Source: an uncultured Bacteroidales bacterium (GTDB lineage: Bacteria; Bacteroidota; Bacteroidia; Bacteroidales; VadinHA17). Taken from it: DNA of 64,000 nucleotides. The notes under the pieces are model-generated. The model made no database searches, was not told where the DNA came from, and worked only from the letters and a program-made list of their open reading frames with translations. Positions 1 to 64,000 of the stretch are shown one piece after another (within the stretch, counting starts at the first letter, position 1; the number at the start of each line of letters is the position of its first letter). The stretch is taken from assembly GCA_963732365.1 (NCBI GenBank), contig CAVSZC010000007.1:8625-72624 (forward strand). The letters are read 5' to 3'. Position numbers and translations under genes: made by a program.

Positions 1-1071
1 GAAAGTTGCTGTTAATTGTGTATCGAGATCAATCCGGTCAACAACAATAATGACAGTGGGGCTATCAAGATCCTGTTGTTTTCGGAGTTTCTGTGCTGCG
101 AACAGCATAAGCAAGGATTTTCCTGAACCCTGAAAATGCCAGATCAGACCCTTTTTTATTTTTCCTTCTCTTACCCGTTCAACTATTGCATTTGCTCCTT
201 CATATTGTTGATAGCGGCAAACTATTTTTATCTTTTTCTTTTTGGAACTCGTGGCATAAACAGTGAAATGCTGGATAATATCGAGCAGAGTTGATGGTCT
301 AAGCAGATGTGTCAGTTGTTTGGCTACATCATTTAACCCCAGGAAATGACTCATTTCATCTTTCTCGTCCTCCAATCGCCAAGGAGCCCAGAACTCAAGA
401 GGTGTCCGAACACCTCCGATGAATATCTCCTTCCCCTCTGATGCAAATGAAAAGACATTAGGTACAAAGAGCTGTGGAACAGCATTCTCATAAATCTCAT
501 GGATATCATAAGCACCATCAAACCAACTAATGGCAGGACGAACCGGTGTTTTTAACTCGCCAATAACCAATGGGATACCGTTAACAAACATTACGATATC
601 GGGTATTTTTGTCTCCCTGGTTCTGATCTTGAACTGATTTGTAAGAACAAAACTGTTATTCTTTATTTCTTCAAAATCAATAAGCTTAATTGGAACATGC
701 TGATTGTTTTTACCAAAAGGCAAAGACATTTCACCTCTTATCCACTTCGAAAACTCCTCATTTGCACGAACTAAACCTACATTACCAACAGTGATAATGA
801 TTGCCCTGAGCTTATGGATTACCTCCTCTGCTCTGTCAGGCTGAGAAGCAATATCGGGATTTATTCTGTAAAGGGATTCTTTTAATTCCTTCTCCAGGAG
901 TACATCCGTAAGTTCACGCTGCAATATTTCAGGTTGAACATATCGCCATCTTACAGAACCATAATCAACAAGCTCTTCTGAAACTAAATTGTTCTGAACA
1001 GCATTCAGATTTACGCCTGTAAGTTGGTGAATGACAAAATTCTCAATACTATTTTGTTCAGTGAATGTCAT
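1..1071 (-). CDS. hsdR: Type I restriction enzyme R subunit (HsdR), N-terminal part; the gene runs off the left edge
   Basis: Absent from the ORF track because it is truncated. My minus-strand translation from the ATG at 1071..1069 gives MTFTEQNSIENFVIHQL... and reaches the edge with GLIWHFQGSGKSLLMLFAAQKLRKQQDL..VVDRIDLDTQL, the SF2 motif I context typical of HsdR. The start overlaps the hsdS stop (TAATG). Confidence 0.85.
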   Translation of the reverse strand, partial: MTFTEQNSIENFVIHQLTGVNLNAVQNNLVSEELVDYGSVRWRYVQPEILQRELTDVLLEKELKESLYRINPDIASQPDRAEEVIHKLRAIIITVGNVGLVRANEEFSKWIRGEMSLPFGKNNQHVPIKLIDFEEIKNNSFVLTNQFKIRTRETKIPDIVMFVNGIPLVIGELKTPVRPAISWFDGAYDIHEIYENAVPQLFVPNVFSFASEGKEIFIGGVRTPLEFWAPWRLEDEKDEMSHFLGLNDVAKQLTHLLRPSTLLDIIQHFTVYATSSKKKKIKIVCRYQQYEGANAIVERVREGKIKKGLIWHFQGSGKSLLMLFAAQKLRKQQDLDSPTVIIVVDRIDLDTQLTATF

Positions 1072-2249
1072 TATCCTAATATTTCGTTCAACAATTTTTG
1101 TTTCAGATTCCTTAAAGTTGTTTTTTGTTGTTTTAGTTGGTTAATTGTTGTGTTCAAAAGTTGCAAAACTTCCAACATTTTTTCCTGGGTCTTTAAATCA
1201 GGAATGGAAACTTCCAAATCAGCCAAATCTTTCCATTTAGTTCTTGGTGATAAAGAACCTGCTGAAGTACTGACTGCATGTTGAATAAATGCATCTGTTG
1301 AAATATAGTAAGGCAATAAACCTTGTAACATCTTATTGGCTTTTGCTCTGATTACCAAAATATCACCTGAACAAATGCCATCAAAATCGGCAACGGCAAT
1401 TTTCTTTAAATAAGCTCTGCGTTTGCCAAATAAGACATCACCTTTTGCAAAGCGTTTTGAAAAAGTAGTTCCACTAGCAATTTCTCCCCAACCTTGCAAA
1501 AGAAAATTATCGGCTTCTATAAATTCTAAACCAACAAAGCGCTCAACTTCTTTTTCGTGTTCGGGAAATTTTTTATCACACTCTGCTATTTCTCTAAAAG
1601 TTGTTGGTGTACAATTATTGCTATTCAATAAATTTCCAAACAAAGGTTTTTTGCTCAACAAACCATTGATTAAAGATTTTTGCACAACTTTGAAATTCTT
1701 CTCTTGGTCCTCCACCTGTTCAGTAGCTGTTTCTATTGTTTGAAAAAGTACAGCAATCTGCTTTTGCTCTTCAAATGAGGGAAGGGGTATTTCATAATTA
1801 AATACAAAATCTTTCATTAGACGCTTCCTACCAGTCGTTCCAATCATCATTAACTTTCCTCTTTCAATAAATGTATTACTTGAAATTATTGAATAGAGTA
1901 AGTAGGGATCAATTTTTACCCCCCTTAAAACAAAAAACTCAGTGGAGCCAAATCCAATGTCGTTTGACATATTATTAACTAGTCCACTTTTACCATTTTC
2001 AAAACATGGTGTCATTTTTGCAAGGAGAACATCATTGTTCTTAAAATAGCTTAATCCACTCTTTCTTAGTTCTTTAATTGTTTTTATTTGTGAATATTTG
2101 AACTTTGAACTTCTCACATTTAAATCTGCCATTTCTGCAAATGAAACCAGAGTCTCGTCTGACACACTTGCAATCTCTTTTTTGGAAGGATCTATTTCAC
2201 AAACCGTTCCCAAATTGACTTTTTCCCATTTATCTTTCCCCAACTTCAT
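1071..2249 (-). CDS. hsdS: Type I restriction-modification specificity subunit (HsdS)
   Basis: 392 aa with two half-repeats, each ending in the conserved HsdS helix motif (IPLPSFEEQKQIAVLF and SIPDLKTQEKMLEVLQ). It sits between hsdM and hsdR with overlapping stop/start codons. Confidence 0.85.
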   Translation of the reverse strand: MKLGKDKWEKVNLGTVCEIDPSKKEIASVSDETLVSFAEMADLNVRSSKFKYSQIKTIKELRKSGLSYFKNNDVLLAKMTPCFENGKSGLVNNMSNDIGFGSTEFFVLRGVKIDPYLLYSIISSNTFIERGKLMMIGTTGRKRLMKDFVFNYEIPLPSFEEQKQIAVLFQTIETATEQVEDQEKNFKVVQKSLINGLLSKKPLFGNLLNSNNCTPTTFREIAECDKKFPEHEKEVERFVGLEFIEADNFLLQGWGEIASGTTFSKRFAKGDVLFGKRRAYLKKIAVADFDGICSGDILVIRAKANKMLQGLLPYYISTDAFIQHAVSTSAGSLSPRTKWKDLADLEVSIPDLKTQEKMLEVLQLLNTTINQLKQQKTTLRNLKQKLLNEILG

Positions 2250-3721
2250 ATTTCTATCCCTATATCTTTAAGTTGGGTAAATAATTCGTCCATTGTTGCA
2301 TTAATTTGTTTCTGATTGGATTTAATATTAGCAATCAAGTCTTCTGTTTTATCATCATTGTTATTAGCAGTCTGTTTCACATACAATTGAAAACTTAGGT
2401 TACCGTTATTCTCCAACACTTCATTATTACTCATAACCTTGGCAAATCCCTCAGAATCTTTATACTTCCAATAGGCTTCACTAATCTTTTTAATATGTTT
2501 TGGTTCAAGCCATGCATTGGTGCGTTCAATCCTCAATTCTTCTTTCGCATCAATAAAAATAATTTTACCTTTTCGGTCATCTGGTTTTTTCATCCTGCAA
2601 ACAAGTAAGCAACTTTCCATGCTACTGTTGTAAAAGAGATTCTTACCCAGACCAATCACCGCATCAACATAATCCTTTTCTATCATCTTCCTGCGGATGT
2701 CACTTTCAGCATCTCTGAATAATACTCCATGAGGCCACAATACTACACACCGTCCGGTCTTTTCGTTGAGACTTTTCATAATATGTTGTTGGAATGCATA
2801 ATCGGCGCACCCTTGAGGTGGCGTTCCCCAAATGTTTCTTCCGAATGGATCACTCATCCACTTTTCACGGTTCCATTTCTTTACACTGTACGGTGGGTTG
2901 GCCATTATGACATCGAACTGCCTCAGTTCATCATCCTCAAGTATCTGTGGAGAATCCAAAGTGTCTCCTTGGACAATTAGAAATTCATCAACATTATGCA
3001 TGAACATGTTTATGCGGGCAATGGCTGAGGTAATAAGGTTAAGCTCCTGTCCATATAGTTTTAATGTCCGATATTCCTTCCCCTGTTCTTTTACATGCAG
3101 AGCACTGCTCAGTAGAATACCACCACTTCCACATGTCGGATCGTAAATACTTTCACCTGGTTGAGGATCGGTAATTTGCGTCATCAACTTAACCACAGTA
3201 CGGTTTGTATAAAACTCAGCGGCAGTATGACCACTGTCATCTGCAAATTTTTTAATCAGGTATTCATAACCTTCACCCATCAGGTCGTGAGGTACTTCAC
3301 CAACCGATAACCTCATCTGGCTAAAGTGCTCAATCAGGTCGAGCATCTTTTCATCGCTCATTCTCCGTTTATTTGTCCACTGGGCGTCTCCAAACACATC
3401 ATGCAGCATTTCAAAATTGGCCTTTTCAATTTCTGTCAATGCATTTTGGAGGGCAGCTCCCACATCAATGGTTTTCTTGCGTATATCGTCCCAGTGACAT
3501 CCTTTTGGAATCTGAAACCGATGGTTTTCTGCAAATTCAGCATAACTTAAATCGTTTCCACTCTCTTCGAGAGCTAATTTGTATTCTTCGTCCCACAAGT
3601 CACTAACACGCTTAAAGAAAAGAAGAGGGAATATGTATTGTTTAAAATCAGCGGCATCGATCATCCCTCTGAGTATATTGGCAGCTCCCCATAGATAATC
3701 TTCAAGTTCTTTTTGAGTCAT
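2246..3721 (-). CDS. hsdM: Type I R-M N6-adenine DNA methyltransferase subunit (HsdM)
   Basis: 491 aa. AdoMet motif DPTCGSGG, catalytic NPPY (IMANPPYSVKKW), and an HsdM N-terminal domain (LWGAANILRG). ATGA overlap with hsdS. Confidence 0.9.
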   Translation of the reverse strand: MTQKELEDYLWGAANILRGMIDAADFKQYIFPLLFFKRVSDLWDEEYKLALEESGNDLSYAEFAENHRFQIPKGCHWDDIRKKTIDVGAALQNALTEIEKANFEMLHDVFGDAQWTNKRRMSDEKMLDLIEHFSQMRLSVGEVPHDLMGEGYEYLIKKFADDSGHTAAEFYTNRTVVKLMTQITDPQPGESIYDPTCGSGGILLSSALHVKEQGKEYRTLKLYGQELNLITSAIARINMFMHNVDEFLIVQGDTLDSPQILEDDELRQFDVIMANPPYSVKKWNREKWMSDPFGRNIWGTPPQGCADYAFQQHIMKSLNEKTGRCVVLWPHGVLFRDAESDIRRKMIEKDYVDAVIGLGKNLFYNSSMESCLLVCRMKKPDDRKGKIIFIDAKEELRIERTNAWLEPKHIKKISEAYWKYKDSEGFAKVMSNNEVLENNGNLSFQLYVKQTANNNDDKTEDLIANIKSNQKQINATMDELFTQLKDIGIEI

Positions 3722-3790
3722 AATATGATAAAATCAGTAGAAACTATATTCGATTCCGAAAAATCCTGCGTAAGTTACATAAATCCCGCC

Positions 3791-3828
3791 GAGAAAAGAA
3801 AGAGATAATAGGCAGCTCGCTAATAACC
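3791..3828 (+). repeat. Left copy of an imperfect direct repeat bracketing the 5.3 kb orphan-gene plus nuclease-helicase module
   Basis: GAGAAAAGAAAGAGATAATAGGCAGCTCGCTAATAACC. It shares the exact 11-mer CGCTAATAACC (3818-3828) and a purine-rich GAGAAAGA..AGG lead-in with 9151-9177. Confidence 0.35.
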
Positions 3829-3992
3829 CTTGGGAGCAGTAAAAATTGGCGGAAATATCTTTTTGTCACTTTGCATAGTCCAACTTTTAAGCCTTTTTCC
3901 TGAAATTTCAAGACCCAACATAGGACGGATCATTGTGTTTTACTTTTTTAGGAATAGCCATAGGGCACCAGAGGAATTACGGCAGTCGTAAT

Positions 3993-4607
3993 TTAAAAGA
4001 GATTTTTATTGGTTCCCGAATAAGTAAGGAATAACCGTTCAGAGTTAAATCGGGCTATGGGATTAGTTCTAGCCAGCAACTCATACCCATACAGTAATTT
4101 TTGGAACAAGATATCAATCGGCTCGTTCAAGTGTTTTGAGATGATCGATGCAAATCTCTCATTTGATTGATTTATCATATCCCAATCTATATCTTCAAAA
4201 CAGTATGAGCATGCTTCTCTGACCTCGCTGATGAACATCCCGGTACTCAGACCTGATAGACTATGTTTTTGAACGAATTTACCTGCGTAGCACCATATAA
4301 AAATGCAATTTATTTTGCTCTTTAGCGGTAAAACCATCGAATCATCAATAATGTATAATCCAGCATCAGGGAACTGCCCCGGGTTCAATAATCCAAAAGG
4401 AGATCCATGCCCGAGCATTAGTATCCTATCATGGGCTTTAATGAGTTCCAGTAATTCCGATTTTGTGTTACCACCTCTAATGACAGTTTTGTTTTTAAGG
4501 TTTGCATAGATTGGAGCAAGGAAGGTGGTGGTAGGATCTTCAGGATGAACAATAAGAGTTTTCATGATTGGGCTAATGTAAAGCCAAAAATTGGTTATGC
4601 CCAACAT
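3993..4607 (-). CDS. Orphan hypothetical protein; possible minimal caspase-fold (clan CD-like) His/Cys protein
   Basis: ORF of 204 aa. The more plausible start is MKTLIVHPEDP at 4565 (190 aa). Hydrophobic strand plus GHG (RILMLGHGSPFG), followed about 39 aa later by hydrophobic strand plus Cys (NCIFIWCYAGKF). I recognise no known family. Confidence 0.55.
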   Translation of the reverse strand: MLGITNFWLYISPIMKTLIVHPEDPTTTFLAPIYANLKNKTVIRGGNTKSELLELIKAHDRILMLGHGSPFGLLNPGQFPDAGLYIIDDSMVLPLKSKINCIFIWCYAGKFVQKHSLSGLSTGMFISEVREACSYCFEDIDWDMINQSNERFASIISKHLNEPIDILFQKLLYGYELLARTNPIARFNSERLFLTYSGTNKNLF

Positions 4608-4705
4608 TATCAGAGCCAGATTTTACGGGCCATATAGACATTTTGACAATATTGATGATTTCGGAGATTAAAACCGTCTATGGGTTATTAAAATTGAACC
4701 AGACC

Positions 4706-4719
4706 TGTCAAATTTGACA
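4706..4719. promoter_or_regulatory. Perfect 14-bp palindrome TGTCAAATTTGACA in the divergent intergenic region
   Basis: Read directly from the sequence. It lies between the divergently oriented orphan gene (minus) and the nuclease gene (plus), so it is a candidate operator. Confidence 0.2.
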
Positions 4720-5088
4720 CTGGAGACACGATCACAATAAAGCTTGGGGTTTTATCATCCAGAGGAATTCATCGATCTGGGCTTGCTAAATTGACGATAA
4801 TTGAAGAATCCGTCATTCTTTGACCACTTCAAAAGAAGGTTTGAAAACAATTTGCATTCATAAAGAAACAATAAGGATATAAATTTTGTGGAAAGTTTGA
4901 ATTTGCAGGAACAAAAAAAACCTATGACACCATAGCAAATTTACCTTCATCTGAGACAAATCATTTATTCCATCAAAGTCTGGATTCTTACAATTAGGTT
5001 TGAGGAATATATTCTTGATTAAGAATTTCTTTTACCTTTAGTAATTGGTTCTTGACTGCCAGATAATCAGAATCAAGAAGAAGTATCT

Positions 5089-5976
5089 GTGACTGACAGT
5101 CCTCTGCTTTATAAGGTTGTGATATTTAATAAACACTTTTATCGTATTTTTAAAAATATTTTCAAAAAAGTGAAGATTGAATTCCAGACTATTGAATCAC
5201 CGTCTAGAGGGTACACTGGACTTAACCTTGAATTGGAAGAATGCCAGTCCCATCTGATTCATGAAGTCAAAAATAATTTATTGGATAGGGAGGAGTGGAA
5301 TAATACTCTTGAGAGTTTACGGACCTTAAGGGCTGAAACGGGGTTTGATGTTAGTGCGGAGTTATTAGCAGACATACAATCATTTTCAGAAGAAAAAATT
5401 GAAACCCAACAATTCAGAATAGGAGAAGCCTTTGCTGAAGTAATCCTTGAACAAGAGTTTTCCTGTCGATTCCACTGGAATGAAAATCGAGACGCAAGAA
5501 ATCCTAAAGGGAATAAAACAGGAGCTGATTTGGTTGGATTTATTGAGGTCAATGGACAAGTTTTGTTTTTATTTGGAGAAGTTAAAACTTCTTCTGAAAC
5601 AGCGAATAGGCCACCGCAAGTAATGACTACAAGGTATAAAAGCATTGAAAGTCAACTTAGAAGTTTACACGATGACATCAGAAAACGAAGAATATTAATC
5701 AGTTATCTTCAAAATAAAGCTAGACATTATCCTTCAGGTCATGCATTTTTTGAAGATTTTGAAGCAGGAAAAAGAGCTTATTATTCCGGAGAATGTAGGT
5801 TTCATCTTTTTGGTGTACTTATAAGAGATGTTTCACCAGATGAAAGGGATGTTTCAGTTAGCTACAACAGATTACGGACACAAATCTTAGAACCGAAAGG
5901 CTTAAAATTATTGGCTCTGTACCTTCCCATTCAGAAAAAAGATTGGTTGACTATCATTAATGAGGAACAAAAATGA
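5089..5976 (+). CDS. PD-(D/E)xK-like nuclease candidate (HamA-like position in a Hachiman-like pair)
   Basis: 295 aa from a GTG start; the start is uncertain, with an alternative GTG at 5170. Signature GADLVGFIEVNGQVLFLFGEVKTS = D-x16-E-x-K. The stop overlaps the helicase start (ATGA at 5973-5976). Confidence 0.55.
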   Translation: MTDSPLLYKVVIFNKHFYRIFKNIFKKVKIEFQTIESPSRGYTGLNLELEECQSHLIHEVKNNLLDREEWNNTLESLRTLRAETGFDVSAELLADIQSFSEEKIETQQFRIGEAFAEVILEQEFSCRFHWNENRDARNPKGNKTGADLVGFIEVNGQVLFLFGEVKTSSETANRPPQVMTTRYKSIESQLRSLHDDIRKRRILISYLQNKARHYPSGHAFFEDFEAGKRAYYSGECRFHLFGVLIRDVSPDERDVSVSYNRLRTQILEPKGLKLLALYLPIQKKDWLTIINEEQK

Positions 5977-8900
5977 GCATTCAATCCAAATATCTCTACT
6001 TAGAACAAGTATATCCAGAGATACTTCAGGGTATTGGTACACTCATTCAGAAAGGTAAACTGTCAAGGCGTTTCGAAAACATTAATCTTACTAATGAAGA
6101 CTTTCAGCAATTAGAAAAGGCAAAAGAGCTCTGTGAACTGAAAATTGTTGAGCAATGGGAAAATAGAAGTAATAATGATATCAAAGGTTTATGTTCGACC
6201 TATTTTGATATCGCCTCATTGTTAATCAATGACTTGGATAATGAATATTTTGTTTTTGAGCAAATTAAATTAATAGCCTTCGGTTATTTAGGTGAGCATT
6301 GGCATTTTGTGAAACAATATCTTCGGAGTTATGATTTTGAATCCATTTCAGTTCCCTTAGCTTGGAATAAACGCTTACTGTATCTATCTTTCAAAGCACT
6401 TGCGGGAATGGTTGTCAAAGAAAGCTGGCACGAAATATCAAGATCTATTGAGTTAATAAATCAGTTACGAGACGAACAAAGAAATTTCGAGTTAAGTTTT
6501 CTGAACCAAGTCAATGAAGAAGGCAGACCATACGAGGCAGCTGAGCTGGTATCATTATACCATTTTGCTAAGACAATTGATGTTTTGGGTCAATATTTTA
6601 ATGAAGGTCGCCCTTTAGAACCAGAAACCCAAATTCACTATCATTTAAACCTTTCTAAGGAATTTGCTGAAAAATCTGGCAATATAAGTCTGATACTATT
6701 ATATCAGTTTTACGAGGCATTAGCTGTTAAAATGATTCGAAATACCATTTGGTATTCGACCAGAGGAGTAAATCATTGGGTAACGGAATTCAATCGTTTT
6801 ATTTCAGGGAAAGATAATAAAGGAGTATTTGAATTACTCTATCCACAAAGAGAATCTATTCGTGACCAGCAATTATTAAATCCAGCGCACAGGGCAATAG
6901 TGGTAAACTTACCGACATCAAGTGGAAAAACAATGATTGCGGAATACCGAATTTTACAAGCGTTGAATGATTTTAAACAAAGAGGAGGATGGGTCGCCTA
7001 TATAGTGCCAACAAAATCATTGGTTAACCAAATATTTATACAATTTAATAGGGATTTAGGAGGCATTGGATTACGCATTGAAAAGGCTAGTGGAGCAATT
7101 GAATTAGATGGTTTTGAGAAATATCTTGTCGAAGAACAGGGGAATAATACTTCGTTTGATGTATTAGTGACCACCTATGAAAAAATGAATCTACTCCTAA
7201 GACAGGGGCTTGGTACAACCAGAGATCGTCCATTAGTGCTTACCATAGTTGATGAGGCTCACAACATAGAACTAGAAGGGCGTGGACTATGCCTTGAACT
7301 TTTATTATCGACAATCAAGAACAACTGTGAGGAGGTCAATTTCATGCTGATGACCCCAGATATTTCTAATTCGAATGAAATCGTAGAATGGTTGGCTGGA
7401 GACAGGGGACATGTTATAAATTTACAATTAGATTGGTGGCAACCCAATGAAAGAGTAGTTGGTGCTATACAGGTGTCAGGGAGAGGTAATAATTATGATT
7501 TTGCTTTAAAAACACTACATACCGATAAAGGAGCATATATCATCGGAGATTCAATCCCCTTGAAAAATTTTGTAAATGCCCCAATTGCAAAATCTAGATT
7601 TTATGGGGCTAATGGATCTAAGAAACAAGTTGCTGCCCTATTATCAGCTGAATGCTTAGACATTAATCATCCTCAAATTGTACTGGCAAGACACCCAAAT
7701 GAAACTTACGATATTGCTGAGGTGCTTTATAATAAATCAAGGGCAGATTTTGCAGTGGACGAAGATGTCGAATTACTCAAGAAACTTATTGTTTCAGAGC
7801 TTGGAATAGATTTCCCTTTAGTTAGATACCTTGACAGGAGAATTGCAGTTCATAGTTCTGCATTGCCGGATGAAATTAGATTCTTGATTGAGGACTTAAT
7901 GATTTCTGGAAATAAGCTTCAGGCGTTGGTGGCAACAACAACTATTGCACAAGGCATTAACTTTCCAGTATCCTCAGTGATTATAGGTTCACACTATTAT
8001 CCAGGTATCCCCTCTGTTGAAATGCCAGTAAGAGATTTTTGGAACCTTGCGGGTAGAGTGGGCCGAGCAGGTCAACAAGAAATGGGATGGGTGGGTATTG
8101 CTCTGAAAAATGACGCCGATTTAAGCACTGTAGCTGAGTATGTTGCAAGGGCTTCCAGTGAATTAAATTCACAGTTGGTCAGTGCAATTATAAATGCTAT
8201 ACGATATGCGGATAAAGATTTAAATTTTTGGCTTTATATTGATGAAAGGTGGTCGGCTATTTTGCAATATATCTCTCACTTGAGAAAGCAAAATGAGCAG
8301 CAATCCGCCTTTATTGTGCAGCTGGAGCAAACGCTTCAGAGTACTTTTGGATTCCAGCAACTCTCTGACCAACAAAAAGTATTCTTTCGGGGGAAAATAA
8401 GAGATTATGCAAATACTTTAACTTTAGTCGAAGCAAGACAAGCTGACGCTACAGGCTTTTCTACTGTTTCAGTTAGACAAATGATTGGGAAACTTGCTAA
8501 TGCAGGTCTTTCTCCTAATGATTGGAATAAGGATCAATTGTTCTCTGAACAGAATCAAAGTATGCAAAAACTTATTGGTATTATGTTGGATACTTATGAG
8601 ATACGAAACTCGATGCAGGAGTTATGTGAGGGAGGCCAACCATTAGATAGGTCTAGTATTTCCAGAATGATAATTGACTGGGTAAATGGTCGTGATATCT
8701 CATTTATAGCTAATCAGTACTTTCCAAATGAAAACCGTCAAATATCTATTCAGAAAGCAACAAAAGCCTTATATAAAGTCATAGCACAGTCTGCCACATG
8801 GGGTTTTGCGGCCTTACAGCAATTACCAATGAGTGGTGTAGATTGGGAAAGTTTATCTGAGATCGACAAAAAACGAATGGCCAATTTACCTGCTTATTTG

Positions 8901-9152
8901 CATTACGGAGTAAATACGGATAGTGGTGTTTTAATGCGTAAAAATAATGTTCCTAGAAGTATAGCAAATCAATTAGGCGAACTGTACAATACATCGATAA
9001 AAGGGGAGATTTTTAGTCAACCTACATCAGCTGTTTCGGAATGGATTGGTCTTCAGTCAATTGAAATTTGGAACAAGGTTCTTCCAGCCGATTCAAACCT
9101 AAATGGTAATGAGTACAAGAGAATATGGATGAAATTAAACGGGATCGTATGA
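5973..9152 (+). CDS. Large SF2 DEAH-box helicase (Ski2/COG1204-like; HamB-like position)
   Basis: 1059 aa. Motif I NLPTSSGKT, Ia IVPTKSLVNQ, II IVDEAHNI, V/VI LVATTTIAQGINFP, VI AGRVGRAGQ. About 300 aa of N-terminal and 350 aa of C-terminal sequence carry no motifs I recognise. Confidence 0.8.
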   Translation: MSIQSKYLYLEQVYPEILQGIGTLIQKGKLSRRFENINLTNEDFQQLEKAKELCELKIVEQWENRSNNDIKGLCSTYFDIASLLINDLDNEYFVFEQIKLIAFGYLGEHWHFVKQYLRSYDFESISVPLAWNKRLLYLSFKALAGMVVKESWHEISRSIELINQLRDEQRNFELSFLNQVNEEGRPYEAAELVSLYHFAKTIDVLGQYFNEGRPLEPETQIHYHLNLSKEFAEKSGNISLILLYQFYEALAVKMIRNTIWYSTRGVNHWVTEFNRFISGKDNKGVFELLYPQRESIRDQQLLNPAHRAIVVNLPTSSGKTMIAEYRILQALNDFKQRGGWVAYIVPTKSLVNQIFIQFNRDLGGIGLRIEKASGAIELDGFEKYLVEEQGNNTSFDVLVTTYEKMNLLLRQGLGTTRDRPLVLTIVDEAHNIELEGRGLCLELLLSTIKNNCEEVNFMLMTPDISNSNEIVEWLAGDRGHVINLQLDWWQPNERVVGAIQVSGRGNNYDFALKTLHTDKGAYIIGDSIPLKNFVNAPIAKSRFYGANGSKKQVAALLSAECLDINHPQIVLARHPNETYDIAEVLYNKSRADFAVDEDVELLKKLIVSELGIDFPLVRYLDRRIAVHSSALPDEIRFLIEDLMISGNKLQALVATTTIAQGINFPVSSVIIGSHYYPGIPSVEMPVRDFWNLAGRVGRAGQQEMGWVGIALKNDADLSTVAEYVARASSELNSQLVSAIINAIRYADKDLNFWLYIDERWSAILQYISHLRKQNEQQSAFIVQLEQTLQSTFGFQQLSDQQKVFFRGKIRDYANTLTLVEARQADATGFSTVSVRQMIGKLANAGLSPNDWNKDQLFSEQNQSMQKLIGIMLDTYEIRNSMQELCEGGQPLDRSSISRMIIDWVNGRDISFIANQYFPNENRQISIQKATKALYKVIAQSATWGFAALQQLPMSGVDWESLSEIDKKRMANLPAYLHYGVNTDSGVLMRKNNVPRSIANQLGELYNTSIKGEIFSQPTSAVSEWIGLQSIEIWNKVLPADSNLNGNEYKRIWMKLNGIV

Positions 9153-9177
9153 GAAAGAGGTAGGGGCGCTAATAACC
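9151..9177 (+). repeat. Right copy of the imperfect direct repeat
   Basis: GAGAAAGAGGTAGGGGCGCTAATAACC, overlapping the last two bases of the helicase stop codon (TGA 9150-9152) and running downstream. Exact 11-mer CGCTAATAACC at 9167-9177. Confidence 0.35.
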
Positions 9178-9244
9178 AATGATTCTCAGGAGACCAATCC
9201 ATCAAAAAACAACCATTACCTAGCACAAACCTAGCACAAAATGA

Positions 9245-9277
9245 GAAACACCTACACATCATCCGTGTAAGTGTTTC
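9245..9277. terminator. Hairpin between the convergent helicase gene and tRNA-Met (probably a bidirectional terminator)
   Basis: GAAACACCTACAC / GTGTAAGTGTTTC: 12 of 13 positions pair, with a 7-nt loop. T-rich sequence follows on both strands (ATTTT on plus, TCATTTTGT on minus). Confidence 0.5.
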
Positions 9278-9286
9278 ATTTTCAAG

Positions 9287-9360
9287 TAGCGAGACCGAGA
9301 ATTGAACTCGGGACCTCATGATTATGAATCATGCGCTCTAACCAACTGAGCTATCTCGCC
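9287..9360 (-). tRNA. tRNA with CAT anticodon (Met; an Ile2/lysidine or initiator identity is not excluded)
   Basis: The reverse complement reads GGCGAGA TA GCTC AGTTGGTTA GAGC G CATGA TTCATAA TCATG AGGTC CCGAG TTCAATT CTCGG TCTCGCT A, a full cloverleaf. The 1:72 pair is G-U. CCA is not encoded. Confidence 0.85.
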
Positions 9361-9441
9361 TTGTCCTCCGTATCCGCCAACCGGCGGAGAAGGAGGGCCC
9401 ATTGCCAACCCATAACTATGGCAAAGGCTTTATTAACGCGG

Positions 9442-9453
9442 GTGCAAATATAA
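9442..9453 (-). promoter_or_regulatory. Bacteroidetes-type -7 box (TATATTTG) upstream of tRNA-Met
   Basis: The plus strand reads GTGCAAATATAA, the same 12-mer as in front of tRNA-Val (39081-39092). Its reverse complement TTATATTTGCAC fits the TAnnTTTG consensus. This implies a leader of about 80 nt that contains a GC hairpin (9363-9397). Confidence 0.35.
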
Positions 9454-9532
9454 ATATTTTTTCATTTTAGCCCTCATCCTTTTTGTTTTCATCTATTATT
9501 TTTATATTGCATCACAAGAGATTCTCCCACAA

Positions 9533-9919
9533 ATGAGATGCCGGTTCGAAATCGAATATACCCTGAATACCACCACCCGCGTGCTATTCGACAGACTGAG
9601 CACCCCGGAAGGACTCTCGGAATGGTTCGCTGACAACGTCAACGTCGACGGAGATACCTTTACATTCTTCTGGGACAAGACAGCAGCACATGCCCGCCTC
9701 GCTTACTTCAGGGAAAATAAATCAGTACGATTTGAGTGGCTCGATCTTGCCGACAGCGAATCAAACTTCTTCGAATTCCGTATCCAGACACACGAACTGA
9801 CCGGCGATACCGCACTCATCATCACCGACCACGCCGACGAGGACGAGGTCGAAGATGCAAAAGAGCTCTGGAACACACAGATATCCAACCTGCGTAAAGT
9901 CCTCGGCCTGCCTGAATAA
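9533..9919 (+). CDS. SRPBCC/START-like (AHSA1-like) domain protein
   Basis: 128 aa. The pattern LFDRLSTPEGLSEWFADNV...F.W... is typical of small START-like proteins of Bacteroidota. Confidence 0.6.
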   Translation: MRCRFEIEYTLNTTTRVLFDRLSTPEGLSEWFADNVNVDGDTFTFFWDKTAAHARLAYFRENKSVRFEWLDLADSESNFFEFRIQTHELTGDTALIITDHADEDEVEDAKELWNTQISNLRKVLGLPE

Positions 9920-9964
9920 GCAGCCGTTGCATCTTTACCAAAAATAGCGTACGTTTGCGACACA

Positions 9965-11473
9965 TTGCAGGCAATGAAGAAAATCGACATTTTCATGGTC
10001 AAGTCATTCATAGGACCGTTGTTCCTGACATTCTTCATTGTGCTGATCATATTCATCCTGCAGTTCCTCTGGATGTATGTCGACGAACTCGCCGGCAAAG
10101 GCCTTGAGATAAAAGTACTCGCAGAACTGCTCTTCCAGTTCTCCCTCACCTTCGTCCCCCTCTCCCTCCCCCTGGCAATACTCCTCGCCTCACTGATGAC
10201 CTTCGGTAACCTCGGTGAGTTCCTCGAACTCACAGCACTGAAATCGTCAGGAGTGCCGCTGCAGCGTGTTATGCTGCCTCTGTTCGTACTCGTATCTTTT
10301 CTTGCTGTCGCATCTTTCCTCTTCTCCGATTATATCCTTCCCCTCTCAAACCGCAAGGCAAGAACACTGCTCTATGACATCAGACGCAAACGGCCTGAAC
10401 TGAATATCCAGGCAGGTACCTTCTACAACGGGATAGACGGCTTCAGCATCAAGATAACCGATAAGGATGCCGAGACAAACAGACTCGACAGGATATATAT
10501 CTATGACCACCGGAAAGGGATGGGCAACAATGCAGTGATATACGCCGACTCGGGATATATGGCTGTCACTCAGGATGAGAGCGGAATGATTCTTACCCTT
10601 TACAACGGGTACGCATACAACGAGATGGAGGAGAGGAACGTTGACCAGGAAAAGAGAAAATACCCTTTCAGGCGGGATAAATTCAGCCAGCAGACAATGG
10701 TCATCGAACTGACCGGATTCGACCTCGACAGATCAGGGATGGACCTCTTCAGATCAAACTACGCCATGCTGAACTCAAGAGAACTGGGTTATTTTGTCGA
10801 CTCCCTGTCTGCCAGGTATGCGGTCCGCTCCGATGCCTATTACAATGACTTCAACAGCACCAAACTCATGTCACGCGACAGATATTATTCGAGCGGATAT
10901 GATAACTACGGTGACACCTCTTCTGCCAAAAAACTTGAAAACTTTAACTGCCGCGCTGCCTTTGACACTCTTGCAATGCCGGAAAAGACTGCTACCATCA
11001 GCAGGGCACTTAACCTCGCCCGTGACGGCATTGCATTCATGACCGAAAAGAGCGAGTCACTTCATCAGGAGGCAAAAAACCTCACAAGGTACCGCGTCGA
11101 GCTTTATAAGAAATATACCCTCCCTATTGCCTGCCTTGTCTTCTTCTTCATAGGTGCACCTCTCGGAGCAATAATAAGAAAAGGGGGCCTTGGTACACCG
11201 GCAGTAATATCGGTGCTCTTTTTCGTGGTCTACTATGTCATTTCACTGACCGGCGAGAAATTTGCCAAAGAACTCATCTGGAGTGTCCCGCTTGGTACCC
11301 TCGCATCTACAATTGTTCTTTTTCCGATAGGCATCTTCCTTACATACAAGGCAACAACAGACGCCGCCATCATGAACGCGGAGACATATCTTCTCTTCAT
11401 CAGGAAAATCGGAACTTTCTTCACCGGTATCAAACCTGAAACCAGCAATGAAGATACTCGTCCTGGCACCTAA
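9965..11473 (+). CDS. LptF/LptG family LPS export permease (YjgP/YjgQ)
   Basis: 502 aa. N-terminus IDIFMVKSFIGPLFLTFFIVLIIFILQFLW, followed by a periplasmic insert and C-terminal TM helices. The likely start is the ATG at 9974. Confidence 0.8.
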   Translation: MQAMKKIDIFMVKSFIGPLFLTFFIVLIIFILQFLWMYVDELAGKGLEIKVLAELLFQFSLTFVPLSLPLAILLASLMTFGNLGEFLELTALKSSGVPLQRVMLPLFVLVSFLAVASFLFSDYILPLSNRKARTLLYDIRRKRPELNIQAGTFYNGIDGFSIKITDKDAETNRLDRIYIYDHRKGMGNNAVIYADSGYMAVTQDESGMILTLYNGYAYNEMEERNVDQEKRKYPFRRDKFSQQTMVIELTGFDLDRSGMDLFRSNYAMLNSRELGYFVDSLSARYAVRSDAYYNDFNSTKLMSRDRYYSSGYDNYGDTSSAKKLENFNCRAAFDTLAMPEKTATISRALNLARDGIAFMTEKSESLHQEAKNLTRYRVELYKKYTLPIACLVFFFIGAPLGAIIRKGGLGTPAVISVLFFVVYYVISLTGEKFAKELIWSVPLGTLASTIVLFPIGIFLTYKATTDAAIMNAETYLLFIRKIGTFFTGIKPETSNEDTRPGT

Positions 11474-12656
11474 GCCCCCCTGGCCGCCACTCGACGGAGG
11501 AGCCGTGGCAACCATGAGGTGCATTGAAGGAATGGCTGCCGGAGGGGCTGAACTGTCAGTGCTGGCAATGCAGACGGAAAAACATCTGTCCGATACGGCA
11601 GCGGCCACCCCTCCTGCATCCATCCTCAGACACTATGAAACAGTGACCGTGGACACAAGGATAATGCCTGCGAGGCTGCTTGCCAACCTGTTCTTCTCTT
11701 CCGAGCCTTACGACCTGATCCGTTTCCGGTCCCGGACATTCTCGTCAGCCCTCCGCTCTCTCCTGCTGAAGGAACAGTTTGACATAATACAGTGTGAAGG
11801 GATCCCTTTCATATACTATGTCGGAGAGATACGGAAGTTGTCGAAGGCGCCTGTAGTACTCAGGGCTCATAATGTTGAGCACCGCATCAGGGAGATGATG
11901 GCAGGCCGGACATCAGACCCGTTCAGTATGGCATACCTTAAAAATCTCTCCGGCAGAATCAGGAAGAAGGAAATTGCATCTGCCAGAATATTTGACGCAA
12001 TAGTGCCAATAAGCGAACCTGACTTTCAGTGGTTCAGGTCAGTGGCCTCCGGCAATCCGGTCATGCTGTCCGAAACAGGTGCAGTGCTGACAGAAAGCCT
12101 ATCAGAAAACCGGCAGGGAGAAATGAAGGTGGGGTTCATCGGTGCACTTAACTGGGAGCCCAACCTTGACGGACTCAAGTGGTTCCTGAAAGAAGTATGG
12201 CCCCATGTAATCAAAAGCCACCCTGACGCTCAGCTGTTCATTGCAGGCCGTGGCGCCTCTGACGAGATCGCGGGGCAGATGAGAGGCATCAATGTAATCT
12301 TTATGGGGGAGGTGGATGACGCCCGCACATTCATGGAATCGATGACAGTGCTGATAGCACCGCTCTTTGCTGGCAGCGGGCTGCGCATCAAGATCATTGA
12401 GGCGATGAGCCTCGGCAAAACGGTGGTCGTAACCCCTGTCGCTGCACTGGGCCTGCCTGTCACCGGCGGACAGGAGCTTTTTATCGCGAAAGATGCAGCC
12501 TCATTCTGCAGTGCCCTCACTGGAGCACTCGAGAGCCCCGCCGTCAGGAGAACGACAGGAGAGGCCGCCAGAGAGCTTGTCAGAAGGCGATATGACAACC
12601 TTGTTCAGACAGGACGCATGCTGGAGTTTTACGGAACACTGTGCCATGGCCGCTGA
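11448..12656 (+). CDS. Glycosyltransferase family 4 (GT-B)
   Basis: 402 aa. N-terminus MKILVLAPKPPWPPLDGG and a C-terminal E-x7-E region (IIEAMSLGKTVVVTP). Confidence 0.75.
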   Translation: MKILVLAPKPPWPPLDGGAVATMRCIEGMAAGGAELSVLAMQTEKHLSDTAAATPPASILRHYETVTVDTRIMPARLLANLFFSSEPYDLIRFRSRTFSSALRSLLLKEQFDIIQCEGIPFIYYVGEIRKLSKAPVVLRAHNVEHRIREMMAGRTSDPFSMAYLKNLSGRIRKKEIASARIFDAIVPISEPDFQWFRSVASGNPVMLSETGAVLTESLSENRQGEMKVGFIGALNWEPNLDGLKWFLKEVWPHVIKSHPDAQLFIAGRGASDEIAGQMRGINVIFMGEVDDARTFMESMTVLIAPLFAGSGLRIKIIEAMSLGKTVVVTPVAALGLPVTGGQELFIAKDAASFCSALTGALESPAVRRTTGEAARELVRRRYDNLVQTGRMLEFYGTLCHGR

Positions 12657-13845
12657 GGTGGTATTCATTGCCGCTGTCATGATGCTGGGATGGAGTTACA
12701 TCATTTACCCTGCTCTTGTATTTACAATTGCATCAATACGTAAAACGGACGGCAGCAACATGCAGGCGGATACCGCCCTGAACACCGAACGAAACCTCGA
12801 TTCTGCTACTGCCCTTCATACTGTATCTGTGCTGATACCGGTTTACAATGAAGAGAAGGTAATAAGGGAAAAGCTTACCAGCATTCTTTTATCAGATTAT
12901 CCGGCTGAATTACTTGAGATACTTGTCGGATCAGACGCTTCCGATGACTCTACCGAAGAAATCGTGGAGTCCATTGCTGCCGGGGTAAAGCGGATAAGGC
13001 TGCACAGAAGCAATACCAGAAGAGGCAAATCAGCCATGCTGAATGATCTCGCTGCTTTAGCCGGGGGCGATATCCTCATCATAACTGACGCAAATGTTCT
13101 TTTTTCGACTGATACCGTAAGGCATCTGGCAGAGGGGATCTCCGCTCCGGGAACGGGATTGTGTGATGCTGCTGTAATACCGGATGCTGCTGCATCACAT
13201 GGCGTTGCACACCAGGAAAACTTCTACAGCAGGTTTGAATCGGCACTGAAGAGTGCCGAAGCAGTGGCCTGGGGTTCAATGACCGGCCCCTACGGGGGAT
13301 GCTACGCCATCAGGCGTGACCTCTTTCCGGTCATACCCGATAATACGCTGGTCGATGATCTCTATGTCGGACTGACAGCGTTGAAAAAGGGATATGCCAT
13401 AAAAAACATTCCCTCTGCTACAGTCACTGAAGACACGGAAGCAGACCTTGCCGGACAGTACAGACGCAGGGTCAGGATCGCGGCAGGATCATACCAGAAC
13501 CTTTTCCGGTTCGGACCATTTCCATCACCCAACATAAAAATCTCATTCTCATTCTTTTCGCACAAGGTACTGAGATGGCTCACACCATTTTTTCTTATGC
13601 TGGTTTTTATGACAACGGTCATTCTTTCTGCCAGCTCCGTTTTCTATTTTTGTCTGTTAGCCCTTCAGTTAATTTTTCTACTTTTGTCGGCGCTTGACCT
13701 GGCACTGAACGAATACGGACGGAAAATGTTATATCTGCGGTATGTGACGCAGTTTATAATGATGAACGCAGCACTGACAGGAGGGTTTTTGAAGGCATTA
13801 AAGGGGATTAAAAATGGTATATGGGAACCCACCAAACGCGTTTGA
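12646..13845 (+). CDS. Glycosyltransferase family 2 with TM segments
   Basis: [17 protein letters not shown] and ITDAN motifs, and C-terminal TM helices. I place the start at ATG 12646 ([11 protein letters not shown]), which overlaps the GT4 stop. The 12493 start in the ORF track would overlap GT4 by 164 nt. Confidence 0.75.
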
Positions 13846-15091
13846 GATGACAGAGAACGCCAGAATGAACAGCATCAACGAGGCAATCGAAGAGATAAGG
13901 GAGGGCAGGATAGTCATTGTCGTTGATGATGAAGACAGGGAGAACGAGGGCGATTTCATCTGTGCCGCTGAACTGATAACCCCCGAGATCGTAAATTTCA
14001 TGGCCACCCACGGCAGGGGTCTGATATGCGTCCCTCTTCCGGAGGAGAGATGCGACCAGCTTGACCTGCACATGATGGTGGGACATAACACATCTCTTCA
14101 TGAGACGGCCTTCACCGTTTCAGTAGACCTCCTGAGCCCCGAGACGACAACTGGCATCTCTGCCCGCGACAGGGCACTAACCATAAAAGCACTTGTCGAC
14201 CCGGCAACAAAACCCTCACAGCTTGGAAGACCCGGACATATATTCCCCCTCAGGGCACGCTCGAAGGGTGTGCTGCGCAGGGCAGGCCACACGGAGGCAG
14301 CAGTGGACCTCACACGGCTGGCGGGGCTCCATCCCGGAGGTGCACTGGTGGAGATAATGAACGAGGACGGCTCCATGGCCCGGCTGCCTGACCTGCTGGA
14401 GATATCAATGAGGTTCGGCATAAAGATAGTTACCATCAGAGACCTGATCAGATACCGGCTGGGCATTGAATCAATAGTTGAGATGGGCGAACAGGTTAAG
14501 CTGCCGACAGAACACGGCGACTTTGACTTCATCCCCTTCAGGCAGGTGAGCAACGGACTGGAGCATGCTGCTCTCGTAAAAGGCACCTGGACCAAGGATG
14601 AACCTGTACTGGTAAGGGTACACTCTTCTTGCTTCACCGGAGATATCTTCGGTTCACAGCGATGTGACTGCGGCCCACAACTGCATAAGGCGATGCAGAT
14701 GGTCAATGATGCCGGCAAGGGGGCAATAATATACCTCAGCCAGGAAGGACGGGGCATAGGTCTGATAAACAAAATCAAAACCTACAAGCTCCAGGAACAG
14801 GGACGTGATACCGTGGAGGCAAACATCGAACTCGGCTTCCGTGAAGATGAGCGTGACTACGGCATAGGTGCAAACATAATGCGCGGGATAGGACTCGGTA
14901 AGGTCAGGCTGATCTCTAATAACCCGGTGAAGAGAGCCGGGCTCGAAGGATACGGCATCTCAATCGTGGAGGTAATACCGCTTGTCATCGCTCCCAACCC
15001 TTTCAACTCCTTCTACCTTGAGACAAAAGCCGCAAAGATGGGCCACAGCTTTGTCTGTTACAAGACGCCAAGCAAGGGGGAAGATGAATGA
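13814..15091 (+). CDS. ribBA: Bifunctional 3,4-dihydroxy-2-butanone-4-phosphate synthase / GTP cyclohydrolase II
   Basis: 425 aa. DRENEGDFI (DHBP synthase) and [18 protein letters not shown] (GCH II zinc site). The start may be at an internal Met ([13 protein letters not shown]). Confidence 0.9.
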
Positions 15092-16043
15092 CAGGAAGCC
15101 ATCGATAGTTTTCATGGGCACGCCTGCCTTCGCCGTGGCAAGCCTGCGCGCACTGCATGAAGAAGGGTACACCATAGCCGCCGTTGTCACTGCACCGGAT
15201 AAACCCGCAGGCCGGGGTCAGAAGATATCCTGCACCCCTGTGAAAGAGTATGCCATCGGGAACGGACTTCCTCTCTTTCAGCCTGAGAAACTCCGTGATG
15301 CCTCGTTCATAAACAGTATCAGGGAATTAAATGCCGACATGTTCGTCGTAGTTGCATTCCGCATGCTGCCTGCACTTCTGTGGAGCATGCCGCCCATGGG
15401 AACCTTCAACCTGCACGCCTCCCTCCTGCCGCAATACCGTGGCGCGGCCCCCATCAACCATGCCATTATCAACGGCGAGACACAGACAGGGGTCACAACA
15501 TTCCTGATTGATGAAGAGATCGACACAGGCAAAATACTGCTCAGGAAAGCCACGGACATACTCCCAGAAGATAATGCCGGCACACTCCATGACAGGCTCA
15601 TGACCCTCGGTGCTGATCTCGTGAAAGAGACTGTCTCAGGTCTGGCAAATAAGACACTCCAGCCGCTTCCGCAGATAGCTGAGCCCGGAACCTTACTGCA
15701 TGAGGCACCCAGGATTTTCCCACCAGACACTTTTATTGACTGGAATGACACTGCACTCAGGATTCACAACAAAATAAGGGGACTGTCACCGTATCCGGGA
15801 GCAGTAACATCACTTGTTACAGACAAAAGAACAATACGGCTGAAGTTGTATGAAAGCCTGATTACTGATGATACTTCACACCAAGTTCCCGGAACAATAA
15901 TAGCCGGGGAAAAGTCAAAGCTCGTCATCTCCTGCGGATCAGGAGCAGTGGAGATAGTCACTCTGCAGCCTGAAGGGAGGAAGAAGATGACCTCACAGGA
16001 GTTTCTGAGAGGGTATGATTTAAAAGGGTGTCACCTCTCCTGA
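15084..16043 (+). CDS. fmt: Methionyl-tRNA formyltransferase
   Basis: [14 protein letters not shown]...[14 protein letters not shown] and [14 protein letters not shown]. The ATG at 15084 overlaps the ribBA stop by 8 nt. Confidence 0.9.
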
Positions 16044-16053
16044 GGAGTTGCCG

Positions 16054-17160
16054 CTATCTGATCCTTACCTTCTGACCAGCCACACATTCCTTCCCCTCAT
16101 CCATCAGATTCATCTTATATAATGCATTAAGCTTTATGGCGTATTTCTGGGAGATGAGATGCATTGTCTCTCCAGGCTGGACGAAATGCATTGTGTTACC
16201 CTCAGCCGCCTTTGTGCGCTTCGGCTCGAGATAAATGATCTGCCCTGGCTTCAGGGAGCTGTCTGACGGGAGATCATTGAAGCGGCTCAGCTCCCAGGCC
16301 AGGAGCTGAAACTCGCCTGCCAGTGAGCTGAAGGTGTCACCTTCACGTACCACCGCATACTTCACTCCGTTGTTTACTCCTGTCCTGCCGGTGTTAAGTT
16401 TAATGACCTCTGCCGGCGCGTTGGACACGGGATTTGCAACCATGGTATCAGATGTGCTTGCAGCCGCTGTGACTACGACTGCAGAAGCAGCAGGGGCATT
16501 GACGGGAGACGGCGCATTAACTGTCTGCGGTTTGTTTTCTGCAGGCTCCGTCATGCTTTTCTTTGCCGTCATATTACTTCCTGTGTCGAAGGCGTGAAGG
16601 CCGTACTCATCAATCTTGCGTATGAGAAGTGAGGCATAGTCAGGGTCAGTCGCATATCCTGCCTTTTTCAGTCCGTGCGCCCAGCCCTTGTAATCGGTGC
16701 TGCTCAGCCTGAACAGATCCTTATACCGCGATCCGGTAACAAGAAAATCCGAATGGTCCCTGTATGAATCCTTCACATTGCTGTAACTCCTGAAACACTC
16801 GTTCTTCCTGTCATCATCCTTATAGGCCTTTTCACCCTGCCATGTGCTGTGACACTTGATGCCGAAATGATTATTGGCCTTTCTGGCGAGGTAACTGCGC
16901 CCGTAGTCCGACTCGAGCATGCCCTGTGCCAGCGTAATGCTGGCCGGTATTCCGGTACGCTGCATCTCGATGACAGCCATCGCACTGTATTTGTTTACAT
17001 AGTCAACAGCATAGGACGGAAGCGAAGAGGAAGGCACCGGTTCTGTGGCCGATCTGCGTGAAGAGCCGCAGGAATACAGCAACAGAAGTGCAACAGGTAT
17101 TATATATTTCGGAGAAAATCTCATCAAAAAGGTTTTGGCAAAAGTATAAAAATGTCTCAA
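16054..17160 (-). CDS. Peptidoglycan hydrolase: GH73 glucosaminidase domain plus two LysM domains (lipoprotein)
   Basis: ITLAQGMLESDYGRS (GH73), LysM repeats (YAVVREGDTFSSLAGEF and HFVQPGETMHLISQKY). The likely start is M at 17124, followed by a LLLYSC lipobox. Confidence 0.8.
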   Translation of the reverse strand: MRHFYTFAKTFLMRFSPKYIIPVALLLLYSCGSSRRSATEPVPSSSLPSYAVDYVNKYSAMAVIEMQRTGIPASITLAQGMLESDYGRSYLARKANNHFGIKCHSTWQGEKAYKDDDRKNECFRSYSNVKDSYRDHSDFLVTGSRYKDLFRLSSTDYKGWAHGLKKAGYATDPDYASLLIRKIDEYGLHAFDTGSNMTAKKSMTEPAENKPQTVNAPSPVNAPAASAVVVTAAASTSDTMVANPVSNAPAEVIKLNTGRTGVNNGVKYAVVREGDTFSSLAGEFQLLAWELSRFNDLPSDSSLKPGQIIYLEPKRTKAAEGNTMHFVQPGETMHLISQKYAIKLNALYKMNLMDEGKECVAGQKVRIR

Positions 17161-17232
17161 GTGACTGCAACTTCTCTTCCCCGGGGAAAAATTTTATTAC
17201 TTTTATTCCGCCAAACCTCACGTCACCTCACT

Positions 17233-17718
17233 ATGAAAGAGAGAGAAATAAGGATGACATACAGGGAGTATCCGAATACTCAGGATCTGCCTGAAGATGA
17301 GCAGATGCTTGTCAGTGAGGCTGTTGCTGCAGCATCAGGTGCCTACGCCCCCTATTCGCGTTTCATGGTCGGAGCAGCAATGCTTTTTGACGATGGCACG
17401 GTCATCAGGGGAGCCAACGTAGAGAATGCTGCCTATCCATCAGGGAGCTGTGCTGAAAAGACGGTGCTCTCATATGCGATATCCAACTACCCCGGCAAAA
17501 AGCCTCTGGCAATAGCTGTTGCAGCCCTGGCGGGAGGAAGGCTTACACTTGAGCCTGTGCCACCGTGCGGCAACTGCCGTCAGATGCTTCTTGAGGAAGA
17601 GAAACGCCAGGGAAGTGATATAAAAGTGATTCTCACAGGTAAAGAAAAAACAATAGTGCTGAAAAACTGTGAGTCATTGATGCCTCTCCACTTCACAAAA
17701 TCCAATCTCCAGCCCTGA
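17233..17718 (+). CDS. cdd: Cytidine deaminase
   Basis: Zinc motifs SCAEKTV and PCGNCRQ. The start is placed at the internal ATG 17233; the track ORF starts at 17152. Confidence 0.85.
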   Translation: MKEREIRMTYREYPNTQDLPEDEQMLVSEAVAAASGAYAPYSRFMVGAAMLFDDGTVIRGANVENAAYPSGSCAEKTVLSYAISNYPGKKPLAIAVAALAGGRLTLEPVPPCGNCRQMLLEEEKRQGSDIKVILTGKEKTIVLKNCESLMPLHFTKSNLQP

Positions 17719-17721
17719 GCG

Positions 17722-17756
17722 CTGCGCCATGTGCCATGCGCCCTGCGCCCTGCGCT
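17722..17756. repeat. Heptanucleotide tandem repeat x5, (C/A)TG(C/T)GC(C/T)
   Basis: CTGCGCC ATGTGCC ATGCGCC CTGCGCC CTGCGCT, lying between the convergent cdd and response-regulator genes and overlapping the last 2 nt of the regulator's stop codon. Confidence 0.6.
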
Positions 17757-18447
17757 ATTCCCCTATAACCAGCTGAAAACCGCTCCCGTGTATATTCTTC
17801 AGAGCGATCTGCTGGTCATCACCAAGATACTTTCTGAGCTTGGTGACATAAACATCCATGCTTCTTGCCGTGAAGTAATCATCAGCACCCCATATCTTCT
17901 TCAGGGCAGCCTCACGGCTGACAAGTGAGTTGGGGGCCATGGCAAGCATCTCAAGCAGCTGCCCCTCTTTTGGAGAGAGCTTCCTCTCTGTGTTACCGAT
18001 GGTAAGTGTCCTCAGCCTGGCATTGAAGATGAACTTACCGATCTCGTAAATATCCCGTGAGCCATCCTGAATATCACGGCGCGAGATGATTGCCTTAATC
18101 TTGCAAAGAAGTATGTCAGTGTCAAAAGGCTTGGTGATGTAATCATCGGCTCCTACACCATAACCCTTTAACAGATCCTCCTTGAGCTTCTTGGCTGTGA
18201 GGAAGATGATGGGGATAACCGAGTTTATGCTTCTTACCTCAGCAGCAATTGTAAATCCGTCGACGTGAGGAAGCATCACGTCAAGGATACACAGGTCATA
18301 GACTCCCCTGCGGAACACATCTATTGCCATCTTGCCGTCATCGACGAGATCAACGCTGAAGTCATTTATCTCAAGGTATGACTTCAGTACCGACCCGAAA
18401 CTCAGGTCATCCTCAACCAGGAAAATCCTTGCAATCTTCTTGCTCAT
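17755..18447 (-). CDS. OmpR-family response regulator (receiver plus winged helix)
   Basis: 230 aa. IFLVEDD, ILDVMLP, and a C-terminal trans_reg_C pattern (LSPKEGQLLEML...VYVTKLRKYL). Confidence 0.9.
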   Translation of the reverse strand: MSKKIARIFLVEDDLSFGSVLKSYLEINDFSVDLVDDGKMAIDVFRRGVYDLCILDVMLPHVDGFTIAAEVRSINSVIPIIFLTAKKLKEDLLKGYGVGADDYITKPFDTDILLCKIKAIISRRDIQDGSRDIYEIGKFIFNARLRTLTIGNTERKLSPKEGQLLEMLAMAPNSLVSREAALKKIWGADDYFTARSMDVYVTKLRKYLGDDQQIALKNIHGSGFQLVIGE

Positions 18448-19994
18448 GCTCTTGCATCTCCGTTATATGGTAAAAAAACTGAAAACCGGCTGCCCTTTCC
18501 CGGCTCGCTTTCGACAGATATGTTACCACCGTGGGCATCTGTTATGGCCTTGGCATAATGCAGTCCCAGCCCGAAACCTTTAACATTATGTATGTTGCCC
18601 GTCGCCTCACGGTAGAACCGCTCGAAGACACGGCTCTGAACTGCCCGCGACATCCCCTTCCCCTTGTCTTCCACAACAATAATTACACCCCTGTCATCTG
18701 AAAAGGTACTGACGGTGATCTCCGGAGCACTCTCGGAATATTTGTTGGCATTGTCAAGGAGATTATGTATGACATTGCGAAGGTGCTCAGCATCACCTCC
18801 AATAACGCTCCTTTCAGCATCGAGATGCCGCCTGATCACCCCTCCCCTTTCGGTTACCTGTATCTCAACCGTTTCAATAGCCTTCGTTATCACTTCGTGG
18901 ATGTCTGTCTCGCTGAAATCGAACTCCACCTCATGCCTGTCAAGGGTGGCGATCTGAAGGATCGACTCTACCTGCCGGTTCATGCGGGCATTTTCCTTCT
19001 TGATCATGCCGGCGAAATGCCTGACCTTCTCCTCATCAGATATTACCTTGTTGTTTGTGATGGTGTCAGCGGCAAGAGAGATGGTGGCAATAGGGGTCTT
19101 GAACTCGTGAGTCATGTTGTTGATGAAGTCTGACTTCATCTCTGAAATCTTCTTCTGGGAAATAATAAACCACAGGCTGAGGGCAAATGTTGAAAGTATG
19201 ATCAGTGAAAAGAGCCCCGACCCTCCAAGGATAAGTGCAATTGAACCTAGTACATAGTTGGTCTTGTAGGGAAAGACGACAGAGACAGTCTCCCCCTTCC
19301 TGATTAACCCTTCCGAAAACAGGGTGACCTGGTACGGACTGCTCTTAAACTCTTTCTCTTTAACCTTCGACCAGATGCCGTCAGACAGGGTATCACCCCT
19401 GATGATTGCAAACTCGAAAGGTGTATTAATCCCTGAAGCCACCAGCTCCCCCTTCAGCGTCCGGGTCAGTTCTTCCTTGTCAATTTCAAGTTCCTTCTCC
19501 CATACAAACATCTCGGTGATAAGCTGGTTGCTCATAGACTGAAACTCGCCCGCCCTCCGTTGCATCCATTGCATGTACTCATCTGAGTCAATTACCACCT
19601 CCTGCTGTGCCACAGTGCCGGCAGCATCACGTGCGACCTTCATCCTGACAGGCGGATCGTTGTTGGTGGTGACTACTATCTCAACTGAATCCTTATCCGA
19701 GACAGAAGAACTTTCAATGGTCAGGCTTCCCGAGAAGCGGCTTTGCATGTTGCCCTGATGCTGCAGCTGCGGTGATGACGGATAACCACTGATAAGCATT
19801 TGATTGAGGAAGTTCATGCGGCGCGATGACTCCATCGACCTCGCAGTGTTACGCAGGCTGTTTATTACAAAAAAGTCGAACTGATCATTCCTGACCTTAA
19901 TGGCATTGCCAATCCAGGTCACCTGAACCCAGATGATCCCACCGAGGGATAAAGCCATTAATAGTATCAGCCCTACGAATTTCCTTCTGTTCAT
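18444..19994 (-). CDS. Sensor histidine kinase (HisKA plus HATPase_c)
   Basis: 516 aa. H-box NMTHEFKTPIATI, N-box NLLDNANKYS, G-boxes DKGKGM and GFGLGL. Two TM segments. 4-nt overlap with the regulator gene. Confidence 0.9.
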   Translation of the reverse strand: MNRRKFVGLILLMALSLGGIIWVQVTWIGNAIKVRNDQFDFFVINSLRNTARSMESSRRMNFLNQMLISGYPSSPQLQHQGNMQSRFSGSLTIESSSVSDKDSVEIVVTTNNDPPVRMKVARDAAGTVAQQEVVIDSDEYMQWMQRRAGEFQSMSNQLITEMFVWEKELEIDKEELTRTLKGELVASGINTPFEFAIIRGDTLSDGIWSKVKEKEFKSSPYQVTLFSEGLIRKGETVSVVFPYKTNYVLGSIALILGGSGLFSLIILSTFALSLWFIISQKKISEMKSDFINNMTHEFKTPIATISLAADTITNNKVISDEEKVRHFAGMIKKENARMNRQVESILQIATLDRHEVEFDFSETDIHEVITKAIETVEIQVTERGGVIRRHLDAERSVIGGDAEHLRNVIHNLLDNANKYSESAPEITVSTFSDDRGVIIVVEDKGKGMSRAVQSRVFERFYREATGNIHNVKGFGLGLHYAKAITDAHGGNISVESEPGKGSRFSVFLPYNGDARA

Positions 19995-20167
19995 GTCACA
20001 AAATTATATATATAAATAAGTCCTGAAGACGTTTTAACTTTTTGTTAACCCGTTTTAACCTGACTTTAACCACATGCCTGTTTTTATGAATTATTTTTGT
20101 AGCATAAATCTTTGGCACATGGTTCGGATTGAGAAGTACACTGTGATAATAACAAACGGAGCGGTTG

Positions 20168-20287
20168 ATGCCGAAGAAAAAGATAAAAGAGACAGACCTC
20201 ATTCTTGCAGAGGTAAAAATGATACAGGGAATTAAACAGTATTTTTTTCTGCTGCAGATGCCCACGACTCGGGTGCAGCATTCATAG
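20168..20287 (+). CDS. Speculative 39-aa small ORF (MPKKKIKETDLILAEVKMIQGIKQYFFLLQMPTTRVQHS)
   Basis: Below the ORF-track size cutoff; I translated it by hand. It is the only plus-strand ORF that ends just upstream of the plus-oriented terminator at 20321-20355. It could equally be part of a non-coding transcript. Confidence 0.15.
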   Translation: MPKKKIKETDLILAEVKMIQGIKQYFFLLQMPTTRVQHS

Positions 20288-20320
20288 GTTGGGTTTTAGG
20301 TTAGTTTTAGGTTAGGTTGG

Positions 20321-20355
20321 GAAGAGACGCGGCAGAGGCGTCTCTTCTTTTTTTT
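20321..20355 (+). terminator. Rho-independent terminator oriented for the plus strand
   Basis: GAAGAGACGC-GGCAGAG-GCGTCTCTTC (10-bp stem) followed by T8. On the minus strand the hairpin is followed by CCCAACCTAACC, with no U tract. Confidence 0.55.
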
Positions 20356-20361
20356 GGGCCA

Positions 20362-21048
20362 TCATATCTCGGAAAAGAGCCGCCATACCTTATCCTCGGG
20401 AAGAGGAGCTTCAACATTTATTTCCTCCTTCTTTACCGGATGGATGAACGAGATGCGCCGTGCATGAAGAGATATGCCTCCTCCTTCATTTGATCTTTTC
20501 GATCCGTACTTCAGGTCACCCCTGACAGGACATCCCGCAGCAGCCAGCTGTGCCCTGATCTGATGGTGCCTGCCGGTCTGCAGATCAATCTCAACCAGGT
20601 AAAAGCTTGAAGAGCGACCAATGATGCGGTATGATAGGGTTGCCTCCTTTGATCCCTTCACCTCCTTATCATATACATACGATTTGTTCTGCTGCTCGTT
20701 CTTCTTGAGGAAGTTGCGCAACACCCCCTCTTCAGCGGGCGGACGCTCGGTGACGATCGCCCAGTAACTCTTCTTCACATCCCTGGTCCTGAAGAGCTCG
20801 CTCAGACGTGTAAGGGCCTTCGATGTGCGTGCATAGATGACACATCCGCTCACCGGCCTGTCGAGACGATGCACGACACCGAGAAAGACATCCCCGGGCT
20901 TATTGTACTTCTCCCTTATATATTGCTTTACAGCAGCGTCAAGCGGCTCATCGCCGGTGCTGTCACCCTGAACCAGATCAGAGGAGCGCTTGTTAACAAT
21001 AATTAAATGATTGTCTTCGTATAATACTGACGGTCCGTTCTTTCCCAT
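20362..21048 (-). CDS. RluA-family pseudouridine synthase
   Basis: 228 aa. Catalytic HRLDRPVSG motif and SLHARRISFIHP. Confidence 0.85.
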   Translation of the reverse strand: MGKNGPSVLYEDNHLIIVNKRSSDLVQGDSTGDEPLDAAVKQYIREKYNKPGDVFLGVVHRLDRPVSGCVIYARTSKALTRLSELFRTRDVKKSYWAIVTERPPAEEGVLRNFLKKNEQQNKSYVYDKEVKGSKEATLSYRIIGRSSSFYLVEIDLQTGRHHQIRAQLAAAGCPVRGDLKYGSKRSNEGGGISLHARRISFIHPVKKEEINVEAPLPEDKVWRLFSEI

Positions 21049-21870
21049 TTAATACTGCTCCTTTTCGTTCGGGAAATCGCGTGATCTCACGTCTGCTATG
21101 TAATGCTGCACCGCACCCTTGATCTCGTCATGCAGGTTATGATACCTTCTCAGGAAGCGCGGTGAGAACTCCAGGTTCAGACCCAGCATGTCATGCAGGA
21201 CGAGAACCTGACCGTCAACCTGAGGCCCGGCACCTATTCCTATCACAGGAACCTTTACCATCTCAGATACCTCCCCTGCCAGCGCGGCAGGGATCTTTTC
21301 AACCACAATGGCAAAACACCCTGCCTTCTCGATGATCAGAGCATCCTCCTTCAGCTTCCTCGCCTCCTCCTCTTCCTTCGCCCGAACGACATAGGTCCCG
21401 AACTTGTGTATCGACTGCGGCGTCAGCCCCAGATGACCCATGACAGGGATCCCGGCTGAGAGTATCCTTTCAATCGATTCGGCAATCTCACGCCCTCCCT
21501 CCATCTTGACAGCGCTGGCACCGGTCTCCTTCATGATCCTGATGGCTGAGGCAAGCGCTTCACGTGAGTTGCCCTGATATGTTCCAAAGGGGAGGTCCAC
21601 AACCACAAGAGCCCTCCTGACACCCCTTACCACAGAGGCAGCATGATAGATCATGTTGTCGAGAGTGATCGGCAGCGTGGTTTCAAAGCCCGCCATCACA
21701 TTGGATGCCGAGTCACCAACGAGGATGATGTCAATACCTGACTCATCAAGTATCCTCGCCATCGAAAAGTCATACCCGGTAAGCATGGCTATCTTCTCGC
21801 CCTTGAGCTTCATCTCAACAAGCACATGGGTGGTTATCTTCTTAACAACTTTGTGTACTGACATGACCAT
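21049..21870 (-). CDS. panB: 3-methyl-2-oxobutanoate hydroxymethyltransferase
   Basis: 273 aa. [32 protein letters not shown], and an overall PanB pattern. Confidence 0.9.
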
Positions 21871-22100
21871 TTATATTATTGCCGGAGACAAAGCTACGAA
21901 ATAAGAGGAAGAGTTGCATGGAATCACTTTTATTTGACATTATACTGCCTTTTTGTCATACTGATAAAAACCGTTTGGGGATTACTTATCAATTTATCAT
22001 GACAGAATTTCATTACTGAGCCTTCATTAAGACGGTGGCATAGACATTGTCATAAGGAGAAATATCAGTAACGGAAGCATAAAAAACTAAATATATCAAA

Positions 22101-24029
22101 ATGGGAAAAATTATCGGTATTGACCTTGGAACTACAAACTCATGCGTCTCAGTAATGGAGGGCAATGAGCCTGTGGTTATACCAAACAGTGAAGGCAAAA
22201 GGACCACCCCGTCGGTGGTGGCGTTCCTCGAGAACGGCGAGCGCAAGGTAGGAGACCCTGCCAAGAGACAGGCTATCACCAACCCTCGCAAGACCGTCTC
22301 TTCAATCAAGAGATTCATGGGCAGGAGCTATGACGAGGTTACCAATGAGATGAAGAAACTCACCTATGAGGTTATACGCGGTGACAATAACACCCCCAGG
22401 GTGAAGATAGATGACCGTAACTATTCTCCACAGGAGATCTCTGCCATCGTTCTTCAGAAGATGAAGAAGACCGCTGAGGATTACCTTGGTCAGGAAGTTA
22501 CTGAAGCCGTCATAACTGTCCCCGCTTACTTCAACGATTCTCAGCGTCAGGCCACAAAAGAGGCAGGCGAGATCGCAGGACTGAAAGTAAAGAGGATCAT
22601 CAACGAGCCGACGGCAGCATCACTTGCATATGGCCTTGACAAGAAGTCACAGGATCTTAAGATAGCCGTATTCGACCTGGGAGGCGGCACATTTGACATT
22701 TCAATACTGGAGCTTGGTGACGGCGTCTTCGAGGTTAAGTCAACCAACGGAGACACACACCTCGGCGGCGATGACTTTGACAACCTTGTCATAGACTGGC
22801 TGGCAGACGAGTTTCAGAAAGAAGAAGGGATCGACCTGCGCAAGGACCCGATGGCCCTGCAGAGACTCAAAGAGGCTGCGGAGAAGGCAAAGATAGAGCT
22901 CTCAAGCACATCGAATACGGAGATCAATCTCCCCTATATCATGCCTGTAAACGGAATACCCAAGCACCTTGTCAAGAATCTATCAAGGGCTCAGTTCGAG
23001 AAACTCACTGACAAGCTCATCAACTCAGTGATCGAACCGTGCCGCAAGGCTCTCGATGACGCAGGTATGAAGACATCGGATATTGACGAGGTTCTGCTTG
23101 TTGGAGGATCAACACGTATCCCTGCCATTCAGCAGGTAGTCGAGAAGTTTTTCGGCAAGGCACCTTCAAAGGGGGTGAACCCTGACGAGGTAGTTGCCGT
23201 AGGCGCTGCAATACAGGGCGGCGTTCTCACCGGTGAGGTGAAGGATGTGCTGCTGCTTGACGTCACTCCGCTATCCCTTGGCATTGAGACCATGGGAGGC
23301 GTTATGACGAGACTGATCGAGTCAAACACAACCATCCCGACAAGAAAGACCGAGACCTTCACCACCGCCAGCGACAGCCAGCCGTCAGTGGAGATACATG
23401 TACTGCAGGGAGAGAGACCTATGGCCTCAGGCAATAAGACCATCGGCCGGTTCCATCTTGACGGCATACCGCCAGCCCCCAGAGGAATACCTCAGATAGA
23501 GGTAACCTTCGATATCGATGCGAACGGTATCCTCCATGTCTCGGCAAAAGACAGGGGAACAGGCAAGGAACAAAGGATACGTATCGAAGCCTCATCAGGA
23601 CTGAGCGACGATGAGATACGCCGTATGCGCGAAGAGGCTAAAGCCAATGAGAATGCCGACAAGACCGCCAGGGAGATGGCTGACAAGGTTAATGCTGCCG
23701 ACAGCATGATCTTCCAGACAGAAAAACAGCTTAAGGAGTTTGGCGACAAGATACCGTCTGACAAGAGAGGCCGCATCGAGACAGCCCTCAGCTCACTGCG
23801 CGAAGCTCACAAGAACAGGGACGTAGCGGCAATAGACAGCACACTGGCAGAGATAAATGCCGCATGGCAGGCCGCCTCTGAAGATATGTACAAAGCCTCA
23901 CAGGGTGCCGGACAACAGGCAGGCCCACAGGCAGGCCCACAGGCAGGCCAAACAGGCGGTGACGCCTCCGGCGGCAAACAGGGTGGCGAAGAACAGGTGA
24001 CCGACGTCGATTTCGAAGAGGTTAAGTAA
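22101..24029 (+). CDS. dnaK: Molecular chaperone DnaK (Hsp70)
   Basis: 642 aa. [19 protein letters not shown], and a C-terminal EEVDFEEVK-type tail. Confidence 0.98.
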
Positions 24030-24048
24030 AGATAACAGCAGCAATGCC

Positions 24049-24086
24049 AGAGCCGCCACGGGAATTCCCGCGGCGGCTCTTCATTT
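24049..24086 (+). terminator. dnaK terminator hairpin
   Basis: AGAGCCGCC-ACGGGAATTCCCGC-GGCGGCTCT, about 15 bp of nested pairing, followed by TCATTT. Confidence 0.6.
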
Positions 24087-24167
24087 AAGTTTAAAAATCA
24101 CGGGTAAAATTATTTGACCCTCTACAAGGGTCTATTAAAATGATTGCATTCAATTCTACAATAATTC

Positions 24168-24611
24168 GATGATCTACGATCATCTCATTATAGATATGCA
24201 GAGCATATTGCGTCATAATCCAAAAGCCTTTTTCTGATCTTCGCAGAAGATCAAATTATTATTCTGCCAAAATAAGCCCGATGATCTGCGATCATCTCAT
24301 TATGAATTGCTGAGGACATTCCGTGATACCTCCCTGTTTCTTCTATGATCTTCGTAGAAGATCAAATTATTATTCTGCCAAAATAAGCCGATGATCTGCG
24401 ATCATCTCATTATAGATATGCAGAGCATATTGCGTCATAATCCAAAAGCCTTTTTCTGATCTTCGCAGAAGATCAAATTATTATTCTGCCAAAATAAGCC
24501 CGATGATCTGCGATCATCTCATTATGAATTGCTCAGGACATTCCGTGATACCTCCCTGTTTCTTCTATGATCTTCGTAGAAGATCATATTATTGTAGAAA
24601 TGTGCGTTTAA
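24168..24611. repeat. Tandem 2 x ~222 bp composite repeat, each unit made of two ~111-bp subunits sharing GATC-rich triloop palindromes
   Basis: GATGATC-T(A/G)C-GATCATC at 24168, 24280, 24390 and 24502. TGATCTTC-G(C/T)A-GAAGATCA at 24235, 24346, 24457 and 24568. The two central ~45-bp segments alternate in the order A, B, A, B. The two copies differ at only a few positions. Confidence 0.9.
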
Positions 24612-24680
24612 GTATGGAGGATGGTCGTAGACCATCAAATAATCAACGCTTGTTATTATCTTAGCGAATAATTAATCCCG

Positions 24681-25457
24681 ATGAAAACAGGTATCCTCAT
24701 TTCAGCTTTAATCATTTGGCTGCCATTTCTTTGCCATTCCCAGAATCTGACCGATTCAACCGGCAGAAAACAGGGGCCGTGGATAAAAAAGTATCCCAAC
24801 GGCAAAACTATGTATGAAGCCACATTCAGGGATGACAAACCTGTTGGACTTTTCAAAAGATATGATGCCGACGGTAACCCTCAGTCTGAACTGACCTACA
24901 ACGAAAAAAACGATGAGGTAAAGGCTGTCTTCTTCTACCCTGACGGACGAAAAGCAGGTGAAGGAACTTACATAAACAGAAAGAAAGAGGGCCCATGGAG
25001 ATTCTATCCGTCAACGGAACCTCAATACATGATAGGCGAGGAATATTATCACAATGACGTTAAACACGGCCTGGCCCGCAAGTTTCACCCTGACGGTACC
25101 CTGGCGGAGAGTATCACCTGGGACAACGGCAAGAGGACAGGAGGATGGATGCAATATTACCCAGATGGCAAAATATCACTCAGGGCTGAATATATCGACG
25201 GCAAACTGAACGGCCCTTTTTCATTCTACCATCCCAACGGAAAACTGCAGTTTGAAGGCAAGTATAAAGATGACTTCCGCGACGGAGACTGGATGGTATT
25301 CAATGAAGACGGCTCACTCAAACAGGTGATGGTTTACAGGCAGGGGCGACTGTCTGATCCGCAATATTCCGAGAAAGAGACAGAGTTTCTCGATGAGCTT
25401 GAGAAAAACAGGGGCAAAATAAAGATCCCGGATATCAGCGGCAACATAATCAAGTGA
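24681..25457 (+). CDS. MORN-repeat variant protein (YwqK-like), secreted
   Basis: 258 aa with a signal peptide and repeated G.W..YYP.GK / G.F..Y..NG units. Confidence 0.7.
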   Translation: MKTGILISALIIWLPFLCHSQNLTDSTGRKQGPWIKKYPNGKTMYEATFRDDKPVGLFKRYDADGNPQSELTYNEKNDEVKAVFFYPDGRKAGEGTYINRKKEGPWRFYPSTEPQYMIGEEYYHNDVKHGLARKFHPDGTLAESITWDNGKRTGGWMQYYPDGKISLRAEYIDGKLNGPFSFYHPNGKLQFEGKYKDDFRDGDWMVFNEDGSLKQVMVYRQGRLSDPQYSEKETEFLDELEKNRGKIKIPDISGNIIK

Positions 25458-27106
25458 TGACAAGATTTCTGACAGTTACAGTACTCTTGCTGAGCCTGAC
25501 CTTTGAGGTCACAGATGCTCAGACCGGAAAGAGTCCGGACTATAACCTGTTATATTTCTACCGAGTCTGTTTTACTGATAAGGGGGGCGTCACCGTTTCC
25601 GATTTCACACCTGAAGATCTTCTCTCTCCGGATGCAATAGAGAGAAGGGAGAAATGCGGAATTGAACCCCTGACAGAAAGTGATCTGCCGGTCAATGAGG
25701 CTTATATCAACACCGTGACACAGACGGGACTGAAATTCCACATATCGTCAAAATGGATGAACTCAGCCCTGTTCAGCTCACACTCTGAAATCAATCCTGC
25801 TGACATCGAAGAAATACCGTTTGTAAGGGAGGTGGTGCTTGTCAAACGGCCGGCAGACCCCTCAAAGGGAAAAATTGAAAAATACGGCACTCTGTCACCT
25901 GGAAGTGACCTGAGCACTTTTAACCCCCTCGTCCCACTTAACGGCGTCCCGCTCCATCAGTCAGGCTTTACCGGAAAGAGTCTCACCATAGCAGTGTTCG
26001 ACGCCGGATTCCGCAACGCTGACAGGGTCGAGTCACTGACGCCGCTCATGCAGCGCGGAGGAGTCATCGCCACTTGGGACTTTGTAACGGGGCAGAATAA
26101 CGTATATGATTATCACGGCCACGGCACAGCAGTACTTACTATCCTGGCCGGCGATCTCCCTGACATAATCTCAGGCTCCGCACCGGGGGCAAACTATATG
26201 CTCTTCCGTACGGAAGACGACGAGTCTGAGTACCCAGTTGAGCAGGACTACTGGGCAGCAGCAGCTGAGTATGCCGACAGCGCCGGAGCCGACATAATAT
26301 CCTCTTCCCTGGGTTATTATATGTTCGATGATCCGTCAATGGACTATGCCTTCAGTGACATGGACGGCGACAGGGCCTTCGTCACGAAGGCAGCCGATGC
26401 AGCCGCCTCAAAGGGGATACTGGTAGTGGCCAGTGCAGGCAATGAACGGAACAAGGTGTGGGTGCGGATCCTCGCTCCGTCAGACGGTGACAGCGTCATG
26501 TGCATCGGAGCCCTGAAACAGGACCTTACGATATCAGACTTTTCATCAGCCGGCTACTCCGCCGACGGCCAGGTAAAACCAGACGTGGTCGCCCCCGGAG
26601 TGAGCCTGCCTCTGCAGTATGAGCCCGGCAAATGGCAGACAGGCAGCGGAACATCGTTCTCATGCCCTGTCATAAGCGGACTGTGCGCGTCACTCATGCA
26701 GGCTGTGCCTGAAGCAACAGCAGCCGAAGTGGCAAAAGCCGTACGCGAGAGCAGCGACCGGTTCAACAACCCCGACTCGCTCTACGGATACGGAATCCCT
26801 GACTTCATCACAGCACTCAAAAGCCTTGAAGAGATATACACCTACAAACCTGATGTCAGCATCACCGCCGGTCCCAACCCCTTCTTTGATGAGATAAACC
26901 TGTGGTTCCGGGAAACACCTGAAAAACTGTCTGTTACAGTGACAAACGGAACCGGAAGGATCGTCATGAGAAGAGAGTATCCTGTTTACTCAGGGCGATC
27001 ACACAAGCTCACCGGCTTCGAAGGTATGGCGGAGGGATTATTCATTGTGGATGTCAAAACAAGCCATGGCGGGAAGGTCTTCAAAATGGTCAGACTGAAG
27101 AGATGA
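25454..27106 (+). CDS. S8 (subtilisin) family serine peptidase with a T9SS type A C-terminal sorting domain
   Basis: Catalytic triad contexts VFDAGF, HGHGTAV and GSGTSFSCP. The C-terminus (GPNPFFDEINLWF...GLFIVDVKT..GKVFKMVRLK) is Por_Secre_tail-like. Confidence 0.85.
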   Translation: MMTRFLTVTVLLLSLTFEVTDAQTGKSPDYNLLYFYRVCFTDKGGVTVSDFTPEDLLSPDAIERREKCGIEPLTESDLPVNEAYINTVTQTGLKFHISSKWMNSALFSSHSEINPADIEEIPFVREVVLVKRPADPSKGKIEKYGTLSPGSDLSTFNPLVPLNGVPLHQSGFTGKSLTIAVFDAGFRNADRVESLTPLMQRGGVIATWDFVTGQNNVYDYHGHGTAVLTILAGDLPDIISGSAPGANYMLFRTEDDESEYPVEQDYWAAAAEYADSAGADIISSSLGYYMFDDPSMDYAFSDMDGDRAFVTKAADAAASKGILVVASAGNERNKVWVRILAPSDGDSVMCIGALKQDLTISDFSSAGYSADGQVKPDVVAPGVSLPLQYEPGKWQTGSGTSFSCPVISGLCASLMQAVPEATAAEVAKAVRESSDRFNNPDSLYGYGIPDFITALKSLEEIYTYKPDVSITAGPNPFFDEINLWFRETPEKLSVTVTNGTGRIVMRREYPVYSGRSHKLTGFEGMAEGLFIVDVKTSHGGKVFKMVRLKR

Positions 27107-28359
27107 ATAATGTCGAGAAACTGACTCTCACCGAGCTGCAGGAGGTGATACGGGACAAACTGTATGAGTCCCTCCCCGGCTTCTTCTGGGTTGTGGCAGA
27201 GATAGCTGAGATGAAGGTCAATTCCTCCGGACACTGTTACCTCGAACTTACAGGAAGCGAAAAACCCGGAGGAAGAGTTGCCTCCAGAGCCAGGGCAACT
27301 ATCTGGGCAGCCAGGTTCCGCTCACTCAATACCTTTTTTACCGCCACGACAGGGATACCGCTGCGGCAGGGAATAACAATACTTTTCAAAGCGACGGTTG
27401 AATATCATGAGTTGTACGGTCTCAGCCTGAATATTTCAGACCTCGATCCGTCATACACTGCCGGAGACATGGCTCTCAGACGTGAAGCCATCATCAGAAG
27501 ACTTACCGGCGATGGGGTCATGACAATGAACCGGGACCTCGACCTGCCTCCCTATCCCAGGTATATAGCTGTCATCTCCTCATCAAAGGCTGCCGGGTAC
27601 CAGGATTTCATCAACCACCTCACCCGTAATCCCTACGGGTACGTTTTTGTGCCACAGCTGTTCGAGACGGTCATGCAGGGCGAGACAACGGAACATTCAG
27701 TAATGGAGTCACTTGACATTATCTCCGGTGAGGCGGCACGCTTTGATGCTGTCGTTATTATCAGGGGCGGAGGCTCAACAACAGACCTTAGCTGGTTCGA
27801 CAGCTATGACATTGCATATCACGTCACACAATTCCCCCTGCCCGTAATTACCGGTATCGGGCATGAAAAAGATCTTTCCGTTACTGACATGGTAGCATGG
27901 AGATCACTAAAGACACCTACAGCAGTAGCCGACTTCCTTGTCGGACAGGCACTTGACTGCGAGAACCATATCGTGGAAATGGCAGAGACGCTCTCTTCTG
28001 CCGCCGGAGATATCATCACCTCGGCAGGGGAACAACTGGCATCACTCCTGAATCGTACAACAGCTACAGCACGCCTGCACCTCAGGGTAAAAAGCGAACA
28101 GCTCATCCATCATACGGAAAATCTCAGGAAGTCGGGATATAATTCAATACGCTCAGCAAATGATACAGCAGAGAGGCTGGAACAGTCTCTGAAACACCTC
28201 GATCCGGCCGGAGTGATGAAAAGGGGATTTACCATAACCACAAAAGAAGGACAAATCATTCGCTCATCTGCCGATCTGCATCCCGGCGATACGGTTCTTA
28301 CACACTTTGACGACGGAAAGGCTTCCAGCACTGTACGAGAAACAAGTTCAAAAATATAA
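27103..28359 (+). CDS. xseA: Exodeoxyribonuclease VII large subunit
   Basis: 418 aa. N-terminal OB fold (FWVVAEIAEMKVNSSGHCYLEL), IIRGGGS and PVITGIGHEKD motifs. Confidence 0.9.
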   Translation: MNNVEKLTLTELQEVIRDKLYESLPGFFWVVAEIAEMKVNSSGHCYLELTGSEKPGGRVASRARATIWAARFRSLNTFFTATTGIPLRQGITILFKATVEYHELYGLSLNISDLDPSYTAGDMALRREAIIRRLTGDGVMTMNRDLDLPPYPRYIAVISSSKAAGYQDFINHLTRNPYGYVFVPQLFETVMQGETTEHSVMESLDIISGEAARFDAVVIIRGGGSTTDLSWFDSYDIAYHVTQFPLPVITGIGHEKDLSVTDMVAWRSLKTPTAVADFLVGQALDCENHIVEMAETLSSAAGDIITSAGEQLASLLNRTTATARLHLRVKSEQLIHHTENLRKSGYNSIRSANDTAERLEQSLKHLDPAGVMKRGFTITTKEGQIIRSSADLHPGDTVLTHFDDGKASSTVRETSSKI

Positions 28360-28563
28360 ATGATGGCAAAGAAAGAGATCGGATTCAACGAGGCAGTAAA
28401 AGGTATTGAGGAGATCCTTAAAAATATCGAGGAGGGAGAACCCGATATCGACAGACTCTCTGCTGACGTTGAAAAAGCTGCAGGACTCATAAAGATCTGC
28501 CGCGCAAGACTGCGTGAGACAGAGGAAAAAATCGATGGGATTATGAAGGATCTGAGGTCATAA
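28360..28563 (+). CDS. xseB: Exodeoxyribonuclease VII small subunit
   Basis: 67 aa, immediately after xseA. The FNEAVKGIEEILKNIEEGEPDID pattern is typical of XseB. Confidence 0.85.
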   Translation: MMAKKEIGFNEAVKGIEEILKNIEEGEPDIDRLSADVEKAAGLIKICRARLRETEEKIDGIMKDLRS

Positions 28564-28727
28564 ATCAAGGAGGGCCGCCTCTTGCGAAACGGCCCTCAAC
28601 TCGAAACCCTAACCTAAATTCCAGAAAACTAACTCTTCTGCTGGAAAACTACCTTCATTAATTAAACGTATAAGTATAGTGAATTGTTTCAATAAGAAAC
28701 AGAAATTCTCTGTTTTTTTTTCAACTG

Positions 28728-29090
28728 TCAGTTTTTCTCGATGCCAAAGATATCTTTAAAGGCCTGCTCAAAGCTCTCTTTCGGCAAAGCTCCCATGGCC
28801 ATCTGCGGCTGACCCTCCAACGGGACGAATAAAAGAGACGGGATGCTTCTTATGCCAAAAACCGAAGCAAGTTCCTGCTCAGCCTCTGTATCTACCTTAT
28901 AAACATACAGTTTACCGTCATATTCCTTTGAGAGCTCCTCGAGTACAGGTGCCACCATCTTGCAGGGGCCGCACCAGTCAGCATAAAAATCTATAATACA
29001 GGGTTTGTCTCCCGTGTACTTCCACTCTTTGTTCTGTTCATAATTGAAAACTTTCTCAAGAAAGCTCTCTTTTGTCAAATGTTCTGCCAT
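28728..29090 (-). CDS. Thioredoxin
   Basis: 120 aa. WCGPCK active site. Confidence 0.9.
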   Translation of the reverse strand: MAEHLTKESFLEKVFNYEQNKEWKYTGDKPCIIDFYADWCGPCKMVAPVLEELSKEYDGKLYVYKVDTEAEQELASVFGIRSIPSLLFVPLEGQPQMAMGALPKESFEQAFKDIFGIEKN

Positions 29091-29241
29091 AGCTACTTTT
29101 TCTTGTTTAACAGCTTATTAAATTTATTGTTCATTGCTGATCAATTGCCGTGCCGGAGTGTTCCTGGCATTAATTATAGCTCAATTTAGGGTATTAATTG
29201 TAATTTTGTCACTGAAAACGGTTAAATTGTCATATATACAT

Positions 29242-30654
29242 ATGTACATATTTCCAGATGACAGTATATTTGAGATAATTGCCCGAGTTGCGGAGCGGGA
29301 AGAAGCTGAGGCTTATGTCATCGGCGGATATGTACGTGATCATATCCTGGGAAGAGAGCATCCGGAAAAAGACATAGACATAGTGGTTCTTGGAGACGGA
29401 GCCAGAATGGCGCGGGCGGTGGCGAAGGAGCTCAATACGAAGATTAAAGTCACGGTATTCAAAACATTCGGTACCGCGATGTTCAGGTCCGGTAATTATG
29501 ACATTGAATTTGTCGGCGCAAGGAAGGAGTCTTACAGCAGCAACTCGCGCAAACCGGCTGTATTGCCCGGAACCATCGAAGACGATCAGAACAGGCGTGA
29601 TTTCACGATCAATGCACTGGCAATCAGCCTTAACAGGAAGAACTTCGGCGAGGTGATAGATCCTTTCGGCGGGCTGGATGATATAAAAAACAAGATATTG
29701 CGCACCCCTCTTGACCCTGACGCCACCTTCAGTGATGACCCTCTGCGGATGATGCGGGCCATCAGGTTTGCCTCCCAGCTCGGGTTCAGGGTCTCGGATG
29801 ACACACTTGAATCCGTCAGACGCAATGCCGAAAGAATCAGGATCGTCTCAGCGGAGCGCATAACGGTTGAGCTTAACAAGATCATCGCCACAGAAACACC
29901 TTCAACAGGCTTCCTTCTCCTCCAGGAGACAGGCCTCCTCCCTGTTATCCTGCCTGAGCTCTCAAGGCTCAGCGGTGTCGAGGATAAAGAGGGAAAGGGT
30001 CATAAGGATAACTTCCATCATACGCTCAAGGTACTCGATAACGTGGCAGCCCGGAGCAATGATATCTGGCTGCGGTGGACAGCCCTGCTTCATGACATTG
30101 CCAAACCGGTTACCAAGAAGTTCGTTCCGGGTATCGGCTGGACCTTTCACGGGCATGAATTCATCGGGGCAAAGATGGTATCTGAGATATTCTCGCGCCT
30201 GAAGCTGCCTCTCAATGACAGGATGAGGTATGTCAGGAAGCTTGTGGGATTGCATCTGAGGCCTATCGCTCTTGTTCAGGACGAGGTGACCGATTCGGCC
30301 GTCAGGAGGCTTCTCTTCGAGGCCGGCAATGACATCGACGACCTGATGCTCCTCTGCGAGGCTGACATCACCTCAGGCAACAGGATGAAGGTAAGAAAGC
30401 ACCGCGAGAACTTTGCCCTGGTGCGCCGCAAACTGAAGGAGATAGAGGAGAAGGATGCCGTCAGGACCTTCCAGCCACCGGTTCATGGGGACGAGATAAT
30501 CGCCGCCTTCGGCATCAAACCCGGGCCGACTGTAGGGATAATCAAGACAGCAATAAAGGATGCCATCCTTGACGGTTTAATCCCCAACGACCATGATGCA
30601 GCACGCCGGTACATGCTGATAAAAGGCAGAGAGCTCGGCCTCACTCCGGTATGA
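29242..30654 (+). CDS. CCA-adding / poly(A) polymerase family tRNA nucleotidyltransferase with an HD domain
   Basis: GGYVRD head-domain motif, RRDFTINA, and HD (LLHDIAKP). The start is placed at ATG 29242 (MYIFPDD); the track ORF starts at 29134. Confidence 0.8.
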   Translation: MYIFPDDSIFEIIARVAEREEAEAYVIGGYVRDHILGREHPEKDIDIVVLGDGARMARAVAKELNTKIKVTVFKTFGTAMFRSGNYDIEFVGARKESYSSNSRKPAVLPGTIEDDQNRRDFTINALAISLNRKNFGEVIDPFGGLDDIKNKILRTPLDPDATFSDDPLRMMRAIRFASQLGFRVSDDTLESVRRNAERIRIVSAERITVELNKIIATETPSTGFLLLQETGLLPVILPELSRLSGVEDKEGKGHKDNFHHTLKVLDNVAARSNDIWLRWTALLHDIAKPVTKKFVPGIGWTFHGHEFIGAKMVSEIFSRLKLPLNDRMRYVRKLVGLHLRPIALVQDEVTDSAVRRLLFEAGNDIDDLMLLCEADITSGNRMKVRKHRENFALVRRKLKEIEEKDAVRTFQPPVHGDEIIAAFGIKPGPTVGIIKTAIKDAILDGLIPNDHDAARRYMLIKGRELGLTPV

Positions 30655-31648
30655 CAGTTGTGCGATGCGTTACCGTGATCATTACAGGGAGATGGTCTGA
30701 GTAACCACCTTCATAGGTGAATCCTCCGTATGTGGGGCGTGGCTTCTTTCCCGGATAATCGGGGTCATCCTTCAACAGAAAAGGCAGATCGACAACACTG
30801 AATTTTTCAGGCCCTGTAATAAAATACCCTGCAGAATCACACATCACCGGCGAAACAAATACCTGGTCAATCATCTCCCAGTTACCCTGATAACGGTATG
30901 ACCCCTTCCCTGCCGAAGAGAGAGCGTTGGTAAGATTTACCAGGCTACCGCCGTCAGTCATGATCTCAGTCACCTGTTCACCGGATACAGCATTGAAGTC
31001 ACCCATGACAATTACCGGGGCGCGGTTGCCTGACGCTCTTTGAAGCGAATCAACCTTCGTCCTTACCAGCATCGCCATCTTCTTTCTGACGGGCTCCGCA
31101 GCCATTGTGCCTCCCCTGCGCGAGGGCCAGTGACACATGATCAGATGAAGTGTGTCATTCCCAAGAAGACTCTTTACATAAAGGAGGTTCCGCGAATCAA
31201 AAGTCTCACCGGGACCGGACTCCGGGATCCATGAGTCTGACATGATGATTTTAACATCAGCACGGCGATACAATAAAGCAATATCTATCCCCCGCCTGTC
31301 CGGCGACTCCCTGTGAACAAAACCATAGCCCGCACCCTCAAGCACTGAGCGGTATGCCAGGTCAGCAACGACATCTGCATTTTCCACCTCGCACAGCCCT
31401 GCCATCACCGGCAGATTCCATCCTCCCGATGCAGCAATGACGCGCGCCAGCGCATCTATCTTCTGCCAGTACCTGTAGTTTGTCCACCGCCTCTCACCAT
31501 CAGGGAGAAACTCATCATCGTCAGTCAGTGTATCATCAACAGTATCAAACAGGTTCTCAACATTATAGAACATAATGTTGTACTCCTGCCCTTTCACGTT
31601 CCAGGATGCGGCAGTAATAATCAAAACTAAAATTACTGCCGGCCTCAT
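30641..31648 (-). CDS. Endonuclease/exonuclease/phosphatase (EEP) family protein, secreted
   Basis: 335 aa with a signal peptide. MFYNVENLFD, GDFN and SDHLPV motifs. Confidence 0.8.
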   Translation of the reverse strand: MRPAVILVLIITAASWNVKGQEYNIMFYNVENLFDTVDDTLTDDDEFLPDGERRWTNYRYWQKIDALARVIAASGGWNLPVMAGLCEVENADVVADLAYRSVLEGAGYGFVHRESPDRRGIDIALLYRRADVKIIMSDSWIPESGPGETFDSRNLLYVKSLLGNDTLHLIMCHWPSRRGGTMAAEPVRKKMAMLVRTKVDSLQRASGNRAPVIVMGDFNAVSGEQVTEIMTDGGSLVNLTNALSSAGKGSYRYQGNWEMIDQVFVSPVMCDSAGYFITGPEKFSVVDLPFLLKDDPDYPGKKPRPTYGGFTYEGGYSDHLPVMITVTHRTTVIPE

Positions 31649-32640
31649 TAATACTTATTGATCCACCGGTATCTCCTCGGGTTGTCGCCGAAGCGTGCCA
31701 GGAAAGTCAGTTCATGTGACCCGTAGGTCTGGGTCCGTATATCTGACAGTGTGAAATCATATGCATAGCCGATCAGGAACCTGTCAACAGTGAGCCCCGC
31801 CATCATTATCACGGCATCATTTGTCCTGTATGATACCCCCAGCCAGTAGTCCTCCTTGTAATAAACCCTGGCAGTAATATCCAGCTGCAGGGCAGAGAAT
31901 AACATGTCAGACGATTTGACCATCATTGAAGGCTCTATCATCCAGTCATTGTCACTGAGCCAGAACTTGGCGCCGCCGGTGAGGAAATAATGTCCAAGCT
32001 CGGAATTGTCATTCTTGCCGTTGTTTCCTATCATTATCGAACCCCTGAACAGGTTGGTCATTGCATAACCCACATAATACTTCCGCGTAGTATAGCTTAC
32101 GCCAAAGTTCGCATCGGGAATATAAACCACCTGGTCATAGTTGTTGAGGAACTCATCATTCACATCGTCGGGCATCAACGCGCCGTTGATATCCACAAAA
32201 TACTGGTAGGCATTGACAGAGAGCCCGAATGACAGCTGTTTTTCGTCAGCAACAGGAATATGATATGCATAAGCCATCTGGAACCCTGTCCTGTTCATTA
32301 TACCGTTCTGATCAGCATAGATGTACCCGCCGATGCCTACCCTGCCCCCCTTGGTAGGCCTGTCAATCTTCTTCCTGACAGTTGTTGATTTACTGATATA
32401 ACTGTCTTTCAGTATCCTCGTCTGGAACGCAGCCGCATAGGTGCTTGGGGCATTGGGTATACCCAGCCACTGCTCCCGTACCGTAAGTCCGAAAGTAGTA
32501 TAACCGTCACTGCCGGCATATGACGGATTTATAAGAAATCCGTTCATGATATACTGGCTGTACATCGGGAACTGCTGACCCCTGACAGATGGCATTATCG
32601 CCAGGAGTACGAGCACTGTTGCTATTTTGAGAAGTTTCAT
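31648..32640 (-). CDS. PorP/SprF family type IX secretion system membrane protein
   Basis: 330 aa. The N-terminus QQFPMYSQYIMNGFLINPSYAG is the PorP/SprF signature. It lies directly downstream of a type B CTD cargo gene. Confidence 0.85.
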   Translation of the reverse strand: MKLLKIATVLVLLAIMPSVRGQQFPMYSQYIMNGFLINPSYAGSDGYTTFGLTVREQWLGIPNAPSTYAAAFQTRILKDSYISKSTTVRKKIDRPTKGGRVGIGGYIYADQNGIMNRTGFQMAYAYHIPVADEKQLSFGLSVNAYQYFVDINGALMPDDVNDEFLNNYDQVVYIPDANFGVSYTTRKYYVGYAMTNLFRGSIMIGNNGKNDNSELGHYFLTGGAKFWLSDNDWMIEPSMMVKSSDMLFSALQLDITARVYYKEDYWLGVSYRTNDAVIMMAGLTVDRFLIGYAYDFTLSDIRTQTYGSHELTFLARFGDNPRRYRWINKY

Positions 32641-32660
32641 ATCTCCTTCCGGTATTCAGT

Positions 32661-35600
32661 TTATTTGCTGATGATTGAGATAACACCCGTACGCGGTTCG
32701 GAACCGTCATGCAGGTTAATGATATAATGATAAGAGTCGTTGGGCAACAGCTTGCCGTTGTACCTGCCATCCCACTCGTCGGTTGCGTCTCTCGTGTGGA
32801 AGACAAGCTTGCCCCACCTGTCGTAGACGAAGACCTCGGCATCAGGATAGAGTTCTGCATTTCTCATCTTCCAGGTATCGTTACGGCCGTCATCATTTGG
32901 CGTGATGATCTCATAGACCCTCAGACAGTCTTCACCAATGAGAGGGACGTTTACAGTGAACTCCACAAAGCAACCGTTGGCGTCTGTGACAGTTACAGTA
33001 TAGTCTCCCGGAAGGATTCCGGTACGGTCAGGTGTTGACGGTCCGTCATTCCATCCATATGTCAGAGTCCCAACACCGCCTGCTGCCGTAAGGTCAATAC
33101 TTCCGTCAGGGGTATCTGGACAGGAAGCAGGTACCGCAGTGGCACTTACCTGGATGGCCGGCGGTGCTGTGATGGTATAGCTCCGTATCAGCGGACATCC
33201 TGCACCGTCGGTAATTGTAAGTGCATAGGTGCCTGCGATGAGGTTTGTGATTGCGCTCAGCGTCGAGGAAAAGCCGCCGGGTCCGCTCCATAGATATGAC
33301 AATGGCGGCGTCCCTCCTGTGGCAGTAACGCTTATCGTACCATCTGCCGACGTGGCACAGGAGACACCAAACCCTGCATAGTCTGACACCACTGACGAGG
33401 TCACTGCGATGGCAGAAGGCTCTGTGAGTGTCTCAGTGAAGGTGAATGTGGCACATGAGTTCAGATCGGTGATGGTGAGGCTGTAAGTGCCGGCACGCAG
33501 AGCCGTTATATCTTCCGTCGAGGCAGTGAAGCCTGAGGGTCCGGTCCAGCTTATGCTGTAAGGCTGCGTGCCACCTGATGCTGTAATGTAAACCGCACCG
33601 TCATTACCTCCGTTACATGTTACATTACTCGTGCCATCAAGTGTCACGGTAAACGGCAGAGGCTCTGTAATAGTGAGCGTAGTATTTGAAATACAGCCAT
33701 GGGCATCAATAACCTCAAAGTAGTAAGTTCCTGATGCCAGTCCTGTAAAGTCGCCGGAGGGCTGGAACGGAGAACCGTCGATACTGTAGAAGAAAGGAGC
33801 CTGCCCGACCGTTGCACTAAGATGTATCTCGCCGTCTGTCAATCCCGCGCAGCTGATATTTCTGAGAAGGGTCACCTGTATTGCCGGCAGTGGATAGATT
33901 GTTATGACGGCATCAGATACTGCCGTGCTGCATGATCCACCTCCCGTAACAGTCATTGTAAGTGTTACCGTGCCAGCTGAATAGTCAGATGTTCCAAAGG
34001 TATAGTATGGGTTATCGATGGCAGCATCACTGAAGGTGCCATTGCCGCCTGAGCTCCAGCTCACAACTCCGCCCGTGTGCGACGCTCCCATGATCTGGTA
34101 TCCTGCCTCGCTCCTGCATAGCCAGGCATCCGGTCCTGCGTCAGCTGAAGGTGCCGGAGTGAAGGTGATAACGACATCATCGGCCGCAATGCCGCACAGT
34201 GCACTGCTGACTATCATGGTCAGCATAACCGGTCCGGTGTCCGTGGGCCCGAAACTGTATACCGGATTGACAACCGACGGGTTACTGAATGTGCCGTCAC
34301 CGGACGAGATCCAGCTTATAGTACCGTTTGCTGCCGCAGCATCTGTCAGTGCAACGTTGGGGGTACCTGCACAGAGATCTCTGTCAGATCCGGCATTAGC
34401 TGCCGGTAATCCGGCAAATGACAGTACCATCGCGTCAGCGAGGGTGACCGGACAACCATTGGTCTTCGTTCCTGTCAGAGTCAGGGTGACATTGGTATTG
34501 TCAGTTGCACCGCGCGTATAGACGGGATTAACAAGTGTCGGATCATTGAATGACCCGGAGCCGGAGGTTGTCCAGAGAAGGGTCATATTCGAAGCTGCAG
34601 CACCGGTGATACTGTATGACGGATCAGTTATGCAAATCATTCCGTCAGGGCCGGCTGACAGCGATGCGGGGAAGGGGTCAGTTACCGTAACGACTGCGTT
34701 GCATGTTGATATATTGCCGCTTCCATCGGCAACAGTGACAGTCACGGTTACAACTCCAAGATCGGCGCAGGTGAAGAGCGACCTGCTCAGTGTCACCGAC
34801 GCAACAGAACAGTTGTCAGTCGGGAGGGCCGCAAGAAGGTCTGCAGCAACGACAGAACCGTTGCCTGCCGCATCGAGGGTTACAGTTGCATTTTTGCATG
34901 CAACAACCGGAACCTCAGTGTCATTCACGGTGACGGTAAACGAACAGGTCGACGTCTGCCCGTCAGAATCGGTTGATGTATAAATAACCGTTGTCGTACC
35001 AACAGGGAAGGTGGCGCCAGGATTATGGGTTGAGACCATTGGCGCACTCGAGACGGGGGGCACCCAGGTCACAACAGCAGAGCACAGGCCAGGAGCATTT
35101 CCGACAGAAATATTTGAGGGACATCCGGTTATCACAGGCGGATCATTGTCCTCAATCGTCACAGTGACATTCTGTGATGCCATGGAATCAAAATTATTGT
35201 CTGTGAGCGACTGGTTGACAGTAACTGCTATAATATCCGTCCTGTCAATGTCAAGAGCATCTTCCAGGGCAGTGACATTCACAACTACCGGGATATTCCA
35301 GTTTGCAGGTGTGAAGGTTATCTGGGCAGGATGGGCGGTGTGCACCGGAGCAGCATTGATCAGGTCAAAGACAACATTTGACGACGGCTGCGAAGTGAGA
35401 ACAACAGTGAACTGTCCGGCTGGCCCTCCCTCCTGGATTGTTATTGCCAGCGGATTGACGATAAATCCTGCCACGTCATCATTGGTTACATTTACGCTGA
35501 CAGTGGCCGTCAAACCGTCAAAAGCGTCATTTGACAGGGCATTATTAACTGACAGGCTGATTGTTGTGGATGCGTCAGGAATAGTGAAGTTGTTGACACC

Positions 35601-38456
35601 GGTAACAGTGACTGTCTGCGGAACATTCCAGCTGGAGTTATTGAATGTGAGCTGTGCCAGGTTAATTGTGGCAACAGCCGTGTTATTGCTGACCATGTCA
35701 ATCACAACGTTCCCGGCAACCGGAGCAGCAGACAGAGCGACAGTGAATGTCGCAGTGCCATTCTCGGCAACTGTGAGGGAGCCGGGTGTAACTACTATTG
35801 AGGCGACATCATTATTTATTATGGTCACCGGAATCACGATGTCTGGCAGAGGATCAAAGGGATCATCGGAAAGGGCATCATTGACAGAAATGGTAACATT
35901 TCCCGTCTGATTTCCCATGGAAGTGTTTTCAACCGACTGCAGAGTGATGATCTGATGTGTCGCATAGTTTGCCGCGGTGAATGTCAGCGTCACAGGACTG
36001 ATTATCAGCTGGCCTGCAAGTGTAGTGGAGAGGTTGAGAACCACTGTGCCGGCAGGCGGATTTGACAGCCACACCTCGATAGTGGCGGTTCCCCCCTCGT
36101 TCATGGAGACAGAAGCCGGAGTATACAGTATGGATGGCAGGTCATCATCATCAATGGTTATGAGGGCCGGGGTTGGATTGACCGCTACAACCGGAGACCC
36201 TGAAACACCAGTGATGCTTACCGTCACGGTCTCATCCCCCTCGACAATTAAGTCTGCAATTGATGTCAGGTTGAGAGTGTAGGTAACTGTATTCGCAGGC
36301 ATAACAAACGTACCGGGAAGAGCTGTAAAATCAGTGCCGGAAACGGCAGTGCCGGAAACGGAATAGGAGACTGTCCTTGATGCTGCCAGAGGATTGGTCA
36401 GGGTAAAGGTAAACGAGCCTGTGCCCGGCGCTCCCGGGCCACCCTCGGCAATGACGGGAGTGGCAGTGGTGACACTGATGGTGGCATTGTCATCATTCAA
36501 TATCGTATATACACTGCCTGTTATGCTCCCCGGGAGCAGATTCACGAATGTATTAAGGGTAAGATTGACAGTCTCGTCAGGCTCTACTACCAGATCTCCA
36601 AGTATAGTCAGCGCAGAGGCAGGTATTGGTATCGCGACAGGTGTTGTGTAATCACCCGCCGGTATGGGAACAAGGGCATTTGTCTGGGTCCAGTCACCTG
36701 CTGATGCCGTGCCGTTGGAGACACTCACCAGGACGCTGCCGGCTGTTGTCGTTATACCTCCGCTGACAACAATCTGGAGTGACGAGACAGGTGCCGCTGC
36801 ATTCCCCTCAGGACCTGACGCAGTGGCAGATGAAAATGAAGCATATATGTAATCATCGTTGATGATGGTGTACTGATGGCTGTTCTCAAGCCCGATCGAT
36901 ACGCCGGGTGATGGATTTGAAAGACCAGCAATAACTGTCTCATTTGGCTCAACCAGGGCATCGTTGATAACTGTAAGGATGAACGTGCCTGTAAGTGAGC
37001 CGGATGGAATGGTAACTGTACCGGGTGCCAGTATATAATCAACGCCGCTGGTGGCTGTACCGCCTGTGACGGCATAACTGAATGTGACATCGGAGGGGTG
37101 ACTGTAATTAAGAACAGCCTGGACGGTCACGCTGGTTACACTCTCCGGTCCTGAAGCAGCGGCAACTGTGAAGTTTACCTCGGGGCGGTAGGCAATAATG
37201 GTAATGTACGTGCCCGATGTCAGATCCAGGTCAACGCTGTAGCTTCCTGAAGCAAGTACGGTCCTGTGCATCGTTGCTCCAGATGCGAAGTTGCCGTCAT
37301 TGTCGGTAAGAACTCCCACCAATGTGTAACCGGGCATGAAGGCAGGTAGCGAGGTGGCCGGTATGCTGACGGTCACCGTTCCGACATCACCTGTCTCATC
37401 AACCCTCCACTCTCTTGCAAGGCGGTAGGTACCGGGGGCAGGAACCTCACCGGTGGTCCATACTCTGCCATTTCCCTTGTCATGGCCTAAAAAGAGGTAC
37501 TCCCCTTCCGTAAGGTCATCAGGAGAGCTGACTGACAGCACACCGGTGGACCATGCGTTTGTAAAGGTTGTTCCGTTGAAAGCAGCGATCCCTGAGACAT
37601 CATGTGAATGTGTCACTTCCCACGCGTAATGATCATTGGCTATCGGCAGCAGATATTTCGCGCCAAGGTTATTGTCAAGAACCACCCTCTCTGCATCTGT
37701 CAGCTGGCTTGAGAAGACTGCAATCTCCATGATATCACCGCTGAAATATCCTGCAGGGTTATACGAGCCGCCCATCTGGGTTGCTCCTACGAGTGCGAGG
37801 TTGGATATCAGTGAGGGGACCACCGTTGATGCTGATCCTCCGGTAAGCAGGGTGCCGTTAAGAAAACCCTGATAGTCTGCGACACGTGCGCCTGATGGGT
37901 TTGTGTAGAGAATCATCTTCCAGTCGTTCACCGTATGTCCGTCGTTGAAAACCTGGTTCTCGCCGTTGAACCTGACGGCATCATCGTATTCGAGACCGTA
38001 GCTTCTTACGGCACGCACACCTCCCACATTTCTTTGTCCGAGATATAAACCACCGTTCTGTTCATCAGCAGCGGTTGTGTTTCTTGCGACGATGACAACG
38101 GTTGCAGCGTCAGATCCTGTCAATCCGATTGAGGCCGGGTATCCCAGAAAATCACCGTTGACCCCTCCCTGGTCATTAAACCTTACTGTCGGATAACCAT
38201 TAAGTACGTTCTGGCTCCATGACGGTACGCTCTGTCCCGTAATGATGGCGCTGAAGTCGCGTGCATGACCTGAGAGGTCATACCACATTGTCACGTAATT
38301 AAGAGGCAGTATGGCGATCAGGCTGTCGGATCTGAGCCATAACTGTGTATTGGTAATGCTGCCCACACCTCCCGGTCCGACCTGTGCATGAGTGCAGAGG
38401 GGTGCAAGGGTAAGGGCAGAAAGGAGCAGCAGAGGCAGGAGGCGGGTTCGTTTCAT
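32661..38456 (-). CDS. Giant T9SS cargo adhesin: LamG-like N-terminus, Calx-beta-like repeats, HYR-like and SprB-like repeats, type B (gliding-motility-associated) CTD
   Basis: The ORF is 1946 aa; the likely start is M at 38456 (MKRTRLLPLLLLSALTLAPLCTHAQ). Repeated ...GTA.SG.DY...TVTIP.G...F.ITV.DD..VEP.ET units. The C-terminus ITPNDDGRNDTWK...YDRWGKLVF...WDGRYNGK matches the type B sorting domain. Confidence 0.85.
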   Translation of the reverse strand: MKRTRLLPLLLLSALTLAPLCTHAQVGPGGVGSITNTQLWLRSDSLIAILPLNYVTMWYDLSGHARDFSAIITGQSVPSWSQNVLNGYPTVRFNDQGGVNGDFLGYPASIGLTGSDAATVVIVARNTTAADEQNGGLYLGQRNVGGVRAVRSYGLEYDDAVRFNGENQVFNDGHTVNDWKMILYTNPSGARVADYQGFLNGTLLTGGSASTVVPSLISNLALVGATQMGGSYNPAGYFSGDIMEIAVFSSQLTDAERVVLDNNLGAKYLLPIANDHYAWEVTHSHDVSGIAAFNGTTFTNAWSTGVLSVSSPDDLTEGEYLFLGHDKGNGRVWTTGEVPAPGTYRLAREWRVDETGDVGTVTVSIPATSLPAFMPGYTLVGVLTDNDGNFASGATMHRTVLASGSYSVDLDLTSGTYITIIAYRPEVNFTVAAASGPESVTSVTVQAVLNYSHPSDVTFSYAVTGGTATSGVDYILAPGTVTIPSGSLTGTFILTVINDALVEPNETVIAGLSNPSPGVSIGLENSHQYTIINDDYIYASFSSATASGPEGNAAAPVSSLQIVVSGGITTTAGSVLVSVSNGTASAGDWTQTNALVPIPAGDYTTPVAIPIPASALTILGDLVVEPDETVNLTLNTFVNLLPGSITGSVYTILNDDNATISVTTATPVIAEGGPGAPGTGSFTFTLTNPLAASRTVSYSVSGTAVSGTDFTALPGTFVMPANTVTYTLNLTSIADLIVEGDETVTVSITGVSGSPVVAVNPTPALITIDDDDLPSILYTPASVSMNEGGTATIEVWLSNPPAGTVVLNLSTTLAGQLIISPVTLTFTAANYATHQIITLQSVENTSMGNQTGNVTISVNDALSDDPFDPLPDIVIPVTIINNDVASIVVTPGSLTVAENGTATFTVALSAAPVAGNVVIDMVSNNTAVATINLAQLTFNNSSWNVPQTVTVTGVNNFTIPDASTTISLSVNNALSNDAFDGLTATVSVNVTNDDVAGFIVNPLAITIQEGGPAGQFTVVLTSQPSSNVVFDLINAAPVHTAHPAQITFTPANWNIPVVVNVTALEDALDIDRTDIIAVTVNQSLTDNNFDSMASQNVTVTIEDNDPPVITGCPSNISVGNAPGLCSAVVTWVPPVSSAPMVSTHNPGATFPVGTTTVIYTSTDSDGQTSTCSFTVTVNDTEVPVVACKNATVTLDAAGNGSVVAADLLAALPTDNCSVASVTLSRSLFTCADLGVVTVTVTVADGSGNISTCNAVVTVTDPFPASLSAGPDGMICITDPSYSITGAAASNMTLLWTTSGSGSFNDPTLVNPVYTRGATDNTNVTLTLTGTKTNGCPVTLADAMVLSFAGLPAANAGSDRDLCAGTPNVALTDAAAANGTISWISSGDGTFSNPSVVNPVYSFGPTDTGPVMLTMIVSSALCGIAADDVVITFTPAPSADAGPDAWLCRSEAGYQIMGASHTGGVVSWSSGGNGTFSDAAIDNPYYTFGTSDYSAGTVTLTMTVTGGGSCSTAVSDAVITIYPLPAIQVTLLRNISCAGLTDGEIHLSATVGQAPFFYSIDGSPFQPSGDFTGLASGTYYFEVIDAHGCISNTTLTITEPLPFTVTLDGTSNVTCNGGNDGAVYITASGGTQPYSISWTGPSGFTASTEDITALRAGTYSLTITDLNSCATFTFTETLTEPSAIAVTSSVVSDYAGFGVSCATSADGTISVTATGGTPPLSYLWSGPGGFSSTLSAITNLIAGTYALTITDGAGCPLIRSYTITAPPAIQVSATAVPASCPDTPDGSIDLTAAGGVGTLTYGWNDGPSTPDRTGILPGDYTVTVTDANGCFVEFTVNVPLIGEDCLRVYEIITPNDDGRNDTWKMRNAELYPDAEVFVYDRWGKLVFHTRDATDEWDGRYNGKLLPNDSYHYIINLHDGSEPRTGVISIISK

Positions 38457-38762
38457 ATCAATCAGGTTCTGACAAAAGAAACTTATCTTCTTATATATCA
38501 AATAGTTGCATTAGCATATTGAAAGTATTGATTTTAAATATGCTAACAATCGATGCTCAAACGGCATAAAAAGCTAATATAAATAAATTTCGTTAACGTC
38601 ACAGTACAGGGGGTCAGAGAGTAATTAACCAAGTTAATAACAAGACAATTAAGCGGATTAAAGGGTTGCCTGGGAGAATAAATATCTAAAAGTGGATTGC
38701 AATCGTAAACAGATGGACGCTATCTCAGAGAGGAGGAGAAAGTTAAGTGGTAAACAGGCTTG

Positions 38763-38930
38763 CAAAACAACCTCGACTGTTGGTGATGTCTGGATCGAAG
38801 CAGTGCACCCGGAGTATACAGCACCTGGCTGTGCGCGGGGGCAAACCGGAAAAGGTGCGAACCGCACCCTGTTTGGTGGCGCCTTTAAGACCTTGTGCAG
38901 CGAGCGGACAAACAGGGGGAGGTTGTTTTG
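38763..38930. ncRNA. Candidate structured RNA of unknown class (strand unresolved)
   Basis: A GC-rich island in an AT-rich intergenic region. Long-range Watson-Crick helices: 38763-38774 with 38919-38930 (12 bp) and 38867-38875 with 38909-38917 (9 bp). Local hairpins: 38854-38859/38863-38868 and 38818-38822/38828-38832. The only ORFs here are mutually overlapping 69-96 aa ORFs on both strands. Confidence 0.35.
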
Positions 38931-38958
38931 GAGGGGCAAAAGAAACGAACAATAATCC

Positions 38959-38992
38959 TAAAAAAAGAGGGTGCCCTTTTGAGACACCCTCT
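38959..38992 (-). terminator. Rho-independent terminator of tRNA-Val
   Basis: AGAGGGTG / CACCCTCT 8-bp stem. On the minus strand it is followed by T7 (plus-strand A-run 38960-38966). Confidence 0.7.
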
Positions 38993-38996
38993 TCTG

Positions 38997-39071
38997 TGGG
39001 CGATGTAGGGATCGAACCTACGACCCCCTGCTTGTAAGGCAGGTGCTCTGAACCAACTGAGCTAATCGCCC
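38997..39071 (-). tRNA. tRNA-Val (anticodon TAC)
   Basis: The reverse complement reads GGGCGAT TA GCTC AGTTGGTTCA GAGC A CCTGC CTTACAA GCAGG GGGTC GTAGG TTCGATC CCTAC ATCGCCC A, a canonical cloverleaf. Confidence 0.92.
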
Positions 39072-39083
39072 GAAAAGCGAGTG

Positions 39084-39114
39084 CAAATATAACTCACATT
39101 TTCTTTTCTGCAAA
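39084..39114 (-). promoter_or_regulatory. Bacteroidetes-type promoter of tRNA-Val (-33 TTTG, 19-nt spacer, -7 TATATTTG)
   Basis: The minus strand reads TTTG-cagaaaagaaaatgtgagt-TATATTTG, with the -7 box ending 12 nt upstream of the tRNA 5' end. It matches the TTTG / TAnnTTTG consensus of Bacteroides promoters. Confidence 0.6.
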
Positions 39115-39223
39115 CTTATCGTTGAAATTTCAAATTGCCGGTAAGCGAAAGGATGATAAATTGAAGAAATTAGCAATACCGATAATAATGCGTATCTTGC
39201 GCCAGTAAATTTAAAATAATATA

Positions 39224-39415
39224 ATGAACAACGGAACAGTAAAATTCTACAATGAATCCAAAGGATTTGGATTTATCAAAGACGCAAATTCACCCAAAGA
39301 GTATTTTGTACATTCATCGGGACTGAAAGATTCGATCAATGAAAATGATGAAGTAACGTTTGATTTGCAGGAAGGCAAAAAGGGATTAAATGCAGTAAAT
39401 GTAAAACTGGCATAG
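39224..39415 (+). CDS. Cold-shock protein (CspA family)
   Basis: 63 aa. GTVKFYNESKGFGFI (RNP1) and VHSS (RNP2-like). Confidence 0.9.
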   Translation: MNNGTVKFYNESKGFGFIKDANSPKEYFVHSSGLKDSINENDEVTFDLQEGKKGLNAVNVKLA

Positions 39416-39446
39416 TTTATACACTATAACATTTAAGCAAAAGGAG

Positions 39447-39481
39447 ACCGTCTCATAATTCATATGAGACGGTTTTTTTTA
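39447..39481 (+). terminator. Rho-independent terminator of the csp gene
   Basis: ACCGTCTCATA-attca-TATGAGACGGT (11-bp stem) followed by a T run. Confidence 0.8.
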
Positions 39482-39840
39482 TTACGATGTATGAGACACC
39501 AGATGTGGATTTCAAGACAACTTTAACACACAGGCCGCAAAAAAGAGCCCTGCCAATGCTCCGAGACTCCTTTTTTTGCACTCCGGTCATCCGGTCTAAG
39601 GGCCAAATCATCAGACCGGGGAATCCATTATCAAAGAATTAAAGAGTTTGATCATCTGATTTTAACTCTTGATCAATTTTATTTTGCTTATTCTGGAATT
39701 GGGCTTTTCTTTGATATCAGGCGACAGTTATTCTGATTGCTGAAGAATTGAATAAATGAATCCTTTAATCCACCATACCGGAATATTATATACTTTTATT
39801 TTGCTGAACAGGTTCGGAAGTGACTTAATGAATCCTTTCC

Positions 39841-40482
39841 ATGGAGTATAACTATAAAACCCTCTTTGCATCAAGGAGAGAAGAATTTATTGCAATCTTA
39901 GGTCAGGATTTTTTTGCAACGGTGCTTGCTGATGACGATTTCAATGCATCAGCACTGGTATTATCCGATAAACGGTTATACCAGGTAGGAAATGTTTATG
40001 AACCACGGTTCAGTTTACTGAACGGCGGCTTAAGGGCAGGCAGGGGAAGGAAAATTGTTAACCTGGAAGATATCACAGGAACGGCAAGCAAGGAATACCC
40101 CAGGTCAATAGCAGGATATATAATGATGTCATTCGGAGCCCTGGCAATAGCATTGGGGCTTATGTCAGATGTCAGGCAGTCAACAGTGATAATGCTCGTT
40201 TGCGGTACCCCAATCGTATTACTGGGATTGTTTCTAAGCCTGCAACCCAGGAGAAAATACCTGGTCATTGAGTATCCGGACGGCAAAATTATCCAGCCTA
40301 TAAAATTTGCCAGCGGATCAGAAGTAAGTTTGTTTCAGGGGCTCATAACCATCGGGAAGGATAAGATCCTGGAAGGTTACAGTGAATCAAAGACATGCCC
40401 CAACTGTGCAGAGAAAATTCACTATAATGCCAAAATCTGCAAGTACTGCGGACATGATCAGGAGGACAACCCGGCAGCCTGA
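39841..40482 (+). CDS. Hypothetical membrane protein with a C-terminal zinc ribbon
   Basis: 213 aa. Two central TM helices and a CPNC..x12..CKYCGH zinc ribbon at the C-terminus. Confidence 0.55.
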   Translation: MEYNYKTLFASRREEFIAILGQDFFATVLADDDFNASALVLSDKRLYQVGNVYEPRFSLLNGGLRAGRGRKIVNLEDITGTASKEYPRSIAGYIMMSFGALAIALGLMSDVRQSTVIMLVCGTPIVLLGLFLSLQPRRKYLVIEYPDGKIIQPIKFASGSEVSLFQGLITIGKDKILEGYSESKTCPNCAEKIHYNAKICKYCGHDQEDNPAA

Positions 40483-40503
40483 CCGGCCTCTGTGACTTCT
40501 TGT

Positions 40504-40869
40504 TTATTTCCCGGGGTCTGAGTAATTCTCCTTTACCCTGAATTCAACAATCCTTCCGATAAGATCATAAGGGATGGGTTTGTTAATCGGAAACTGAACA
40601 GAACCTTTACCCCTTTTGTATTTTGAAAGCTCTCCCTCAAATGCAGCATGACCTGTCGGCGTTGCGTAAAATCCGATGTGATTCGCAAACCCTGCAAAAT
40701 AGACAAGAGGCCTCCCGTTAATTCTGAACGCAGGCATACCATAGCCAATGCCCTCATCAGCACCAGGCGCTTTGTCCTTTATAGTCCGGTAGACCTTTCG
40801 GAGGATCTTCCCTGTTTCTGCCGGAAAACTGTCGATATATTCATTAATGGTCTGATAAGGATTTTTCAT
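40504..40869 (-). CDS. DUF1801 (YdhG-like) domain protein
   Basis: 121 aa. INEYIDSFPAE...YGMPAF.....VYFA..KNHIGFY pattern. Confidence 0.7.
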   Translation of the reverse strand: MKNPYQTINEYIDSFPAETGKILRKVYRTIKDKAPGADEGIGYGMPAFRINGRPLVYFAGFANHIGFYATPTGHAAFEGELSKYKRGKGSVQFPINKPIPYDLIGRIVEFRVKENYSDPGK

Positions 40870-41089
40870 CTTGCATCACTTTTTGGTTTCTGACAGGCAC
40901 CTCCCCGGCTACCCGGATAAAGTCGCCTGCCTTCTTATACATATTAACAAACGAAACCGGATTAAGGCTTTCGAGTATGGACGAAATCGTTAATTATTTC
41001 ATAATTTATTGAAATTAAATGCAATATCCCGATAATAAAGTGTATCTTGAGCAAAAGTGACATTTTTCAGGAATATCATCAATATAATT

Positions 41090-41251
41090 ATGCTCGAGAA
41101 AAAAACCGTAGTTTTCAAATCACCAGATCTGTCAAAGCTTAAAGAGGTCATTATTGACCACAGAACAAAAATCTATATTGCTCCCGGCGCAGATGTCGAG
41201 GAGGCAAAAAGCCGTTACCTGTCCCTCGTTGCAACAAGGAAGCTAAGATAG
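41090..41251 (+). CDS. Small hypothetical protein (53 aa from MLEKKTVVF)
   Basis: ORF only, with no recognisable motif. The track ORF starts with GTG at 41057. Confidence 0.25.
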   Translation: MLEKKTVVFKSPDLSKLKEVIIDHRTKIYIAPGADVEEAKSRYLSLVATRKLR

Positions 41252-41286
41252 CCCCTCCTTCAGGGATCACAATTCTGCAATAACTT

Positions 41287-42360
41287 TTATTTCTTCTGAC
41301 AACCAATGCCTGGCAGATCATCGGGTATTGTATAGAACGGAGCAACATAGCCCGGTCCGCCTGTAAATGGCTCCATGGCCGGATCGATGTGGGGATCCAG
41401 GTCTATAAAGTCAAAACAACCCAGTCCTGCCGCAAAGTGCACGGAGCACCCCAGGGCCAGTTTGGTCTCAAGCATGCATCCAATCATCAGCTTTATGTTT
41501 GCACTCCGCGCTATGGCCGCTATATCAAGTGCTTCTATTATCCCTGATTTCATCAGCTTGATGTTGATCACATCCGCACAGCCTGTTCTTACAATGTTGA
41601 TGGCGTCGGCACTCGTAAAGACCGACTCGTCGGCACCGACGAGAACAGAAGTATGATCCTTAACAAATTTCAATCCCTGAAGGTCACTCTTGATCACCGG
41701 CTGCTCGAACATTACAGGACGGATGTTATTCTTCTCAAGCTCACCAAGGAAGTATACTGCCTCACATGGTGAATAACCCTGGTTGGCATCGAGTGTTATT
41801 CCGCAACCCGGAGCCCCTTCCCTGATGGCCAGGAGCCTGTCAATGTCATCAACAAGGTTTTTGCCCACCTTTGTCTTGATCACCCTGTAACCGTTTTTTG
41901 CAAGCTTTGTTGCATTGGCCCTGCAGACATCCGGGGGGACAATATCAATTGTATAATCGGTCTCTATCTTGTTCGTTAACCCTCCCAGAAACTGGTAAAG
42001 GGGGATGCCAAGCATCTTTGTATATGCATCGAGGAGTGCCATCTCCACGGCACACCGTGCTGTCACCTGCGCCCAGAAGACGCTCTTGAGGATCTTTGCG
42101 ATTGACCTGTATTCGGTTATGTTCTTGCCGATGATGAAGTCGCTGCAGCTGTTCAGTGTAGCAAGCACAGTGGCCTGATTCTCGCCATTGATGGGCTCAA
42201 GAGGCGCTGCCTCGCCATATCCCTCGATACCATTGTCAAGTACCACAGTAATGAGGGCATTTTCGATGCTGTACTTGGTTCCGATAGCAATCCTGAAGGG
42301 CTCTTCCAACGGGACATTCAAGGATTCAATGAATACCTTACTGATTTTAGCTGTTTTCAT
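41287..42360 (-). CDS. Dipeptide epimerase (L-Ala-D/L-Glu epimerase-like, enolase superfamily)
   Basis: 357 aa. KTKVG, LDANQGY, GADESV and INIKLMKSG motifs of the MR/MLE subgroup. Confidence 0.8.
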   Translation of the reverse strand: MKTAKISKVFIESLNVPLEEPFRIAIGTKYSIENALITVVLDNGIEGYGEAAPLEPINGENQATVLATLNSCSDFIIGKNITEYRSIAKILKSVFWAQVTARCAVEMALLDAYTKMLGIPLYQFLGGLTNKIETDYTIDIVPPDVCRANATKLAKNGYRVIKTKVGKNLVDDIDRLLAIREGAPGCGITLDANQGYSPCEAVYFLGELEKNNIRPVMFEQPVIKSDLQGLKFVKDHTSVLVGADESVFTSADAINIVRTGCADVINIKLMKSGIIEALDIAAIARSANIKLMIGCMLETKLALGCSVHFAAGLGCFDFIDLDPHIDPAMEPFTGGPGYVAPFYTIPDDLPGIGCQKK

Positions 42361-43453
42361 ATTTGACTTTCCAATTGTTTAACATCCTTACTAACACTTC
42401 GGACTGTTCGGCTGTGTGAGCTGCCGAGACGGTGATCCGTATCAGATGCAATTCCTGTCTGACCGGGTAGCTCACGAAGGGGGCAATGATACCATTATCC
42501 TCGAGGTAGAGGGAGAGACTTTTTGCATTACCGGGAGTCTCGAACATGATGGGGATTATCGGGGTGCAGTCAGAAGTTGTCCTGAAGCCAAGCGAAATGA
42601 CCTGCTCCCTGATCCATGCTGCCTTGTTTAATACGTCAGTTCGAAGCTCCGGATTCTCATTCATTATTTTCAGGGAGGCGATGCCGGCAGCCACCACGGG
42701 AGGCGGCAGTGCGGTAGAGGCCTGGTATGTTGATGATTTACGTCTTATTAGGTCTGTCAGCCCTTTGTCTCCGGAGATAAAGCCCCCGTAACCGCCCAGA
42801 GCCTTGCTCATGGTCTCTGTCTGACAGATATTTTCCTCTGCATGCAGGGAAAAATGTTCAGGCGTGCCCTTTCCGGTATCACCAAGAATACCTGTTGCAT
42901 GAGCGTCGTCAACGACCAGAATGCCATTGTGCCTTTTCACCAGCGGGAATATCCTGTCAAGAGGAGCTATCTCACCTGTAAGTGCAAAAACGCCGTCGGT
43001 AATGATCAGGGGAACAGGGCCGGCGTGCTTTTCAAGTAATGCTCCGAGGTGTTCCGGATCACAGTGGCTGTAACTGTAAACACTCGCGTGCTCTCCCCTT
43101 ATGGCAGAGATAATGCTTGCATGGGCAGATTCATCGATGAAAACGGAGGAATAGCCTCCCCTGAGAACCTCGATCAGGATACTGTTCCCCAGGTACCCTG
43201 AAGCAAAGACGACAGAATCATCCCTTCCCTTAAACCGTGACAGCTCCCTCTCAAGCTCAAGATGAATATCTGCCGTTCCAGTCGTGTGGCGCGAGGCAGA
43301 AAAATTTACGCCGTACTTTTCAATTGCCTTCGAAGCTGCTTCCTTAATAAGAGGATGACTTGCCAGGCCGAGATAATTGTTCCCACCGAAATATGAGTAC
43401 TTTTTGCCGTTGACAATGGCATAGTTACCGATAGCGCCGCTCAAAACAATCAT
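42347..43453 (-). CDS. Alpha-oxoamine synthase family PLP enzyme (BioF/KBL/Spt-like)
   Basis: 368 aa. VDDAHATGILG and the PLP-lysine context TMSKALGGYGGF. Its 3' end overlaps the epimerase start by 14 nt. Confidence 0.8.
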   Translation of the reverse strand: MIVLSGAIGNYAIVNGKKYSYFGGNNYLGLASHPLIKEAASKAIEKYGVNFSASRHTTGTADIHLELERELSRFKGRDDSVVFASGYLGNSILIEVLRGGYSSVFIDESAHASIISAIRGEHASVYSYSHCDPEHLGALLEKHAGPVPLIITDGVFALTGEIAPLDRIFPLVKRHNGILVVDDAHATGILGDTGKGTPEHFSLHAEENICQTETMSKALGGYGGFISGDKGLTDLIRRKSSTYQASTALPPPVVAAGIASLKIMNENPELRTDVLNKAAWIREQVISLGFRTTSDCTPIIPIMFETPGNAKSLSLYLEDNGIIAPFVSYPVRQELHLIRITVSAAHTAEQSEVLVRMLNNWKVKYENS

Positions 43454-43582
43454 AGGAATCTAATGCTCCGCGATATTGAATGCTTCTATCAAAAATACAG
43501 TATTATTATTGTAAAAAGAGCATTTCTGCCAGAAACTCTGTGGTTAAGCCTTTTTACCCCAGAGGGCACAGAGTCAGTGCAT

Positions 43583-43625
43583 GAGTAACACTGCTTCTAT
43601 TTCCGGAATAGAAGCAGTGTTACTC
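43583..43625 (-). terminator. Perfect 19-bp inverted repeat 65 nt downstream of the M56/TonB gene (terminator or protein-binding site)
   Basis: GAGTAACACTGCTTCTATT-tccgg-AATAGAAGCAGTGTTACTC. No U tract on either strand. Confidence 0.3.
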
Positions 43626-43689
43626 CGTGGCGAAGGAAAATAATCTGATGCCTCCTGCGCCTGTTTGAGAGATGATCAATAGCCTGATG

Positions 43690-45465
43690 CTATTCAAGAC
43701 TGAACTTTACGGGCACCGTGTATTTAACATCAACGGCTTTGCCTCTCTGATGACCGGGTTGCCAGTCGGGCATGTGTCCAATAACCCTTTCAGCCTCTGC
43801 ATCCAGAAGAGGATCTACAGTCCTTATGGTCTTTACATTCGTTATCTTGCCCGTTCTGGTAACAACAAAATCAACAACTACCGTACCGGTGATTTTCCCT
43901 TTTACTGCTTCTGCCGGGTATTTAAGGTTACCTCCTATCCAGGCCATCATTGCATCCTGGCCCCCGGGGAACTGCGGCATCTCCTCCACTACAACAAAAA
44001 CATCCTCTCCTGTGGCTTCGCTGCCCACAGCCACAGCCACTGCACTCTTAGCTCCGGCAGCTTGCGATGCCTTAGCCTTGGTAGTTATCTCTATAACACC
44101 ATTCCTGCCTCTTTCTCCGTAAAGCTTTACAGCCGTTTCGTCTTTGAAAACATTTATCGAATGTATTGTTTCCGGATCAATTGCACCGAGGTCTGTGTCT
44201 GTGACCGTACCGTCAAGAACGATAAGAACCTGTGACATATCCACACCGGTTGCAACCTTCACCTCTGCCGGCGGCGGCGGGGGCGGCGGGGGAGGAACAT
44301 GAACCGTGTCAGTCATAACGGTAGCCCTGACCATCGTGACTGTGACATCTTTGCCAAACTGAGGTTTCATCACTTTTGATGCAAAACCGACATAGCTGAT
44401 AATAAGGAGTCCATCATCAGGAACATTCTCAAGCATGAAGCGTCCCTTCTGATCTGAAACGGTGCCGGTTGTGGTACCCTTGAGCATTATGGCAGCGCCT
44501 TCCAAAGGAGTGCCATCTTCGCTGACCACGACCCCTTTTATTACTCCGGTCATCTGATACGGCACATTATCAGCGGCTGAGATGGCGGTATCGGATGCTG
44601 TAATACTGTATTCAGGTTCTGCAAATGCATAAAGTATCATGACTGATACGGGAAGTATCAAAAGCAGCCTGAGTTTTCTGACTGGTGAAGTGACAATATT
44701 TTTCATCATGTAAAATCTTTTTTTGTTGAGTGAATAATTGAAGCTGTTACCCAGATCAATGACCGGTGTGCCGGCAATCTGGTTCAGAAGTGCTGCCCTG
44801 TAAAGTGCCGGGTCGGAAGTTGTCCGGAGTGCCTCCTCATCTGCAAGATATTCGTGATTTTGCCTGATGAACCTGGCATAGATCCAGACAACCGGGTTGA
44901 ACCACTGCAGGGTACAGAGCAATCCTGTCAGTAAAAGGTCGAGCCAGTGTCTCTGCCTCACATGGACCATCTCATGATTCATTATCTCCCGGGTCTCGGT
45001 GTTTGTGAGGGACGGATTGACAACAACCCAGGAGAAGAATGAAAACGGTGTGACATTGGCCGAGTGGCTGACGATTTTCACGGGCCATCCCTGCAATCTT
45101 TCCGAATCCCTGATACTTCTTACTACAGAGAATGACTGCAACAGATACCTGGAAATCATTATCAAAACTCCGACCGCATATAGCACCAACAGTATTCTTT
45201 CCACGGAAAACCCGCCTGAGACTGCGGTCATTTCAAAACCTCCGGCATTGACATCCCCCGGTTGCGCACTCCGGAGGGCTGGCATTTCTACGATGTAATG
45301 AACAGTAATCAAAGGGAACAGAAGTGAAGCGAGGATACCTGTGACCAGATACATCCTGTTCAGAATAAAGTACCTCTCATTCTGCAGGAAGATCATGTAG
45401 ACAACCGCAAATCCGGTGATCCAGACCGCAGACTTCATGAGATATAACAGCAATCCTTCCATCAC
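43690..45465 (-). CDS. BlaR1-like M56 peptidase sensor fused to CarboxypepD_reg-like and TonB C-terminal domains
   Basis: 591 aa. N-terminal TM helices, HEMVHVRQRHW (HExxH), a Pro9 linker, and a C-terminal TonB-like domain (EEMPQFPGGQDAMMAWI...GTVVVDFVV...G). Confidence 0.8.
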   Translation of the reverse strand: MMEGLLLYLMKSAVWITGFAVVYMIFLQNERYFILNRMYLVTGILASLLFPLITVHYIVEMPALRSAQPGDVNAGGFEMTAVSGGFSVERILLVLYAVGVLIMISRYLLQSFSVVRSIRDSERLQGWPVKIVSHSANVTPFSFFSWVVVNPSLTNTETREIMNHEMVHVRQRHWLDLLLTGLLCTLQWFNPVVWIYARFIRQNHEYLADEEALRTTSDPALYRAALLNQIAGTPVIDLGNSFNYSLNKKRFYMMKNIVTSPVRKLRLLLILPVSVMILYAFAEPEYSITASDTAISAADNVPYQMTGVIKGVVVSEDGTPLEGAAIMLKGTTTGTVSDQKGRFMLENVPDDGLLIISYVGFASKVMKPQFGKDVTVTMVRATVMTDTVHVPPPPPPPPPAEVKVATGVDMSQVLIVLDGTVTDTDLGAIDPETIHSINVFKDETAVKLYGERGRNGVIEITTKAKASQAAGAKSAVAVAVGSEATGEDVFVVVEEMPQFPGGQDAMMAWIGGNLKYPAEAVKGKITGTVVVDFVVTRTGKITNVKTIRTVDPLLDAEAERVIGHMPDWQPGHQRGKAVDVKYTVPVKFSLE

Positions 45466-45863
45466 CCTCTCTTTTTACGTTGCGACAATTCCATCCGTGC
45501 TTCGCTGAGCAGCTCATCAAGTTCACTTACTGACATGTCCTTTTCACGTGCAAAGAACGATGCCATAGCCGGAAATGAGTTGTTGAAATAGCCTTCAAGC
45601 AGACCAAAAAGCTGGCTCTTTGAGTATTCACTTTTCGACACGAGAGGAAAATAGAGATGTACATTCCCATAGGACTTGTGATCAACAAATCCCTTTTTCT
45701 CCAGTATCCTTACCACGGTTGAAACAGTGTTCCTGGCAGGCTTCGGGTCACTGAACCGATCGCGGATATCCTTGACGATCCCCTCTTCCAGTTCCCATAT
45801 TATTTGCATTACCTGCTCCTCTGCCTTTGTCAGTTGCATCATTTTCATCGTTTCTAATGTCAA
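45462..45863 (-). CDS. BlaI/MecI/CopY family transcriptional repressor
   Basis: 133 aa. Winged-helix pattern LTKAEEQVMQIIW...TVSTVVRILEKKGFV. 4-nt overlap with the sensor gene. Confidence 0.85.
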   Translation of the reverse strand: MTLETMKMMQLTKAEEQVMQIIWELEEGIVKDIRDRFSDPKPARNTVSTVVRILEKKGFVDHKSYGNVHLYFPLVSKSEYSKSQLFGLLEGYFNNSFPAMASFFAREKDMSVSELDELLSEARMELSQRKKRG

Positions 45864-45880
45864 TCCAACAATACAAATAT

Positions 45881-45939
45881 ATGACTATTTTTCTAGTCAT
45901 GCAACTATTTTCGCGAAAATTTGACTATTTTTTTAGTTA
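45881..45939. promoter_or_regulatory. Candidate BlaI operators upstream of the blaI-like operon
   Basis: ATGACTA-tttttc-TAGTCAT (45881-45900), the perfect palindrome ATTTTCGCGAAAAT (45907-45920), and TGACTA-tttttt-TAGTTA (45922-45939). ACTATTTT recurs at about 20-bp spacing. A TATATTTG -7 box lies on the minus strand at 45874-45881. Confidence 0.4.
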
Positions 45940-46064
45940 TTTTAATAACTAACTGATTTAGAGTCTTTTATATGGATTTACATGTCAATGCAGTTGAATC
46001 AGAATAAAGACACATTCATGTGACAGACAGCATACCGGCTCTATTTCTCCGTCTTTTCCATATG

Positions 46065-47978
46065 TTACTTTTTCAGGTGTTCTGCAAGGAACTTATCCAT
46101 TGCATTGTAAAAGTCAAACTGGTTCTTCTCATTATAGAATCCATGCCCCTCATCATCTTTCACCATATATTCAACAGTTACTCCCCGGTTCCTCAGTGCT
46201 TCAACCATCTGGTTGCTCTCATTGATGTTCACCCTGGGGTCATTGGCTCCCTGCGCCACAAACAGAGGTGTTTTTATCTTGTCAGCGTGAAGCACAGGAG
46301 ATGCTTCAGCCATCAAAAGGCTGTCCTTCACAGGGTCTCCTACCATTTCATAAAACATCTGGAGCTGTGGTTCCCAGTATGGCGGGATAGACTTCATGAA
46401 GGTGAACATATTTGCCACACCTACATAATCGACGGCTGCAGCATAAAGATCCGGTGTAAAGGCAACACCTGCAAGGGTTGCATATCCGCCATAGCTTCCT
46501 CCATAAATGGCTATCCTCTCTTTATCGGCTATTCCCTGCTCAACAAGCCAGTTTACTCCGTCCGTGATATCATCCTGCATGGTTTTGCCCCATTGCTTGA
46601 ACGATGCTTCCCAGAACTCCCTTCCGTAACCGGTAGAACCGCGGAAGTTCATCTGGAAAACAGCATATCCCCTGTTGGCCAGGAACTGAACCTCAGGATT
46701 GAAGCCCCACTGGTCTCGAGCCCAGGGTCCTCCATGAGGATTGACAACCACCGGCAGTTTTTTTGCTGTCTCCATTGTATAGCCTTTGGGCAAAGTCAGA
46801 TAGCCATGAATAGTCAGTCCGTCACGGCTGACATATTCAATTGGATTCATCGTGGCCATCTCCTCAGGGTCAAGCCATGGAGCTACGTCAGCTATCTTAT
46901 CGAGGCTTCCTGAAGCTTTGTCAAAGAGATAATATGTTCCAAAAATTTTGTCGCTTTGGCCGACCACTATATATTTATCCTCCGCCTTGTTATTAGACAC
47001 AAGCCCAAATTCAAAATCTCCAAGCTTGCTTTTGAGGTCACTTATCATATTCTCAAATTCCTCATCGAAGAAGTATCTTTCCCTCTTCCATGAAGTGTAC
47101 CTTGCTGCTGTCAGCACCTTGCGTGCCCTGGAACAGACAAGCAGATCAACATCATAATCCGGATTTTCGTACAGCACCTGCTCCTCCTTCCCGGTAACGG
47201 GGTCAAAAATGATTGCTGCAGTTTTGTCACGGCCGAGGTTCGATACAGCATAAAACTTTTTGTTATCGAACGTAAAAAACTGCGGAGACATGGTTTCCTT
47301 AAAGGTAGTCGTCAGAATATCCCTGAAAGGCTCCTGTTCAGTATCCCGGTACAGAAGTGATGTATTGACTCCTTCGACTACTGCCATTGCGCCCCTCAGC
47401 TTTCCCTCATGATCAGTCATCCAGCCTACTATATTACCCGGGTTTTCCGCCAGCATGGTGAGTTCGCCGGTGTTTATGTCAAGGCGATAGGGATCAAATA
47501 TCTGGGAAACACGTTTATTCAGACCTATGATCACATAGTCGTCAATGTCAGGAAGGTCATCAATCATTTCTGTACGTACTTTCTCGAAGTCTGCCAGTGC
47601 CTTGAGGTTTGAACCGTCCTTGTTCACTCCATACAGTTTCAGGTTCTCATCACCGCCTTTATCCTTTATATACAAAATACGCTCATTGCTTGCCCAGAAG
47701 TAATCGTAAATACTTCTCAGCGTGTCATAAGTGAGCTGGGTTACAGCCTCTTTACCAATCTCCTGTACAAAAATATTCATCATACCCTTGTAAGGTGCCA
47801 TATAGGCATAGTAATTCCCATCGGGAGAAAGCGAAAATCCGGCTTTATCAGGATTTCTGAAGAAATCTTCAACAGCATACTGTTTTGCAGGAGGTACTAC
47901 TCCGGGTTTGCAGCTATAGGCAAGCATAATGACAGCAGCCAATGCCACTGGCCAGAAAAAGAGACTCTTGGTTTTCAT
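46065..47978 (-). CDS. S9 family serine peptidase (prolyl oligopeptidase / dipeptidyl aminopeptidase-like)
   Basis: 637 aa. Signal peptide/lipobox, beta-propeller N-terminal half, and nucleophile elbow GGSYGGY. Confidence 0.85.
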   Translation of the reverse strand: MKTKSLFFWPVALAAVIMLAYSCKPGVVPPAKQYAVEDFFRNPDKAGFSLSPDGNYYAYMAPYKGMMNIFVQEIGKEAVTQLTYDTLRSIYDYFWASNERILYIKDKGGDENLKLYGVNKDGSNLKALADFEKVRTEMIDDLPDIDDYVIIGLNKRVSQIFDPYRLDINTGELTMLAENPGNIVGWMTDHEGKLRGAMAVVEGVNTSLLYRDTEQEPFRDILTTTFKETMSPQFFTFDNKKFYAVSNLGRDKTAAIIFDPVTGKEEQVLYENPDYDVDLLVCSRARKVLTAARYTSWKRERYFFDEEFENMISDLKSKLGDFEFGLVSNNKAEDKYIVVGQSDKIFGTYYLFDKASGSLDKIADVAPWLDPEEMATMNPIEYVSRDGLTIHGYLTLPKGYTMETAKKLPVVVNPHGGPWARDQWGFNPEVQFLANRGYAVFQMNFRGSTGYGREFWEASFKQWGKTMQDDITDGVNWLVEQGIADKERIAIYGGSYGGYATLAGVAFTPDLYAAAVDYVGVANMFTFMKSIPPYWEPQLQMFYEMVGDPVKDSLLMAEASPVLHADKIKTPLFVAQGANDPRVNINESNQMVEALRNRGVTVEYMVKDDEGHGFYNEKNQFDFYNAMDKFLAEHLKK

Positions 47979-48325
47979 AGGTTCTGATTGTTGCTTATTA
48001 AAATGTAATTTGAAATGGTTCTGTCAGATAAGAAGAAAATCAAATTTACAGTTTAATATTGCTGAAGTCAATTATTTTTTATAGCGGACGAAGGACTAAC
48101 AATCGGGTTCAACCAAAGCAGCGCTGCCTGCCGCCTGCTATAATTCCCCTTCCATCTTTTCATTGCCGCATGAGAGGAAATACTCAAAGCCGGGCCTCAG
48201 TTTATCGGTATAGCCCAGATACCGTTTTCCGCATCGCCCCCGGAGGAGTGATGCAATAACTAAATAAACTTGACTTGACACTGATCAAAGCTTAACTTTG
48301 AGAACAAACCCCAAACCATAATCGC

Positions 48326-50245
48326 ATGAATACCATAATCGACTTGCTTGAAAACAGCGCAGCCAGGTTTGCCGGCAACCCCTACCTGCTTGAAAAGAAG
48401 ACTGACAGGTATGAGGCCATCACATACAGTGAGACCAAAGAAGAGGTCTACAAGGTTGCCGCCGGATTCATTTCATCAGGGCTCAGGAAGGGGGACCGCG
48501 TTGCGCTGATCTCCGAGTCGCGCACCGACTGGGTAATAAGTGAGCTGGGCATCCTGCATGCAGGGGCAATTAACGTCCCTCTCTCAATTATGCTCAAGGA
48601 AGGCGCTGACCTCAAATTCAGGCTTGAGCATTCTGAGACAAGGTGGGTGATCGTCTCGGGAAACCAGTCAGATAAGATTACCAATATCAGAAAAGAGCTT
48701 CCGAAAGTTGAAAGGATAATTCTTCTTGACAGGAAGGAAACCTATGGCAGCGATGAGGTATGGCTGGGCGACATTAAACTGCTTGGAGAGGAGTACCTCA
48801 AAGCAAACCGTGAGAGGTTCATGGAGATCATCCATTCAATAGGGCCCGATGACTATGCAAACATTTCATACACCTCTGGCACAACGGCTGATCCGAAAGG
48901 AATAATACTGACCCACCGTAACTACACAGCCAATATAGAACAGACACTCACCCTCATGGATGTGCCTTCGTGGTGGACCACTCTTCTGATCCTGCCGTGG
49001 GATCACTCCTTCGCCCACACCGTAGGCATCTATATAATGATGGCCACCGGAGCCAGCCTTGCAGCCGTGCAGTCGGGTAAATCATACCTTGACAGCCTGA
49101 AGAATATCCCAACCAACATCAGGGAGATCAGACCTGTATTCCTGCTCAGTGCACCTGCCCTGGCTAAAAACCTCAGGAAGGGGATCGAGAAGGGGATCAG
49201 GGACAAGGGAGGTTTCATTGAGAAATTATTTAACCATGCCATGAAGACCGCCTACAGGTATAACGGCATCGGATGGGACAGGGGAAAAGGGATGAGGATC
49301 TTCCTCAAACCCTTATACAAGTTATATGACATCATTTTATTCAAAAAAATAAGGGCCAGCCTCGGAGGGAGACTCAAGTTCTTCTTCGGCGGGGCAGCAC
49401 TGCTCGACATCGAGCTGCAAAGGTTCTTCTATGCGATAGGAATTCCGATGCTGCAGGGCTACGGCCTGTCAGAGGCCTCTCCCGTAATCTCGGGAAACAC
49501 CGAGCTGAGGCATAAACTCGGATCTTCAGGTACAGTGGTAAAAAAGCTTGAGCTGAATATCTGCGACGACCAGGGGAGCGAGCTGCCGACCGGTGCAAAG
49601 GGAGAGATAGTTATCCGGGGAGAAAATGTGATGAAAGGCTACTGGAAGAATGAAAAGGCCACGAGGGAAGTGTTGCGCGACGGGTGGCTCCATACAGGTG
49701 ATATGGGATACGTCGATGAAGACGGATTCCTCTATGTCCTCGGCAGGTTCAAAAGCCTGCTCATTGCTGACGACGGGGAAAAATACAGTCCTGAGGGTAT
49801 AGAGGAGACCATAACAGACCGCTCAGCATATATCGATCAGTTCGTGCTGTACAATAACCAGAACAAATACACCACCGCACTCCTGGTACCCAATAAGGAA
49901 GCCATTATGAGATGGGCTAAAAGTCACAATATCAATCTGTCAGAGGTCAAGGGTCAGGAAGCGGTGCTTGCGGAGATTGACTCAGTGATAAGCCAGTATA
50001 AACCGGGCGGCACCTATGATGACCTTTTCCCCTCAAGGTGGCTGCCGGCAGCTGTTGCCATCATTGCTGAACCGTTTTCAATTGATAACGGGCTGATAAA
50101 CAGTACCGGCAAAATGGTACGGGCCAAAGTTGTTGAACATCATAAGGGCAAAATTGATTACCTGTATACTCCGGAAGCTAAAAACATCATAAACCAGCAG
50201 AATCTTGAGGCAATAAGGATTCTATTCGGCCTCAGTCAGCATTAG
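48326..50245 (+). CDS. Long-chain fatty acid-CoA ligase (AMP-binding enzyme)
   Basis: 639 aa. YTSGTTADPKG, GYGLSE and TGDMGYVDEDGFLYVLGRFK motifs. Confidence 0.85.
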   Translation: MNTIIDLLENSAARFAGNPYLLEKKTDRYEAITYSETKEEVYKVAAGFISSGLRKGDRVALISESRTDWVISELGILHAGAINVPLSIMLKEGADLKFRLEHSETRWVIVSGNQSDKITNIRKELPKVERIILLDRKETYGSDEVWLGDIKLLGEEYLKANRERFMEIIHSIGPDDYANISYTSGTTADPKGIILTHRNYTANIEQTLTLMDVPSWWTTLLILPWDHSFAHTVGIYIMMATGASLAAVQSGKSYLDSLKNIPTNIREIRPVFLLSAPALAKNLRKGIEKGIRDKGGFIEKLFNHAMKTAYRYNGIGWDRGKGMRIFLKPLYKLYDIILFKKIRASLGGRLKFFFGGAALLDIELQRFFYAIGIPMLQGYGLSEASPVISGNTELRHKLGSSGTVVKKLELNICDDQGSELPTGAKGEIVIRGENVMKGYWKNEKATREVLRDGWLHTGDMGYVDEDGFLYVLGRFKSLLIADDGEKYSPEGIEETITDRSAYIDQFVLYNNQNKYTTALLVPNKEAIMRWAKSHNINLSEVKGQEAVLAEIDSVISQYKPGGTYDDLFPSRWLPAAVAIIAEPFSIDNGLINSTGKMVRAKVVEHHKGKIDYLYTPEAKNIINQQNLEAIRILFGLSQH

Positions 50246-50283
50246 TTACCGGTACCATAATCTATAGCTTCGTCTGCCTGGTT

Positions 50284-50685
50284 TTAATATGGTGGCTTAT
50301 GATGAACAGCAAGCCGACGACAATGAACGGTAAGGATAATAATCAATACTGACGTTATCGCCTGCCCTGCTGACTGCGTCCTGTCAAAATTATGATTGTA
50401 AATGAACAGACTGAATCCCAGCCCCAGCAGTATGAACAGGATCCCTCCCAGAAACTCGTACTTCCAGGCGAATATCAAAAACGCAATCAGCATGAAAGAT
50501 GGAATCAGGTGCATCATCAACGCCCCAAGATTCTGAAAGAAGGTTCTCTCAGACGAGAATGAATCAGAGGCGAACATGCTTATGAAAAGGATTGCCAGGA
50601 TACACAATACCCTTGGTGCCCAGTGAACTATCTTTACGCTTGTTTTCATGATATTTTCACGTTTTGTATAATCAAAGTTAGTCAA
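50284..50685 (-). CDS. Hypothetical integral membrane protein
   Basis: 133 aa with four predicted TM helices. The likely start is MKTSVKI at 50649. Confidence 0.5.
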   Translation of the reverse strand: MTNFDYTKRENIMKTSVKIVHWAPRVLCILAILFISMFASDSFSSERTFFQNLGALMMHLIPSFMLIAFLIFAWKYEFLGGILFILLGLGFSLFIYNHNFDRTQSAGQAITSVLIIILTVHCRRLAVHHKPPY

Positions 50686-50889
50686 CTATACAGATGAAGT
50701 CAATTTTATTTTAACTCCGGGTATAAACCTCCTGATAATCTTACGGTCAATGGGATGAAGCCTGGTGAATCCTTAAGTGATATAAGTTTTTATACTTACG
50801 TGTTTTAATAAATTAGGTGGCACCTTTGCAGAGTTAATTCGGGGGATGAGGTATCAAAGCCTATTTTGAACAAAGAATAAATAATAACA

Positions 50890-51666
50890 ATGGTAAAGCT
50901 CCCATTCTGGGTCTTCAGGGGTTTGTACTGGTACCTTGACAAACTGGACAAGGACCATCAGCTGGCATTCATGAATTTCGGTTATGCCGATACGGGGAAG
51001 ATGATTGACCTCGACGGAAAGGATGAAATTAACCGTTATCCCATACAGCTATACCACCATGTTGCAGAAATGATTGACCTTTCCGGGAAGGATGTTGTGG
51101 AGGTTGGTTCGGGACGGGGCGGCGGACTTTCATATGTAACCAGAAGATTCAGCCCGGCATCATCCACCGGAGTAGATATCGAAAAGAGTGCTATCGTCTT
51201 CTCGAACAGGATGTTCGGGAATGAGAGGCTTAAATACATTGCAGGCAATGCGCACAGCCTTCCCCTGCCTGACGGGTTCTGCGACGTAGTGATGAATGTA
51301 GAGTCTTCTCACAGGTATCTTTCGATGCATTCATTTGTCAGGGAAGTTTACAGGATACTTAAGCCTGAAGGACATTTTCTTTTTACCGACTTCCGGCCTG
51401 AACACCAATGGAGCGATACGATAGATCTTATAAAGGAAACCCGATTCAATATCATTGAGGAGAAGGATATAACCGGCAATGTTGTGAAGGCCCTTGAAAA
51501 AGACTCTGAACGGAGGGAGAAACTGGTAATGAAATATGCGCCGAAGGTTCTGCGCAACAGCATCCTGAATTTCTCAGGGGCAAAGGGGACTTCCACCTAC
51601 GAACACTTTCTTAACAGGAAGTTTGTTTACAGGTCATTCGTTTTGCAGAAGGACGGAATCCGCTGA
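50890..51666 (+). CDS. Class I SAM-dependent methyltransferase
   Basis: 258 aa. Motif I VVEVGSGRGGG and post-I/II motifs (DVVMNVES). Confidence 0.8.
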   Translation: MVKLPFWVFRGLYWYLDKLDKDHQLAFMNFGYADTGKMIDLDGKDEINRYPIQLYHHVAEMIDLSGKDVVEVGSGRGGGLSYVTRRFSPASSTGVDIEKSAIVFSNRMFGNERLKYIAGNAHSLPLPDGFCDVVMNVESSHRYLSMHSFVREVYRILKPEGHFLFTDFRPEHQWSDTIDLIKETRFNIIEEKDITGNVVKALEKDSERREKLVMKYAPKVLRNSILNFSGAKGTSTYEHFLNRKFVYRSFVLQKDGIR

Positions 51667-53304
51667 TCACTTTTTCTCAAATAACGAATTCAGAGTAATT
51701 CTCTGAAAAAAGATCTCCTTAGTGCCTTCATACAATATCCCGAGCGTATTTTGATCAATCATTGTAAGACATGAATAACCGAAACACTCCGGACTGTATA
51801 TCTCCAGCTGATTATCACGAGGCCAGGTAAGGCCTTCATCACAGCTTGCCTTCACGGTAACATGTGTGCGGGCATGTTTGTCATCCGGGTTTGAAAAGAG
51901 GAGTAGCCTCTTCATGGTTCCGTTCACATTCAGTTCCGCTGCTATCAGGCTGGCCATGCAGTTCGGCTCAGGGAGGGCTGAATTGGATGACGGATGCACG
52001 CTCCAGGTCAGGCCAAGATCACGGGTGACAGCCACAGCCCTACCGTTAGCCGGACCCTTGTCTGTCCTGTTCCGGTCATCACGCATGTTCAGCATGAGGC
52101 TGCCGTCAGTCAGTTCCACCACCTGCGCCTCCGTGGTATTTGATTTTGCTCCCGTGCCGATGTGCCATGTATTACCGCCGTCTTTGCTGAAGACAATTGT
52201 GGAATGGCACGTATACTGACCGCCATCGAGAGCTGTTACACCTATATCAGCCTTAAACTGGGCAGGGAATACCAGTGTCCCGTCACTCATTGTGATACCC
52301 CGTCCGGGGCCTTGCAGCAACAACTGCCAGGCCGGGTCTTTGATTTGACTGGTAATATTAACAGGTTCTGACCAGGTGAGGCCGTCATCAGTACTTTTGA
52401 CAAGGATAAACTGGCCCGTCTCCTCCGGAGTCATACCGGGCTGCGAGGCCCGCCAAAGCATCTTGTCCGTCGATGATCCGCTCATCCACAAAGCAGCGAC
52501 CCAAACAGTATTCGTAAAATGATCATAAAGGATCGAAGGGTCACCAATACCATTAAGCTTCTCCGGCAGTCCTCCGTACTCACCCATGTCCATAATAACC
52601 TTCATCGGCTCCCATTTCTGGCCACCGTCAGTGCTCCGGCTCATACCTATATCAATATCTTCCTGAAGATCCTTGCTGTTGTTGTATCTGTTGTCATAAA
52701 CCGCTATCAGTGTGCCCGCATTAGTGGTGACAAGGCCAGGTATGCGGTAGGTATCGCAGTTATCCTGTCCTGCGGCCCGGAGAACTCTCCCGAGTCTTAT
52801 TTCAGGGTCAGTCTCTGATCTTCTTAACTTTATTCTGCTGCCATCGCTGAACGAGAGCGCAACGAAGCGTATTGCGGCAGATCGGGAGATATCCGCATCA
52901 GGGAAGGCTGTAAAGCCGATGATGTAACGGTTTACGCCACGGCCGACCAGGGCATTACCCTTCAGCCTGGTCTTCTTACCCACCGCATGAGATACAGCAA
53001 AGGTGTCACACCTGCTCTCTCCCGCCTCACTGCCGCAAGCAAAAACATATGCGGATGAGAGGACCGCCGGAGCGCTTTTTCTGCTGAACCTGATCTCAAT
53101 CTCATCAACAGATAAGCTCTCTTCTGTTCCATCAGCCATGAACTGTACCGATATGAAGTCATTGCGGTCTCTCTCCGGGAAGAGCGGAGCAATAGTGAAT
53201 GTCATCCGGGCATCATAAACATTCGAATTCCTTTCATTCTGACCTGCCATGCCGGCTCCGGATAAAACCAGCATAATTGAAGCAAATATGAAACTGATTC
53301 TCAT
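51667..53304 (-). CDS. Exo-alpha-sialidase (GH33) with an N-terminal accessory domain
   Basis: 545 aa. YRIPGL (RIP motif) and four Asp-boxes (STDGGQKW, STDDGLTW, SKDGGNTW, TRDLGLTW). Confidence 0.85.
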   Translation of the reverse strand: MRISFIFASIMLVLSGAGMAGQNERNSNVYDARMTFTIAPLFPERDRNDFISVQFMADGTEESLSVDEIEIRFSRKSAPAVLSSAYVFACGSEAGESRCDTFAVSHAVGKKTRLKGNALVGRGVNRYIIGFTAFPDADISRSAAIRFVALSFSDGSRIKLRRSETDPEIRLGRVLRAAGQDNCDTYRIPGLVTTNAGTLIAVYDNRYNNSKDLQEDIDIGMSRSTDGGQKWEPMKVIMDMGEYGGLPEKLNGIGDPSILYDHFTNTVWVAALWMSGSSTDKMLWRASQPGMTPEETGQFILVKSTDDGLTWSEPVNITSQIKDPAWQLLLQGPGRGITMSDGTLVFPAQFKADIGVTALDGGQYTCHSTIVFSKDGGNTWHIGTGAKSNTTEAQVVELTDGSLMLNMRDDRNRTDKGPANGRAVAVTRDLGLTWSVHPSSNSALPEPNCMASLIAAELNVNGTMKRLLLFSNPDDKHARTHVTVKASCDEGLTWPRDNQLEIYSPECFGYSCLTMIDQNTLGILYEGTKEIFFQRITLNSLFEKK

Positions 53305-53450
53305 TGTACAAAGCTTTTAAAAAGTTGTGTAATATCAAAAGGGTAATGTGAAAGGTTAAGTTCATGTTGCAGTTATTCCTTAAATTTACATTTCATGAGA
53401 ACAGGGTATAACCTCTTCTCTCGTCACGACCTTATTGAAAATCTTTTATC

Positions 53451-54170
53451 ATGGATAACCAGGACCTGAAGATTGATCTTATTACGGCTGAGTACAGCAC
53501 ACTGGCTGACAGGGTTGAGATGAAGCTTATTGAAGTCTTTCAGAGCAGGAAGCTCAAACCTGGCGACCCCATCCCGAAGGAGAAAGATCTGGCAGTTATG
53601 ATGGGTGTAAGCAGAACGGTCATAAGGGAAGCCCTTGTGAGGTTAAAAACAATGGGATTGCTGGCTGCGAAGAAACACAAGGGCACGGTGATAAGCAGCC
53701 CTGATATATCCGCAATACTCAGAAAATCAATTATCCCGGAGGTACTTGACCGGCATACCCTGATGGATCTCTTTGAGATGAGGCTTGCCCTTGAGGTAGG
53801 AATGGCAGACTTCATTTATTCGAGAAAAACAGAAGGAGACATCGAACAGCTTGAGGATATAGTTGACATAGAGCCGGTACACTCTGCCAGCATGGTCTTT
53901 AATGTTGACCAGGAGATACGTTTCCACGGCAAACTCTACGAGATGAGCGGCAACCATACTCTGATTAACTTTCAGAATCTTGTGTTGCCTGTTTTCCAGT
54001 TAGTCTATAATACAATGTTTTTCAAGAAGGGTAAAAGGATCAAGTACAAGACACACAAAGAGCTTGTTGCCCTGCTGAAGAACGGCACTCAGGATGAATT
54101 CCGTGAGGGGATGAAGAAACACCTCGAGGATCATTTTGAGAGGATAATCACAAAGGACTATATTCAATGA
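53451..54170 (+). CDS. GntR/FadR-family transcriptional regulator (FCD C-terminal domain)
   Basis: 239 aa. HTH EKDLAVMMGVSRTVIREALVRL. Divergent from the sialidase gene. Confidence 0.8.
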   Translation: MDNQDLKIDLITAEYSTLADRVEMKLIEVFQSRKLKPGDPIPKEKDLAVMMGVSRTVIREALVRLKTMGLLAAKKHKGTVISSPDISAILRKSIIPEVLDRHTLMDLFEMRLALEVGMADFIYSRKTEGDIEQLEDIVDIEPVHSASMVFNVDQEIRFHGKLYEMSGNHTLINFQNLVLPVFQLVYNTMFFKKGKRIKYKTHKELVALLKNGTQDEFREGMKKHLEDHFERIITKDYIQ

Positions 54171-54254
54171 CATAACCGGGACAAGAGTTGATGGAATCAT
54201 GGCAGTTAAAAATCTGTAACCACTCCTGTTTTGAATTAACGGTATTCCGTTGAG

Positions 54255-55058
54255 TCATGAGCCTGTGGCATGACTCAATCCTTGCTTCAGTTTTTTCTCA
54301 GCAGCAGGAAGAAGCTCATCTCTCACCTGTAGGAAGGAAGGCTCTCTTTTAAGTGCTTTCCGGTATGCTTCGCAGGCCTGAACGTAATCGCCCGTCTTTT
54401 CATAGGTCTGTCCAAGAAGCACAATTGTATGAAGGTAACGCCAGTTGTACGGGGAAAGATCAGGATCAGACTCAAATAGCCGCAGAGCCTCATTAAGTGA
54501 CCCGATGGCTTTAGTCTTTGACCCGCCGGCAAAGGCCGGCATGTTAGCCTCAGAGTTGGCCTTTTCGATCCACACGGCTGCATTGTTTCTCCCCACCTCA
54601 ATTGCTAGGTCGAGTTGCTTCAGCGCCTTTGGCCCAAGCGAGAATGCCTTGGCAGGATTAAGTCCCATACGAAAACCGAGCAGTGCAACCCTGAAAGCCT
54701 CCCTTTCTGCATTGTATTGAGGATACGCTGCCAGGGTTTCGATATCGCTTTCAAAAGTATCAACAAGAGGTTTGGCTTCATCTTTTTTGTCAATACCTAT
54801 CAGATAGGCAATGTAACCATACCTGGCCTCAATAAACGTGAAGATATGACATGGGTCTGATGTTATCATGTAAGTATCTTTAGCTTCAGTCATAGCGTTT
54901 TTCCAGATATTCATGTCGCCTGAAATGTAGCCCATGTATACCGTTGGGTTGCTGCAATCCCGGGGGGACTGCGACAAGACTGGGGTGACAATGATTATAA
55001 GCAGGAGAATTACTGAGATTCTCATTATTCTTTTATAAAGATATATGCCTGGCTTCAA
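54255..55058 (-). CDS. Secreted TPR-like hypothetical protein
   Basis: 267 aa. Signal peptide (probable start MRISVILLL at 55025) and a TPR-like helix pair (LGQTYEKTGDYVQACEAYRKALKREP). Confidence 0.5.
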   Translation of the reverse strand: MKPGIYLYKRIMRISVILLLIIIVTPVLSQSPRDCSNPTVYMGYISGDMNIWKNAMTEAKDTYMITSDPCHIFTFIEARYGYIAYLIGIDKKDEAKPLVDTFESDIETLAAYPQYNAEREAFRVALLGFRMGLNPAKAFSLGPKALKQLDLAIEVGRNNAAVWIEKANSEANMPAFAGGSKTKAIGSLNEALRLFESDPDLSPYNWRYLHTIVLLGQTYEKTGDYVQACEAYRKALKREPSFLQVRDELLPAAEKKLKQGLSHATGS

Positions 55059-56864
55059 TCACTTTTCGCTGCTGACTGCCACAAGGGATCTGTCAGGATT
55101 ACTGTAATACTCCGGTATTACTGGCAGACCTCCATCTGCGGCAGGGGAAAACTGCTGAAAGAATTTCACCAGTGCAAGCCACTCCTTCCCCTCCTGAATG
55201 CCGTTCATATTTGGGTTGAAGTCAGCAAGAGCGCTGCCCGGATCAGTAATGAGATTACCCCCCGCGTCCTTAGGCTCAACCTTGATCAGCCCGAATGTTT
55301 TCTTTTTTACCAATGACAGGTTATCAGCCAGGTATGAGTTGGCAATTACCGAATATAGCTTCTGATCATCTTTTGATGTGTTCACTTCAGATACATTTCC
55401 CTGGTTATCTGTCAGTTCAATCTTCCGAACCTTATTGAATATCCTTCCCTCAGGGTCAAATTCGATACGGAGGTGAGAAAAGTAAGGAAAATTGGATGGC
55501 GCCGACGCTGACGTAAATAGAAGGATCTCCGTAATATTCTTTAGTTCCTTACCCGTCACCCACAGTTTTGAAAGTGGGTATCCGGGCACCAGGTCGTTGC
55601 CTGACCCCAGTGACATGGCCCTGAAGATATCAGCCACGCTCTGCACGCCAGGCTCGATCGGATCGCGGAGGACGCCTGCGGCCACGATGGCAATGTCAGT
55701 GCCGGGGCCTTCACTGTTTACATAATGGTAGATTGCATCGGCCACCAGTGCCCCTAGATTGCTTCCTGCAGCATCTCCGAACTCATCATAGAAAATCCTG
55801 TAGGGAGCATTGGCAACAGGTATATCACAGGTCATTCCCAGCGGATTTAATATGACTTCGTTTATTTTTCCCTGCTGTTCATCTATCGCCGCCTGTATCC
55901 CGGGATGAAAGGAAAGGTTGTCATCTACGGGAATAGATTCGTACCTGTCAAGTTTCACCCTGCCACCGTCTGCAAGAAGCTCAATTCTGCCAACAAATCT
56001 TCCGTTATCACCTGCCACCACAATCGGTACCCCTTTTACAATCACAGGTTCTTCAAGGTGGACATGTATATGTGCGGAGATGATCAGATCAATACCTTTT
56101 ACTTTCTTTGCAAGTTTCACATCCTCTCCGGTCCAGCCTCCTTTTTTATCCTTGGTAATGCCACAGTGAGAGAGGCAAATGATCACATCACATCCTTCCC
56201 TCTTAAGCTCTTTAACCAGTTTCTTTGTTGCCGGGATGATTTTGGTGAAGGTCACAGGAGGGGCATAGGGAGCAGATTCGTCGGCATCCTTTCCGAGGAG
56301 TGAGAAGATTCCTATTCGGAGACCTTCTTTCTCAATTATTGTATACTGTTTAATAACTCCGTCGCTGACCAATGCCTCGAATTTATCATCGGCAGGGTCT
56401 TTGCTGTCAGTGACAGCGTTGCCCAGGAGCATGACCGGTATCTCTCCCCGTTGTGATGCCAATGTGACTATCTCTGAGTATTTCTCAGGTCCGAAATCAA
56501 AGTCATGGTTCCCTATTGCCACTACGTCATATCCGGCTTCCCTCATCAGTGGCAGCTGGAATCCGGTAGCAGGCTCGAGGGCATGGAAGAGGGTGCCCAT
56601 GAGGCAGTCTCCGGCGTCAAGGACCATGGTTCCTCCCGGGTTCTCTGCCTTCACCGCAGCAATAAGGGCAGCAATGCGTGAGAATCCGCCCAGCGTAGGA
56701 TCATTGTCTGGAACGCCGGGGGTATATTTTGATTCAGGGGCGAAGCCCTGCAGGTGAGAGTGAAAATCATTGGTGTGGAGTATTGTCAGCCTTTTGCTCT
56801 CCTGCGCATTCAGCATAATGCTGAAAACCATGATAATAAGTGTAGAAATGAGGCTTGCTTTCAT
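55059..56864 (-). CDS. Bifunctional metallophosphatase / 5'-nucleotidase (UshA-like)
   Basis: 601 aa. ILHTNDFHSHL, DAGD and GNHDFDFG, plus a C-terminal 5'-nucleotidase domain. Confidence 0.85.
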   Translation of the reverse strand: MKASLISTLIIMVFSIMLNAQESKRLTILHTNDFHSHLQGFAPESKYTPGVPDNDPTLGGFSRIAALIAAVKAENPGGTMVLDAGDCLMGTLFHALEPATGFQLPLMREAGYDVVAIGNHDFDFGPEKYSEIVTLASQRGEIPVMLLGNAVTDSKDPADDKFEALVSDGVIKQYTIIEKEGLRIGIFSLLGKDADESAPYAPPVTFTKIIPATKKLVKELKREGCDVIICLSHCGITKDKKGGWTGEDVKLAKKVKGIDLIISAHIHVHLEEPVIVKGVPIVVAGDNGRFVGRIELLADGGRVKLDRYESIPVDDNLSFHPGIQAAIDEQQGKINEVILNPLGMTCDIPVANAPYRIFYDEFGDAAGSNLGALVADAIYHYVNSEGPGTDIAIVAAGVLRDPIEPGVQSVADIFRAMSLGSGNDLVPGYPLSKLWVTGKELKNITEILLFTSASAPSNFPYFSHLRIEFDPEGRIFNKVRKIELTDNQGNVSEVNTSKDDQKLYSVIANSYLADNLSLVKKKTFGLIKVEPKDAGGNLITDPGSALADFNPNMNGIQEGKEWLALVKFFQQFSPAADGGLPVIPEYYSNPDRSLVAVSSEK

Positions 56865-57026
56865 ATGATAGGAATTAGACCATTAAGGTAGGAAAAAAGC
56901 TCTAAACTACTCCGTCCTGTAATTCATGTATAAGAAATATCTGCTCGGCCCTATTAAGATAGCTTGATATCCTCAGATCAGGAGACTATTTCATTATAAC
57001 GTCAGATTAATTCAATAATCATGCAA

Positions 57027-57419
57027 TTACTTGATAATCATGAATTCACCTTTAAATCTACAAAATGTAATTGATTCGGAATATACGGAAACACTGCAAG
57101 AAATGTGTTCGTTTTCCTTGCCCATGAACTCAATGGCAAAGTTGACAGAACCATGCACGTTGGGATTTATGAAAGATAAATACTTAATAGAACTGGCGCG
57201 TGTAAGGATAATTTCATTATGCAATTCAAGAGCCAGAATTTCTTTTATAATCTGAATGCAGCATACGCCGGGCAATATCGGATTTTCAGGGAAATGGCCT
57301 TTAAAGATATCGTGTATGGCGTTGAACTCAATCAGCACATTTATTTTGTTAATTCCCTCTCTATTAATGCCTTTTACAGTGTATAAGTCATTCATCAATC
57401 TCGGTTCTTTTTTCATCAA
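57027..57419 (-). CDS. Hotdog-fold 3-hydroxyacyl-ACP dehydratase (FabZ/FabA-like)
   Basis: 130 aa. HFPENPILPGV active-site motif. Confidence 0.75.
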   Translation of the reverse strand: MMKKEPRLMNDLYTVKGINREGINKINVLIEFNAIHDIFKGHFPENPILPGVCCIQIIKEILALELHNEIILTRASSIKYLSFINPNVHGSVNFAIEFMGKENEHISCSVSVYSESITFCRFKGEFMIIK

Positions 57420-58050
57420 GGCTTATCAGATGTATGTTGAGCTTAATATTGTAGTGTGATATTGTAATAGAATCGGGTTTCATTGTGTCTTTTACATCAT
57501 ATTTTATGTTCAGTTTTTTCACCAGGTTACTGTACCTGACCACTTCCTCAACTTTATTCGTTGTGCTCTCAACAAAGCAGTAACTTGTACCGTGCCTGTC
57601 TTTTTTTCTGATGACAATCCTTCCGTTGTTTTTCTCCTGCATCACCTTAATCTTTGCGATTCCTGATGTATTGTAGAGCATCAGGTTAATATCTTCAACA
57701 AGTGTATTTACGAGGAACCGCCTGTTAAGTTCTTCGATGCAATAATGCATTTTGTAACCTCCTTGCCTGAATAATTCCATATCAAATATCTTTATGCCCA
57801 TCTCTGTCATAAAGAAAATCCGGTGACCAGTTGAGTTTTCCGGTTTGATTAACATCAATCCGCTGTAATGACCCTTTTTTAAATCTATCCCAGTCTGATA
57901 CAGGTAGCGACCTTCATTTTCACGGAACCATGCAGACTCATCGGTGCTCGCACCGTAGATTTCAGGCACCTGTTGAAAGCCATTGAAAAGGGGTAAAGAG
58001 CAACCGCTTAGTAATAGAAGTAAAAGGCTACTTAAAGCTAAATTTTTCAA
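57388..58050 (-). CDS. Hypothetical lipoprotein of the APE-like cluster
   Basis: 220 aa. Lipobox LLLSGC. Overlaps both neighbouring genes. Confidence 0.5.
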   Translation of the reverse strand: MKNLALSSLLLLLLSGCSLPLFNGFQQVPEIYGASTDESAWFRENEGRYLYQTGIDLKKGHYSGLMLIKPENSTGHRIFFMTEMGIKIFDMELFRQGGYKMHYCIEELNRRFLVNTLVEDINLMLYNTSGIAKIKVMQEKNNGRIVIRKKDRHGTSYCFVESTTNKVEEVVRYSNLVKKLNIKYDVKDTMKPDSITISHYNIKLNIHLISLDEKRTEIDE

Positions 58051-58732
58051 TAGGAATTTCTACGTTCAGTTTCTTGTTTATAAATTCAATTCTGGTATAA
58101 TCCTGTCCTGGTTCTACCAACTCCAGTCCTGAAACGGTCAGATCATTCTTGTCAAACCAGATCCGGACCTCACTAATCATCTGTATCATTTTCTCAGAGT
58201 GCGGGACGAGTATGACATGGTAATTCTTTACTGTCTCATAATATTCAAATGTATACTCCTTGTCATTCTTAAGGATCTCTCCCTGGATACAACCACTGAT
58301 GAACCTGTTGATCTCCCGAAACATACTATTTGATTGTATATTGAACTGTTTTTGATAATTATTGTCACGCGTAAACAGCTGGTCATTGCTAATAATGATA
58401 AGGTACTTGTATGGAACCAGATATTCCCAGCGGATATTATTTTCCTTCATAAAATAAAACTGTCCTTTTGAAATAACCTTTTCAGACAGGACGACAAGGT
58501 TCTTTTCCTGGATAAAATCACAGACGATCGTTGAGGTTGAACCTGCCGCTGCAGAGAGCCTGGTTTTAAAAGCCTCCACATCACTCATGGGTTTATAAGA
58601 TTCCTGCGCTGGCAGATAAGCAGAAATGGAAGACAGTACAATACAACTCAGGCAAGCCAAATATTTATTCATATGCGTCAATTCCCAAAAGCCTGTCAGG
58701 CCGTTCAAAAATATAATTCCTTGATTTTGCAT
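58028..58732 (-). CDS. LolA-like outer membrane lipoprotein carrier/sorting protein
   Basis: Likely start MNKYLACL at 58672. The pattern F.Q.K....L.....S.G.FY......IRWEY is typical of the LolA fold. Confidence 0.6.
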   Translation of the reverse strand: MQNQGIIFLNGLTGFWELTHMNKYLACLSCIVLSSISAYLPAQESYKPMSDVEAFKTRLSAAAGSTSTIVCDFIQEKNLVVLSEKVISKGQFYFMKENNIRWEYLVPYKYLIIISNDQLFTRDNNYQKQFNIQSNSMFREINRFISGCIQGEILKNDKEYTFEYYETVKNYHVILVPHSEKMIQMISEVRIWFDKNDLTVSGLELVEPGQDYTRIEFINKKLNVEIPIEKFSFK

Positions 58733-59438
58733 AGCGGATGAAACAGTCCAAAATCTTTAACGTGATTCCTCTTGTATCATGGAATAGTATAACGTCTCCC
58801 GGTCTGACCTTTTTCTTAAGTCTTTCCAATAGCTCATTCTCATCCTTTTTCACTGTATCTTTTGATCTCAGGCTCCAGCCAACAATATGGTAATTCATTT
58901 CCCTGGCTGCACTGGCAATCGAAGGATTTGTAACACCGTAAGGAGGCCTGAACAATCTTGTCTTCCTGTTTTGGATCTGACCAAGAGCATTCTCGGTTTT
59001 TCTAAGTTCAGCAACCATTCTCCCCGGACTTAAAAGATCAAAAAAGTAACCATGCGACCAGCTATGGTTCCCGATTATATGACCCTCGTCATAAATCTTT
59101 TGAATAAGTTCAGGATTCTCTGCGGCTTTGTGCCCAATGCAAAAAAATGCTGCCTTTATATTATGGCTTTTGAGTATTCCCAATATGTGCGGAGTAATTT
59201 CTTTATCCGGCCCATCATCAAATGTAAGTGCAATTGCCTTGTCTTTCGTTTCTCCAGAGCATAATACATTGCAATATAAACTTGATTTGATGTTTATTGA
59301 GCCATATGCCATCAAGGTAAAAAACGCAATAATAATGCCAATATAAACCCAGGCAGATATCCGAACTGAATAATCTATGATTAGAACTGAGATTAAGATC
59401 AAACTGAAGACAATTAATATTTTTTGATATTTCAGCAA
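58665..59438 (-). CDS. Polysaccharide deacetylase (NodB homology domain), membrane-anchored
   Basis: 257 aa. LTFDDGP, HSWSH and RPPYG motifs. Confidence 0.8.
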   Translation of the reverse strand: MLKYQKILIVFSLILISVLIIDYSVRISAWVYIGIIIAFFTLMAYGSINIKSSLYCNVLCSGETKDKAIALTFDDGPDKEITPHILGILKSHNIKAAFFCIGHKAAENPELIQKIYDEGHIIGNHSWSHGYFFDLLSPGRMVAELRKTENALGQIQNRKTRLFRPPYGVTNPSIASAAREMNYHIVGWSLRSKDTVKKDENELLERLKKKVRPGDVILFHDTRGITLKILDCFIRYAKSRNYIFERPDRLLGIDAYE

Positions 59439-60499
59439 GATGAAAGTATGATCAAGGAATGGTTTACATTCCTTAAGTGATTATATATTAAAATGTTTTT
59501 TATTTCCCTTATGGGTTTATCACCAAGGCATATTACCTGAGGAACATACTGTTCCCTTATTATGACAGATGCAAGGTAAAGTGCAAATGATGAACAGGTA
59601 TCATATTCACCGCAAAGATGTTTAAAGTAAGCAGTAGCATTAGTCTTAAAGATTGTATCTGACAGAGTGGAATATACCTCATCCGAGTACATGTCTCCGC
59701 TTCTGCCGGTAATAATCAGGTCAATATTGGCAATATCCCCGATAGCCGTGTTAATGATATCGGTTATTCTCTTCTCAATTTCTGAGCGGTCTGCGGGTTT
59801 GAAAATTGTATTGACTGAGACTAACTTTGCAATGGTGCCAGGTGTTTTATGATCGCTCAAAACAAAGAAGGAAACACCCTCGCCGGCAATAGTGCCTTTG
59901 CTCTTGTAATCAAGGAGCCGGAGATTATTAACAGGTTCTTTTTTCCAGAATCCCAGACGGTCAGTGATTGTCAATGAGTTTTGCGTTATCTCCTCAATAG
60001 CGCCCACGAGTACATTTGTGCCCGGATTCTCCTGCAGGTACATCATTCCATCCAGCAGAGCATTTTCAAATGCAAATCCGCGGTGTGCATATGTGTTGTT
60101 GTAGCTATTGCATTTCAATATCAATGCAATAGCGGAGCTAACGGTATTATGTGTAGACTGGATGAATGGAGTTGGATTAAGGTAATTTTCTTCATTTTCA
60201 TAAACCGATTCCAAGAATTTCTCTGTATCCTCAAGGCATCCCTGGCCGGTACCGGCAATAATTGCGTCAGGGTTATCAATACCGGCCTCCCGAAGACACT
60301 TAAGGGCTGAGCATACACCCATTTTGATAATCCGGCTCATACGTCTGGATATCATGGGCTCAAGAAACTCATTATATTGAGGTTCTATGCATTTCAGCCA
60401 GCGAGTTTCATCGTATTCTCTAATATTATTCAATAATCCCTCTCCTGAAAAGGTATTTTGGGGGGAGATTGAATTAATACTGTTAATAAATGCATTCAT
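59432..60499 (-). CDS. Beta-ketoacyl synthase-like protein lacking the Cys-His-His triad (chain-length-factor-like)
   Basis: 355 aa with thiolase-fold-like sequence, but no TAC(S/A)S cysteine context and no HGTGT or GH..GA motifs. Confidence 0.55.
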   Translation of the reverse strand: MNAFINSINSISPQNTFSGEGLLNNIREYDETRWLKCIEPQYNEFLEPMISRRMSRIIKMGVCSALKCLREAGIDNPDAIIAGTGQGCLEDTEKFLESVYENEENYLNPTPFIQSTHNTVSSAIALILKCNSYNNTYAHRGFAFENALLDGMMYLQENPGTNVLVGAIEEITQNSLTITDRLGFWKKEPVNNLRLLDYKSKGTIAGEGVSFFVLSDHKTPGTIAKLVSVNTIFKPADRSEIEKRITDIINTAIGDIANIDLIITGRSGDMYSDEVYSTLSDTIFKTNATAYFKHLCGEYDTCSSFALYLASVIIREQYVPQVICLGDKPIREIKNILIYNHLRNVNHSLIILSSC

Positions 60500-60500
60500 A

Positions 60501-61706
60501 TCAGCAGGCGGTGAAAATTAGACTTGTATTGTTGCCTCCGAATCCAAATGAGTTTGACAGTATGTTGATGACAGGTTGATTTTTACGGAATACGGTAACA
60601 GGTGAAAAGTTCAACTCCTCCATCTGGCTCCTGAAGTTCATATTGGGGTAGATCCACTGCCTTTTCAGAGCCATAACGCATAATATTGCTTCTATTGCGC
60701 CTGCAGCACCAAGAGTATGACCTGTGAATGATTTTGTTGAGCTTACAGGGGGTACCAGCCCGCTGCAGAGTCTCTCAATAGCTTTTCCTTCCGACAAGTC
60801 ATTGTTAATTGTTCCCGTGCCGTGGGCATTAATATAATCAATCCCTGCAGGTGTAATGCCAGCTTTTGACAATGCCTTCTGCATCGAAAGCAAGGCTCCG
60901 TCTCCCTCAGGGGAAGAGGCAGTCTGGTGAAATGCTTCGCAGGCATTACCATATCCTGTTACAGAGCATAGGACAGGCTTTCCTTCATTACTGACACTCC
61001 GTTCTGATTCCAGCATGAGAAACCCTGCGCCTTCTCCCAATGTCAGTCCATTTCTTTCATTATCAAATGGTTTGCATCCAGACCTGTCTAATATCATTAG
61101 GCTGTTGAATCCATTCAAAGTAAACAGGGAGAGTGCATCAACACCACCCACCAGGACCCTGTCAAGAATACCATTTTCAATGAGTCGCGTTCCGACGAGT
61201 ATGGCATTTGCCGATGAGGAACATGCTGTACTAATGGTCGTTACGTAATCAACGATTCCCAGGAAGGCTGCAATTTTTTCAGTACTGTCGGCACAATCGT
61301 GCGAAATAATATCCCTAAGCCGCCCTCTCGATTTATCCATTCTGAATTTCAGCCAGAAATTTTCAGTTCTATCCATGCCCCCTCCTGTGGAAGCAGAGAT
61401 GAGACCTGTTCTGGCTGTATTTAAATCTGAAATGTGAGCATTCATCAAGGCCTGGCGAGCTGCAATAATACCCAACAGGGATGACCGGGAAAAAGCTCTT
61501 CGGTCAGAGACTCCCACTCTCGCTTTCAGCTCATTATTATCAGCCTTAACTTCCGCAACCGGAATTTCGTCTTTGTAACGACTATCCAGAATCGTTAAAC
61601 TGCCAATCCCGCTCTTTAATGCCTGAAGTGAAGATGCTGTCTCCTCTGCATCAAATCCTATCGATGAAACAATCCCTATACCGGTTACAAAGACTTTTTC
61701 TGGCAC
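60501..61706 (-). CDS. Beta-ketoacyl-ACP synthase (FabF/KS II-like)
   Basis: 401 aa from a GTG start. Active site ISTACSSS, plus NAHGTGT and FTGHTLGAAG. Confidence 0.85.
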   Translation of the reverse strand: MPEKVFVTGIGIVSSIGFDAEETASSLQALKSGIGSLTILDSRYKDEIPVAEVKADNNELKARVGVSDRRAFSRSSLLGIIAARQALMNAHISDLNTARTGLISASTGGGMDRTENFWLKFRMDKSRGRLRDIISHDCADSTEKIAAFLGIVDYVTTISTACSSSANAILVGTRLIENGILDRVLVGGVDALSLFTLNGFNSLMILDRSGCKPFDNERNGLTLGEGAGFLMLESERSVSNEGKPVLCSVTGYGNACEAFHQTASSPEGDGALLSMQKALSKAGITPAGIDYINAHGTGTINNDLSEGKAIERLCSGLVPPVSSTKSFTGHTLGAAGAIEAILCVMALKRQWIYPNMNFRSQMEELNFSPVTVFRKNQPVINILSNSFGFGGNNTSLIFTAC

Positions 61707-61778
61707 AATCAGTAACTATGTAATTTCAGGCTTTTTTGGCTCAAATCGCCCATCATATTATAAGATCAATGTTATTCG

Positions 61779-62036
61779 TCAGCTCCCTTTGTTATCTCTG
61801 ACATACTCTGCCATTGTTCTTACTGAATATAGAACTTTTTTTCCGTCAGCAGGAGAGTTGATTTTTAAGCCATATTTCTTTTCAAGCAATACTATCAATT
61901 CGAGAGCATCAATTGAGTCAAGGCCAAGGCCGTCAACAAAAAGAGGGATGTTTTCATCTATGTTTTCGGGCTTCATTTCCGTCAGATTCAAAGCTGCGAT
62001 GATCTCCTCCTTAAGTTTTAATATTATTTGTTCCAT
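61779..62036 (-). CDS. Acyl carrier protein
   Basis: 85 aa. Phosphopantetheine site LGLDSIDALEL. Confidence 0.85.
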   Translation of the reverse strand: MEQIILKLKEEIIAALNLTEMKPENIDENIPLFVDGLGLDSIDALELIVLLEKKYGLKINSPADGKKVLYSVRTMAEYVRDNKGS

Positions 62037-62039
62037 TAA

Positions 62040-62681
62040 TCAGTGCTTCTTTTCGAAAATATTCTGAACTGCGGTTGGCTCAAATTTAGCAAATTTGACA
62101 TCAGATTTAATAGTATCCTCAATTAAATACACAACAGACTTAAAATCATCCTGGTTTATTTCAACCCATCCGGCTATACAGCATTTAAGCACATCGTTAT
62201 CCAGAATTGACAAGACATAATCTACAAGAAAGAAAGTGTCAAATTCCTTTAATACAAAAAAACTGCCTTCACCGAAGAATTTATGTTTTATACAAATCTC
62301 ACCTATTACTATGTTAGGGAGAGTATACACAAAAACAGAGGGACTGGGAAAATAGTTATCACGGTAGTTTATGGTCTCCTGGTAAGATTTATCAGTATCC
62401 AACGAAGAGGAGGCATTCATAAGGATGATTCCCACTTCATCTCCTGAGTATTGAAGTCCCAAGTTCCTGTCTTTAAGAAGTAATTCCGCTGAAAGAAAGC
62501 CCAATTTGCTCAGGTTGTCCATTTTATGAAACTTGGGGTAATTTATCGCGAAATGCCTGTATGCAGCCAGGAAAAACTCTTCTGCGCCAGAATCAGGTCC
62601 GATAAACAAAGTTGTATCGTCAACAATAATAGAATTGTTGCGGATTGAACAGTAACTGCTTATTGAATAAGACCTCTTCAC
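62040..62681 (-). CDS. Hypothetical protein of the APE-like cluster
   Basis: 213 aa with no catalytic motif recognised. It sits between a KS gene and the ACP gene, as small accessory proteins do in aryl-polyene loci. Confidence 0.45.
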   Translation of the reverse strand: MKRSYSISSYCSIRNNSIIVDDTTLFIGPDSGAEEFFLAAYRHFAINYPKFHKMDNLSKLGFLSAELLLKDRNLGLQYSGDEVGIILMNASSSLDTDKSYQETINYRDNYFPSPSVFVYTLPNIVIGEICIKHKFFGEGSFFVLKEFDTFFLVDYVLSILDNDVLKCCIAGWVEINQDDFKSVVYLIEDTIKSDVKFAKFEPTAVQNIFEKKH

Positions 62682-63823
62682 TTCTTACTTAATAATATTG
62701 CTGCGTTACAGCCTCCGAAACCAGATGCAATTTTCATACAGTTATTAACTTCTACATTGACTTGAGCATTGGTTATCCGAAGTGGGTTTGACACCCCGTT
62801 TTCATTGTAACCAATTGTGCCGAACAAAACACCTTTTCTCATGGAATGGAGACACATTACAGTTTCAATAATTCCTGCAGCGCCAAGCGTATGACCCCAA
62901 TATCCCTTGAGGCTGTTTACAGGTACATTATTCAGTCGTGCCCTTGTCAAAGCTACTGACTCCATTTCGTCATTGTAAAGAGTTCCGGTTCCGTGAGTTG
63001 AGATATAATCAATTTTCGCAGAGTTTTTTTTCAGAAGGCGATCGATTGAAAGAAATAACCCTTCGCCAGTCCTTGAAGGACCGGATATGTGATTTGCGTC
63101 ATTTGAGGCAAAGCCATCCTCCACCGCGATTTTTACACTCCTATCAGCAAATGCAGATTCTGAAGTGAGAATGACAGTACCGGAGCCTTCTCCAAGAGAC
63201 AATCCATCCCTGGTCTTGTCAAAAGGACGACAGGGGCCTGTGCTCAGTGATTTGAAAGAGTTGAATCCCGACAGCACAAATTCGGTGATCACGTCAGTAC
63301 CGTTGACTATTACATTACGGTATAATCCGGATCTGATCAGACGTAATCCTGTAATTATTGCCTGAACTCCTGAAATACAGGCTGTGGAAACAACCAGAGG
63401 CTTGTTCCTGAACCCAAAATGTTTTCTTATGAGTTCTGCTACATTCCATAAATATATCCTCTCTTTTCCGAACTTATTCTCATTTGCTTTTCGCAGAAGG
63501 TCAATATTACCTTTAGTAGTGGATAAAATAAAAAGTGTATCCGGACCTGTCAGGTTCAGAACAGATTTAGATATTGCCTCATTAATTGAGCATATCGCCA
63601 ACTGTTCGAAACGTGTATAATACTCCTCGTCTCCTATACAAGAGAATTTTTCGCGCAAAACAGAAGTATTGATGAGTGAGGCGTAAAATTCGTCTGCGGC
63701 AATATGTTGTTCTCTATGAAGCTTTATGCCTGTCTCCCAGTCAAGCATATGGGCCGCGTTTTCATCCTCAGTGAAGCCGAGTGATGTAATGATATTTTCA
63801 GAAGATATGAAAACGTCAGTCAC
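62678..63823 (-). CDS. Beta-ketoacyl-ACP synthase (second KS)
   Basis: 381 aa from a GTG start. VVSTACISG, STHGTGT and YWGHTLGAAG motifs. Confidence 0.85.
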   Translation of the reverse strand: MTDVFISSENIITSLGFTEDENAAHMLDWETGIKLHREQHIAADEFYASLINTSVLREKFSCIGDEEYYTRFEQLAICSINEAISKSVLNLTGPDTLFILSTTKGNIDLLRKANENKFGKERIYLWNVAELIRKHFGFRNKPLVVSTACISGVQAIITGLRLIRSGLYRNVIVNGTDVITEFVLSGFNSFKSLSTGPCRPFDKTRDGLSLGEGSGTVILTSESAFADRSVKIAVEDGFASNDANHISGPSRTGEGLFLSIDRLLKKNSAKIDYISTHGTGTLYNDEMESVALTRARLNNVPVNSLKGYWGHTLGAAGIIETVMCLHSMRKGVLFGTIGYNENGVSNPLRITNAQVNVEVNNCMKIASGFGGCNAAILLSKK

Positions 63824-63847
63824 TTATCAAGATATTTGTTTGCTTCC

Positions 63848-64000
63848 CTATAATCCCATCTTTTTCTTCCATTCAATGAAGAAGGCAGGAAAACTAAGTA
63901 GCAGTTCACGGTTCATATTAAGAAATACCTGTGCCGATGAGCCCCTGGCAATAACATCATGAGTTTTATTGTTGTATACAGTATAATCAAACAGGATTTT
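63848..64000 (-). CDS. 3' end of a gene running off the right edge (possibly a hotdog-fold thioesterase)
   Basis: Translated by hand: ...KILFDYTVYNNKTHDVIARGSSAQVFLNMNRELLLSFPAFFIEWKKKMGL*, with the stop (TAG) at 63850..63848. The family assignment is weak. Confidence 0.3.
   Translation of the reverse strand, partial: KILFDYTVYNNKTHDVIARGSSAQVFLNMNRELLLSFPAFFIEWKKKMGL

What the first reader, a model, noticed from the sequence alone, without database searches (positions are those of the whole stretch)
5089..9152. Translationally coupled PD-(D/E)xK-like nuclease plus 1059-aa DEAH helicase: a Hachiman-like or new two-gene defence module
Seen directly: ORF1 (295 aa) has one clear catalytic-looking block, GADLVGF-x12-LFLFGEVKTS (D...E-x-K). 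Its stop overlaps the ATG of ORF2 (ATGA at 5973-5976). ORF2 carries a complete SF2 motif set (PTSSGKT, DEAH, TTTIAQGINFP, AGRVGRAGQ), flanked by about 300 aa of N-terminal and about 350 aa of C-terminal sequence with no motifs I recognise. Established knowledge: Hachiman (HamA/HamB) pairs a small DUF1837 nuclease-fold protein with a Ski2/COG1204-type helicase, and such pairs cluster with R-M systems. Inference: this is either a divergent Hachiman or an undescribed nuclease-helicase system. The large helicase extensions and the co-bracketed orphan gene (3993-4607) do not fit a minimal HamAB.
Basis: partly seen in the sequence, partly recalled or inferred. Interest (0 to 1): 0.7.

Follow-up and report, generated by a model that had tools for sequence, protein, structure and literature searches.

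The report
Divergent Hachiman-type nuclease-helicase defence pair
This is a two-gene nuclease-plus-helicase operon on a horizontally acquired island; it belongs to a family already catalogued as the untested anti-phage candidate PDC-M23 and is a deeply diverged relative of the known Hachiman (HamAB) defence system, so it is a credible but not new kind of system.

Summary
In detail: two overlapping ORFs (ATGA at 5973-5976) with every reported motif. Homologues show that gene A probably starts at GTG 5170 (268 aa), not 5089.

Both proteins match PADLOC candidate PDC-M23 over their full length (A 1.9e-85; B 1196 bits).

The helicase is homologous to canonical HamB (PADLOC HamB1 2.4e-51; hhalign to B. 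cereus HamB 99.95%, residues ~238-1010), so its C-terminal "extension" is normal for HamB.

The small protein has no significant sequence match to HamA/DUF1837. Its confident AF2 model (pLDDT 91.8) has one significant PDB match, E. coli HamA (8vx9_A; E 8.7e-5, TM 0.51). Its invariant GE..E / D / ExK residues follow the HamA layout.

In 77 of 80 related loci, spanning several bacterial phyla and archaea, B directly follows A; the other three are cut by contig ends. Most junctions overlap.

The orphan gene never co-occurs (0/80).

The pair lies in a 33-40% GC island (host ~50%) beside tRNA-Met and a type I R-M operon, with no synteny elsewhere.

Verdict: a new member of a known, catalogued but untested kind. 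It most likely works like Hachiman: the helicase senses damaged DNA and the nuclease then degrades DNA.

The parts
5170..5976 (+). Gene A: HamA-fold PD-(D/E)xK-type nuclease (PADLOC PDC-M23A), 268 aa from GTG 5170. The longest ORF starts at GTG 5089 (295 aa).
   Evidence: PADLOC PDLC04527 1.9e-85, profile 6-262/263. Homologues start at the residue aligned to V28. AF2 model pLDDT 91.8. Its only significant PDB fold match is HamA 8vx9_A, E 8.7e-5.
5422..5439 (+). GEAFAE helix motif (G85, E86, E90; 268-aa numbering), the predicted first acidic element of the active site.
   Evidence: G85, E86 and E90 are invariant in 80/80 family members. hhalign places it against GEIFLSE of B. cereus HamA. S. 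thermophilus HamA G89/D90/E93 occupy the equivalent position (PMC13064477).
5521..5541 (+). GADLVGF strand with the catalytic-type D120.
   Evidence: A119 and D120 are invariant in 80/80. The strand aligns to GDDVL of canonical HamA.
5575..5586 (+).
   Evidence: G136, E137, V138 and K139 are invariant in 80/80. The motif aligns to GESK of canonical HamA. E. coli HamA E138A/K140A abolishes defence (PMC12278908).
5973..5976 (+). ATGA stop/start overlap between gene A and gene B (translational coupling).
   Evidence: Seen in the sequence. The same 4-nt overlap occurs in 40 of 76 related loci, and other overlaps in 23 more.
5973..9152 (+). Gene B: HamB-like Ski2-type SF2 helicase (PADLOC PDC-M23B), 1059 aa.
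   Evidence: PADLOC PDLC04531 1195.6 bits, profile 5-1059/1060; HamB1 models down to 2.4e-51. hhalign of the family profile against B. cereus HamB gives Prob 99.95, E 2.9e-38, residues 247-1010 vs 217-994. PDB sequence hits are SLH1, ASCC3, Brr2, Hel308 and HamB.
6912..6932 (+). Helicase motif I (Walker A), PTSSGKT, residues 314-320.
   Evidence: P314, T315, S316, G318, K319 and T320 are invariant in the 39-sequence B alignment.
7251..7262 (+). Helicase motif II, DEAH, residues 427-430.
   Evidence: D427, E428, A429 and H430 are invariant.
7935..7967 (+). Helicase motif V region, TTTIAQGINFP, residues 655-665.
   Evidence: T655, T656, Q660, G661, N663 and P665 are invariant.
8049..8075 (+). 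Helicase motif VI, AGRVGRAGQ, residues 693-701.
   Evidence: G694, R695, G697, R698 and Q701 are invariant.
9286..9360 (-). tRNA-Met (CAT) marking the right-hand edge of the low-GC island. Its 3' end faces the island.
   Evidence: ARAGORN and Rfam tRNA at 74 bits. GC steps from 0.33-0.40 to ~0.50 at this point.
1..3721 (-). Context only, not part of the module: type I R-M operon in the same island. hsdM is 2246-3721, hsdS 1071-2249, and the hsdR N-terminus runs from ~1079 off the left end of the window.
   Evidence: Pfam N6_Mtase/HsdM_N and Methylase_S. The translation of the HsdR N-terminus contains GELKTP and GSGKS.

Best explanation
The locus is a complete, intact copy of the two-gene family that PADLOC lists as candidate defence system PDC-M23. 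That family is a deeply diverged branch of the Hachiman (HamAB) type of nuclease-helicase anti-phage system. It was acquired horizontally on a tRNA-Met-linked island.

Proposed mechanism, inferred by analogy with E. coli and S. thermophilus Hachiman:
1. Gene A and gene B are co-translated and form a heterocomplex.
2. The Ski2-like DNA helicase B holds the PD-(D/E)xK-type nuclease A in check while the complex surveys intact DNA.
3. Phage infection generates free DNA ends or damaged DNA, which enter the helicase.
4. ATP binding and hydrolysis then license the nuclease (E86/E90, D120, E137, K139).
5. The nuclease degrades DNA indiscriminately and aborts the infection.

Shown here: family membership, the HamB homology of B, the HamA fold and motif layout of A, the strict A-B linkage, and the island context.

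Inferred only: complex formation, the trigger, the substrate, and that the locus protects against phage at all.
For: - PADLOC gives full-length matches to PDC-M23A (1.9e-85) and PDC-M23B (1195.6 bits).
- B is HamB-homologous: PADLOC HamB1/HamB2 models down to 2.4e-51, covering residues 251-994; BLASTP to B. cereus HamB 3e-32; hhalign Prob 99.95, E 2.9e-38 over 695 columns; E. coli HamB 8vx9_B 1.8e-40.
- A has the HamA fold. The AF2 model has pLDDT 91.8 and pTM 0.88. Foldseek against 350,542 PDB chains returns one hit with E<=1e-3, HamA 8vx9_A (E 8.7e-5, prob 1.00, TM 0.51/0.52, full length); the next hit has E 0.095.
- PF08878 (HamA) is the only Pfam family hit recurrently by A-family members: 29 of 80, against 4 or fewer for any other family. 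Those hits are collinear over the catalytic core.
- G85, E86, E90, D120, E137 and K139 are invariant in 80/80 members. They follow the order, and roughly the spacing, of the essential residues of S. thermophilus HamA (PMC13064477) and of E. coli HamA E138/K140 (PMC12278908).
- All helicase motifs are invariant in the B family.
- B follows A on the same strand in 77 of 80 loci from several bacterial phyla and archaea; the other 3 are cut by contig ends. The genes overlap in 63 of 76 junctions.
- The size and layout equal the canonical B. cereus HamA (271 aa) and HamB (1120 aa), which also overlap.
- The context is an island: GC 0.33-0.40 against ~0.50 for the host, tRNA-Met at the edge, and an adjacent type I R-M operon.
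- Housekeeping flanks are never syntenic with the pair (0/80).
- Flanks elsewhere include R-M genes, SNF2/DrmD-like helicases, nSTAND, a PLD-helicase and transposases. One related-looking pair sits beside a CBASS operon on a conjugative plasmid.
Against: - No sequence method links gene A to HamA at a significant level. Pfam finds no PF08878 hit for the window protein at E<=0.1. PADLOC reports no HamA model.
- Family profiles against PDB sequences find nothing.
- hhalign against B. cereus HamA gives E 0.14, and against a 54-sequence HamA family profile E 0.4.
- The structural match is moderate: TM 0.51, rmsd 6.2 A, 14% identity. It rests on a predicted model.
- Residues 1-175 of B match no HamB model. 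The homology of the domain that binds HamA in E. coli (the NAH bundle) is therefore untested.
- PDC-M23 has no experimental validation that I could find: 'PDC-M23' occurs in no searchable paper, and most PDCs are described as unvalidated (PMC12988326).
- The flanks of related loci also contain many ordinary housekeeping genes. I did not quantify defence-island enrichment against a background.
Confidence: 0.75

Rival explanations
1. It is an independent nuclease-helicase defence system that shares only the Ski2-like helicase with Hachiman. In this view gene A is a PD-(D/E)xK nuclease of separate origin recruited to a HamB-like helicase, and it may use a different trigger or substrate.
For: No sequence or profile method links A to HamA at a significant level. 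The A family is discrete: 404 clusters at 50% identity, with few weak-tail hits. It has its own invariant residues, D39, R107-D108, P148-P149, R219-D220, D227 and Y251; I did not check whether canonical HamA shares them. PADLOC keeps the family separate from Hachiman. The first ~175 residues of B match no HamB model.
Against: HamA is the only significant fold match in the whole PDB, over the full length and not just the nuclease core. PF08878 is the only recurrent weak Pfam hit, and the hits are collinear. The gene order, protein sizes and overlap are the same as in canonical hamAB. B is homologous to HamB well beyond the generic helicase core. Co-evolution of HamA and HamB trees is reported for Hachiman (PMC13064477), so a diverged A paired with a diverged B is expected.
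Confidence: 0.15
2. It is a housekeeping or repair helicase-nuclease pair (Hel308/Lhr-like) with no role in defence.
For: B's best NCBIfam and PDB sequence matches include Hel308 and other Ski2-like helicases. PHROG 6819, 'Holliday junction branch migration helicase', scores 9.9e-40. Some related loci are flanked by ordinary metabolic genes.
Against: The NCBIfam Hel308 scores are ~100 bits against cut-offs of ~900-1200. The locus lies in a low-GC island next to a tRNA gene and an R-M operon. The housekeeping flanks are found near the pair in none of 80 related loci. The distribution is patchy across several bacterial phyla and archaea, and only 92 tblastn-confirmed stretches were found in a scan of representative genomes of 185,579 species. 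The family is already flagged as a defence candidate.
Confidence: 0.05
3. It is an accessory or cooperating component of the neighbouring type I R-M system, together with the orphan gene, and not a stand-alone module.
For: The pair sits ~1.4 kb from the hsdM-hsdS-hsdR operon in the same island, with the orphan gene between them. Type I R-M genes also lie near the pair in 6 of 80 other loci.
Against: In 74 of 80 loci no HsdM-like gene lies within ~8 kb. The R-M genes that do occur are only ~28-38% identical, which indicates independent associations. The orphan co-occurs in 0 of 80 loci. The pair is transcribed divergently from the R-M genes.
Confidence: 0.05

Closest known systems
PADLOC candidate system PDC-M23 (PDC-M23A + PDC-M23B; PADLOC-DB v2.0.0)
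   Same: Both proteins match the family HMMs end to end (A: PDLC04527, 284 bits; B: PDLC04531, 1196 bits). They are adjacent, on the same strand, and in the order A then B.
   Different: No difference detected; this is a typical member. The family itself is a computational candidate. I found no published description or test of it.
Hachiman type I, HamA (DUF1837/PF08878) + HamB: B. cereus, E. coli ECOR31 (PDB 8vx9), S. thermophilus
   Same: Two overlapping genes, with the small nuclease first and the ~1050-1170-aa Ski2-like helicase second. B is homologous to HamB over ~700 residues, including the C-terminal region. A has the HamA fold as its sole significant PDB match. A also has the same order of acidic helix, D and ExK motifs (PMC12278908, PMC13064477).
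   Different: A is not recognised by PF08878 or by any PADLOC HamA model, and profile-profile comparison is not significant. The A family has its own invariant residues: D39, RD107-108, PP148-149, RD219-220, D227 and Y251. The first ~175 residues of B match no HamB model. The family is far rarer than Hachiman: 92 tblastn-confirmed stretches in a scan of representative genomes of 185,579 species (a lower bound), against more than 5% of genomes reported for Hachiman (PMC12278908).
AbpAB of E. coli K-12 (YfjL/YfjK), a Hachiman variant
   Same: A nuclease-type protein plus a Ski2-like helicase in an overlapping operon on a mobile element. It is reported to be activated by DNA damage (PMC10732053, PMC12278908).
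   Different: AbpA is 538 aa, with an N-terminal Cap4-like nuclease and a catalytically inactive HamA-like C-terminal domain (PMC12278908). Here A is a single 268-aa domain with an intact D...ExK. AbpA (8zue_A) did not appear among the 50 fold matches listed.
Hachiman type II (HamABC, with DUF3223 HamC)
   Different: The orphan 3993-4607 has no Pfam or PADLOC hit and therefore no HamC/DUF3223 match. It is on the opposite strand and is absent from all 80 related loci.

Membership tests
PADLOC PDC-M23 | Protein A matches a PDC-M23A HMM | tested here: met
   PDLC04527: E 1.9e-85, 284.3 bits, profile 6-262 of 263.
PADLOC PDC-M23 | Protein B matches a PDC-M23B HMM | tested here: met
   PDLC04531: E 0, 1195.6 bits, profile 5-1059 of 1060.
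PADLOC PDC-M23 | The two genes are adjacent and co-oriented | tested here: met
   ATGA overlap at 5973-5976. The same arrangement occurs in 77 of 80 related loci.
Hachiman (HamAB) | HamA carries the DUF1837 / PF08878 domain, recognised at the sequence level | tested here: not met
   The window protein has no PF08878 hit at E<=0.1 and no PADLOC HamA hit. 29 of 80 family members hit PF08878; the ten inspected individually score at most 22 bits, below the 25-bit cut-off. hhalign against a HamA family profile gives E 0.4.
Hachiman (HamAB) | The effector has the HamA three-dimensional fold | tested here: met
   The AF2 model (pLDDT 91.8) has one PDB match with E<=1e-3: 8vx9_A HamA, E 8.7e-5, prob 1.00, TM 0.51/0.52 over 278 columns. 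The test uses a predicted structure, not an experimental one.
Hachiman (HamAB) | A conserved D-E(x)K catalytic motif in the effector | tested here: met
   D120, E137 and K139, plus E86 and E90, are invariant in 80/80. They are in register with GDDV and GESK of canonical HamA in the hhalign alignments, which are themselves not significant.
Hachiman (HamAB) | HamB: a Ski2-like SF2 helicase with HamB-specific flanking regions | tested here: met
   PADLOC HamB1 2.4e-51 over residues 251-994. hhalign to B. cereus HamB gives Prob 99.95, E 2.9e-38, residues 247-1010 vs 217-994 of 1120. 8vx9_B scores 1.8e-40.
Hachiman (HamAB) | The N-terminal helical bundle (NAH) of HamB binds HamA | not tested
   Residues 1-175 of B match no HamB model. 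The region has conserved positions within the family: W131, K149, W152, Q169 and E173 are invariant.
Hachiman (HamAB) | hamA lies upstream of hamB in one operon, commonly overlapping | tested here: met
   The canonical B. cereus hamA/hamB genes overlap by 11 nt.
Hachiman (HamAB) | Confers phage resistance that depends on both the nuclease and the helicase active sites | not testable with these tools
   This needs cloning and phage challenge.
Hachiman type II (HamABC) | An associated HamC (DUF3223) gene | tested here: not met
   The orphan 3993-4607 has no Pfam or PADLOC hit and is absent from 80 of 80 related loci.

The most novel reading that the evidence does not exclude
PDC-M23 may be a mechanistically distinct offshoot of Hachiman and not merely a diverged copy. 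Two features point that way. The effector carries family-specific invariant residues (D39, RD107-108, PP148-149, RD219-220, D227, Y251). The first ~175-240 residues of the helicase are conserved within the family but match no HamB model. Together these could form a different nuclease-helicase interface, or sense a different infection cue, from the DNA-end and DNA-damage sensing described for E. coli HamAB.
Probability: 0.15. Interest if true: 0.55.

Novelty: new member of a known kind. Interest (0 to 1): 0.3.

Why it matters
The value is mainly in annotation. The locus is a clean, intact example of PADLOC candidate PDC-M23, in a textbook setting: a low-GC island beside a tRNA gene and a type I R-M operon.

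The analysis ties that unvalidated candidate family to Hachiman by structure, by partner protein and by motif layout. That gives the family a concrete, testable mechanism and specific mutants: E137A/K139A in A, and K319A or D427A in B.

It also shows that standard DUF1837/HamA profiles miss a whole branch of Hachiman-type effectors. That branch comprises 404 clusters at 50% identity and reaches into archaea. Counts of Hachiman prevalence that rely on those profiles would miss it.

It does not reveal a new kind of immune system.

Tried and rejected
- First AF2 run with a shallow alignment (58 sequences, all >=63% identical): pLDDT 53.7, unusable. I solved this by collecting distant homologues through a profile built from loci.
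- Sequence routes from gene A to HamA all failed to reach significance: Pfam on the window protein, profiles A1 and A4 against PDB sequences, hhalign against a single B. cereus HamA, and hhalign against a HamA family profile.
- I tried to recover the E. coli HamA sequence through AbpA. phmmer found only AbpA itself, 8zue.
- An RxxR motif (R51..R54) in the helical hairpin of A looked like the E. coli HamA-HamB interface motif (R/K)xx(R/K). It is not conserved in the family (24/80 and 10/80), so I dropped it.
- I looked for a second copy of the tRNA-Met 3' end (an att repeat) within the window and found none. The island runs off the left end of the window.
- Orphan gene 3993-4607 as HamC or a third component: rejected.
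- The sigma-70 promoter and terminator scan gave no more sites than shuffled sequence, so it was uninformative. Rfam finds only the two tRNAs. There are no notable repeats in the intergenic regions.
- Organism identification failed. Exact look-ups returned no named record.
- Literature search for 'PDC-M23': no paper.

Full report
**Observation**

The window has an ORF at 5089..5976 (+, GTG, 295 aa) and an ORF at 5973..9152 (+, ATG, 1059 aa). They share ATGA at 5973-5976.

One correction is needed. ORF1 has 1080 database homologues at E<=1e-3. Nearly all are ~267 aa and start at the residue aligned to V28 of the 295-aa ORF. The PADLOC profile also begins matching at residue 28. The likely start is therefore GTG 5170, giving 268 aa.

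**What the two proteins are**

Against PADLOC-DB, ORF1 matches PDC-M23A (1.9e-85, profile 6-262 of 263). ORF2 matches PDC-M23B (1195.6 bits, profile 5-1059 of 1060). The pair therefore belongs to a family that is already catalogued as a 'phage defence candidate'.

The second tier of ORF2 hits consists almost entirely of HamB models. The best is 2.4e-51 and covers residues 251-994. Pfam sees only the generic DEAD, ResIII and Helicase_C domains. NCBIfam gives Hel308-type hits far below their cut-offs.

A 39-sequence profile of the B family, built from related loci, aligns to canonical Bacillus cereus HamB with probability 99.95%. The E-value is 2.9e-38 over 695 columns, residues 247-1010 against 217-994 of 1120. 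The same profile hits E. coli HamB (8vx9_B) at 1.8e-40, among Ski2-like helicases such as SLH1, ASCC3, Brr2 and Hel308.

Canonical HamB is just as long: 1120 aa in B. cereus, paired with a 271-aa HamA, with the two genes overlapping.

**Is ORF1 a HamA?**

By sequence, this cannot be shown.
- The window protein has no PF08878 or PADLOC HamA hit.
- Family profiles against PDB sequences find nothing.
- hhalign against B. cereus HamA gives E 0.14.
- hhalign against a 54-sequence canonical HamA profile gives E 0.4.

Four lines of evidence nevertheless point to HamA.

1. Fold. With a diverse 80-sequence alignment, AlphaFold2 gives a confident model: pLDDT 91.8, pTM 0.88. Foldseek against 350,542 PDB chains returns exactly one match with E<=1e-3. 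It is HamA of the E. coli Hachiman complex, 8vx9_A, with E 8.7e-5, probability 1.00 and TM 0.51/0.52 over the full length. The next hit has E 0.095.
2. Recurrent weak Pfam hits. PF08878 is the only Pfam family hit repeatedly by family members: 29 of 80, against 4 or fewer for any other family. The ten members inspected individually score at most 22 bits, below the 25-bit cut-off. Their hits are collinear over the catalytic core.
3. Motif layout. G85, E86, E90, D120, E137 and K139 are invariant in 80 of 80 members. They follow the same order, and roughly the same spacing, as the essential residues G89/D90/E93, D127 and E147/K149 of S. thermophilus HamA (PMC13064477) and E138/K140 of E. coli HamA (PMC12278908). 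The non-significant hhalign alignments place GEAFAE on GEIFLSE, GADLV on GDDVL, and GEVK on GESK.
4. Partner protein. The partner is a HamB homologue in the canonical gene order.

I conclude that the family is a deep branch of the Hachiman type whose effector has diverged beyond the reach of sequence profiles. The A family is discrete: 404 clusters at 50% identity, of which 313 are below 1e-10.

**Conservation of the module**

A scan of one genome per species found 92 tblastn-confirmed stretches, of which 80 loci were fetched. Most are from Bacteroidota. Others come from Ignavibacteria, Firmicutes, Proteobacteria, Acidobacteriota and archaea (Nitrosopumilus, Woesearchaeota, Alkanophaga).

The helicase follows gene A on the same strand in 77 of 80 loci. 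The other three are cut by contig ends. The two genes overlap by 4 nt in 40 of 76 junctions and overlap in some way in 63 of 76. The sizes hold down to ~30% identity: A is 249-273 aa, and intact B ORFs are about 1043-1115 aa.

The orphan gene 3993-4607 has no counterpart in any of the 80 loci. It has no hit in Pfam, NCBIfam, PADLOC, PHROGs or plasmids. It is not part of the module, and it is not a HamC.

**Context**

GC content is 0.32-0.42 (mostly 0.33-0.40) from position 1 to ~9200, and 0.48-0.55 from ~9500 onward. A tRNA-Met gene lies at 9286-9360 on the minus strand, 134 nt after the ORF2 stop, with its 3' end facing the low-GC block.

The rest of the low-GC block holds hsdM, hsdS and the N-terminus of hsdR on the minus strand. 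This is a type I R-M operon that runs off the left end of the window. To the right are LptF/G, glycosyltransferases, ribBA and fmt.

None of these housekeeping genes is found near the pair in any related locus (0/80). Unrelated type I R-M genes at ~28-38% identity occur near the pair in 6 loci.

A sample of 109 flanking ORFs from 16 loci contains SNF2/DrmD-like helicases, methyltransferases, EcoRI, a PLD-helicase, nSTAND, and IS66 and Mutator transposases. These are mixed with unrelated metabolic genes.

A pair with a related helicase lies beside a CBASS operon on a conjugative Rhizobium plasmid; its small protein is not significantly similar to the A family. The module is rare on viral contigs: 2 matches in 2.9 million, one of them carrying the full pair.

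This is the pattern of a horizontally mobile accessory module, not of a housekeeping helicase.

**Mechanism (inferred)**

By analogy with E. coli and S. thermophilus Hachiman (PMC12278908, PMC13064477, PMC11914072), I propose the following:
- A and B form a heterocomplex.
- The Ski2-like DNA helicase restrains the nuclease while the complex surveys intact DNA.
- DNA ends or damage produced during infection enter the helicase.
- ATP binding and hydrolysis then activate the nuclease, which degrades DNA and aborts the infection.

The evidence here supports the parts list. Both active sites are intact, and their residues are invariant across family members as little as ~30% identical. The genes are strictly linked and translationally coupled.

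The evidence does not test complex formation, the trigger or the substrate. The first ~175 residues of B match no HamB model, although several positions there are invariant within the family. The homology of the HamA-binding bundle therefore remains open.

**Novelty and score**

The locus is a new member of a known kind. The family is already in PADLOC as PDC-M23. I found no paper that names it, and PDCs are described as largely unvalidated (PMC12988326).

The link to Hachiman is now supported by fold, partner protein and motif layout, which gives the candidate a testable mechanism. It is not a new type of system. One UniRef record already labels a homologue 'Anti-bacteriophage protein A/HamA C-term'.

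Interest is 0.3. The most novel reading still open is a mechanistically distinct offshoot, with its own interface or trigger. I give that a probability of ~0.15.

Noticed in passing
window 3993-4607 (-): A 204-aa orphan ORF lies between the type I R-M operon and the pair. It has no hit in Pfam, NCBIfam, PADLOC, PHROGs or plasmids, and it is absent from all 80 related loci. It recurs only in two 5.7-kb Logan contigs (ERR12035938, ERR15459710) that have the identical arrangement.
   Followed up: yes
window 1-9360: A low-GC block (mostly 0.33-0.40, against ~0.50 for the host) is bounded on the right by tRNA-Met (9286-9360, minus strand, 3' end facing the island). It carries hsdR, hsdS, hsdM, the orphan and the A-B pair. 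The left end, and any integrase, lie outside the window. No att-like repeat of the tRNA 3' end was found in the window.
   Followed up: partly
window 9218-9277: A tandem 11-mer, ACCTAGCACAA x2, lies at 9218-9239. It is followed by a 14-bp-stem hairpin (9245-9277, minus strand, terminator-like), just downstream of the 3' end of tRNA-Met.
   Followed up: no
L012:8801-11197 and L023:8801-10054: In two related loci (a Sporocytophaga MAG and a Cytophagales MAG) the helicase ORF stops early, at 798 and 417 aa, although tblastn similarity continues to the end. These may be frameshifts, pseudogenes or assembly errors.
   Followed up: no
proteins P0349 (684 aa), P0347 (452 aa), P0339 and P0323 (~335 aa): These A-family domains carry N-terminal extensions of ~70-440 residues. 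They could be domain fusions or mis-called starts.
   Followed up: no
L001:1179-4412 and L007:661-3894: Two different Bacteroidota have a 1078-aa ORF upstream of the pair on the same strand. Four ORFs in the 16-locus flank sample hit SNF2/DrmD-like models, but I did not match those hits to individual ORFs. This may be a recurrent neighbour.
   Followed up: no
L083 (Rhizobium etli plasmid pRetMIM1e, NC_021909.1) 2743-6715: A 284-aa hypothetical protein and a 1041-aa helicase overlap by 8 nt, directly downstream of a CBASS operon (cGAMP synthase, ThiF/E1, JAB). The helicase is 27% identical over 88% of ORF2. The small protein is not significantly similar to the A family and has QVK where A has EVK.
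   Followed up: partly
L084 (IMGVR_UViG_3300036543_000108) 6001-10022: A 52-kb IMG/VR viral contig carries a full A+B pair (31% and 34% identity). It is one of only two matches in 2.9 million viral contigs.
   Followed up: partly

Follow-up and report, generated by a model that had tools for sequence, protein, structure and literature searches.

The intergenic region that follows dnaK in an uncultured Bacteroidales bacterium, at positions 24108–24643 of the 64,000-nucleotide stretch of DNA analysed here (the window), is in all likelihood a BIME-like cluster belonging to a REP/REPtron-like system that is tied to an IS200-like Y1 gene. Its hairpins are members of a dispersed family linked to that gene, which argues for a mobile repeat of the REP/BIME type and against a methylation switch or a regulator of dnaK. 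To our knowledge, REP/BIME repeats and RAYT enzymes are known almost wholly from the Proteobacteria, and how they spread is unsolved. The present locus is compact, defined at the sequence level and drawn from an uncultured member of the Bacteroidales. Its apparent enzyme is of a Y1 subclass recorded without repeats, the putative substrate of ~30 nt suits direct cleavage and strand-transfer assays, and related species show one and the same chromosomal site in empty, occupied and differently amplified form. Together these properties would make it a practical system in which to study how HUH enzymes seed and amplify hairpin arrays.

A sequence-only reading of the window had described the array and had offered a REP/BIME-like family, binding sites for a dimeric protein, a methylation-sensitive switch, or a multi-hairpin sRNA or 3' UTR as possible explanations. 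As a whole it is partly supported: the first of these options is upheld by the dispersed loci, by the bracketed Y1 gene and by relatives that share the hairpins together with the gene. The same reading had set its more special proposals against a common dispersed REP-type element; since the array is such an element, those proposals lose their basis.

Structure of the array between dnaK and the MORN gene

The dnaK gene (22101–24029; HSP70, 868 bits) is followed at 24049–24080 on the plus strand by an intrinsic terminator hairpin, AGAGCCGCCACGGGAA/TTCCCGCGGCGGCTCT, whose 16-nt arms form a 94% complementary inverted repeat with an RNA folding energy of −27.8 kcal/mol. This terminator bounds the inserted element on the left, and the array begins 36 nt past it. 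On the right, the MORN promoter region (24650–24680) is kept downstream of the element, ahead of the MORN-repeat gene itself (24681–25457, plus strand; Pfam MORN_2, 95.7 bits); an S8 protease gene is also among the neighbours. The ten 17-nt mini-hairpins noted in the earlier reading, eight of them internal (P and Q) and two flanking, do lie between the dnaK terminator and the MORN gene.

The proposed 222-bp unit, repeated twice and composed of two 111-bp subunits, is recovered by Tandem Repeats Finder as a period of 222 (2.0 copies, 97% matches over 24160–24593) and a period of 111 (3.2 copies over 24235–24593); in a repeat search of the window, 24160–24371 and 24382–24593 are 98% identical. 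The near-identity claimed for the two 222-bp copies stands up to ~24586, before which they differ solely at 24176 (A/G) and 24312 (G/C), and fails thereafter, where the second copy departs from the first. The order P (TAC-type), core, Q (GTA-type), linker recurs four times in tandem, as in a BIME. The cores, thought earlier to be ~45 bp, measure 50–51 nt, and the linkers 26–27 nt, with core and linker alternating along the array. Nor are the two core sequences unrelated, as had been supposed: cores A and B share ~60% identity, with an alignment score of 11 as opposed to −7.4 ± 3.7 for 2000 shuffles.

Read from left to right on the plus strand, the cluster takes the form of a four-hairpin REP-type element with its inner module amplified to four copies. 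It opens with an outer-left REP unit (24108–24132) made up of AATTATT, one spacer base and the hairpin GACCCTC-TAC-AAGGGTC (24116–24132), the closing pair of which is mismatched; this unit matches AATTATTTGACCATCTACGAAGGTCA at C1:224455, 225635 and 225800. The inner-left REP unit, P1 (24156–24184), comprises CTAC (24156–24159), AATAATT (24160–24166) and GATGATC-TAC-GATCATC (24168–24184), in agreement with the family consensus, TTCTACAATAATTt plus GAnnnTC-TAC-GAnnnTC. The remainder of the first subunit (24185–24279) holds core A1 (24185–24235), Q1 (GATCTTC-GCA-GAAGATC, 24236–24252) and linker L1 (AAATTATTATTCTGCCAAAATAAGCCC, 24253–24279). By eye, L1 can be read as AATTATT, the tail of a right end, fused to the tag and tail of a left end in degenerate form (TTCTGCCAAAATAAGCC versus TTCTACAATAATTC). 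In the second subunit (24280–24389), P2 (loop TGC) is followed by core B1 (24297–24346), Q2 (loop GTA, 24347–24363) and linker L2 (24364–24389). The third (24390–24501), with P3 (loop TGC), core A2, Q3 (loop GCA) and linker L3, is evidently a recent copy of the first, from which it differs solely at 24176/24398. The fourth (24502–24597) carries P4, core B2, Q4, the tail TTATT and the tag GTAG (24594–24597), and retains the native right end: Q4 has a 10-bp stem, TATGATCTTC-GTA-GAAGATCATA, and its tail and GTAG are the mirror image of CTACAATAATT. Closing the cluster is an outer-right REP unit (24620–24643), GATGGTC-GTA-GACCATC (24620–24636) plus AAATAAT, identical to copies at C1:225067, C5:795654 and C6:12658. 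The internal P hairpins, GATGATC-T(A/G)C-GATCATC, start at 24168, 24280, 24390 and 24502, and the Q hairpins, GATCTTC-G(C/T)A-GAAGATC, at 24236, 24347, 24458 and 24569.

This arrangement suggests a basic element with two TAC-oriented hairpins on the left, two GTA-oriented hairpins on the right and a ~50-nt core between them. The inner 111-bp module (hairpin, core, hairpin, linker) would have been duplicated long ago, yielding the diverged cores A and B, and the 222-bp pair would have been duplicated later, in the recent past. Such arrays may grow and shrink by slippage, by unequal exchange between hairpin-plus-tail repeats, or by enzyme-mediated strand transfer.

A dispersed family of tagged hairpins

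The BLAST check proposed in the earlier reading, run with the array against the genome, reveals a dispersed family and not a unique locus, with matches elsewhere at C1:224400–226000, C1:347200, C1:480000, C5:795600 and C6:12530, so that the family occupies six loci on four contigs. A tolerant census counts 35 seven-bp hairpins, none of them outside the six loci, to which an 87-bp C1 array adds ~10 six-bp hairpins, for a family size of ~45 copies. The pattern GANNNTCGTAGANNNTC occurs 28 times and its reversed control 0 times. A hairpin of the family consists of a 7-bp stem, GAnnnTC, and a TAC/GTA triloop, with an A/T heptamer on its outer side. The inner hairpin pair bears in addition a CTAC/GTAG tag, located beyond the heptamer at 8–9 nt from the foot of the stem, with position frequencies of 0.73–0.78; the outer hairpins are without it. 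The four-hairpin architecture is found in unamplified form, like the basic element of the dnaK array, at C1:347160–347350 and C1:479990–480190. As befits short extragenic stem-loops of the REP kind, all family loci are intergenic and lie between unrelated genes, in some cases between divergent promoters. Among the neighbours, which include AsmA-like, TPR, ArsR-type regulator, M28 peptidase, lipoate ligase, beta-lactamase-fold, GDSL esterase and EPSP synthase genes, no common function is apparent.

The pairing of the stem is conserved in this family. Of 153 instances, 136 show complete pairing at the three free positions of the stem (1/64 expected), with 12 stem types represented. Across 122 distinct units, stem changes on both sides account for 150 cells, as opposed to 50.6 ± 5.0 in shuffles, and the covariation score is 0.406 versus 0.095, with 0 of 500 shuffles as high. 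The compensatory changes by which REPs keep their pairing are thus present here, too. A second covariation, of loop with tag (TAC to TGC along with CTAC to CTGC), had been suggested by the internal P units and was rejected, as TGC with CTAC and TAC with CTGC both occur family-wide. The cores are weakly conserved across loci, those of C1 and C6 forming one group and cores A and B of the window another; differences this strong between loci suggest that the element has not moved whole recently, or else that the hairpins alone are maintained.

In published parallels, BIMEs are REP/iREP pairs with variable linkers, frequently arranged in tandem, and the genes for TnpA-REP have cognate REPs on their flanks (PMC8266576; PMC3733652). 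Among the closest counterparts is the REP/BIME-REPtron of E. coli (TnpA-REP/RAYT; Ton-Hoang and co-workers, PMC8266576), with which the present system shares tagged extragenic palindromes in inverted pairs, variable linkers and tandem arrangement, as well as a single HUH/Y1 gene flanked by its own palindromes, which are also dispersed intergenically. On the other hand, E. coli REPs have stems of 20–50 nt with a bulge, whereas here a perfect 7-bp stem carries a triloop; their tetranucleotide tag directly abuts the palindrome, whereas CTAC (the complement of GTAG) stands 8–9 nt off with the A/T heptamer between; and they number in the hundreds per genome, as opposed to ~45 here and 95 pattern matches in the richest relative (PMC8266576).

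The inverted hairpin doublets around a spacer, apparently the basic unit here, recall the REPIN-RAYT systems of Pseudomonas (Bertels and Rainey, PMC3116915, PMC3337134), as do paralogue-specific repeat families within one genome and persistence at orthologous sites across species. Unlike REPINs, the present units have spacers that vary strongly by locus and fold separately rather than as one long hairpin, and the family is small and goes with a different protein clade. The GTAG-tagged palindromic families (Di Nocera et al. 2013, PMC3733652) likewise have stems of 6–9 bp, loops of 2–3 nt and compensatory changes, form head-head and tail-tail dimers, and cluster through tandem reiteration of dimers plus flanking DNA. 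In those families, GTAG abuts the stem, or is separated from it by a dinucleotide in two of them, in contrast to the 8–9 nt found here; the text of the article lists Bacteroidetes only among phyla with CGTC repeats; and its sections consulted here describe neither an A/T heptamer spacer nor an invariant C-TAC-G loop.

The bracketed Y1 gene

The largest hairpin cluster of the genome brackets a 167-aa HUH/Y1 gene at C1:225126–225629, on a different contig from the dnaK array. Its product, which has the HUH motif and catalytic tyrosine of the enzyme class, matches Pfam Y1_Tnp (PF01797) over residues 7–120 with 79.6 bits. Arrays of GTA hairpins lie upstream of the gene and arrays of TAC hairpins downstream, with the tags on the gene-proximal side, so that the gene is flanked by inverted palindromes as in a REPtron. 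The same inverted layout is present in all homologues of at least 64% identity (L027–L037, L102 and L119). More distant homologues have different stems of the same CTAC-N7-n-stem-TAC-stem design, and across Bacteroidota a tagged TAC-triloop hairpin in the expected orientation is found on the flanks of 69 of 80 homologue loci. Several Y1 paralogues occur in one genome, each with its own repeat family; that of the paralogue at C5:858k is CTACAAAGCTg-GATGCC-TTC-GGCATC.

The association extends to the genus. Among 61 congeneric genomes, a Y1 homologue of at least 54% identity is carried by 11 of the 14 that are hairpin-rich and by 6 of the other 47 (Fisher p = 7.5e-6); the three hairpin-rich genomes without one, G004, G008 and G021, are all draft or incomplete assemblies.

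With respect to class, the protein differs from E. coli TnpA-REP, a class 2 enzyme with the motif Y---NP (PMC8266576), in having class 1 Y---Q--HH, here YILNQEEHH, and it scores 16 bits against the NCBIfam class 2 model REP_Tyr_transpos (NF047646), for which the cut-off is 80. To judge from a by-eye comparison with Table 1 of Quentin, Siguier, Chandler and Fichant (2018, PMC6006769), it appears to belong to TnpA-Y1 subclass 1.2, the motifs of which (DH[IV]H, WQ, YIKNQKEHH) resemble its own DHVH, WQ and YILNQEEHH; the length (~150 aa in the subclass), the low copy number, the divergence of the paralogues and the host (the subclass being one of Bacteroidetes or Cyanobacteria) fit as well. Subclass 1.2 enzymes are listed there as having no REPs, in contrast to this gene and the 69 of 80 homologues with tagged triloop hairpins on their flanks, and in contrast, too, to the spread of those hairpins into BIME-like arrays in this genus. 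The dnaK array is ordinary in kind, and this literature record is the one unusual point about it.

By analogy with IS200/IS605 and TnpA-REP enzymes, the Y1 protein would bind its hairpins as folded single-stranded DNA and cut near the tag, and such cleavage could seed or move hairpin copies in trans. The subclass 1.2 enzymes of Bacteroidota may on balance constitute a second, independent lineage of the REPtron type, with a substrate composed of the CTAC tag, a 7-nt spacer, a 5–7-bp stem and an invariant C-TAC-G triloop; we hold this somewhat more readily than its contrary. If it is true, the dnaK array exemplifies mini-hairpins that are carried in trans to intergenic sites far away, survive there through speciation, and are reshaped, lineage by lineage, into differing BIME-like arrays.

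An alternative that we regard as possible, though doubtful, is that the Y1 gene and its terminal hairpins are an ordinary selfish insertion sequence of the IS200 type rather than a domesticated REPtron, with PATE/MITE-like miniature derivatives, in which case the dnaK array would be a decayed, locally amplified, non-autonomous copy. The protein does pass, marginally, the NCBIfam IS200/IS605 equivalog model (NF033573; 58.6 bits versus a cut-off of 55). Its best relatives of solved structure in the PDB are the TnpA proteins of ISDra2, with which its DHVH and KYI motifs align, and of IS608. Different species share a conserved hairpin-gene-hairpins block of ~700 bp, and, as with IS200/IS605 elements and their miniature derivatives, the catalytic domain is the same, hairpins occupy both ends, and non-autonomous hairpin-only copies exist. 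Moreover, the gene lies in different chromosomal places in G000, G018 and G057, its locus in the dnaK-array genome is non-syntenic with those of G018 and G057, and G015 has three copies; in these respects it looks more like an insertion sequence than a domesticated gene. Against this, the array-linked orthologue is present in one copy, the five Y1 matches in the genome being at most 49% identical to one another, and there are neither multiple identical nor near-identical full-length copies, as subclass 1.1 would have, nor any tnpB with the gene. The flanking hairpins are inverted, symmetric mirror images with gene-proximal tags, whereas IS200/IS605 elements have two distinct, like-oriented ends on one strand. 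Finally, at each of the two places examined in this respect, the dnaK site and the C1:480 locus, the dnaK-array genome and G024 are both occupied, which suggests vertical persistence. The selfish-element account and the REPtron-like system that we favour differ solely in the degree of domestication.

The dnaK site among relatives and other readings of the array

Most relatives that retain the dnaK-MORN pair have an empty site after dnaK: the terminator stands at the same place and is followed directly by the MORN promoter, a TTAGTATCTTTAC-type sequence, as in G016, G008 and G010 (~90–110 bp). In G018 and G024 the site holds arrays of the same hairpins in which another unit has been amplified. 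Comparison of occupied and empty states at the dnaK and C1:480 loci defines no insertion boundaries or target site, because the intergenic flanks are too diverged for the ends of the element to be placed.

We consider it unlikely that the array is transcribed and acts as RNA, be it as a 3' UTR of many hairpins or a read-through buffer by which dnaK mRNA is stabilised, or as a source of small RNAs. Hairpins with T-rich tails do give terminator-like scores on both strands (11 sites versus 1.0 ± 1.0 in shuffles), the stems fold as RNA at −7.5 to −9.9 kcal/mol, and for classical REPs an influence on mRNA stability and on termination is reported (PMC8266576). However, the strong dnaK terminator precedes the array, the same hairpins occur between divergent promoters and beside unrelated genes, the site is empty in most relatives, and no Rfam family was matched in 23500–25200 at E values up to 10, the best match (E = 0.22) falling below the gathering score. 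The REP-type array would be expected to have no dedicated role for dnaK and at most to supply weak, bidirectional terminator-like hairpins ahead of the MORN promoter; it is probably of little importance for dnaK biology. For annotators of Bacteroidota genomes, palindrome- and GATC-rich intergenic arrays call for a check of the genome's Y1 genes before regulation is proposed.

It is quite improbable that the two-fold 222-bp structure is an artefact of assembly. Arrays of this type do break short-read assemblies, an independent contig (L129) stops within the second P hairpin, and the contigs of the closest relative end at the dnaK-MORN intergenic region. Yet the element itself is confirmed by the independent assembly, a metagenome contig from a strain 96.4% identical that has the same start of the array; two positions distinguish the 222-bp copies; the genome is in nine contigs, and the array lies well inside one of 545 kb; and comparable arrays exist in several relatives; the count of four subunits is given as assembled.

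That the paired GATC sites form a Dam-methylation-sensitive switch, or sequester a GATC-binding protein, is a very remote prospect. The excess of GATC noted earlier is real, with 16 sites in the 520 bp of 24116–24636 versus ~2 expected (window mean 4.1 per kb), and a candidate D12-class adenine methyltransferase is encoded at C5:1371837–1372547 (149 bits). However, GATC pairing is not family-wide: the motif is present in ~46% of stems and missing from the commonest, GATGGTC (45 of 136 fully paired instances), while pairing, TAC loop and tag are what is conserved. Genome-wide, GATC occurs at 4.2 per kb, as expected from base composition. Its presence in merely ~46% of stems marks it as a by-product of stem sequence, and the GATC richness of the array would stem from the amplification of particular stem variants.

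We give equally little credence to the dimeric-protein option, in which the palindromes serve as double-stranded operators for a regulator of dnaK or of the MORN-S8 protease genes: perfect 17-bp palindromes, regularly spaced and intergenic, invite it, but copies within the one genome vary at three stem positions and are always compensated on the other arm, which preserves pairing and not a recognition sequence, and five unrelated loci, as well as the surroundings of a transposase gene, carry these palindromes, too, with the dnaK site empty in most relatives that have the same gene pair.

A CRISPR array was dismissed, as there are two 'spacer' types only, each present twice and homologous to the other, among dnaK, MORN-repeat and S8 protease neighbours. 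Small proteins were likewise considered and set aside: two 22-codon minus-strand frames run by eye through the P hairpin, and other family members share no open reading frame. Beyond the P hairpin, A units and B units have different minus-strand frames, owing to the 1-nt linker difference, and a 53-aa plus-strand open reading frame at 24503–24664 is likewise a by-product.

The array and its four-hairpin element

The array lies between dnaK (22101-24029), whose strong terminator hairpin occupies 24049-24080, and a MORN-repeat gene (24681-25457). Tandem Repeats Finder resolves 2.0 copies of a 222-bp unit with 97% matches (24160-24593) and 3.2 copies of a 111-bp unit (24235-24593), and a repeat search gives 98% identity between 24160-24371 and 24382-24593, bearing out the two near-identical 222-bp copies of 111-bp subunits described in the sequence-only reading. 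Its eight internal and two flanking palindromes were all placed by exact pattern search: four P hairpins (GATGATC-T(A/G)C-GATCATC; 24168, 24280, 24390 and 24502), four Q hairpins (GATCTTC-G(C/T)A-GAAGATC; 24236, 24347, 24458 and 24569) and the flanking pair at 24116 and 24620. The count of 16 GATC sites was also confirmed. The cores between P and Q, by contrast, had been put at ~45 bp and called unrelated; they measure 50-51 nt, and cores A and B are diverged homologues, ~60% identical (alignment score 11 versus -7.4 ± 3.7 in 2000 shuffles). The implied history is that a 111-bp module was duplicated long ago, that the cores then drifted to ~60% identity as hairpins and linker stayed identical, and that a recent doubling of the 222-bp pair left two point differences.

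When the array is compared by BLAST with its own 3.88-Mb genome (nine contigs, the window being C7:8625-72624), hairpins with A/T-rich tails are found at five further places, C1:224400-226000, C1:347160-347350, C1:479990-480190, C5:795600-795770 and C6:12530-12680, so this is not a unique locus. A tolerant census of the whole genome counts 35 seven-bp and ~10 six-bp hairpins, none of them outside the six loci that include the array; the pattern GANNNTCGTAGANNNTC occurs 28 times, its reversed control 0 times. All six loci are intergenic, and their neighbouring genes are functionally unrelated.

Unamplified copies form a four-hairpin element of ~210-230 bp, which reads AATTATT, one base and an outer-left hairpin (loop TAC); a spacer of ~22 nt; CTAC, AATAATT, one base and an inner-left hairpin (loop TAC); a core of 45-59 nt; an inner-right hairpin (loop GTA), one base, AATTATT and GTAG; a spacer of ~22-25 nt; and an outer-right hairpin (loop GTA), one base and AATAAT. 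The ends of the array are exactly those of this element (outer-left unit, 24108-24132; inner-left, 24156-24184; inner-right with GTAG, 24566-24597; outer-right, 24620-24643), and the inner hairpin-core-hairpin-linker module occurs four times. By eye, the 26-27-nt linker looks like a right tail fused to a left one whose sequence, tag included, is degenerate.

Different loci have amplified different pieces of the element, an 87-bp unit being repeated ~6 times at C1:224512-225030. A 115-aa open frame (C1:224510-224857), with a peptide period of 29 residues, runs through that array; it arises as a side effect of the repeat, and gene callers might annotate it. At C5:795602-795770 the arrangement is reversed, two GTA hairpins, an 11-nt junction and two TAC hairpins, which is the layout found around the Y1 transposase gene described below but with no gene inside; it may be either a tail-to-tail dimer or the remnant of a REPtron without its gene.

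The dnaK site among relatives

The dnaK-MORN adjacency is kept across the genus. In three congeneric genomes (G016, G008 and G010) the site is empty, the terminator being followed directly by the MORN promoter in a gap of ~90-110 bp. In two others (G018 and G024) it holds arrays of the same hairpins, beginning with a near-identical outer-left unit; G018 shares the flank AGTTTAAAAAT with the window array. The inner pieces amplified in these two differ from those in the window, G018 having a 55-57-bp unit seven times. The C1:479990-480190 locus is occupied in G024 too, and there the element is absent from G005, G004 and G075. Hairpin occupancy is polymorphic between species and tandem amplification lineage-specific. 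Given the shared occupancy at both loci, the insertions look old and vertically retained, with the arrays apparently remodelled afterwards. Comparison of the genome and its relatives gave no sign of a specific connection of the array to dnaK.

The same gap carries other repeats in other genomes: (AACCTCAACCTT)n at a contig end in G014 (G014:C47:1-110), and CCCCATGCC-type repeats in G020 and G015. It seems prone to gaining repeats of several kinds. Within dnaK itself, the C-terminal G/Q/P-rich tail contains 2.9 copies of a 12-bp repeat, ACAGGCAGGCCC (23915-23949), and a 96.4%-identical strain has one unit fewer, an in-frame length polymorphism.

Stem pairing and competing readings

Stem conservation was examined in 153 pattern instances from the genome and the retrieved loci, with three free stem positions left unconstrained for pairing. 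These positions are fully complementary in 136 of the 153 (1/64 expected), with 12 different stem triplets. Among 122 distinct units, 150 cells have changed on both sides versus 50.6 ± 5.0 when shuffled, and the covariation score of 0.406, against 0.095, was reached in 0 of 500 shuffles; sliding the partner columns abolishes the signal. On the 5' side, the flank consensus is TTCTACAATAATTt. What the family conserves is the hairpin structure. Such compensated differences among copies within one genome are what a cruciform or a folded single strand would show, and do not fit a sequence-specific double-stranded operator.

Could the array act as RNA? The hairpins with their T-rich tails do resemble weak bidirectional terminators (11 sites versus 1.0 expected) and would fold at -7.5 to -9.9 kcal/mol, but they lie beyond the -27.8 kcal/mol dnaK terminator, and an Rfam search found no family for the array. 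The methylation-sensitive switch suggested earlier, acting through GATC, has in its favor a D12-class (Dam-family) adenine methyltransferase gene (C5:1371837-1372547; PF02086, 149 bits). Yet only ~46% of family stems contain GATC, and the genome mean of 4.2 sites per kb is about what base composition predicts; the motif is not a conserved feature of the family, and its genome-wide frequency is ordinary.

That the element itself is an assembly artefact is unlikely, its subunit number here being as assembled. An independent metagenome contig (Ga0209262_10015139), 96.4% identical over dnaK, shows the same succession of parts, from the outer-left unit through P, core A and Q to the linker, and breaks off within the following P, in the way that repeats end short-read assemblies. 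An operator array, akin to the binding sites for a dimeric protein also proposed from sequence alone, is contradicted by the stem covariation, by the dispersal of the hairpins and by relatives in which the gene pair is retained but the site is empty. Coding and CRISPR readings both fail.

A Y1 transposase gene and its hairpins

The REP/BIME-like family envisaged by the sequence-only reading is what emerges: dispersed, extragenic and pairing-constrained, its hairpins bracket, in the largest cluster, a 167-aa ORF (C1:225126-225629). The product matches Pfam Y1_Tnp (79.6 bits) and NCBIfam IS200/IS605 (58.6 bits, cut-off 55), and reaches only 16 bits against NCBIfam REP_Tyr_transpos, whose cut-off is 80. 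Among solved structures, its closest relatives are the ISDra2 and IS608 transposases, with which its HUH and Tyr align. GTA-type hairpins stand upstream of the gene and TAC-type hairpins, the other orientation of the family, downstream, their tails and tags on the side nearer the gene.

A genome-contig scan with this protein gave 218 relatives, the best 80 of which were retained; they come mostly from uncultured Bacteroidales MAGs. Among these 80, all homologues of at least 64% identity have GTA hairpins upstream and TAC hairpins downstream; those at 54-61% have 5-bp GC-rich stems and retain the plan CTAC-N7-n-stem-TAC-stem. At 69 of the 80 loci there is at least one tagged hairpin oriented as expected, its loop nearly always TAC (198 sites versus 68 in the opposite orientation). 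In a survey of 61 genomes of the genus, 14 are hairpin-rich (at least 10 pattern matches; background 0-4). A Y1 homologue of at least 54% identity is present in 11 of these 14, one truncated copy counted, versus 6 of the 47 others (Fisher p = 7.5e-6, the richness and identity thresholds having been set after seeing the data); the assemblies of the three hairpin-rich genomes without one are incomplete or fragmented. Hairpins and gene co-occur and co-vary, and the family belongs to the Y1 transposase gene.

In kind, array and gene are of the REP/BIME or REPtron type (PMC8266576; PMC3116915; PMC3733652), and the array is genuine: a mobile-repeat cluster that is well explained and of an ordinary sort. 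The locus adds a distal family member, on another contig than the gene, at a site that some species have empty and others occupied, with amplification differing among them. By its DHVH, WQ and YILNQEEHH motifs, size, low copy number and host, the protein matches subclass 1.2 (Quentin et al. 2018), which that paper describes as close kin of IS200 transposases but without IS properties (PMC6006769). The sole mildly novel aspect is this link to a Y1 subclass so far regarded as free of such repeats; we found no later description of repeats for it in full text that leaves subscription journals mostly uncovered, an absence that is not proof.

Following what is known of IS200/IS605 and TnpA-REP (PMC8266576; PMC6006769), the Y1 enzyme would bind the hairpin where DNA is single-stranded, such as at a replication fork, and would use sequence beside the stem foot to pick a nearby cleavage site, for which the conserved CTAC, 8-9 nt upstream of the stem, is the obvious candidate; it would then cut and rejoin the DNA via a 5'-phosphotyrosine intermediate. 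Arrays could arise when the hairpin-plus-tail repeats of 25-45 bp slip or exchange unequally, or by strand transfer between equivalent sites, which is possible because every unit has its own tag. Tags face the Y1 gene on both its sides and lie outside in the doublets; read from topology alone, this arrangement suggests that what moves is the doublet rather than the gene.

The genome has four further Y1 matches, none of which exceeds 49% identity to the C1 gene, and each has different flanking hairpins. One paralogue (C5:858320-858664, within C5:858075-859014), 42% identical, has the family CTACAAAGCTg-GATGCC-TTC-GGCATC, with the tag-spacer-hairpin design of the C1 family; its general form, CTACAAAGCT(g/t)-GATGCC-NNN-GGCATC, is dispersed on C4, C5 and C7 (copies at C4:262893-264198 and C7:170825-172071). 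Another, at C6:29611-29853, is a 191-aa class-2 RAYT-type gene (DHIH, YIIKNP) adjoining a tRNA-like sequence, with the classical GTAG-tagged palindrome GTAGAGACAGGTCTGAGACCTGTCTCTAC on both sides, so that canonical and IS200-like REPtron-type systems coexist in this genome. The remaining two, subclass-1.2-like, lie amid GC-rich hairpins of other sequence: C3:20238-20579 (YIRNQQEHH) and the N-terminally truncated C4:45849-46040 (YIMNQEEHH).
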